This document shows, one piece after another, positions 1 through 64,000 of a DNA stretch of 64,000 nucleotides (its first letter is position 1; every line of letters starts with the position of its first letter). Source of the stretch: Schmidtea polychroa (lineage: Eukaryota); contig CM097885.1 of assembly GCA_044892525.1 (NCBI GenBank), forward strand, positions 166,470,001 through 166,534,000, given 5' to 3'. The translations under genes were made by a program, and so were the position numbers. A model generated the notes under the pieces. That model searched no databases. It was not told the origin of the DNA and worked only from the letters and a program-made list of their open reading frames with translations.

Positions 1-150
1 AAATGTGATTCCATTTAGTAATTAATAAATAAAGTTTCAGAAACTTTTATGTGAGATTTTAACAAAATCAAAGCATAAATGATTTTCAAATTCATTATTC
101 GTTGAGTGATGCGACTGCTTAAAATGAAACCCCAGTAAACATCGATGCAT

Positions 151-520
151 GTGGGGAGAGATGGGGGTAAATTATTTGCTATGAATTATGAGCATTTATC
201 ACACATTTCAATGTATATTTGCTTTTAATATCTGTCTAAATTAACATTGCAATTAGCCATGCAAATGAATTTTGTTTAAATATTCATAGGTGATTTGAAA
301 ATATATTTAAAATAAAACCAACTTAGTCCACTCATTGTAATCTTTTGGTTTGCATGATTTTTTGGTTGGTTTACTACTTTCAGCCTACGGTTGGAATCAA
401 TTTTGAAAATTAGTTAAACAACAAAACTTTTAAATCTTGATCATTATTTCTTCCCGGTTCCACATTTTGCATTTTTCTTATGGGAAAATTATTTATCCCT
501 TCATTGTCCCCATTTCCCGC
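151..520. mobile_element. Small MITE-like element with imperfect G-rich/C-rich terminal inverted repeats
   Basis: Left end gtggggagagatgggg; right end ccccatttcccgc followed by TA. The match is imperfect and there is no coding capacity. Confidence 0.35.
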
Positions 521-3339
521 TAGCGTGGGCTTCTTAAGCGATTCATCGACAGAATTAATTTCATTGACCCATGACTAAATTAAATATAAAAAATATAGCA
601 AATAACCGTTACATTCAACTTGAAAATCACTCATTATTTCTTCTTTAATCGAAGAATCTAATTGATTAATTGAAAGCATTTCAGTGGCTTTTCTTAAAAC
701 TCGGCTAAATATAAATTATTTATAGAATTTACAAACATTGTTATACCTATCAGGCGATAACTTTTGCAATCGCTTTTCACAAAAATCTTCTAAGTGAGGA
801 TATCTACCTTCTTCACCCGATCTGTTATTGTAATTTGAATTTTAAAACTAGTCAACAAAAGACATTAATGAATACTTAAGAGTTAAATAGATTTTTTCTA
901 GTTCCAACACATTGGTACACTTTTCAATATGGTCATAATCCAAATAACTGATTGGAATCTTAAACGTTTTAGAAAGACTGTCACAAGATTCCATCTGTTC
1001 GTTGCTATGAATACTTTTAAAACAAATGCGACTTTAAATTATAATAATCTAACTTATTGATGAATTAGAGTGAAAGAACAAATAATTAAATTAGAATTAA
1101 AGTGTAATTAAATTACATATAATTTTCATATTAATATTTGTAAGATCAAAATAATATAAAAGGTGTATGATAATTCGGCGCAACCGTTATCAAATACAAA
1201 CTTGATAAAGGCTGAGTCGATATATCGTGTACCTAATATATTATTTTGGTCTTACAAATTTTAATATGAAAATCATTAAATTAAAAATAGATTAAAGGTG
1301 AATACAAACGATAAATACATATATAATATATTATTTATAAATATATGAAAAATTGTCAAAGTAAAAATTAACATCAAAATTGACATACTTGAAAAAATAA
1401 TTTATATTAACAATAATTATTAAACAACAAAATATTTAAAATTTTTATGAAATAATTTTCAAAGACAAACACCCTTTTTCTATTGAAAATATCCTGAGAC
1501 CTTAAATTACCATGCTTTTTATTTGTTGGGCTAGAACTGATTTCTAGACCCAAACTTCTAATTGTGGCTGCAATGTGTAGGTACACAACATGCAAAAAGC
1601 AAAAAGTATAGTCAAATATTAAAAATACACCAAATAAACAATATTAACTAAAGAAGAAAGCAACAAAAAATAAACAAAGAAATTAAATAAAATTATACAA
1701 AAGCAAGAAGTTATGCAAAATAGAACTCAAAAATAACCAAATAAACACAGAGTTACAAAAAACAGACTCGAATAACTTAAAAAACGGTAAAAACAGTAAA
1801 AATTTCCAGAAAACCCAAAACATTCCATAAAAATGGCGAGGACCATCACAAAAGCCAGTTAGAACAATAAAAGTTAGAAAAATAACTAAACTAGTAATAA
1901 AAATAAAAATTCGAAAAAAGAAATTCATAAAACATCAGTTAAAATAAAAATAAAATTAAAATTAACATGGAATGTTCTGGAACCGTTCCAAATCCATCAT
2001 GGACGGCAAATTAACAAAAAAATAATTAAAAAATATAAAAATAAAAACAAAAATTATGGCATAAAAATTGCCATTAAAAATAGAAAAATCGCAAAATAGA
2101 AAATTCTGGAATAAAAAAGAATTCGAGTTTGTTTTAATGCATCAATACATACACGTGTACAAAATAGGTATATATACTGACACGTTTCAGCCACAAATCA
2201 TCATTATTTTATGCCAAAATTTTTTTTTGTCAACAAAATATCGATAATGAGTATTATTGCTTCATTTTATTGATTATTATTTTATTTTATTATTATGTAT
2301 CTATTGTTGACCCATCTATGTTAAACGATTAAAATGATTTATATTTTGATTTTGCTTAATTAATTTTTTTTGTGTGATGTACGAATGTTCAACGGCGTAC
2401 TGGTATTCCTGCGTCGTTGTTCAGTCCTGCATCCAATTTAGTAAAAATCTCATAGGGCATGTAAACCTGCATTATCTATATTATATTAATCCATATTATA
2501 CGGCTCTTTTTGTTCGGGTCAGCCGGAGGTCGAACTACTTCATGGTCCTGCCATGGAGTAAGGTCGAGGAAACCCTCCGCCTGACTCTTTGTATTTATCT
2601 AAGGTCAACCGTAAATGGTTGACTCAGCACACAACACTAAGGTTTGTGGAAGTGGTCACAGGGGGGCCATGGAAGCAATATTCTTCCCGACCTTTTACGT
2701 AACACATATTTAAATTCAACATTTAAAATCAGTACAACAAAAATACACTAAGGTCCTTAATTGAGTAGAACTCATACCTAAACTCACACAACTATACAAA
2801 TCACACGAATGTAGCTGGTTGATCAATAATAATATTTTTGGTACACTTGGACATATGCCGAATTGGGTTTGGTAATAGAATCTCATGGTAATTGGAATAT
2901 TAGAAACGGTAAAATTATTCGGCCTATGTCTAAGTAGAGCTTAAATCTGGATAGACCTGTGAATTAATCATCGACTTAATGGATCCAATGTAAGGGAAAA
3001 GGTTATAAATCTAAAAGAATTTCGAGTCTAAGTTCTCACTGTAAAATATTCATAAAGGTATAAATAATTAGTTATAACTTTTATCAATAATTATAATAGG
3101 TTAGAGATAATTATATTGACCTTAAAAAGTAAAACGTTGACGGATAAATCCCGATTAGGAGTTATAGAGTCAGAGTATAAAATTCTGTTTTATGACTAAG
3201 TCTATGTGAATGTGGAACTTCGGGAAATATAACTCATAGACAGTTACCAATAAACCTGAAAAATGTTATAAGACGATGTAGATCACATAAAAGTAATCTC
3301 ATAAAAGGTCATATAAAGCTGACTAAAGGATCGTAAATC

Positions 3340-4100
3340 GCAAGGTACCAAAACTATAAATTATAAAACGTAAGACTATAAGTAATAATCTAAAATCGTA
3401 GGTTACTGAACATAAAACTATAAACTATAAATTAAAAACCTAAATTTCTAAATTGTAGACTATAGAAGTGTAAAGCATAATTACAAAGTCTAAAATATCG
3501 AATATAATATTATAAGTTATAAAACTATAAATTAAAAACCTAAATTTCTAAATTGTAGACTATAAAAGTGTAAAGCATAATTATAAAGTCTAAAATATCG
3601 AATATAATATTATAAATCATAAACTATATAACTATGGATTAAAAATCTAAATTCCTAAATTGTAGATTATAAAAGGGTAAATCATAACTACAAAGTCTGA
3701 AATGTAAGATCGTAAAATGTTGAATATAAAATTATAACCTAAAAACTATATAACCATAAAGTAAAAATCGAAATTTCTAAAGGGTAGACTATAACTGTAT
3801 AAATCACAACCATCAAGTCTAAAATATAACATCCTAAGATATTGAATATAAAACTATAAACCATATAACCATAAATTAAGAATCCACCTTCCTAAATGGT
3901 AGACTATGAAACTATAAATCTGAAAATATAAAATTAGGAAATAGAAAATATAAAATTGTAAAATGTTAAATAAAAAAGTCATAAATTATAAAGCGGATAA
4001 CGAGAACTTATAAAGTATGAATTACTAAACTGTAAGGTATAAAATTGGAAATTGTAGAACGAAAACCTGCAAAGTGCAAAATGTAACATTCTAACTAGAA
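3340..4100 (+). repeat. Degenerate tandem array of about 100-125 bp units built from TATAAA-like subunits, inside the 5.25-kb element
   Basis: aaactataaattaaaaacctaaatttctaaattgtagactata recurs at about 3422 and 3522, with more diverged units at about 3630, 3755 and 3868. Confidence 0.8.
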
Positions 4101-4149
4101 TATGAATCTCTAAATTGTGAAAGACAAAATACGAATGGTAAAATATAAA

Positions 4150-4310
4150 GTTATATTATCACTATTATTATCATTATTATTATTATTATTGTTGTTATTA
4201 TCGTTGTCATTGTTGTTGTTATTATTATTGTTCTGATTACTATGCTTATTGTTCTCATTGTTGTTATTCTCATTATTATTATTATTATTACTATTATTAT
4301 TATTACCACT
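4150..4310. repeat. (TAT/TTG)n microsatellite
   Basis: Direct reading; it produces the spurious poly-Asn ORF 4110-4358 (-). Confidence 0.85.
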
Positions 4311-5259
4311 ACGATCACTTGTTATCCTTGTTACCACCATTTTTACTGTTATGATCATAATTAGTATTACTTACTAGGGAAGTAAAAATCAATTATTGAT
4401 TTTTTCTGATTCCCATATCTAGATTCGGAGTCAATTCTGTTGCCCAATAAAAACGTTCCTAACCTAAAAAATCTATATTTAGCAACACCCCCCCCCCCAG
4501 AGAAACATCAAGGAAAAATTCAAGACGGGGATACGACCATCAAGAGTTTCCAGGAGACGGTGAGAATGACTCCGGCGAACCATGCAAATGAATAAATAAG
4601 CCATAATTCGCAGAGATTTACTTATGTACAGAATACAAATATTCCCGGAAAATTTCCAAATTCTACGAGTGATAAATTGCGGGTCCAAATCAAATATTGG
4701 GCATGAAATGACATTCCCTGGGAAGGATTATGGGGAGACTGCTCCAAGCTAACCTATTCCCTCTTACTCGATCGAGGTTCATAATAATATCACCTAAAAA
4801 TTAAGGAATTAGGAAAATTAAATAAATTACTTGCTTGTAGATCGAACCACTCATAACGAGCACAACCGAAGGAAAGGTAAGCAGACGAAGAGCTTAGTTC
4901 ATTGCTAGTACCTGTCGCCCCAGCGTGCCCGAATTTAGTGGCCTAAAAATGACGATCTAAAAACCTCCCATTTTATTAAAATATAAATTAAAATTCATAA
5001 ATAGTAATTAAAATTACCACTTAGTGGTAAACAAAATTTTTGAATGTAAATGATTAATTTAAACAAACGAATTTTGACGAATTTTTTGGATAAAGTGAGA
5101 GATCTTATTCTACTGTTCCTAGGATTATAGATGCTAGTTTTAAAATAAATGGTTTTTCTTTAACTTTGAATTTTTAAAAGAGAAACGGGATCAACAAAAT
5201 CCCGTGTTTAACCTCGTAATACAATCTATATAAAGTGGCCTGATTGTTACTTTGTAGAA

Positions 5260-5625
5260 ATGTCCTACTCTGACAGCAGCAGCATCGAAGAAGACGATCG
5301 GCAGACGATCACCCGACTCCGTACCCGGTACATTTGGTACCACATCCATCGGTGGAGTCAGGGACGGGACCTGAATTGTGCAGATCGAGTGATCCGGCAA
5401 GGCCCCGAAGCAGATGCCCCGGCGTGGGTGAAGACGGAGCCGGAGAACAACCGGTTGCAGGAATCCCGCGATCAAGCGGCCTGGGACGTAGAAGCCGCTC
5501 AGATCCGGCTTAAGAAGATAGACTTGCAGATCAGGGCAGAAAGGGAGGGGGTGCCCCTAGAAGAGCTAAATGAAGCCGAGGTACCCTTGAGAAAGAGAGG
5601 GAGGCCCCGCAAGTATCAATTGTGA
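5260..5625 (+). CDS. Orphan 121-aa protein with C-terminal AT-hook (ORF A of the TG...CA element)
   Basis: Intact GC-rich ORF in AT-rich DNA, ending LRKRGRPRKYQL (AT-hook core RGRP). Acceptor-like tttgtag lies 2 nt before the ATG. Confidence 0.6.
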   Translation: MSYSDSSSIEEDDRQTITRLRTRYIWYHIHRWSQGRDLNCADRVIRQGPEADAPAWVKTEPENNRLQESRDQAAWDVEAAQIRLKKIDLQIRAEREGVPLEELNEAEVPLRKRGRPRKYQL

Positions 5626-5903
5626 TTAGGAGCCGACATTTGACTTACTTCAATAACTTCTTATCTAGTGGGTGTGGCTTAATTAATGATCAATTTTGAC
5701 TAATGTTATTGTTAAATAATAATCTCTTATTCATTGGGTGTCTTAATTAACAATTACAATTGACTGGGGTTTATTATCAAATGAAGTGTTTTCTTTTTAA
5801 ATTGAGTTGTAAGTAACAAGTATAACAATGTCCTAGCAACGCATTATTAGTATTGATTAATCAGTAAACTCTTTTAGCATGTGTAAAATTAATAACACCC
5901 TTT

Positions 5904-6383
5904 ATGTTTTCAGTGTATAAGTTAATGGAAAACTTGCGGAAGGATCGGGAGCAGGCCCAGCAACAAGCAGACGAACTCCGGACCCGAGTAGATAAGCTAA
6001 AAGGGAAATGTCGGGAGTTCGAGGGGACCTGGTTTAGCCCCGAGGCGATGAAAAGGAAAGCAACCCAGATTCTCCAGCTGCAGACACAAGCCACCCAGGA
6101 TCAAATGGAGATTCGCGCCCTAAAATTGCAGGTGCGGGCGCTCGAAACCGAACGGAATGAGCGGTTTGTGCAGGAATCCACAGCAAGGCAAATCCGGCCG
6201 CTGACCGTCGAGCTGGCAGCGATATATCCTCCGGCCGCTGAAAGCAAACCTAAACGAAAACGGCTAGGACGAAACATCCGTGAAAAATTAAAGAAGGCCA
6301 GGCTGGCCGAGCACGAAATGCAAGTGGACTCATCGCAAACGTCTACGACGGGACTAATTGGTCCCACTAATAAGCCGAGTTGA
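5904..6383 (+). CDS. Orphan coiled-coil protein with WFSP motif and basic NLS-like tail (ORF B)
   Basis: Intact GC-rich ORF containing LKGKCREFEGTWFSPEAMKRKATQILQL and KPKRKR. It is homologous by eye to 53462-54082. Acceptor ttttcag at 5907-5913; likely ATG at 5925. Confidence 0.65.
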   Translation: MFSVYKLMENLRKDREQAQQQADELRTRVDKLKGKCREFEGTWFSPEAMKRKATQILQLQTQATQDQMEIRALKLQVRALETERNERFVQESTARQIRPLTVELAAIYPPAAESKPKRKRLGRNIREKLKKARLAEHEMQVDSSQTSTTGLIGPTNKPS

Positions 6384-6916
6384 ACTGTTATTCCGTTTTT
6401 TGCAGTGTGTTTTATATATTTTTAGTATCAAAATAATATTTTTTATTGTTGTTACAATAATACATATTTTGTAGAGTTAAAATAATGTCTGGTATATTTA
6501 TGATTGCCTGGGAAATGAGAGTTTGTGCGTAAGGTTGGGAAAACAATTTTGATAAGGGACCTGAGGAAATCGGACACAAACCTTCTAACGGTAGTCCGTG
6601 AACCCATAGAGTACTCGACAATTATAGTGCCTTGATGCGCTCACTTTTTGCGAGTACTCAACCCCTTGGTACAGTACCAACGTTGATTACTCAACGGGTA
6701 CCAAGTGGAAACACATGTTGTATTTTGGGTTACGCTGGTAACAGCACTTTAACATCCGACCACCAGTAACCCACCATATTGAAGACCATCTTTTTCTATT
6801 GAAAATGTCATGAGACCTTAAATTACCATGCTTTTTTAATGATAATCGATTTTGTATTGAAAATTATTGGGCTTTTTTCTATAGGGCCTATCTATTTGTA
6901 TTGAAAAAAAACTTGT

Positions 6917-6967
6917 GAGCTCCCTGGAGCAGGGGGGCACCCCCCCCCCTTTTGCTCCAGGGAGCTC
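6917..6967. repeat. Perfect 15-bp-stem GC-rich hairpin, part of the small repeat into which the 5.25-kb element inserted
   Basis: gagctccctggagca ... tgctccagggagctc. Confidence 0.8.
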
Positions 6968-7654
6968 CTAACTACCTACTATACTTTGTAAGTTATGTTT
7001 TCTCCGATTTAAGGCCTTTTAATGGCAGACCTATTCGCTAATGAGTGTGCGACACGAGCAGTAGGATTAAGCCAGCTCACCTCTGCTCATGCATTCCGCT
7101 GCTGTATACAGTCTTATCTTATCCACGCGGAATACAGTCGATTGTTTGCAATAGTCCTGTTGCATGTTTTAAGCTTTCCTCGAAGATGGATAAGATCAGT
7201 GGGAGCTTCACCTGAGTCGAGTTAGGTATAACCCATTGAACGAGAACAATACGCATCACACAAAGTTCAATTAAAACCCTCGATAATACTTCAATTAAAA
7301 AAATAATTAAGAAACAATTAGGAAAAAATATAAAACATCAACACAAAATGAATAGAATAATAAAATCCTCATAATTTGTTGATTTATATTGATAAAATTC
7401 ACCGGCTACGGAATGAAAAAGAAAAAATAATTACGATTTCATTGACATACGAAATACCATTATTAGGTTCGTTAACTAGATCAAACGATTAACACTGTTT
7501 GCACTATTGGACCTCTAAAAATACTGCGCGTTTAAATAACTCAGATAACTCGATTTCAACAATAAATATTTATTTAAAATGTAAATTCAACAAATATGTT
7601 TTTCTGTTGGGTGAAAGGTGCGCAATTATTCTGATAATCACACAAAGTAAGTTA

Positions 7655-7735
7655 ACTTTTTAACAATGGTTTTTTATTTGACTTGCGTTAAAAATCACTT
7701 CGTTCAAAATCTTTGGATTTAGAGATTTGTTCATA
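7655..7735 (-). pseudogene. Degenerate partial duplicate of the RRP15 exon1-intron-exon2 junction
   Basis: aacaatggttttttta and cacttcgtt(c/a)aaaatctttggatttagagattt match 8991-9080; the intron segment is shortened. Confidence 0.55.
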
Positions 7736-8668
7736 TATTACCTTCAAGTAACTCCAACGAAATATTCTGCAAATACCAGTGTTTCTCTGTACTTATTTTT
7801 AGTCTATTTAGTTCGCTAGATGCTTGGTAGAAATACTAGTCGCAGATGCGGCCTCGTTTTAATGCCGTCCTGGACCCCGGAATTTTAAAAATAATTGAAG
7901 ATGGTGAGATTCAACAAAAGAACTTATAGATCCATGTTTAGTTTTATTTTGACAATAATATGTAATTAACCAGCACGCTTTATGTTTAATTAGAAGCGTG
8001 AGACGTCGTGAACGAGATTTTTCTTTAAACGAATTATGAAGCTAAATATTTAAATAATCCAGTGATAATAATGTGCTCAACGCATTAATTCTTTCCAAAG
8101 TTCAGTTTTATTTAGCTTTATTTCTTAAATTAAACGTTACAAAATACCATTTCAACAATGACATCCAATAAATTATCACTCAGGGAAAAGCGATTATTAG
8201 TTTATCAATAACTATCATTAATTGGTCAAACTTTTAGGGTTACGCGATAATGGCGGATTCGACATAACATTTCCCGAAAAATAAATACATTTTTTTAATA
8301 TATAAATTGTTATCATTGTCTTACAAATCTTCAACGAATCAGCCCAGTTCTGGAATTAATCGGGTAGACATAAATAAAAAATGTATTCAAGGGGTAAGAA
8401 AGGAGAAAAGTTGAGAACATTAACTCTAGAGCCCTTAATTCATAAGGGTATTTGAAATAATTAGTCAAAATGATGCAATAAATAAAATAATAATTACTAC
8501 TACAATATTGAAATATCAATATTTAAAATCACGATTGTCTTATAAATTAAAAATCATAAAATAAGTTTATTATAAATAAAGTCATGGCAAATGAAGTTAC
8601 AATACATATCAAATTTATATTACAGATATGGTTTGATCATAATAACAACCAAAATAAACCAGCTGTAT

Positions 8669-9215
8669 TTATAAACTAGCTTCAATAGTGTAAGTCTTTT
8701 TAACTGGCTTTTTATTCAATCTTTGAATAAAATTTCCTTTAGAGGTTGATGCTATAACTTTTTCTTTTTTAGTTTCTGATTTACCAGCTTCTTCTAATTC
8801 AAACTTGATTTCTTTTTGATGAGAACTAATTGCATTAAACAATTGCACAACACCCTTAGTAGCTAAACTAGCAAAGTATCTTTCTCGTTTTTTTTCTTGA
8901 ATAAAACCTTCATCTAAATCTATATCAAACTTATTCATTGATATTGAACCGTTAATTACTGAACGCCTACGCTTTCGACCACCAACAGCAAACAATGGTT
9001 TTTTATATGACTTAAAAATGTTGTATTATTTAAGTAAAATATTAAAAACTCACTTCGTTAAAAATCTTTGGATTTAGAGATTTACTGATTTGTTCATCAT
9101 TTGTATTTTCTGGGCTTTCCTCTGAAATGAGGCACATAATATGACCAGGTTTTCCATCTTTGCCTTTTAAATTAAGCAATTTTTGAAAAACTCGTTTTAA
9201 AGATTCATTTGACAT
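8669..9215 (-). CDS. RRP15: RRP15-like ribosome biogenesis protein (2 exons)
   Basis: Exon1 9215-9054 (54 codons, MSNESLKRVF...), 43-bp GT-AG intron 9053-9011, exon2 9010-8669 in frame. Contains the Rrp15 motif ERYFASLATKGVVQLFNAISSHQK. Confidence 0.85.
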
Positions 9216-9722
9216 TTTCAGAAATACCTAATATTTAAACAAGTTTTTGCCAATAACGTTTTTCAAATGTTTCACCAAATTGTAAAACTAAAATATTTAT
9301 TTAGTCATTTAAGACACATAAATTAATTTATACTTTTACAAAGTAATTTATGTCTTAAATTTTTAAAAAATTAAAAATTTCGATATTTGTTAAATAACGA
9401 GTTTCAAATAATTTAGTTTATAATTAATTTATCTCATTTTTAGTGGCGAAAAGTAAGAAATAGTCTATAATTTGATCGAATGAAATATATAACATAGTGT
9501 TTTAATATTTAATTACTATCACTTACCAATAGTTACTTATACAAACTCTTCAAATTTTCTTCAAAATGAAACTTCGAAAATTAAATAATGTAGTTTAGTA
9601 AACGTTATAGTAAAAATAATAATGTTTCAAAAATAAGATTATGTTTAAATTAAAATATTATAAATTTTAAAATATTAATTTAATAATGCTAGTGTAAGTA
9701 ATTTTTAATATTTGTAGTGATA

Positions 9723-34619: not shown

Positions 34620-34870
34620 TGTTCCGATCTTTATTATCAGTTTACATGTAATGGGTGTAATGCCACATACATAGGAGAGACTTGTCGTCATCTCTGTATT
34701 CGAGCTTGAGAATATTATAGACCGAAGGCTTTGACCAATATTAGTGAGCACAATAAGGGCTGTAAGAGTAAAATAAGTCTGATTTTAAAATGTCATTAAA
34801 AAATTTCGATAATTATTGGGAACGTGTAATTTGTGAGGCGTTGTTGATTAAATCATTGAATCCGAAAACT
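34620..34870 (+). mobile_element. Penelope-like element GIY-YIG endonuclease remnant
   Basis: YQFTCNGCNATYIGETCRHLCIRA*E ... ERVICEALLIKSLNPKTNVQ. Confidence 0.8.
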
Positions 34871-36871
34871 AATGTGCAGAATGCAGATAATAAAATGGAT
34901 AACTTGAAAGAACCAAAAGAACGAGAAGAGATCATATTAAAACGACATTAACAGGCAAGTGTAAAGAGAGAACATAGAATTCAGCTTGCATAACAGTCGT
35001 CAGAGGGCAAAAGTTTATCTCTATTTGAAAAAATTTATGGTAGGAGTGTTTATTTATATTCAAGCAGATATATCAAGAAGATTATTGATGGAACACACAA
35101 ATTATAACTCAAATAAAGCTGCAGATAAAATGATAGGTATGGACACAACAAAGGGATGCACTCGTGATTTTGCAATGTGGGAGGATGTATTAGTACGGCA
35201 ATACTAGTACACAAAGAATCACAAAACAGAAACAAGGACGTTATGCAGTACGAGGGACACAAAATATTTTAGAACAACATGAAGTGCTTATTTTCACTGA
35301 ATATTAATTTTGTTGCATAAAATTAAATTTTAAATATTAAAAAAAAACAAACATCCGAATCGCCATTTAGGGATCGGGGAAGCTAATGGGCTAACTTGAT
35401 CCTTACATCGAATAATTATCGTTAATCCGACATACCAAAAAAACTTTTAATGCTTATTTTAGTTTTAGCATATCTAACAATATCTAATTACGATTGAATT
35501 TACTTTCTCTTGATGATCATATTCAAGTAAGAATGCATTATTCTATTAATTTATTAGGGTAATAAAAATAATTTAAATTTCTATTAGCCGCCTCGTTTCT
35601 TATTTTCTCGGACTATCAATCAATAAATTGATTATATTTGATTATATTCGATGTTGAAATTTTCAAGTGTTTATTGATAAATTTAAATTATGTACGCCAA
35701 TAAAAAGAAAGAAATGTTTTATATTTTACTTAATTGCATAACTTACCAGATGAAAAACATAGAAAAAGACGACTTAACGAATGCATCAAAAACAAAACCA
35801 TCAATTAACATGAACATTGGAAAAAGTACAAATGGTGGTCAGTGAGACTCCTGAGAGTCTCAAATTACTATTCTTGATAGACTTGATTGATTAGTGAAGT
35901 TTTTCACGGTAAACAAAAAACCAGCATTTATTTTTTAATATGGTATCACCATGGCCAATAATATAAATCATTGATAATTCAAAATACAATTTTCTACAAG
36001 GAGTATTTTAAAATTCTTTTAAAAGATTGGCATTATTATCAACTCTTTTTTCATTTTAATCTTCTTTTTCAAATTACGTAAAGTTTAAAAACTTTAATAA
36101 TTGTCGGCAGTAAAGGAATTATTTATTCAAACATAATTCAAACAAATAGATAATTAAATAATTTTCCGAGTTAAAAATTAATTGAGAATTTGGACCAAAT
36201 AACTAAATTTGGAGGATCTTTCTAATTAAATCTTTCATTTTTTTATTTCTTTATATGCACCAAAGAAATATAATTATTTTTAGAAACCAATTTAAATAAT
36301 GTTATAAGAACTTTCAATTTTCACCTTTGATTTCTTTTCAATTAACATTTTATTTATTAAAAAATTGACTATGAATCAGAAAATCATACATTCCATTTCT
36401 CGATATTGCAGAATTTTGATTAATTTTATAAATAAAATTTAATTAAAAACCAATAAAAATTTTTAAATTATAAAAAAATACTTTTGGTTTTAATTAGCAT
36501 AAATAAATAAAATTTATTAGAAAACGCTTGAAAAAGATTTTCTTTTTTAGCATTAAAATTAATTAAATTAAATTATTATCCAATAAAATTAATTTAAAAT
36601 ATTTGTTGATAAAAAAAGTTCATTGGTTAAAAAACAGCTGAAAAATATAATAGATTTATTGATCGATAATTTAAAAAAAGAAAAAACTCGAAAGTGGCAA
36701 AGAGAAAAATATTTTGTAAAATGCACATCAAAATCAATATGAAAACAGCACTTCTGGAATTTCGATATTAAAACATAGCAGATAATCAATTTGAAGTAAT
36801 AGTAAGGATAAGTAAGTAAAATTTTGGTGAGTTGACAAAAATGAATAATTCATAAAAATACTAAAACTCAC

Positions 36872-39347
36872 AAATAAGCTCGAATCGATTAATTTTCCAG
36901 CATCATTCTTCCCTATCTTAGTAATGGGTTCGTTGGGATTCTTTTGAAGGGAATCATCAATTTTAACAGAATTAACTCCGACTGATTTTTGATGGACGGT
37001 TGAAAATGTGACATTTTCCAAAGATTGTTTATTCAATAAATTTGTTGCTTGAATTAAATTTGGATTAATATTTTTGTGGGGACACAAGGAATTCTAAATA
37101 AATTAAATATTTTATAGAATTATATCAATTATAGGATATTTTAATGCATTTTAAAGTATTTTAATGCATTTTAATGCATTTTATGAATCTTTTGAAAAGT
37201 ATCAAGATATAAGTATTATAATTAGAACTTAATTAAAACGCTCATTATTGCTAAGTAATGATTTTGTTGGGTATTTTGTAGTTGGCCGGTGATTATTAAA
37301 CTACCAATTACTGGTTTGACTCCGAGCGTGTTATTTAATGACGACAATGACAAATCCCAACGATGTAAAACTTTATTGATTATCACAATTGATTACAACG
37401 AATCCAACGATACCAATTGTCAATACACTTCATATGTTTCAGATGCTTATTACAACCCTCCAAGGAGGAATAGCACAATAATGATATACTCTAAGAACAC
37501 ATCCACTTTACTAATGCCGGTAACGGGTGATTCTCAAAATTGATCTGATTGGCTTTTGACTTGATTGGAATTCCTCAAATACTTCTGATTTATTAATCCA
37601 GTACGCAAATTTTCCTCTTGTCTCTCTTCCAACTGTTTCCCTTATTCTAATTAATTTATTTAAAATCTCCTAGCTCTTCCATCTCTCCTGGTCTGTGTCC
37701 AGTTTTTATACCTTGCCACCTAACGACACTTATTGATAATGCATTTATTTTTTACCTGCTCTATTGGTCACCCCGTAATCGCTGACACCTGTCGAGATAC
37801 ATATATTTTTTTGACGATACCAACTCTTGGATTCCCCATGTCCTTTCTTTTCTTTATCTCGAATAAGCTATCACGATAACAAGATAATTTTAACTTTGTT
37901 TTTCGTCTTTTGCACTTATACTTGTTGATTAAGAATGCCCTTCTTTTATTCAATTGTCTGCTTTAATAGATTTTCTTCTATTCCCTTCTCACTTTTTAAT
38001 ATCTCTTTTTCTCTCCTATTTCACTAATTCCAGAACAACCCATTCATTTATCATCATTTCCTCAATCATTTTACGCATTTAATAATTATAATGAGCTATT
38101 AGACGGTCTCATCGTAATCTATATAAATCTTGGCTATGCATATTTCGCCGATGTGATTCAATCATCATCAATGACTTTGAAAATGTGTCCTCCGTCGATT
38201 GTCACTTACTGCACCTCATTGGACTAAACGAACCTCAATAAAAATGTTTCCCCTTTTTCATATCGTCGCTGGACTCAAAGAGATAAACTGTCAAATGATA
38301 AACTGATATCGAACCTCTCTCAATTTAACCTCGATTATTTAAACTCTTACTGATAATGATATAATGATACATAAATTAAATGTCATATCTGTATTATTTC
38401 AAATGAATTTCTTTTTGTAAATATTATTATTAGTGGTGCTCTATCTATTATTTTATCTGGAAGCGGTTAAATGAACATGTAATTTTTTTAATGCAAATTA
38501 TGTAAAATTAATTATATAAAAAACTTCATTGGTTAAAAAACAGCTGAAAAATATAATAGATTTATTGATCGATAATTTAAAAAAAGAAAAAACTCGAAAG
38601 TGGCAAAGAGAAAAATATTTTGTAAAATGCACATCAAAATCCATGTTAGAAAATTCTTTGTAAAAAATTAATTTGAAATTGTAATTAAAACTTTGTTTGT
38701 TTATATAAGTTGTTTCGTAAATACTTTTTGGATTTTCAAATAAAAATTATAAAATTTTGAAATTTATAAATGTCGTTATTCAATGGTAATTTTTTCCTCA
38801 AAAATGTTAAAGCTGTTGATCAAAGTAAATTTGAATCGAATATTTTATCCAAAGTATACAATGGATCTGTACAACCATACAAAACCACCACAATAATTAT
38901 TTTTGTTATATTATTTAGCTAACCTCAACAATTTAATTATAATAAATAATAAGGATATTTTTTTATTATTTAAGTAAAGCCCTCTTAGGTTTCGACGATT
39001 TACCACTTGAGAACATTCTTAGATATCTCAGTGCCCTACAAAACTTGAACCTGATTTCAATTCCAACAACATGCGTGCAAATGAATTTCTTGAAACAAAC
39101 ACTGTGTAGTACACCAAACAGAGAAAGTACGGCGCTTGAACTAGTCAAAAGTAATCCATCACATTTTTCCGTATTTATCTATTTCATTTTGAGCAATAAC
39201 CTTTACATCAACAGCTGGAACATAGAAGCAAGTTGTATTTCTGCTGGAAATGAAATAATTGCCCATTCATAAGCTTGCATCCAATTTGAAAAATTAAGTC
39301 GTTTCACTGGAGTAAATTATTTATTGACATATTGTTTCCATTAAAAT

Positions 39348-39399
<52 letters not shown>

Positions 39400-42300
39400 C
39401 CTGACATATATTGCGCATCTGCATATGATTCTGTGACGCATTATTTGCCCATATCATAACATCATGCAATGTCATTCTTGTTCTACATATATCTCTCCAT
39501 CTCCCACCAATTTGTTGGGACATTAAATTATAAGAATTGTAGGATTCCGCACTAAAACTAGACGAATTTCGGCTTGAATGTTCAACGTGACAATTTTGAG
39601 TTTCTAAGTGATTATGATTGAAAGACTTTGTTACAGATTTGGGTGACACTGAATATCGAGCTATTCGTTTTCTTCTGTTGAGAGTCGCTGCAAAAGAGAA
39701 TTATAATTACAATATATTTAAACTAACATTTAGACGACACCCCTTTTTCATTTTTCTGTTCGAAAGACATTGAGAATCTTCTAAATGACTTTTTGTGTTT
39801 TGAAGAATTATCTAAGGTATTTCTACGTTTTGTAAGGTGATTCACAGAATAAAAACTATTTAGTGCAGAACAATGGGAACTGTCGGCACATACGCGATTA
39901 GGAATTTGATAGCAAGTGCTATTGCTACAGCTCAGGCATCCCAATCTCGATTGTTCACCAATATTTTGATTTTGAACGGATTCCTTAGAAAAACAGCTTT
40001 GTTGATTAACAATACCACTATGACAGCATGAATTTGGAATAGATATATTCCCGATAGGACCACTGGTTACTATACAAGGTTTGCCAGCATAAGAATTCGA
40101 TCTACGAACTAAAATAACTTGATTACCTTTTCGCTATCAAATAAATACATTTAAGGTCTGACAAAATAAATATAAGCGAAACTCATATCAATGTGTCATG
40201 AAAGTTGGTAATATGTCAATTTTATTTATACCTTTGATAAAAGTAGTACAACTAAAAATTTATCAATCAAAAAAATAATAACAAATTTTGAAGTTTGAGA
40301 GACTTTTTTGTCTAAACTCTATATCTTTGTCATCCAAATCCCAACATATCATTGATATCGAGTTGAAAGGAATTATTCTGTAAAAGGTAAATATCAATGA
40401 ACTCATAAAATCATTTATGAATACAAATTCAACAAGATTTTGCCACAACTTCAAAACAAGTGAAAATATTTTCAATAAAATCATAATTTTTTTGTTTCTT
40501 TTCTTTGAAACTTTAATAAATGAAATTTTAATTGATTATGTGCGATTATATTTTCGTATTTGCAGAAAATACTAAATTGTACATTTTAGAAATAAATTAT
40601 ATGGTTTTCAATTTTTAAACACTTCCGCAAACCTTAATTTATTAAATTGCAATTCCAGAAATCCAGAGTTCGCAAATACGAAATTGCTTAGTTGCACTAA
40701 ATTTTAACTAATCTTTTAATTCTCAATAAACAAAATTTAAACCGCTGGTATAAAAATGTCCCTATATATATGTTAGGACACTAAAATGTTGGACAAATGT
40801 TAAAAAGATAAACAGAATTGTTACGCAGAATATAGAAAACGAATTGAAGTTTTTGTTAATCAATAATCTTACCGGTGTTTTGTCCAATGAGATTTTGAGT
40901 GCCTTTTAAGAAGTTTTCAAGAGTAGGACAAGTTTCTCGATCATATCTTACATTCGTTTGATGAACGTTTGTTGGAGGCATTGAAACACAAGAACGCAGT
41001 GAACCGTCTTGTTGATAAATGAAGAAACTAGCTGAACTGTTTTCAGCACTACCAATAGTAGCTAGAAATAAATATTTGACATGGAAAAAAGAATGAATAA
41101 ATTTATAAATATTACAAAAATAATCTGCCGAAAATTAATAACATCAATTTTAAGAATTGTAAAATACGATTGACACTTAATTTAATTATTTTATTAGATT
41201 AATTTAAATTTAAATTGAATTAAATTAATTATGAGATAGAAGTCATCGAATACTTTGCATTCGTTCAGTAAATAAATCGTATTATGCATAAATACATCAT
41301 TTTCCAAAAAATATACTTCGTTTGTATGCTAAGACAGACCCGAATCAACAATATAAATAAAAATAGGGAGAATAATGCCTTTGAAAGGAAACAATGAGCT
41401 GATAAGATTTAAAAAGATTAAGAATAAAATAATTGAGTAGAAAAACTTGTAGGATTTTACATGCAACGAAAAAGTATTCATTACAAATTATTGTCAAGAT
41501 TATATTAGAAATTATGGAAATATCACATTTTAAATTATTTATGTGGATTTTATTGGCAAAAATATTTTTAATTTTAAATTTATTATTACATAATAAATTG
41601 TAAGAACTTTCTTCAATTTTCACTTCTGATTTCTTTTCAATTGGCATTATATTTATATAAAAAAGACATCGATATCTTTACTGATTCATAGTCAATTTTT
41701 CAATAAATTTAAATAATTAAATAGATATTAATAAAATTTAAAAATTTATAAATCATATTTGAATGACGTTTTGTATTATTTAAATCAACGTCATGTTTAT
41801 GTTATTATTTTATATAATTTTATTTATCGTTAAATAATCAGGAAAAAAATATAAATAAAATATTCAAAACAAATCTAATCATTTCAAAAAAGAAATATTT
41901 TATGATTTTGTAAAGAAGGCTACATATTAATTCTTCTAAAGTCTGATAAAAGTTAATAAAAGGAAAAATGATAAATAATTAAATAATCAAATTAACAGTT
42001 ATTTTATAAAATGTCAATTGTACCTAGACGTGGAATTTTTGATTTTTTTTATTTGAAAATTTTAAATTAACTTAATATCCCATGATATATATCTTGTCAT
42101 AAATAATTTTAAAATTGGTTGAATTCACAAAAGCTATAATTTACAATACTTATTCTGTATTTAATTTTACCTGTTTTATCTTCAATAGGAGTAGATCTAC
42201 TGCCATCTTTAGTTGTTTTCTTAGTATTTTTGAATGACAAATAAACAAATATTCCAGGATTCCATATTGAATCTAGTAATGATCGACTTTGAAGTCCAAA

Positions 42301-42889
42301 ATACAACTTTTCGGTAACATTATTAACACAATTATTTTCACCACTATCATTAATAGACACAGGTTCCGGTTTCCTACTTAACAAATGGCATGATAAATAT
42401 TAAAAACACGTTTGTATTTTCATATTCTAATGTTTGTTTTGTACTAATAAATAAATTATGGATACATTAGTAAAAATTTATATTTCTAGGTTGATAGAAC
42501 AGTTTCATTTCTGTATTTCCATATTTCTGTGTTAATTATGGTTGTATACTCTTAATTATTATCATTGGAAACCTAGTTGAAAGCAAATCTGGTAAATTTC
42601 CAGCAAAAAATATTCAAAACTATTGGCGAAAAAACAAAAGATTAATATCTTAATTTTATTATAAGTATTCATTCTATACTCGAAACACTTGTGAAAAATC
42701 CTCTAGAAAAAACAGGGCACCTTTGAAATTATATTTTAAGGTTATCTTGAAAATGATAACGAATTTATATTGTGTCCTAAAAATTGTTAAGAAAATTATA
42801 TCCTGGTAATAAAACAAAAATGGAATGTCAAGATATGAATATTAAAAATGAGTGTGCCACGTTATCGAAAAATTTCCCAAAAGATACCA

Positions 42890-42929
<40 letters not shown>

Positions 42930-45900
42930 TCTTTCTGTTTTAGGGTATTATTCTTCTTCGGCTACTTCCAGTAACTTCATGTGGAATAGAAAGATAATTT
43001 AGAAACATTATATAGAATAATCATTTTGGTTGGAGAAAAAGAGGCTGCTAATTTATAATTTCAGGGCTTTTATGTAAAAGTTTTCGGTTACTTTTATGTG
43101 AATGTTATTTTTTGAGATATATTTTACAAAAATCAAATCTAAAAAATAATTATTTCCCCTAAAAATATGAATGTAAATGTAAATTAAATTATAGGTAATA
43201 TATAATAATTAATATAAAAGAAAATTATAAAATTATTAATGAAATTTATTTTGTCTCCCTTCTGTTAAAAATTTGTAGCCGCTGATTAATTTTAACTTTA
43301 GAATTTGTATATCCCATCTGAAACACACAAAATTTTTACAAAATATAAATTCTTATTAAAATTAGTAAAATAAGATAAAGTAATAATTACTTGTAAATGG
43401 GAAATAACTTTAGAAATTGTTGTTTCCAAATAAGAAACGAAGATTTATTGAAGATAGCGCAAAGAACAAATATAAAATTTAATGAAAAATAACTGAAATT
43501 GTGCAGAATAAATACATTGATGCTCGGTTTTAATTCTAAAGGGCATCTCGTAATATCATTATCATTGTCAATCATTGTAGGCATTAGGGAATATTTTAGT
43601 CTGCATCTAATCATTAACATTACCACCATCAAGAATGATATAAAACAGTAGGAATCTTACAATAATTGTTTCTTTAAAGCATTGTACCACAACTTTTCAT
43701 GGCTGTAAATATATGTATGCGTGTAGATAGAGAAACTCCAAAATATCCACAATAAAATTATTATAAATACTGAATGAATAATATATTTCACAATTAAAAT
43801 ATAAAAAATTAGTTTTTAGGTGACAAGAGGTCATTGTAAAGTATTCGTTAAAGAAATACATTTAGATTTGATAAATAAATAGACAAAAATTCATTCGAAA
43901 AACAATTTTTAAATCTTAAATATTAGACGAGACCAGTCAGTTCACGTATGAAAAGATCATTTTGAAATATACTATGTGTTACTGATGATTATATCTTCAA
44001 CGGGAATAATTCATCAAATTATTAGATTTGTGTTCGCTAGATAAAACTTGCCCATTGAGATTCAAACCAAGCAAATCCTGTCGTGAATGTCGATTGATAT
44101 TATTTCCGTACAACGAGTCAATGCTTGAAAGAACCTTTCATATCACACTTCATCGATTTTATCTTCTCTGTATTCACTCAAGTTTCTTCAATATGCATTG
44201 GTATCAAAATTGATTCATTTTCACCCAAAATATTCATTTTAAAATTCCAATAAAGAAAATTCCAGAATTATAAATATGAATTGATTCACAAATACAATAA
44301 AGAAAACGAGTCAATTCCAAATTTCGAAATCAATTAATCAAACTCCAGTTAAATGAGATAACAAATCCAACAAAGATAATTCAAAAAACAGATCAACGAA
44401 GATATATGCACACAGTCATAACACACATCTGCATACACAGACCAATTAATAATAGCAGGATATTTAAGAAATAACTTTCTATATATTTTTCTTTGTTTTG
44501 AACTACACGTTTTAATGAGATCAGTGAGTATAGTATATTAAGAGCACCAGGTACTACAATTCATAGTATAAAATGCTGTAAATCCTATATTGCGGACGTC
44601 GACAACCGTGGAAGAACACAATACACATGCGGACAAAAGTGGAAAAATGGGGGCGATGATAAGAGATATATCTGCGGTCAATCCTCTACCAAAATAGAAA
44701 ATTTGGTTTTAATATATTTCAAGCTGAAATTTATCAGTTGATGAGTCTAATAATCAACGTTTTTTATTTAAATAAAGAAAGTTTGCCCATAGAATTAATA
44801 TCAAATTCAAGCGATGTTTTAGACCATATCCGCTACAAAAGTTTAACAGATCCATCAGTTTTGGATACCGCTGAATAGTTAATAAATAAAATAATTCCTG
44901 ATAAAGATACAGGAACTTTAACTATTGTCGATACTGGTATTGATATGAAGAAAACTGATTTAAATAGTAAGATCAGCAGCTAATTCTTTTAGAGAAGCGT
45001 TGCAAACATGCGTTGATATCAACGATAGGTAAATTTGGTGTTGGTTTCTACTCGTTTCAAACACTGTTTCAAATAGATTTCAAGTTATTTCAAAAAGTAA
45101 TGATGACTAACAATATTTAGCGGAAATCATTCTAAAAGAGCTCCTTCTGATTTAATTGAAAATAAAAAGAAGCGTAACTAGATCAAACTGTATATTCATA
45201 AATTATTCATCTAATTTAATTATTATCTAATTTATAAATATTTGAATTTTGTCAAATGTGTAGTTGATAGTGAGAATCTTCCATTGAATATTAGTCGTGA
45301 AATCCTTCAATAAGAAAATTTTTTGAAAGTAATCAGAAAAATTTTGTAAAAAAAATGCTTGTAACAATTTGAGAAAATAATGTAAGATAAAGATAATTAT
45401 AAAATATTTTGTGAACAATTTGCAAAAAAACATCAAATCAGGTATTCATGGAGATAGTGTAAATATAAATAAAATATCTGAATTTTCGCGATTTTATCCA
45501 ACGTCAAGTGATAATGAAATGACAAGTTTGAAAAATTATGTTTCCCGATTGAAAAAAAAATCAAAGAGACATTAATATTACTGACGAAAACAAAGATAAA
45601 AGAATTCATCCAGGCAGTCCAATGATCCCTACCACAGCATGTTATCCAAATATTGAATAATATTCCAGAGTATAGTTTACTAACAATCAAACATTATAGC
45701 TTGTCCGTTGACCGAAATGAAATTGATAAGATGCCACTAACACTTCCAACTTCGTAACTCAAAATCAGGAAAATTACAATTTCTTCACAAATCATAATAA
45801 AAATTAAACTATAATTAGAAAAACTATCCCACGTGCCCTTTCTCTTATTAAAACAACTTTTCTTAATAAACATTAATTATTGAACATCACTAGGTAGACT

Positions 45901-48900
45901 ATTATTTGACTCATAAATTAAAAAATCTTACAATTAATTGATGGATCTAAAATTATCGCATATCCTAGAAAATTAATAAACAGTTATGTAAGAAGTTGTA
46001 AAGGTTCTGTATCTCACATAAAATATTTTCATTTAATTATAAAGTAGAATTGAATTGTTAACTCTTAAATGAACCTCGTTAATAGTTTAAGATTTATTCA
46101 ATATTTAATATAAATTTAAAATATAATGAAATTTAATATTAATTTAAATTTAATATAAAAATAACAATAAACAAAACTAACTATAAAAAGTAACTGTTTT
46201 ATTCATCCGAATAGAATGCACCTTATACTGATTAGTTGCATAAACATTCAGATGTTTCTGAATCAATTTTAAATGACCAATGGCTTTTGAAAATATACTA
46301 AAATATTTTCCATATACACAAAAAATATTACTTATATTAATTATAATTGATAATATTATCAAAATAATTGTTAAAGGCAGCAATGCCAGACATAGTCGAA
46401 CTACCATATAATCTGTGGAAATAAAGCAAATTCCCGATAACGGATCACCTTTGATCTGAGATTGACAATGTAACAAGAAATTTACATAAATTATGATTAT
46501 TTGTGTATATATATTCTACCTCGCCAATAGTCAAGCTGATAATAAGAAGAGCAGCAGATATCAGAACAACAAATAACTGACTACTCAAACTGTGATTTCT
46601 GGAGTTAATCAAATCGCAATTTATCCCAAACCCTGAAATTTTCAAGTCATTTCTATCTATAAAAAAACTATTATTTAAATAGAAGAATCAATGAAACAAA
46701 AATTGAGTTATTCGTGCAAAAAAATAAGTAATCAAAATATATTTAAATTTAAAATCCAAAATACTGAAAAGAATAACAGAGATTGTTTATATTAATTATA
46801 ACTGTTACTATACAACCATAATCATTTCTTATTAACCGTTTGCGGACGGAATTAATTTTAATAAGTTGTATTTTTTGGCATACAATTTTTTAGTATACGA
46901 ATGCCCGATAATGTAGTATGATTTTTTAAAGTTTGGTCAGCACAATTGCCCATTATACTAAGTTGAAAGTCTGGAACGAAATTCGTGGCCAGCAGTGATG
47001 GTCTACCGTCCGCAAACGCTTAATACACCCGTCTGCACTGACTAAGCACAACTATAATATGGGTTGGTGTGTAGTACACACTGTGTACAACCAATTATAG
47101 ATGCGTCATTATTTGTGATGGAATTTTTTGGAGTGCATGTGGCTAATTTAAATATATATATATATTCAGTTTAACTACTTATTTAGCAATTTTAACTATT
47201 TGTATTTAGCCATTTTAGAAATGGGTTTCAAGTAATTTTTTTTATTTAAGTAAACTTTAAGGCTTGGATTTTGATCCATATAGATATGAGAACATTATTC
47301 AAGCTCTTAAATATTACTTTATATCAACATTTATTATTATAAATTATTTTTAATTAATTTTTCAGGAGTTTTAGAGGTTTTGACCGGTTTGCATGTCCTG
47401 GTTTCCATTTGATGCGGTGATAACAATGGAACCTGGAAAATCTTTGATTATATATTATGTTGAAAAATTATATTTGTGTGATTGAAAATTTAATTTTATG
47501 TAAAAGGATTTTTAAAAGTTTTTGAAAATATATGGTTAAAAGATGCTTTGTTTAAAAAGTTTTGTTTAAATATTCATGCTATTTAGATTGTGAAAGTAAA
47601 CTAGTTTCAAAATGTAATGTTATTTTTGAATTAAAATTTAATTACAATTGAAGTTAATTATTGATGAAAATTACTGTTTTTTGAAATATTTCAATGAAAA
47701 ATAATTCTGACCACAATATATCTTTTATTAAATATTCCGGTATTGATAGCATAGAAAAGTACTATGAAACAATTAGTATAATCGGTTCGGGTTCATATGG
47801 AATAGTTTATAAAGCAAAATGTTATCTGATGTATGCTTGTGGGCATTGAAAAAATTTATCCAGCATATTTTAATGATATCACACTAGAGACTACGTTTTC
47901 CATAATAATGAGTGTACTAGATTGTTGTAAATAATTGTAGATAATCGTAAATAATTGTTGTAAACAATATGCTAACTAGGTTCTGTGTTTTTTATTTATT
48001 ATCTTCCCCGCTACATCTGGGAAAGGTAACTTTAAAAAAACTTATAGCGATAATTTACTACTGTAGTAAATTATCGCTATACTAAATTAAAAGAAACAAA
48101 AAATCGAAAATAAAATCAACACAAAAAGGATTGATTCAACAAAACCTAGCCGTTATAATTCGAAAAATATTACCTTTGTTAATTAGTTCATATTAAATTA
48201 CGCGAACGAATTATTTTCAGCATTGATTGAAAATTTGTATACTTGTGTATTCGCGTTAACAAATGCATTGTATTTTGTTGGTGTGGTTAAAAAAAATTAG
48301 TAAATATCAAATATATAAAAACAAAATATCTGAAAGCACATAATTATATTAACATTAATATTTTTTAATAATATTATTTATCTAAGATGACAACAAATTA
48401 ACACACAACGAAAAAAAGAAATTTTAAACTAACCTAAAATTCTAGGTTATAAAATTAAAATGTATTATTAAATATTGAACTTTCTTAAAATAAAATTTAG
48501 TTTATGAAAACAAATATTTGTATAAATTATTGTTTAAATAGAGGTAGTCTCGAAGCTTTATAGCGAAATATTCAATGAAATCAAAAATATATATATATTA
48601 TATAAACTGATAAAGGTAAAATCAAAATTTCAGCCAATATAAGAAAGTTTTCAATAAATTAAATTACCAGCAAATTATATTAACGTTTCATAGAATATTG
48701 AAACAAACTTTAAGATATTCAACATTTGTAAACTGAAAAATCCTGACGAACTTACTAGAACTTATTAAGAAGCAGTACGGGAGTACCTGTGCGTGCCGGT
48801 TGAATCCCATCACTATATATAAGCCCTTTATCTATCAGTCACTTTGATCTCAATCAATATACACATGACTCTGGCAATAGTAGCGCCCCGATGTAAAAGT

Positions 48901-51900
48901 TATTTTAGACGCCCATGTTCTAGGAGTACTGTTTTATTGGATTTTGAACATTAATAAGTCATCTTTTTGCTCTCCATTCCACTTGAATTCCATTGACAAT
49001 GTTAAATTTGTAATAAAAACATTAAAAATCAATAATACTTTTCAACAGAAATACAGGCTTTATTGTGTTTTATATATTTTTTATTTTATTGAAGGGAACT
49101 TTTATTCAAAATAAATTTCTTTAAAGATTAAAAAAAATTTTTGTAATGGTTTTTTGACATATTAAATAGAGACTAAAATTCTATTTTTAAAGCGCTCTTT
49201 ACTAGAGGTGCCCCGATGCCTTGCATCCACCGCTTCCAGCTATACAACGGTATACAACGGTATACCCAGTATACAACGGGTTTCGTGTAATAATGTCATC
49301 TATAATTGTAGTTAGTATACAGTGCGCGCTGTTTCACTTGGAGCTAACCAATATATCATTGTGCTGAAATTTCACAAAATTATCATATTACATAAAAACT
49401 GGAAAAGTAAGGGGAATATATTCAATAATTAGTGAAAAAATTGGTTTGTCCCAAGTGGAATGGAGACCAAAAAGATGACTTATTAATTTTTCAAATTTGC
49501 GTTTTAGAAAAAGATGAAACTATAAATTTCTGAATTTATTGCAATTCCAAGTTAAAATAATTTCAAATTTAAATTAATTTTTATCATTTTATTTCCTAGA
49601 TATTTACATTTTTACATCAGCTTGAGAATAATGATTGTCATATTATTTCCCAAAATTTCTTATATTTGTAAATTATAGACCGAACTAAATTTTTGACTAT
49701 TCCTAATAGCCATCCTAATTCCCATCATTTACGATCTTTTTTGCAAACCATCTTTGCAGACCAAACTAGAGTCCTCGAAATAAGATTCAAAATTTTCATC
49801 CACCAAATTTTTTTCAAATAATAATTATGATGTTTTGTCCTGAAATTTCAAGATAACGTACTTTGATGAAATGATGAAAGAAATTGAAAATTTATATGCA
49901 TTTATATTATGTTTTGTGTTTAATTCATTTTCTACCACTTTTTTATTTCTATTTTAATTCATGGATTGTGTTCCTATAATATAAGCTTATTGATTTTTTC
50001 ATATATTATGTGACTTTTATCCAGGCGTATAAATAATGTAGGAAAGTTGTTGTGACTGCNNNNNNNNNNNNNNNNNNNNNNNNNNNNNNNNNNNNNNNNN
50101 NNNNNNNNNNNNNNNNNNNNNNNNNNNNNNNNNNNNNNNNNNNNNNNNNNNNNNNNNNNNNNNNNNNNNNNNNNNNNNNNNNNNNNNNNNNNNNNNNNNN
50201 NNNNNNNNNNNNNNNNNNNNNNNNNNNNNNNNNNNNNNNNNNNNNNNNNNNNNNNNNNNNNNNNNNNNNNNNNNNNNNNNNNNNNNNNNNNNNNNNNNNN
50301 NNNNNNNNNNNNNNNNNNNNNNNNNNNNNGTCAATAAAACATTATTTATATTTAACATTGGATGTTTACACACGCACCAACAATGTGCCACTGGATATAA
50401 CTATTAATAATTTAATCGATATAATCTTACCTTTTTTCAAATTTGGAACCTGAGAATCATTAAAATTAAAAGTTTCACTGTTTTCAGACTTCCTCAACGA
50501 AAATCGAAGTTTTTTCGATAAAAAAGGTATTTTTGAATTTCCTAAAGATTTGTTAAGATTTTTTTGATTACTCATGGCATGAGTATGAGCCCAAAAACGT
50601 GAATATTGTTTTGTTACAGATAAAGTAGAATAGAAAAAGGAAAGTGAGGTTAAACTTGAGGCAAATAGAGAAAAGTATATCATTGAGAATACGAGAACAC
50701 ACCATTTGGATTCACCAATTCTGAAATTTAAAATACAAAATTATTTAACTATATAAAACCTTAATTCATCTCGCACAAATAATAATTGTTTAATAAGTCT
50801 CTAAATAATTAATATTTTAATTAAAATTATATAGGAATTAAGCAAAACTAAATTTAATCAAGCGTGTTGGAAATTATTATTTCCGATCTAGAATGTTAAA
50901 AAATAAAGCATGCGTTCTTTAACATGGCCTCCTTAATACTTCTGATGAATTTTTGGAACATTAAATATATAAAAGACTATATTCAATAAAGATCGATTAC
51001 TCGAAGTTACGAAAATTAGAATAAAATAATAAAATCAGTAAAATCATTCAATAAACGAGTAAAGAAAATAAATCCTGTACAATAAAAAGGGAGTGAATCA
51101 TCCAAGTGTGGAAAATAAATAATAAAAAGAGAAAATAACAAAAATAAGAAAGTAATTAGAACCAGAATATAGTAAAAACACGAATGCTAACAAATAAACG
51201 AGACAAATACACCACCATAAAACAAGCAGAAGAAAATAATTATGTAAAATAAAAATAAATAACAGGAGATTAAAAAAAATAAACAAGGAAATAAAATCTA
51301 ACATAAAAATTATAAATAAAAATGTGAAAAAAGTAAAAAACAGCGAATTACAAGCAGAACATCCAACAGAAATTAACAAAAATAAGAAAAAATATATAAA
51401 TCAAATGACTGAATAAATTAATAAAATAAAACAAATAAATAATCCAAGAAAAAACAGTTAAAAGTACCAAAAATTGAAAAAACATGGAAACACACACAAG
51501 CTAAATCCTGATTGGACGGAAAATTATATAAAAGGTAGACATTTGGATGATTCCCTTAACTTCTAAAAAATTCGTACAGGTAAAAAATTTTAAAATTATA
51601 TTGTAAACTTCTAAAAAATTCGTACAGGACGACTCGAGAACATTTTCAGAACTCATATTATGGAAAGCTATCAACAATTCGATAAATCTTTAGCAGGAAC
51701 TAATTTCAATCGATCTAAAAAATCTATTACTAAGAACCAATTTACGCAACTCCGAGAGAGCCACTGAGACTTTATTTGACAACAGATATAAAGAAGAAAA
51801 GTAAAAATTTGTATTTATTATCATTACAGTGGTCATAATTGTATATAATTTGTTATAACCTAATATTATATTAATCCAAGTGCTTGAAATTTTTCCCTTC

Positions 51901-54900
51901 ACGAATCCAGCGTCGATATCGCTTGGATGTCTGCGCGTGATCCCCGGGATGCCACGAAACGAAATTGATTATGCAAAGTGATTGAATGAAGAATCCAGAT
52001 GAGATTAACTGGTATCGCGAAAATCGCAACGAATGCTCGAGAATTCGATTTACCCAATGAAGGAAATGTAGTACTAAATGATATGTAGATGTGTTGAGTA
52101 TAATTGAGACTGAGGTGATCACATGTAGACAACAAGGGATATGGCCGCTGGGTAAGCTTTTTTATAACTTTGATAATTCGTATAGATTTATGTTAATATA
52201 TATTTGAACATTTTTATTGTTATGAGATGGGTTGACCCGTTTGTCACGGTCACCTGGGATAGTCGGTATTCGTACCGGTGGTCGTCAGGTATACCGTGAT
52301 AAGTGGCGAGACCAAGAGAGTTCGGACGAAAAAATAAGCGAAACTAAGGTCTGGTATCACCTTCGAGTGTTGGCAAACCGAGCGCATAAATCCATATAGA
52401 ATAGCGTGACAAACCGGATGTATCGAAATCAGAATACCTTCATGTCAGGATGCGTTAATAAGAATTTCCAAGTTCATACTCCATTTCAAAATTTCGATTA
52501 ATTGTTAACAAAATTCTCTGGCAATGATTTAGGACATTTCACGTCCTCCAGCCCACGATTTAACTCTCATTTCCTACATCATTTCTTGTCACATGCACCT
52601 ACATAGGTTTACTGATTCTTCTAATATTTGATCGTTCTATTGCACGAGAGCAAAGTTCGTCTAATTTCGACAAGTCTTAATCATAAATTCTACGATTGTT
52701 AAATTGCATACATATCGGAAAATTTCCCGACATTTCATCGTTTATCCTGTCATCTAAGAACCGTTCGCCCCGTTTGAATTTGTATATCATCCATCGTAAA
52801 TGAGTTGAACAGAGTTGAAGTCAATTTTCAGTAAACATCCTGCTAGTTGATAATATGCTCTCCGAAATTGTTTATTGTAAGTAACATCCGGTAATCACAA
52901 ATAGGCGAATTCACAGAATTTCTAATAGAACAGACCGGAACAGTGCATTGATATTAGACGATATATACAAATCTGCGGAAACCGTAGGTGAAACTTCCAA
53001 AAGTCTAACTCTTATTTATGATCAGCGACATAAAGATAAACAATCATTTAAAATGTTTACAATTTTCCTAGATTTTTCAAGTAATGAGGCATAATGTATC
53101 TTATCACATGGTTAATAAAAAGTATAAACCCGGTTGTAATATAATGAAAACGAGAGATGATTGAGATAAAATACATTCCTTCGGGTTGTCTGAATTAATT
53201 AACTAATATACTATAGGTTTTTCGATCCACCACACGCACCTGACGGGTTTGGCTTTTAGTTTTACACAATTTTATTGTCAAATTCACAATAGTAATTTTA
53301 TAATTTCTGACTAAAAATTATATTTCCAAAATTATTAATAACTCGTTCACTATGATTTGATCAAGTCCGGCCCATAGTAGACCCAATACCCATGATAAAT
53401 ATGAGTAATAAAGTAATAATAAAGTAATGAGTACCGTGAACGGGCTCGATAGTAACAAACATTGTTTCTCTCATTTTCAGTAATGTATTTATCCAATTCA
53501 GCCATGTCAGAACCAAACTTACCCCCGCGTGGACTGAAACCGTGTTTTTCATGTTCAGATAAAAATGCGGATATTAAAAAACTTCATAATCATATCGGGG
53601 TTCTTAAGAAACGAATCGAGCTCTTAGAGTATACGTGGTTCTCCCCGCCACAGATGAAAGAAGAAAAAATGAAAGTATTGCGATTGGAGCACTGTCGAGA
53701 AAGTCTCCTGGAGGAAAGCCGCTGCCAGCGGTTAACAATCAAGGCCCAATCGGAGGCCCTTCATCAAGTTTATACGGACGCAGAGCTTCATCGCCGAGTA
53801 AAGGAATACCCGATAAAGAACGGGGTGAATGTCTTTCCTATCCACCATTGTGCCGAGGAAATAAACGTACAAGTGTCGTCAAGTTGTATGGGGCATGGTC
53901 CGGAGTTGCCTCGAATAATCGAACCGGTATTAACTGGCGGGTCAAGTAATCTCCCCGCTTCTACCGTCGCTCGACCGGACTCACTTCCTGTCATTTCTTC
54001 AGGCTCTAAAGAAAATACCACCAATCCGCCAAAGAAACGAAAGCGGCCATCGAGAGCCGAACGTACATTAAAAAGGAGATAAGAAATGAAGGCATTAGAC
54101 GCTTCATTATTCGCCGCCCAACCCGCGACAAAACTCAACACTTTCCATGTGGTTTCTTCGTCAACACAAGTCAAACCGGAGTCAATAGTAAATCGACACT
54201 TCAAAAACTTTCTCTCCATTAATATACGAAGACCTACATCCTTCAATAGTTTCTTGGTCGCGTGTCCAATTTCTGATTTCTTAAAAGTTGAACTGTTTTG
54301 TAATTTGTGTACATAATAATAAAAGTTATTCTTAATTATTTCAACGATAAATTGCTCGAATATTTACTGGTGTTGATTGAGAATGTAGGTATGATTTGAC
54401 CATTGTTATGAAATTGTGAAATATGAATGCCGTCTAATTGGACCAGAGACGTAGATGATTTTTAAGGGGTAAAACCTTCTATCGGCACCCAGGAATCCGC
54501 ACTGTGAATATTGTGGAGAGTAGTCTTAACATCAAGGCTCACCTGTCCACAGGTTTCCCCTGCGTATACAGTTCCAACATGAACCATCTTAATGGGTATA
54601 CGTATGGGAGTCAATTCGTAAATCATAATGGGTGCTTAGGGAAATAATCTGAGCATACAAACATCTCCCATCCTAAGTACCCAGCACGATCTAGAATGTT
54701 AAAAAAATAAAGCATGCGTTCTTTAACATGGCCTCCTTAATACTTCTGATGAATTTTTGGAATATTAAATATATAAAAGACTATATTCAATTAAAGACTA
54801 TATTTCGTAGGTTTAAAGTGTTATAATGGCCCGAAAGATTAAGCACCCCTTTTCTATTGTATAACATTTGCTTCAATGAATAAAGGTCGGAACTGAACAG

Positions 54901-57871
54901 GTAATAATTACCTGTTAGAAATTTTCTGAAACATTACAAGCATATGTGAATATATTTCACTTTTTACCACACACTGAGAAATAAACTATTCTTTATAAAG
55001 TTTGTTTAATCGAACAGGTTGATAATCATCATGTTCTTAAGAAATAAAAAACTTTAACATCTAAAGAAACCTAATTGGATATAGATTCGATTATAGCAAT
55101 TGCAAAATAAATTAATATGGAAACATATCAAATCTTAAGTATCATGTTGTCGGTTACTAAGACATTTAAAAAATCTATTCTATAAAATAGAAAATTGGTC
55201 ATAGGGTTTGCTCTTCAAATCGAATATTTCAAATCAGTATAAAACCAGTGTAGATTTGTTCAAAATGAAAATAAAAGATATTATTTAATATTTTAATTAT
55301 TTTAATATTTTAATATTTTAATATTATTTAATATTTTATTTAATATTTTAATATTTAATACTATTTAATATTTTCTATAATATCGGTACACGGATAATAA
55401 TCTAAGGTCGCCATCGGTACATACCTGACTAAAAATATATGATTATATTTTGGTATTCTATTTTAGATTTCAATGCATTCGGTTCTATCCATACCCATCC
55501 AAATGAAAAATGAGCACATAATTTTGAGTTAATTGTGCATTGGTTTAATTTCCTTACAATTAATAAAAATTGTCTTGTAAACATAAATTCTTTATAAAAT
55601 CGATTTTTACATAATTACTGGAATATAGATATTTGTGAATCAAACCCGATTCCCAATACTGTATAAGTGAAAGAGATATCACTATATAACTTTGAATGAA
55701 CATTTTCACAAAATAAACATTATTTAGCAAATATTACAGTGAGTTATAATTAATTCTTCCAATAGTAATATAAAATAAATTAAACATAAATAGAAAGTTT
55801 ATAATTTCCATTTATTTATTTGTGGAAATTAGTCATTGTAAGCTTTAATTATATTCTAGGGATTTGATTAGTCACCATTATAATTGTTTCTCGAAATAAT
55901 AATATTAGATAATCTCCATTGTTTTGTATGGTGTGGCAATGAACACCAGTAATGGACTATTAAGCTATGATTAATTTACCTGGTGGTGACTAAAAATGAT
56001 TTGAAATACATTGAATAAAAAATATTATGTAATTAAATTTCTATAATACAGGGTTTTTCAATTGAAATCAGATTTCTTTCAAATGAATTCAGAATTTTTT
56101 CAAATGAAATCAGAATTTTTTCAAATGAAATCAGAATTTTTTCAAATGAAATCAGAATTTTTTCAAATGAAATCAGAATTTTTTCAATTGAAGTCAGAAT
56201 TTCTTTAATAGAAATCAGAACTGTTTTAAATTGAATTCAGAATTTTTATGGGTAATAAAATATTATATACACTTTAAATGAAATCATGATAGAGTAAAAA
56301 TTGGTAGTTAAAACTTTTATTCAGAATTCTTCTCTTCTTACCACCTTTATGCAAACCTTCTCGTGTCGTTGAAAAATCCGATACAATCCTCCGTGGTTAT
56401 CGAATTGTGTCCCATTTCAATAGCGTTTTTCAACTCGATTGCATTTAGAACGTTAGCCGATTTGACAATTGATTTCCATTTCGAGAAACACTCTTCAATC
56501 GGATTTAATTGCGGCGAATAAGGTGGTAAAAAGCGTAACGTAAATCCAGAATTGTACCTATCGATATTCCTTTCGATCGTAGATTTCCTATAAATTGGGA
56601 GACAAAATTTGTAAACTTCTCTGCATTGTATCCACCTTCTATAACTTCAAAATTCAAAATCTACATTTTGCTGATTGCTGCGCACACTGAATAGTTTTTA
56701 CTTCGTATACTTCTCACTTCTTTGTGAGCAGGCGACCCTACTTCGCTTCGTCCATATCCCAATCTCATCGAGCAATTGAAACCGCTTTCATCAAGGAAAA
56801 AGACATGGTCCTCGTTTAATGCCAAATATTCATTGGCATACTCATACCTGCGCTCAATAGCTTCCGCAGTGTTGCGGGCAGCGGGAATTAAGGCTACTCG
56901 TTTAAAAGAGAAATTAAAGTCTTTGATTGACCTATGAATTGTCGCCAACGATACGTTAACATTCATAGACTCACTCAAACTTCTTTTCATACCTCTCAAC
57001 GGAGTAGAACAATCATCGGAAATTTTTTCTTTTAGAAAAACTAAATGCTCTTCGCTCAATTTTTTGGACTTGCACCCTTTATCTTACATTTCATCAATCC
57101 TTCCTGTCGTCTTGTAAATGCTAATAATACTATAAACAGTTTTATAGTTCATAACGAGATCTGCAGCAATTTTTTTTACGCTTTGGCCGGAATCAAATTT
57201 GATACATATAAGTTTTCTCGCAGCATTGCTCAATTGTGATTTTTTTGTTGGAGGTGTCTTATGGTTCATTGATTTTGAAAAATATTAATATTTTATGGAT
57301 ATTATATATACATATTTGAATTTGATTTCGTTTAAAACAGTTCTGATTTCATTTGAAAAAAATTCTGATTTCATTTGAAAAAATTCTGATTTCATTTGAA
57401 AAAATTCTGATTTCATTTGAAAAAATTCTGAATTCATTTGAAAAAAATCTGATTTCAATTGAAAAACCCTGTATTATTGAATTTTATAAAATTTTAAGTA
57501 GGAAAATTTGAATTATTAATAATAATAATAATAATAAAACAAAAAAATGATAATTTAAGCCTTTTGCTGCAAATAATGTATTTAATGAAAAAATTTTCGA
57601 CTACAAGATAGCCCTTGTCAATCTCTTGGAATTTAGCAATGTTCTTCCCCAAAATACCTTTTAACCTTTCTTTTATTTCCTCTCTTAATTCTCATTGGTT
57701 GTAAATATAATGAATTTTTTTGTTAAAAACTTTTAAAATTTTTATTTTTAATTTATTATATTTTTTTTTTAAAAAATAATAAAATAAAAAAAATATAATA
57801 AATTAAAAATAAAAATTTTACTATCATTTTATTGTTTTAAATAATAAATGCTGCTATCAAGAAATCATCAT

Positions 57872-57929
<58 letters not shown>

Positions 57930-60900
57930 AGATTTATAGTCTTCAAGCTCTCTGTAGTAAGCCGTTACACGACATTAACAAAATCTATATAAATATTATA
58001 TACAAAGCCGGAACGTAGCCTAAATGGGCGATCATTAACGAATAATGATCAATTAGAACACAATTATGGCCAATGAAATATAACCTATAACAGCACATTA
58101 GTTGGAACATCGCAGTCTACTCTATCTCATTCCAAGAGTCAATCAAAATTCATGCAATCAACTAATACTTTTTATCAATCAGGCTCTATTAATTAATCTC
58201 AGACGAGTAAAGCAAATTCGATACCATGTTATTATTATCACGATCAACTGTATTCGGCTCCTAATAGTTTTAGTGTTAGGTCTCATAGACCAACACCTTC
58301 ATCCATTCCTCATTCACAATCACCACAATTTCATGTGGGAAATACAGTCAAATTTAATTCAGCAAAGTAATGCTGTTTCATAAGTAATTCAGCCAAGTAG
58401 TGTACAATCATACAGTGGAATTCATGAACATGTAAATTCCCAAAAATCTCACCAATTGAGCCAAGATGTTGAAATGGTTCCGTATTTTCAAAGATATTAC
58501 ATATGCTTATAATTCGCGAAATAATATAATGAACCCTAACAATAATGTGAACCCGAATAGATTTGTTATCCAACCAGTACATAAATCAAACATGGATCCA
58601 AGAAATAACGAACAAATAATTTGATTGGGATATCTGAATAAATTGGAAGCTTGATAATTAATTGTTACTTTTTATTATCAATTGTGAACTAATTACCTGT
58701 TAGAAATTTCCTAAGACATTACAAGCATATGTGAATATTTCACTTTTTACCACACACTGAAAAATAAACTATTCTTTATAAGTTTGTTTAATCGAACAGG
58801 TTGATAATCATCATGTTCTTAAGAAATAAAAACACTTTAGCATCTAAAGAAACCTAATTGGATATAGATTCGATTATAGCAATTGCAAAATCCTACTATA
58901 TAATTACGCTCATCACTGATTCACTGACTGATTCTATAACGCTCGCTGATTGGTTGATCCTAACAATATCATAAAAAAATTCTCTCTCTCACTAATACTA
59001 TCATAGAATTTTTACACGAATAACGAGTTTTGAAAAAGCGCTTTCTAAGTTTATTTTGCAAAATAAAAATTAATTCGATTTTTCTATGTAAGTATAAATT
59101 AAATTAATCGACGCAATCAAAAATAACTTGAATTTACTTTTAGGCATTCTTTACAACAATATTTATTACGAGCGTAATTATTTTATGATTGGCAACGGGC
59201 GCCTTAGGCGCCTTGCAATTAACTATAAACAAATAATAATAATAATAAACAAACAAATCCTAAATTAAGTAAATTAAAATAATAAAGTATGAGAAAATGA
59301 ATAATAAATTTATTTATTGTCCAGAAAATATTGCAATATAAATTTAATAACAATTTTGGAGTGAAACAGCATAAGTTAAGGAGTGCTAAATAATGTTAAT
59401 CTTGCATGATTTAATTGATTCAATTAAATTAAGAAATTAATCGAAAAATATTTTAGACATTTATGAAAAATATTATAAAGCAGTTTCTATTTTTTAAGAC
59501 GAAAGATCGCAAAACAGGAAATATTGCATAGCAATCAGCATTAGAAAACGCCAATTGAAATTTCAAATCAAAACTAAAAACGTTCATGAATCATGATTAC
59601 ACCAAGGTGCATAAATATGAAAAAAATTATTTAATTGTTAATGGATAAGAAAAATGCTCACTGAACTTGAGGCTCTCTGATTTGAACTGCACCGTCCGAC
59701 CTGCAGATAATTGATTGGCCAAGATTAGGAATAAACTGCATCATCCATCCGATACTTGATACGATCAAATAAATATGAATTATAAACAAATTCAGCAACA
59801 TAGGATGCCATTTATAAACAGAAAGTTGATATTGATGAAAACCGAAAGTAATCTAGAATTGATAGTTATTGTTTTGTTATTATATTGNNNNNNNNNNNNN
59901 NNNNNNNNNNNNNNNNNNNNNNNNNNNNNNNNNNNNNNNNNNNNNNNNNNNNNNNNNNNNNNNNNNNNNNNNNNNNNNNNNNNNNNNNNNNNNNNNNNNN
60001 NNNNNNNNNNNNNNNNNNNNNNNNNNNNNNNNNNNNNNNNNNNNNNNNNNNNNNNNNNNNNNNNNNNNNNNNNNNNNNNNNNNNNNNNNNNNNNNNNNNN
60101 NNNNNNNNNNNNNNNNNNNNNNNNNNNNNNNNNNNNNNNNNNNNNNNNNNNNNNNNNNNNNNNNNNNNNNNNNNNNNNNNNNNNNNNNNNNNNNNNNNNN
60201 NNNNNNNNNNNNNNNNNNNNNNNNNNNNNNNNNNNNNNNNNNNNNNNNNNNNNNNNNNNNNNNNNNNNNNNNNNNNNNNNNNNNNNNNNNNNNNNNNNNN
60301 NNNNNNNNNNNNNNNNNNNNNNNNNNNNNNNNNNNNNNNNNNNNNNNNNNNNNNNNNNNNNNNNNNNNNNNNNNNNNNNNNNNNTCAAATTGAGCAAAAA
60401 AAATGTGACCCCAACGTATCCAAATAATAATTTTGTTAGATTATATTCTTCATCGCTGAAAAATGGAGTCCTACATGGAAATGAGCAGCCCTCAATTCCT
60501 TCGATCCTAAATAGAGATTTTTGCATGAAAAATAATATATTTAGAATTCTAGAAATTATTTAACCAATTATATAGAACAACTAACCATAAACGTCGTTGG
60601 AGAGTATAAACAGTCGGTAATTGACATTGGTATAAATCATTTTTCAATTTATATGAAACAGTAGGACAATTCTGAGGATATTTATTGCAATCTAAAAATG
60701 ATGGTGTCTTTTCAACAACGGAATATGAATGTTGAAGCAACGTTGATAAAGAATTTGATTTGTTTGATTCTTCATTATTGTTATTCACAATTAAAATCGA
60801 ACATTCCTTTTTGGTAATTTCACAAATTTTACGAAATGGCTTATTTATCATCCACATGGAATTTCGTTTTTGGCATTCAGGATACTTTAGAGAGCAAAGT

Positions 60901-63178
60901 AAAATCTACAAATGGGATTTAATGATGCATAAGTTCTAAGATATTTTACTGAAAATGATATTAAATATTAGTCAAAATCAAAATTCCTTAATCTAGGAAG
61001 TACATGGTTGCCTATTTGTTATGTTAACTTTTACAAATTAATTATAAAATGGAAAGAAATTTCACTTTACCTTCTTTATACCATGCTTCACCGGCCCTTT
61101 GATGTAACTATCAAATTTTGATAATCAGTATTGCCAGTATGTAAAAATAACGGTCGATGAAAATCCTATATGCACGTTGTTTTATTAGTCGTGAATGAGC
61201 ATATTATATTAAAAAAAATATGTGCAATAGTTGATAATTGCTGACGTGTCCCACCTCTGAAGCGCGGTGCTCCACCTCTTTGGCGTGATGCCCCACCGTG
61301 GGAAACTCTGCGTTAACTACTTAATTAATTGTAATTTGTATTTTTTTAAATGAGTTGATAAGTTAAAACATATAACGGATAACTTCAAATCGTCGCTAAA
61401 CGTCTCGATCTACTTTTCCAAATAGCACTGCTAAATCCCCGATACAGTCATTTACCTTATTTTGGTGCGATAATTTTACTATTTTACTACCTACGTTTTA
61501 AGATTCCTGTTATTAGTGAATGCCATATAGCAGATGTGTACGGAACATTATTTAATGAAAAATATTTACAAAGGAAACAATTGATGTTTCCGAAAAATCT
61601 GATGAATTTGAAATAGAAGACAAAAAAATTTATTAAGAGACTTTGTGGTGTTTTATGCAATATCTTTATTGAAAATGCGAATTTTCAAATAGTGTCCCTA
61701 TTTTATGAGAACCTGTCCTTTTAAAAATATTTTTGGTAGCAATTTTTAATAGTGTCCGGGACACTATTTGGAGTTATCTGTTAATTTTATGGAGATTGTT
61801 TCCAAATTTTCTTTATTTGAGAGTTAGAAGAAAACTGTTTCTAGAATAACTTTGATAAATGGAATATATTTTTGGAAATCATGTAAATACTAAATATGAT
61901 TGGTATTTAAAAAAAATGTTTATTGTTGGAAGTTTCAGGTTTTTATTTCAAATAGTGATGAAATCACGAATGCAATGTTAAACCATTTGAAACTGGAACG
62001 CTAAATCAATTGTAAACGAGATAATGATGAATCCACTTTTAGGGGAACAAAACTCAAACTTTTTTATATTTTCCAAAAAGGCTGATTCTTGGATTTGCAA
62101 AACAATCGAAATTGAGACCCGGTTTTTGGATTTCAATCTGATACTGAAATAACTACATCTAAATATACTATCGGGTAAATTTTGGCAAAGTTTCAGTGTT
62201 TTGATTCTTCTCATAAAATTGCAAACCGGCTTGCTCTTATTATTGAGGGTGGCCAAATCGCGAAATAATTTGAAATAACATTAGGTAGAGGTTGAGTTAT
62301 CAATATTTTATTTTCATTTCAGAAAGAAAATGATAAATAATATTAATACACAAATAAATAAAAGAGAATATACGATTGCACTGATGAAAAGTAATATTGA
62401 AGTAGAGAATCTTTAAATTACTAAAATGATGCATTGGACTAATATTTTAGTTACAAAACCATGTAATGTTTTATATGCAAATTATTTAGTTCCATGAAAC
62501 CGAATAATTTATTAGCATTTTTAGAAAAAAAATACGAATGTAAATATTATTTATAATAAAAATAGTACTTGTAAATACTTCCAGCATTTTGGTATAGATT
62601 TAACAGCAGACCAATAATTAATGTCAAGAAAATTAATATTATGAAATGTGTACATAAAGGTAAATTTAATATTAAAACATGTTGAATTTTCCAATACATT
62701 ATTAAGCAATTGACATTCATTGACAGATTCTGCACAACCTTCCCTGGGTATTACATTATACTATATAATTCTAACTAGATTTACTAACCTACTGTAGGAA
62801 TAATTCGTTGCAAAGTTGTTTCGAAAAATAGAATAATTAACAAATTGTGAATTAACACAAATAGATAATAAAGAGCTTAAATAAATATTAACTAAATATA
62901 TCATTAGATAATGAAAATTTTAAAACAATCGCATATTTTTATTAAAAATTAATTAGTTTAAACAACTGATTTACATAAACAAATTAAAAACTTTACAAAA
63001 AATCAAATTTCTAAAAATCTATTTTATTTACATGTTACACTTTTATGAATGATGGTTTTATTAAGAAATGAATTTCACAAGGTGTTTGTTTTCTTATAAT
63101 TTGAATAACCCAAGACAAGTTTTTACTTGCAATAATCTGAATAAAAATATGTACAAAATAAATTAACATAAAAGACAT
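36872..63178 (-). CDS. SMO: Smoothened (class F GPCR), divergent; 3' end not located
   Basis: Exons (reverse): 63178-63110 (tentative signal peptide), 62760-62569, 60905-60586, 60506-gap, 59852-59662, 50720-about 50572, 46632-46520, 46455-46182, 43769-43661, 43606-43391, 42373-42171, 41061-40873, 40108-39728, 39687-39401, 37093-36872. Phases chain correctly except across the N gap. Smo-like motifs: [68 protein letters not shown]...[29 protein letters not shown]...LIW. Tail exons are supported only by open frame and splice sites. Confidence 0.88.
37265..38050 (-). mobile_element. Solo-LTR-like remnant in a Smoothened intron
   Basis: The reverse strand has an A-rich start, CCAAT (gaccaatag), TATA (ggtataaaaa) and AATAAA, and ends TACCCAACA, the same terminal motif class as the large elements. 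Confidence 0.45.
38095..38138 (+). other. Genomic copy of the planarian spliced-leader exon sequence
   Basis: gctattagacggtctcatcgtaatctatataaatctt matches 33 of the first 37 nt of the Schmidtea SL as I recall it (GCCGTTAGACGGTCTTATCGAAATCTATATAAATCTTATATG). No GT donor follows. Confidence 0.7.
44715..45600 (+). pseudogene. HSP90: Intronless, internally deleted HSP90 pseudogene, antisense in a Smoothened intron
   Basis: [18 protein letters not shown]...[22 protein letters not shown]; TLTIVDTGI; [10 protein letters not shown]; [24 protein letters not shown]; stops and frameshifts. Confidence 0.9.
46835..47020. mobile_element. Small inverted-repeat element
   Basis: accgtttgcggacgg near 46835 and ccgtccgcaaacg near 47007. 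Confidence 0.45.
47745..47850 (+). pseudogene. Fragment of a CDK/CDKL-type kinase N-lobe
   Basis: [22 protein letters not shown] followed by a frameshifted WALKKF. Confidence 0.55.
50330..50450 (+). mobile_element. Penelope-like reverse transcriptase fragment
   Basis: [23 protein letters not shown] resembles the PLE RT motif LVxLDVxSLYTNVPxxETI; it abuts an N gap. Confidence 0.5.
50993..54686 (+). mobile_element. Second, 5'-truncated member of the TG...CA element family, flanked by a 109-bp direct duplication
   Basis: A-rich 5' tract; aacatggaa..aaatcc..tggacgg.aaatta is shared with 1960-2010; carries the WFSP ORF; ends GTACCCAGCA (54686). Flanks 50884-50992 and 54687-54797 are near identical. 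Confidence 0.65.
53462..54082 (+). CDS. Orphan coiled-coil WFSP protein (homolog of ORF B)
   Basis: [28 protein letters not shown]; basic tail [10 protein letters not shown]; acceptor ttttcag ending at 53480; likely ATG at 53483 or 53504. Confidence 0.6.
   Translation: MFLSFSVMYLSNSAMSEPNLPPRGLKPCFSCSDKNADIKKLHNHIGVLKKRIELLEYTWFSPPQMKEEKMKVLRLEHCRESLLEESRCQRLTIKAQSEALHQVYTDAELHRRVKEYPIKNGVNVFPIHHCAEEINVQVSSSCMGHGPELPRIIEPVLTGGSSNLPASTVARPDSLPVISSGSKENTTNPPKKRKRPSRAERTLKRR
56049..57471 (-). mobile_element. Full-length (1,423 bp) but inactivated IS630/Tc1-family (DDE_3) transposon
   Basis: Long TIRs starting CAGGGTTTTTCAATTGAAATCAG and built of about 20-bp tandem subunits; TA TSD. Transposase about 57269-56330 with [12 protein letters not shown] and [16 protein letters not shown]; in-frame stops at about 57085 and 56662 plus a deletion near the second Asp. 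Confidence 0.9.
57875..57928. repeat. (TAA)n microsatellite
   Basis: Direct reading. Confidence 0.9.
57961..58600 (+). pseudogene. Spliced-leader-headed retrocopy of an unidentified S/T/Q/N-rich mRNA
   Basis: 57961-58002 matches the recalled planarian SL at 34/42. It is followed by a coding-like low-complexity frame with stops ([25 protein letters not shown]...[15 protein letters not shown]). Confidence 0.5.
58891..59226 (+). mobile_element. Non-autonomous Helitron-like element
   Basis: 5' TC start after A (a|TCCTACTATATAA); 3' GC hairpin ggcgccttaggcgcc followed by a CTAT end (CTRR-like, degenerate). Confidence 0.5.
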
Positions 63179-64000
63179 GCAATGTTCAACTTTGATGAAT
63201 ATAATACAATTGGATAGTTAAATGTTTTCTAATTCAAAATACTTTCTACAATAAATTTTAAATAAATGCATAAATACTGAATGAAAAAAAAACTGAAGTG
63301 CTACAGCAACAAGAATCATAATCAAATGGTAAAATCACTGTCGAAATTTGGCGTAAAAACAGTTGAGGTCCATTAAGCAGTTTGTTTTACATGATTATCA
63401 GAGTTTACATCATAAATCCTAAATAAAAAATAAATAATAAAGCTTATAATAAATTCCAAATTTTATTTAAAACATTTAAAACTCAAAAGCATTAGTCAGA
63501 ATCGTTGTAAAATAGATAATTCTATGAAAATCACGACAGCTGATAATTGTTGCCTCTTCGTCAACCAGGATGAGTCATGAAAGCCTCATTGTCGCGCAGC
63601 TATTGTTTTTTCACAACACAGATGGAGCTGTGCTTATAAATAATTTTCTCTTTCGAAAAGAGACAGTATTGGAAGAAATACTTTAAATATCTAAGAATTT
63701 TTAAGTTTCAAAAAATTTTATGAATTATAAACAACGAATCTAATCAAAAAATACGCACGAAAAGTCGATGGATCAAATATTATTTGAGTAAACATGAAAA
63801 CTTAGTAAAGAGATTATTTTCACTTGTATGGTAAACAATCAATTAGACAGAGTCATTTTGCATTTTAATGACGATGAACTTTACCAATATTGTTTCACTA
63901 TCTTTTTCTTACAGCAATACAAATAACTATTTAAGCTAAGTTAAATTTTTAAGTATGTTAAATAAAAATTAAAAATAATACAATCATTGAAAACCAGTGC

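Follow-up and report, generated by a model that had tools for sequence, protein, structure and literature searches.

A candidate solo LTR with a predicted spliced cassette and a conserved arginine-rich protein in Schmidtea polychroa

What kind of element has TG...CA ends, a short target site duplication and two intact open reading frames in an interior of more than 5 kb? The question is raised by element A, a 5253-bp unit at 1524..6776 (+ strand) of a 64,000-nucleotide stretch of Schmidtea polychroa DNA (the window). An initial annotation of this DNA took A for the LTR of a giant planarian retroelement, with a Ginger-like cargo element as the alternative. The window itself comes from an AT-rich, intron-containing genome and includes TTL and Rrp15 genes.

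Element A, a candidate solo LTR, has the form TGTTGGG...CCCACCA. Its termini are TGTTGGGCTA, starting at 1524, and TAACCCACCA, finishing at 6776, and the inverted repeat at the two ends matches at 6 of 7 nt. The TG...CA ends and the TATT on both sides (1520..1523 and 6777..6780, both +) were borne out by a check of the sequence. The left TATT lies within a host tandem array with a period of 58-59 bp, which is the insertion site of A. The two flanks also have 47 bp in common at 96%. Deletion in silico of A plus 4 bp leaves array spacings of 59 and 58, and deletion of A plus 5 bp leaves 58 and 58. These spacings fit a clean insertion of A and do not fix the length of the duplication; by sequence, only 4 bp match. 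A duplication of 60 bp was set aside in favor of the host tandem array. Self-BLAST found no terminal direct repeat inside 1524-6776, and a TRIM or LARD is ruled out, there being no internal LTR pair in this interval.

The end signature alone proves little, because 421 comparable pairs occur by chance in the window (TG...CA with a 4-bp repeat and a 7-nt inverted repeat of at most one mismatch, 1-10 kb apart), 21 of them with a G/C-rich inverted repeat. It is taken as real on account of four relatives of A (B, C, D and E) in the same window. That the boundaries of A arose by chance, around a host gene or unrelated debris, is highly improbable and already largely refuted. The abundance of chance-level signatures, the longer flank repeat and the flank duplications of 111-205 bp at three other segments of the window, which may be assembly joins, would suit such an origin, but the termini, the 3' motifs and the ORF family recur at separate loci, and the GC content of the ORFs is well over that of host exons.

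As to whether other copies share the termini of A, the same 5' terminus is present at four loci of the window with different flanks. The 5' terminus of A (1524..1553, +) carries a hairpin, and its opening 14 nt are identical in D and its opening 9 nt in E; B likewise begins with TGTTGG and a hairpin. When 39 TGTTGG sites were ranked by downstream A-skew, A, B, D and E took ranks 1, 2, 3 and 5, which lends independent support to the element ends. Element B (50865..54686, +) is a diverged relative of ~3.8 kb with the ends TGTTGGA...CCCAGCA and an A-rich tract. Neither a target site duplication nor an intact ORF1 is present in B, and a six-frame search of 50993-54686 returned no Pfam family; B is trailed by a 97% duplicate of its own 50884-50992. 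Of the two members in which a target duplication of 4-6 bp could be assessed, A has one (TATT) and B does not. Element C (14625..14747, - strand) is a broken ORF2 homologue that follows an A-rich tract and sits antisense within an intron of a TTL-family gene. Its ORF2 has an in-frame stop immediately upstream of the W motif and is interrupted by a mariner-like insertion. Element D (29560..30354, - strand, lower limit approximate) is an A-rich 5' fragment opening TGTTGGGCTAGAAC. Element E (32834..33330, - strand), ~497 bp long and with no ORF, joins the family 5' end to the family 3' motifs. The 3' end of E is degenerate and was positioned by its register with B; TGG follows this inferred end.

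The last ~400 nt of A (6378..6776, +) are conserved. In a global alignment of this region, A and B beat 500 of 500 shuffles at each of three block sizes, and their 3' alignment outscores all 605 others among the 606 windows scored; the best local alignment is by itself marginal (19 of 500 shuffles). A third match to the 3' end was found in E (E-value 7.6e-6). The 3' end of A is structured (z -2.4, with 3 of 200 shuffles equally good). Its terminal hairpin pairs 6726-6733 with 6766-6773 (+), and the terminal stems have 8 bp in A and 13 bp in B, with three consecutive pairs changed on both sides. Judged from these two sequences (n = 2), the terminal hairpin is covarying between A and B. A canonical AATAAA 3' of ORF2 is absent in A; B has one at 54318.

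The interior of A is ordered as first described, with an A-rich tract, an array, an exon-like piece, the ORFs and the structured 3' end. The reported lack of reverse transcriptase, integrase and transposase was confirmed by a six-frame Pfam search of A, with stop codons read as X, which gave no family at E ≤ 0.01. The A-rich tract (1580..2130, +) is 57% A in A, 58% in B and 57% in C. A GC-richer block (2380..2700, +), with a candidate donor GGA/GTAAGG at 2557/2558, is possibly a first exon or an internal promoter region. A tandem array with a period of 100-122 (3407..3920, +), a degenerate (TAT)n microsatellite (4154..4305, +) and two candidate small exons lie further downstream. Exon a (4501..4559, +), recognized by pattern only, has an acceptor that follows a C run and the donor GTGAGA. 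Exon b (4841..4876, +) has the donor G/GTAAGC, and the window has just two GGTAAGC sites, this one and the one at 52151/52152 in B. All three acceptors tested are in phase 1. In A and B alike, no more than 12 nt separate TTTTCAG from the ATG; the motif occurs 32 times in the whole window. A 16-nt match between A and B was rejected as a promoter motif, being at chance level (36 of 300 shuffles), and a bacterial promoter scan was uninformative here. Rfam gave no hit at the gathering score over the window, the lone snoRNA match in A being at chance level, and no tRNA genes were found in the window.

Two ORFs that are intact and GC-rich, as the annotation stated, occupy the downstream part of A. 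ORF1 (5260..5625, +; 121 aa) has a GC content of 0.57 and ORF2 (5925..6383, +; 152 aa) one of 0.54, far higher than the 0.29-0.40 of three host coding stretches. ORF1 follows a phase-1 acceptor at 5257 and has an acidic N-terminus, helices and an AT-hook-like RKRGRPRK at its C-terminus. Its match to Pfam AT_hook (E 0.009, 16.2 bits) is under the cut-off of 17.4. No relatives of ORF1 were found in a single-sequence search (15 candidates) or in the ESM Atlas, and its single-sequence structure model is weak (pLDDT 68, pTM 0.32). A 57-codon stretch of B (52226-52396) has a WYH motif in common with ORF1 and ranked sixth among the ORFs of the window; it was not accepted as a relative.

In ORF2 a coiled coil with a kink leads into an arginine-rich motif, and a conserved candidate splice acceptor, the TTTTCAG phase-1 acceptor at 5913, precedes the ORF. 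The order is a helix, a W-F-x-P kink, a long helix, a linker and an arginine/lysine-rich helix. The homologue in B (53483..54082, +) is 23% identical to A and has its TTTTCAG phase-1 acceptor at 53480; the A-B pair scores 77, the highest of 2000 shuffles 58. The ORF2 of C is marginal with a two-sequence profile (14.8 bits, 1 of 30 shuffles above) and clear with a profile built from database matches only (E 5e-7). The family consists of the three ORF2 copies of the window plus 17 proteins from the databases; the domain is present in 13 of the 15 matches of one profile search and in four new ones among the nine of another. P0008 (OmpH) and P0013 (WD40), with 34 and 14 bits against at least 97 and without the ORF2 motif, were not counted. 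A basic segment with 7-11 K/R per 15 residues is found at the same position in 13 of 16 aligned rows, the remaining three stopping earlier; in A it is a K/R mix with 4 R of 15. None of the 37 candidates of a single-sequence ORF2 search reached E ≤ 0.1, and the ESM Atlas, PHROGs, NCBIfam and exact look-up of four proteins returned nothing. A PDB sequence search with the ORF2 alignment gave generic coiled coils only (best E 0.013), and no fold match at E ≤ 0.001 was found in BFVD or the PDB. In 13 of the 17 database relatives unrelated host domains are attached, which is the pattern expected of a dispersed mobile exon. These fusions, seen in public protein sets with MCM6, furin-like, parvin-like, phosphatase and further host models, are probably gene-prediction products; they could represent either systematic annotation error or real exon trapping.

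The proposal that A is the LTR of a giant retroelement stands in part. A mobile family, integrase-type ends, a conserved coding exon and the absence of any element-encoded enzyme agree with it. No gag-pol copy is found in the window. The TG...CA ends with a short inverted repeat that a solo LTR should have are present in A (6/7) and in B (TGTTGGA/CCCAGCA). E also speaks for an LTR, as it keeps both ends without an interior and, at 497 bp, has ordinary LTR size. Against this, no purine tract was found ahead of the 5' end in A, D or E, and B, which lacks a target site duplication and has part of its 5' region repeated behind it, is counted against the solo-LTR reading. Taken together, the evidence suggests that A is probably an LTR.

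Alternatively, A could be a complete non-autonomous element, a cargo cassette with att-like ends that a Gypsy-type or Ginger-like integrase mobilizes in trans and that has an internal promoter of its own as well as a protein aiding spread or resisting silencing. The sizes of the members, 0.5 to 5.3 kb, resemble a DNA-element deletion series, and a circular intermediate might explain why a piece of the 5' end of B follows B head to tail. A pol-linked copy is absent from the window, and Pfam gag/pol domains occur in none of the 17 ORF2 database relatives. We nevertheless regard such an element as unlikely: the inverted repeats are just ~7 nt and the two ends of A otherwise unrelated, the strong strand A-bias and the asymmetric conserved 3' block suit an LTR, and a small candidate Gypsy-like end in the window (no Pfam match) has the same closing motif, TACCCAACA. 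Ginger terminal inverted repeats measure tens to hundreds of bp. A full Ginger DNA transposon was rejected on the ~7-nt repeats and the lack of a Gypsy-like integrase gene; a non-autonomous derivative is still compatible.

The explanation that we favor overall, with a probability of roughly 0.6, is a solo LTR with a spliced U3 cassette and an RNA-binding ORF2 product; A is best read as the solo LTR of a large Gypsy-type element whose expanded U3 carries accessory genes. Element A would be the remnant after recombination between the two LTRs of an integrated Gypsy/Metaviridae-type copy, integrase having produced its TG...CA ends and duplicated 4 bp of the target. The expanded U3 would make up most of the LTR and hold the cassette, whose position and splicing we infer. 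The main promoter/polyA region, R and U5 would lie within the conserved last ~400 nt. Since this block is downstream of the ORFs, U3 is the probable location of the ORFs, which puts them ahead of the main LTR promoter; their expression from a solo LTR would then depend on an internal promoter or on host splicing. The small exons with phase-1 donors would be joined to two alternative phase-1 acceptors, before ORF1 or ORF2. ORF1 is predicted to be an AT-hook DNA-binding regulator. The ORF2 product would most likely be a nuclear RNA-binding oligomer with a coiled coil and an arginine-rich motif, translated from the spliced mRNA.

The ORFs could also lie downstream of a start near 2.4-2.6 kb, each solo LTR then being an autonomous spliced gene. 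Strong donors in the GC-rich blocks that come after the A-rich tracts of A (donor at 2558) and B (52152), as well as the AATAAA after the ORF of B, are consistent with such a start. As the main promoter, however, it would appear to require an R of ~4 kb or polyA read-through, and the 16-mer common to A and B is not significant; we consider this layout quite unlikely. The favored U3-cassette explanation could likewise accommodate an additional promoter inside U3. The original statement, by which a promoter and two proteins come with every solo LTR, goes too far, because conservation is shown for ORF2 only and ORF1 has no relatives; E (497 bp) lacks an ORF, and B an intact ORF1.

The arginine-rich protein encoded by ORF2 belongs to a conserved family that has no name as yet, and it may have a part in managing the RNA of the element. 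It would keep the intron-containing genomic RNA unspliced through export and copying, and the LTR would thereby retain its introns. This Rev/Rex-like export role is proposed tentatively, by analogy. The basic motif could be merely a nuclear or nucleolar localization signal, the ORF2 of A has no match to a leucine-rich export signal pattern, and 9 of 16 rows match it, which is no excess over shuffles. Pfam REV matched one of 16 ORF2 members (E 0.001, under the cut-off). More doubtful is the wider speculation that an invertebrate Gypsy lineage moved a control unit in the style of complex retroviruses into its LTR, with an AT-hook transactivator and a convergent Rev/Rex-like adaptor, and seeded the genome with it. 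The adaptor, unrelated to Rev or Rex, would act on the conserved structured LTR end, and would secure its own inheritance, since the cassette introns must survive reverse transcription. If this were true, solo LTRs would seed the genome, here with three ORF2 copies in 64 kb, and an acceptor-led arginine-rich exon could capture host transcripts or have effects in trans. Should the LTR reading prove correct, A is a retrotransposon LTR with spliced protein genes, of which no description in Gypsy elements was found in the literature searched. How retroelement RNAs that are very long and contain introns exit the nucleus is a question that could be approached experimentally with a protein as small as that of ORF2.

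HTLV Rex, HERV-K Rec and MMTV Rem are small basic proteins with an arginine-rich motif, made from spliced mRNA. HIV Rev is described in the available part of PMC10309623 as a small basic oligomerizing protein of the same kind, with an arginine-rich motif and from spliced mRNA. ORF2 is like Rev, Rex, Rec and Rem in being a small basic protein with oligomerizing helices, an arginine-rich motif and a spliced mRNA, oligomerization and splicing being predictions here. It differs from the HIV Rev group in that no export signal and no fold match were found, and the likeness is one of analogy, not homology. CERV of the C. elegans element Cer1, according to the same available part, is Gypsy-encoded, spliced, nuclear and required to export unspliced genomic RNA; it has 517 aa, lies in the internal region, has exons in common with gag and contains G and M domains (PMC10309623). 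In contrast, ORF2 has 152 aa, is all-helical and lies within a candidate LTR. Coding sequence in or overlapping U3, expressed via splicing or an internal promoter, is familiar from MMTV sag, lentiviral nef and foamy bet/bel2, each a single ORF of a vertebrate retrovirus with LTRs of <2 kb. Element A differs from these in having two ORFs and predicted introns wholly inside a 5-kb unit, and no sequence similarity to them was found. Burro LTRs are ~5 kb long. The planarian giant Gypsy elements Burro/GYPSM1, as far as the available text of PMC6431247 describes them, have internal regions of up to 25 kb, a total length of >30 kb, tandem repeats, accessory ORFs and thousands of copies, and these sizes imply multi-kb LTRs. 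That text describes additional domains of the internal polyprotein, together with an upstream ORF, and mentions no ORFs or introns in the LTR (PMC6431247); A is set beside Burro by description only, not by sequence. Ogre and the plant aORF elements, in the available parts of PMC6431247 and PMC7264820, have LTRs of 1.9-6.5 kb and extra ORFs of unknown function, which by those descriptions belong to the internal region and not to the LTR.

The 5253-bp element A (1524–6776, +) is preceded by gctttttatt and begins at 1524 with TGTTGGGCTAGAAC; at its right end, 6776, CAGTAACCCACCA is followed by tattgaag. The initial annotation had proposed a solo LTR from these termini and the flanking TATT. Both are present in the sequence as claimed, and 6 of 7 nt match in the inverted repeat between the ends. 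By itself, this signature is weak evidence: the window holds 421 pairs of TG..CA ends, 1–10 kb apart, that also have a 4-bp repeat and an almost perfect inverted repeat of 7 nt, and in 21 of them the inverted repeat is G/C-rich. The flanks of A have another 47 bp in common at 96% identity. The host array at this site has a period of 58–59 bp, and removal of A together with 4 or 5 bp restores the spacing; by sequence, the match of the target duplication is limited to 4 bp. Just past the right end of A, where the host array has its edge, lies a GC-rich hairpin containing runs of G and of C (6917–6967), probably the end of another repeat. The interior of A was confirmed to be laid out as described earlier, with an A-rich tract, a tandem array, a microsatellite, two ORFs and a 3' end that folds. 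No terminal direct repeat was found inside A, and no Pfam family was detected in six frames (stops as X, E ≤ 0.01).

A has four further family members in the window, among them C, a broken ORF2 homologue (14625–14747, −). B (50865–54686, +) starts with TGTTGGA and a hairpin and ends with TACCCAGCA; identity to the start of A extends over 14 nt in D (from 30354, −) and over 9 nt in E (from 33330, −). When 39 TGTTGG sites were scored for downstream A-skew, A, B, D and E took ranks 1, 2, 3 and 5. The alignment of D with E scores 112 against a shuffle maximum of 65.5 (n = 500). Over their final ~400 nt, A and B reach an alignment score of 163; three block sizes were used with 500 shuffles each, and no shuffle came up to this score. 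In a scan of 606 windows with this comparison the sole higher scorer was A's own. A profile of the two 3' ends gave one additional match, in E (E-value 7.6e-6), which makes E an element of ~497 bp that has the two family ends but lacks an interior. Between the terminal stems of A (8 bp) and B (13 bp), three successive base pairs have both partners changed, as judged from two sequences only. Directly right of B, 54687–54797 is a 97% copy of B's own 50884–50992 without the first 19 nt, a possible head-to-tail junction or assembly join. At 32834–32815 (−), a TGG directly after the inferred 3' end of E opens a primer-binding-site-like stretch, which is also similar to degenerate telomeric repeats.

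By the look of their sequences, we take the remnant inserted at a TA within C (about 13400–14470, −) to be mariner-like, the broken transposase adjoining the truncated end of D (27900–29400; no Pfam match) to be hAT-like, and the TTL-family host gene at 9702–24708 (+), with large introns full of repeats, to be probably TTLL5. An Rrp15-family host gene (8669–9025, −) is divergent to the last of these. A T-rich stretch beyond the hAT-like remnant (26900–27750) might be a continuation of D. The Tc1-like element at 56034–57486 has long TIRs built of 21-bp repeats, and the transposase frame at 56661–57083 matches HTH_Tnp_Tc3_2 and DDE_3 below the cut-off. Direct duplications of 127 bp (36612–36738/38518–38644, 98%) and 205 bp (54905–55108/58690–58891, 96%) flank segments of 1.8 and 3.6 kb, respectively, and are possibly haplotype joins in the assembly. 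A ~190-bp stretch at 37265–37453 (−), TGTAAT...TACCCAACA, follows a short purine run and is similar to a small Gypsy 3' LTR; it closes with a motif similar to the ones that end A and B, and no Pfam match was found upstream of it.

ORF2 of A (5925–6383, 152 aa) aligns to the ORF of B (53483–54082) with a score of 77, the maximum over 2000 shuffles being 58. A profile of A, B and fragment C, searched against 1.84 billion representatives (E ≤ 0.001), gave 15 matches, of which two were removed as false and 13 have the domain in common. A second search, of longer proteins (337–2000 aa; 8000 candidates scored), gave 9 matches, all with the source label 'metaclust' and 4 of them new. Run on the window, a profile from the 13 database rows alone recovered B (1e-23), A (3.5e-21) and C (5e-7), with the next match at an E-value of 2.1. 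With C left out, the other 15 of the 16 rows fall into two groups in a tree, A-type (n = 4) and B-type (n = 11), with support of 100/99. We regard the family as real and mobile, and its arginine-rich coiled-coil protein as new and conserved.

In 13 of 17 database proteins (P0002–P0019), the ORF2 domain is fused to unrelated host domains (SNF transporter, L21, CRAL-TRIO, GDC-P, subtilase, calponin homology, tyrosine phosphatase, actin, ABC, MCM6, sybindin, M1 peptidase and ankyrin); a gag or pol domain was found in none of the 17. Such fusions would be the gene-predictor output expected from a mobile exon in many introns. Identical residues ahead of the Met lead into the domain in P0006, P0009 and P0017, pointing to a shared splice acceptor. 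The 13 public models with this exon on housekeeping genes are likely a systematic annotation artefact, the alternative being real exon trapping.

The window has two copies of the motif GGTAAGC, one at 4876 at A's small exon and the other at 52151 in B. TTTTCAG, with 32 occurrences on both strands, precedes the ATG of ORF2 by 12 nt in A and by 3 nt in B. Each of the three acceptors examined, those of ORF1 and ORF2 in A and of ORF2 in B, requires phase 1, in which the small exons have an open frame; splicing of these exons to the ORF1 and ORF2 acceptors is predicted from sequence.

The ORF2 structure model (pLDDT 86.5, pTM 0.45) consists of helix 2–34, a WFSP kink, helix 39–100, a linker and helix 116–141, and yielded no fold match. 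W36 and P39 are invariant over 16 rows. The last of these helices contains a basic motif, e.g. RLGRNIREKLKK, or RRRPNRNRRRRERRR in P0003, with 7–11 K/R per 15 residues in 13 of 16 rows; the remaining three stop before it. For ORF1 (5260–5625, 121 aa), no relatives were found, and its C-terminus has a sub-threshold AT-hook match. A WYH-containing piece in B, considered as an ORF1 relative, was not significant.

We put the probability that A is an LTR at about two in three, and a giant LTR from a Gypsy-type element is the probable identity of the family unit. The main rival is that the whole unit is a stand-alone non-autonomous element. A solo LTR would be the simplest origin of A because of its integrase-type ends, TSD, lack of an enzyme, strand A-bias and asymmetric conserved 3' block, together with one member, of 0.5 kb, whose size is usual for an LTR; the lack of a TSD at B and the copy of B's own 5' region on its right count against the simple picture. 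If A is a solo LTR, its ORFs most likely lie in U3, since the conserved block is downstream of them. The sag gene of MMTV sits in U3, a parallel to this placement. Introns of an LTR would survive reverse transcription only where unspliced RNA is copied, so an export or retention factor would be called for. ORF2, as a small, putatively oligomeric protein with an arginine-rich motif that would be made from the spliced message, would suit this role. Pfam REV matched 1 of 16 family members (E-value 0.001, below the cut-off), and no export signal stood out in the family. We consider the export role possible but less likely than not; the main alternative is that ORF2 simply acts as a regulator in the nucleus or counteracts silencing.

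ORFs or introns within a Gypsy LTR were not found described in the literature covered, which leaves out most subscription papers. Burro, a giant planarian Gypsy element, has an internal region of up to 25 kb and exceeds 30 kb in all, and the available text of PMC6431247 does not mention an LTR-internal ORF. The Burro and LTR passages of PMC8532177, PMC11410931, PMC13238120, PMC13309565 and PMC6884822 contain no LTR anatomy, and passages of PMC13524379 and PMC6673714 do not bear on the question. The LTR of A may already be shown in the extended data or supplements of Grohme 2018 or in the Repbase GYPSM1 entry. According to PMC10309623, the Gypsy element Cer1 of C. elegans has an export factor, CERV, of the same kind as the role proposed for ORF2. 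In plant elements, as described in PMC7264820, the extra ORFs are located in the internal region, whereas those of A lie inside the candidate LTR.

Follow-up and report, generated by a model that had tools for sequence, protein, structure and literature searches.

Retroviruses export their unspliced RNA either by means of an RNA element or with a Rev-like protein. Retroviral genes that overlap the LTR, such as MMTV sag, HIV nef and foamy virus bel/tas, have their coding sequence duplicated in both LTRs and are read from spliced RNA. Rev-like proteins typically combine a coiled coil with an arginine-rich motif (PMC5568270, accessible in part), and in Cer1 of C. elegans the protein CERV is needed to export unspliced genomic RNA (PMC10309623, accessible in part). 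Among giant planarian gypsy-like elements, the domain set of Burro is given in the accessible part of PMC6431247. In this study, we have analyzed a stretch of 64 kb of DNA (the window) and found that one of its ORFs, ORF B, is together with its homologues an accessory gene lying inside the LTRs of Burro-type elements, with at least three families represented here and relatives elsewhere. Burro itself is already known, and genes within its LTRs appear to be undescribed, judging by literature listings and abstracts, among which we found no description; the original Burro paper may already draw the ORFs.

LTR genes and their host elements

An earlier note on this DNA had singled out three WFxP peptides, all of which are at the places claimed (WFSP at 6030 on the plus strand, WFSP at 53636 on the plus strand and WFRP at 14729 on the minus strand). 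Its suggestion of an element-encoded accessory protein is supported, but it had missed the location of the gene inside LTRs of Burro-type elements, its predicted nature as a spliced exon and the origin of the copies in different LTR families. Its count of three copies has to be replaced: the window contains two solo LTRs and one decayed remnant, which represent three abundant LTR families (B, C and D), each with about 150 or more genome matches. The features are the following (acceptors are predicted).

1520..1523, no strand: left 4-bp TSD, TATT, identical to the four letters at 6777-6780
1524..6776, plus: family B solo LTR of a Burro-type giant Gypsy element, 5,253 bp, TG...CA ends; matches both LTRs of elements with gag, env and pol between them, and its ends are common to many copies
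2388..2424, plus: conserved RNA hairpin with modest covariation (z -2.8; pairing kept in 5 of 7 changed cells; 15 copies)
2516..2588, plus: conserved long inverted repeat, without covariation support (z -4.5; 4 of 33 changed cells pair)
3407..4305, no strand: AT-rich variable tandem repeats (units of 100-122 nt) and ATT microsatellite within the LTR
5255..5257, plus: splice acceptor YAG, 2 nt 5' of the ORF A start (in 36 of the 37 distinct loci whose start could be located)
5260..5625, plus: ORF A, 121 aa, with acidic N-terminus, helical core and C-terminal AT-hook (about 5590-5619)
5911..5913, plus: acceptor of the ORF B exon (YAG then TG, phase 1; 40 of 45 distinct loci)
5914..6383, plus: ORF B exon, encoding a coiled coil, the TWxxP break (6030-6041), a second helix, a short linker and a basic helix (about 6246-6302)
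6609..6659, plus: conserved RNA hairpin close to the LTR 3' end (paired in 432 of 432 cells; pairing kept in 23 of 23 changed cells; 24 copies)
6777..6780, no strand: right TSD, TATT
14440..14850, minus: decayed TWxxP gene remnant of the older third family D, with stops and a frameshift; ends approximate
50991..54686, plus: solo LTR from a second Burro family (C), truncated on the 5' side; left boundary approximate, TSD not shown
53499-53501, plus: acceptor CAG of the family C gene
53504..54082, plus: family C gene with CxxC, coiled coil, TWFSP at 53636 and basic helix, ended early by a stop

The interval 1524-6776 has the marks of a solo LTR, namely TG...CA ends and a TSD, with PBS and internal region absent. 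Among 36 family B loci, both LTR ends were found in 23, and a recognisable end was missing from the stretch in the other 13; the two-ended loci divide into 16 with an exact 4-bp TSD, one with a one-mismatch TSD, four with a PBS next to the LTR and two with neither, the PBS of these elements being, we presume, tRNA-Pro-like. ORF B has at least 150 genome matches (150 of 150 scored, at 82-100% identity, with 6554 first-look candidates), as does ORF A (150 of 150 scored), and the ORF B acceptor with its first codons has 192 exact genome matches against 0 for the control. The AT-hook of ORF A is matched by Pfam AT_hook at E 0.009, under its cut-off. At least eight ORF A copies (query residues 4-105) stand in tandem, a few kb apart, on one genome contig (C2:173744656-173778693). 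Blocks of the family B LTR have discordant relationships over the whole length, which suggests frequent recombination between family B subfamilies; as this LTR is a mosaic throughout, block-distance correlation in family B gave no location for the R boundary. An Rfam search returned two matches, both at chance level. Right-flank DNA is duplicated on the left of the family B solo LTR (1473-1520 and 6790-6836, 47 bp at 96%), and about 110 bp of right flank is likewise duplicated to the left of the family C LTR (50883-50991 and 54686-54796, 111 bp at 97%).

Family C relatives are present in both LTRs of a 30.7-kb element, and the ORF at 53.5 kb has at least 150 genome matches (150 of 150 scored, 54-100% identity). 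One family C LTR (locus L061, 5636-7120, minus strand) also has several antisense ORFs of 62-123 aa. Limited evidence places the family D gene in an LTR as well: at one locus (L120) there is U5 similarity of 73% over 107 nt (E 2e-6), and three other loci share its downstream DNA. Used as a DNA query, the third copy matched mostly the neighboring mariner remnant.

Matches to ORF B and to the family C gene are often paired, 26-40 kb apart. Three pairs were retrieved, and in these the ORFs fall inside long direct repeats that bracket 26-28 kb of coding DNA. The repeats of region A span 4,229 bp and are 99.98% identical, and those of region C span about 5.4 kb. Element length is 30.7 kb where the LTRs are 4.2 kb, and 38.7 kb where they are 5.4 kb. 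Pfam recognises Retrotrans_gag, zf-CCHC (region A), Monjiviricetes_fusion, RVP, RVT_1, RT_RNaseH and rve; the mononegavirus-type, env-like fusion domain stands between gag and pol, followed by the order PR-RT-RH-IN, and the cargo comprises MATH, TRAF and Ank (region A), BIR, RING and TRAF (region B) and MATH (region C). By this domain set, the host elements of ORF B are Burro-type giant Gypsy elements, and on these grounds we take the DNA to come from a triclad planarian. They resemble Burro/GYPSM1 as presented in the accessible part of PMC6431247 in exceeding 30 kb, in the CCHC Gag, the env-like fusion domain between gag and pol and the PR-RT-RH-IN order, and in their ankyrin, MATH/TRAF, BIR and accessory ORFs, whereas LTR-internal genes and a splicing programme are unmentioned in that part of its text. 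Pfam at E<=0.01 found no BCL2-like, SUMO-like or dUTPase-like domain in the scanned ORFs; PMC6431247, by its accessible text, used HHpred. In both Burro families a RING-finger ORF with its own acceptor lies between the 5' LTR and gag (L061:9462-9941; L065:9565-9999), and region B (L066-L070) contains a second copy of the gag-pol region, inverted and nested.

Around these LTRs, the window contains a host RRP15-like exon (Pfam Rrp15p; 8669-9025, minus strand) about 1.9 kb from the solo LTR, and a tubulin-tyrosine-ligase-like host gene (TTL matches; 9702-24708, plus strand) within which the third TWxxP copy and a mariner remnant lie antisense. The latter is a decayed mariner-type transposase (Transposase_1; 13400-14416) with many relatives in the genome. 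A Tc1/IS630-type transposon at 56034-57486 has 130-nt TIRs made of 21-nt repeats, and hAT-like transposase fragments were noticed by eye at 27901-29397 (plus strand), the scanned piece having no Pfam match.

Homology, anatomy and selection of the TWxxP proteins

The possibility that WFxP recurs by chance in low-complexity coiled coils, or that the LTR sequence is neutral, had to be considered, given that the bare motif is weak and barely enriched (four found in the window against 1.4 expected, the fourth, at 49442, having no profile support) and that the third copy is weak when taken singly. The profiles argue otherwise. ORF B and the 53.5-kb ORF match by tblastn at E 3e-4, profiles built from real copies of the two families find each other at iE 2e-4 and 2e-5, and profile-profile alignment by hhalign gives 92% and E 5.5e-7. 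As a control for coiled-coil similarity we used 1000 heptad-block shuffles, none of which reaches the real B-C score: the B profile scores a median of 20.2 bits on 31 C members against a shuffle maximum of 16.0, and the C profile scores 21.1 bits on 32 B members against 19.6. The significant profile alignment that the earlier note had proposed as a check was thus obtained between B and C, and its homology of three sequences holds for these two. The third copy (about 14730), by contrast, is non-significant when tested singly (iE 0.62) and is joined through family D, for which 148 of 150 scored candidates match at E<=1 and 4 of 15 loci bridge to ORF B copies (E 3e-8 to 4e-5, 29-40% identity). 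A homology of the third copy to ORF A was rejected at -0.1 bits. There are zero blastn matches between the B and C LTRs.

Several details of the earlier description needed correction. ORF B exists, but the ATG at 5904 from which it had been drawn lies upstream of the conserved acceptor (CAG, 5911-5913) and is missing in several subfamilies; from the ATG at 5925 the protein has 152 aa. The second ORF, given as 53462-54082, is likewise present, but it starts at 53504 and ends at a premature stop at 54080, relatives having about 250-260 aa. WFxP does persist, but only W and P are invariant in distant relatives, and (G/E/A)TWxxP describes the motif better. The basic stretch, supposed to be a terminal tail, is not terminal, and in the third copy it is in a different frame. 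The common layout begins with a helix and the TWxxP break; a second helix, in which E-x-R is conserved, is followed by a hydrophobic-Pro motif, and a variable linker leads to the basic helix. In family C the core (pairwise identity 0.84-0.85) and the basic helix (0.78) are better conserved than the linker before the latter (0.22). Oligomerisation of the protein by coiled coil is plausible, the evidence for the helix being its heptad pattern and generic coiled-coil matches.

The absence of a recognised Pfam family stands, since Pfam, PDB and Atlas yield no family that explains the protein: the PDB search found generic coiled coils only (E>=0.3) and Atlas gave zero matches at >=0.9. A gag or SMC-like domain, raised earlier as a possible refutation, has no match in Pfam or PDB. 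Word-indexed protein searches with ORF B, ORF A and alignment A1 had no matches. When 1.84 billion proteins were searched by profile, 12 matched (E 2e-14 to 3e-4); in 9 of these the domain is fused to an unrelated Pfam domain, different each time, and 9 of the 10 looked up are singletons. In one of them (P0002), the host part is 74-92% identical to a gene of this genome, and the LTR domain is 29-46% identical to sequences elsewhere. Such relatives have the look of gene models in which, in a related flatworm, a host gene has been fused with an LTR exon. The basic helix of the relatives is rich in arginine, and one of the 12 has a match to Pfam REV that may be compositional (E 0.0013, 19.1 bits against a cut-off of 22).

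Selection was estimated by pairwise Nei-Gojobori dN/dS on real genomic copies. For ORF B the ratio is 0.10 (32 copies, 496 pairs; dN 0.066 against dS 0.775 in the most distant bin). The copies were top protein matches, which biases dN downward, but ORF A, with 0.22 (29 copies), was not selected on. Family C has 0.12 overall and 0.07 in the N-terminal half (117 and 114 of 465 pairs unsaturated, 348 of the 465 being left out as saturated). Shifted frames give 1.0-2.9, with 1.0-1.9 for the sense shifts of whole ORFs; the antisense frame with the same third positions has 0.14-0.35, each time above the coding frame. Stop codons interrupt 8 of 32 copies of B, 2 of 29 of A and 16 of 31 of C, which is what post-insertion decay would lead one to expect. 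Judged by these substitution rates, the LTR gene is shown to be maintained by purifying selection, and the past selection suspected earlier is borne out by the dN/dS of about 0.1. Together with the shuffle controls, these ratios refute a chance motif or neutral LTR sequence, to which the matching LTR position in two families and the family D bridges are also opposed, and we give that reading virtually no weight. The LTRs almost certainly encode a functional gene.

Predicted splicing and expression

Our predictions of splicing, of the start site and of the poly(A) site all derive from conservation. A YAG lies exactly 2 nt 5' of the start in 36 of 37 ORF A loci and in 21 of 25 family C loci, while the DNA further upstream of these acceptors varies among subfamilies. 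In ORF B, TG and three codons separate the YAG from the ATG at 5925 (40 of 45 loci). The codons still read Y-K-L in 16 of 17 copies, any changes being confined to third positions, family D has the YAG-TG one codon nearer at 5 of 15 loci, and Met 5925 is replaced by Leu in P0004, an outside orthologue (46% over 94 aa); taken together, these observations indicate that the ORF B exon is probably translated from its first bases. Among the internal accessory ORFs, an AG lies within 0-3 nt of the first ATG in 16 of 17 cases against 0.29-0.30 of all ATGs (P below 1e-5), the 17 being hand-picked and including non-independent orthologous ORFs of two families. A candidate donor matching the U1 consensus (AAA|GTRAGT) is present after the PBS in five of six B leaders, about 235-240 nt past the 5' LTR, and in the single C leader inspected, where it lies 299 nt past the 5' LTR.

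Based on this pattern, spliced expression of the accessory genes is very likely, and the layout suggests a splicing programme resembling that of complex retroviruses. A single leader donor just past the PBS would be joined to many acceptors to make the accessory mRNAs; those of the LTR genes would come from the 3' LTR and would be the most fully spliced. A donor exon ending in A, joined to the B exon opening with TG, would create a start codon by splicing, and for this reason we favor reading from the 3' LTR, which we hold to be probable, over a promoter within the LTR. The B leader is rich in upstream ATGs, which we counted against this lead reading. A search for processed copies returned one match, which is a mutated acceptor, and hence none was found; in the one internally deleted element inspected, the junctions do not join the candidate donor to an acceptor.

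The other arrangement, for which we see a lesser though appreciable chance, would have a promoter inside the LTR (near 2470-2520) and a donor in the conserved block, so that every solo LTR would be a self-contained cassette. The block at 2500-2700 has TATA-like DNA upstream, the long inverted repeat and donor-like GT sites, and a variable, intron-like stretch follows it, all of which would suit such a unit. Nevertheless, GTRAGT is absent upstream of ORF A in the LTR of the window, and the donor-like sites end in C or G, which leaves the conserved TG unexplained as a split start codon. An AATAAA lies 129-151 nt past the stop in eight family C copies, but the same signal follows many internal ORFs and so is not decisive.

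Function and comparison with known regulators

In the function that we propose, the protein would oligomerise by its coiled coil and use the basic helix to bind nucleic acid of the element itself, and would thus be an early nuclear regulator; in the fashion of Rev or CERV, it might allow intron-containing genomic RNA to escape splicing and nuclear retention. With some ten acceptors and one donor, a 30-kb unspliced RNA that keeps the LTR introns would still have to be exported and packaged. The protein is small, basic, helical and conserved across families, and it has the predicted position of a most-spliced mRNA; for these reasons we rank a regulator of the element's own expression first, before an antagonist of silencing and then a helper of the particle or of integration. 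That it regulates the element's own RNA or promoter is, on balance, what we expect. A specifically Rev- or CERV-like role is less likely than not, and for want of an export signal we do not place ORF B in the Rev family: ORF B and ORF A have neither a strict nor a loose match to export-signal patterns, family C has a loose match only, and one of four outside relatives has a strict one. The lysine-rich basic helix of ORF B also counts against it.

Within the same overall expectation of a regulator, and overlapping with the Rev- or CERV-like reading, the protein could be a transcriptional transactivator of the Tas or Tat/Tax kind, a dimeric basic-helix protein acting on the LTR or on a nascent hairpin, with the AT-hook protein ORF A helping on the AT-rich LTR. 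Viral transactivator genes are positioned at the 3' end, the LTR has conserved hairpins, ORF A combines its AT-hook with an acidic N-terminus, and a conserved acidic-hydrophobic C-terminal tail in family C is echoed by acidic-aromatic tails in distant relatives. This tail is missing from ORF B and P0004, however, family C LTRs have no ORF A homologue, and searches gave zero matches to DNA-binding families, so that we consider a transactivator rather doubtful. An antagonist of host silencing or defense, the example given in the earlier note, working as a coiled-coil decoy whose short motifs recruit the SUMO or ubiquitin machinery, seems less likely again. It would suit the RING, TRAF/MATH and BIR genes on these elements, the targeting of Burro by PIWI (according to the accessible part of PMC8532177) and, by regular expression only, SIM-like strings in C and two distant relatives and PPxY in three, but both motifs are absent from ORF B, and a dN/dS of 0.1 would suit a core element function more than an arms race. 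A regulator of the element's own RNA or transcription therefore fits the anatomy somewhat better. Lastly, the NLS-like basic helix in B and C, the AT-hook in ORF A and the need of 30-40 kb of DNA to enter the nucleus are compatible with a role in nuclear import or chromatin tethering of the pre-integration complex, or with a structural coiled coil of the particle; with the gene predicted to be a separate spliced unit and any link to Gag or integrase hypothetical, we judge this improbable.

Burro is the largest known family of LTR elements and a PIWI target in planarian tissues, and the literature that we saw, the accessible part of PMC6431247 included, gives no account of the way in which a 30-kb RNA and a dozen cargo genes are expressed from it. 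A selected, conserved LTR gene offers a concrete target for RNAi and a testable model of an early regulator with a splicing programme, and its location in the LTR would account for the TWxxP domain being fused to unrelated host proteins in public gene models. A more ambitious synthesis, which we advance as unlikely in its entirety, would view Burro elements as complex retroviruses of the Gypsy lineage, in which a leader donor feeds about ten accessory mRNAs, an independently evolved, LTR-encoded Rev-like switch (the TWxxP coiled coil and basic helix) has an AT-hook partner in one family, and hundreds of intact solo LTRs are ready exons with acceptor and ORF.

Compared with known systems, the LTR genes recall MMTV sag, HIV nef and foamy virus bel/tas in having their coding sequence in both LTRs and in the predicted use of spliced RNA, but there is no homology, and here two genes with their own acceptors lie in a Gypsy LTR of 4-6 kb. 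With Rev, Rex, Rem and Rec, as characterized in the accessible part of PMC5568270, ORF B shares its small size and, by prediction, a helical oligomerisation region with a basic or arginine-rich helix and a spliced mRNA. Unlike these proteins, ORF B has no export-signal match, the Pfam REV match of its relative is under the cut-off, the basic helix lies well beyond the helical hairpin, and the LTR hairpins are only a putative response element. CERV, according to the accessible part of PMC10309623, is a protein of 517 aa that contains M and G globular domains and has exons in common with GAG, whereas ORF B, which we liken to it by description only, has about 155 aa and is located in the LTR. Both nevertheless belong to Gypsy-type elements, and CERV is made from a spliced mRNA and has a leucine zipper and a basic NLS; if ORF B were Rev-like, Gypsy-type elements would have a second dedicated export factor besides CERV.
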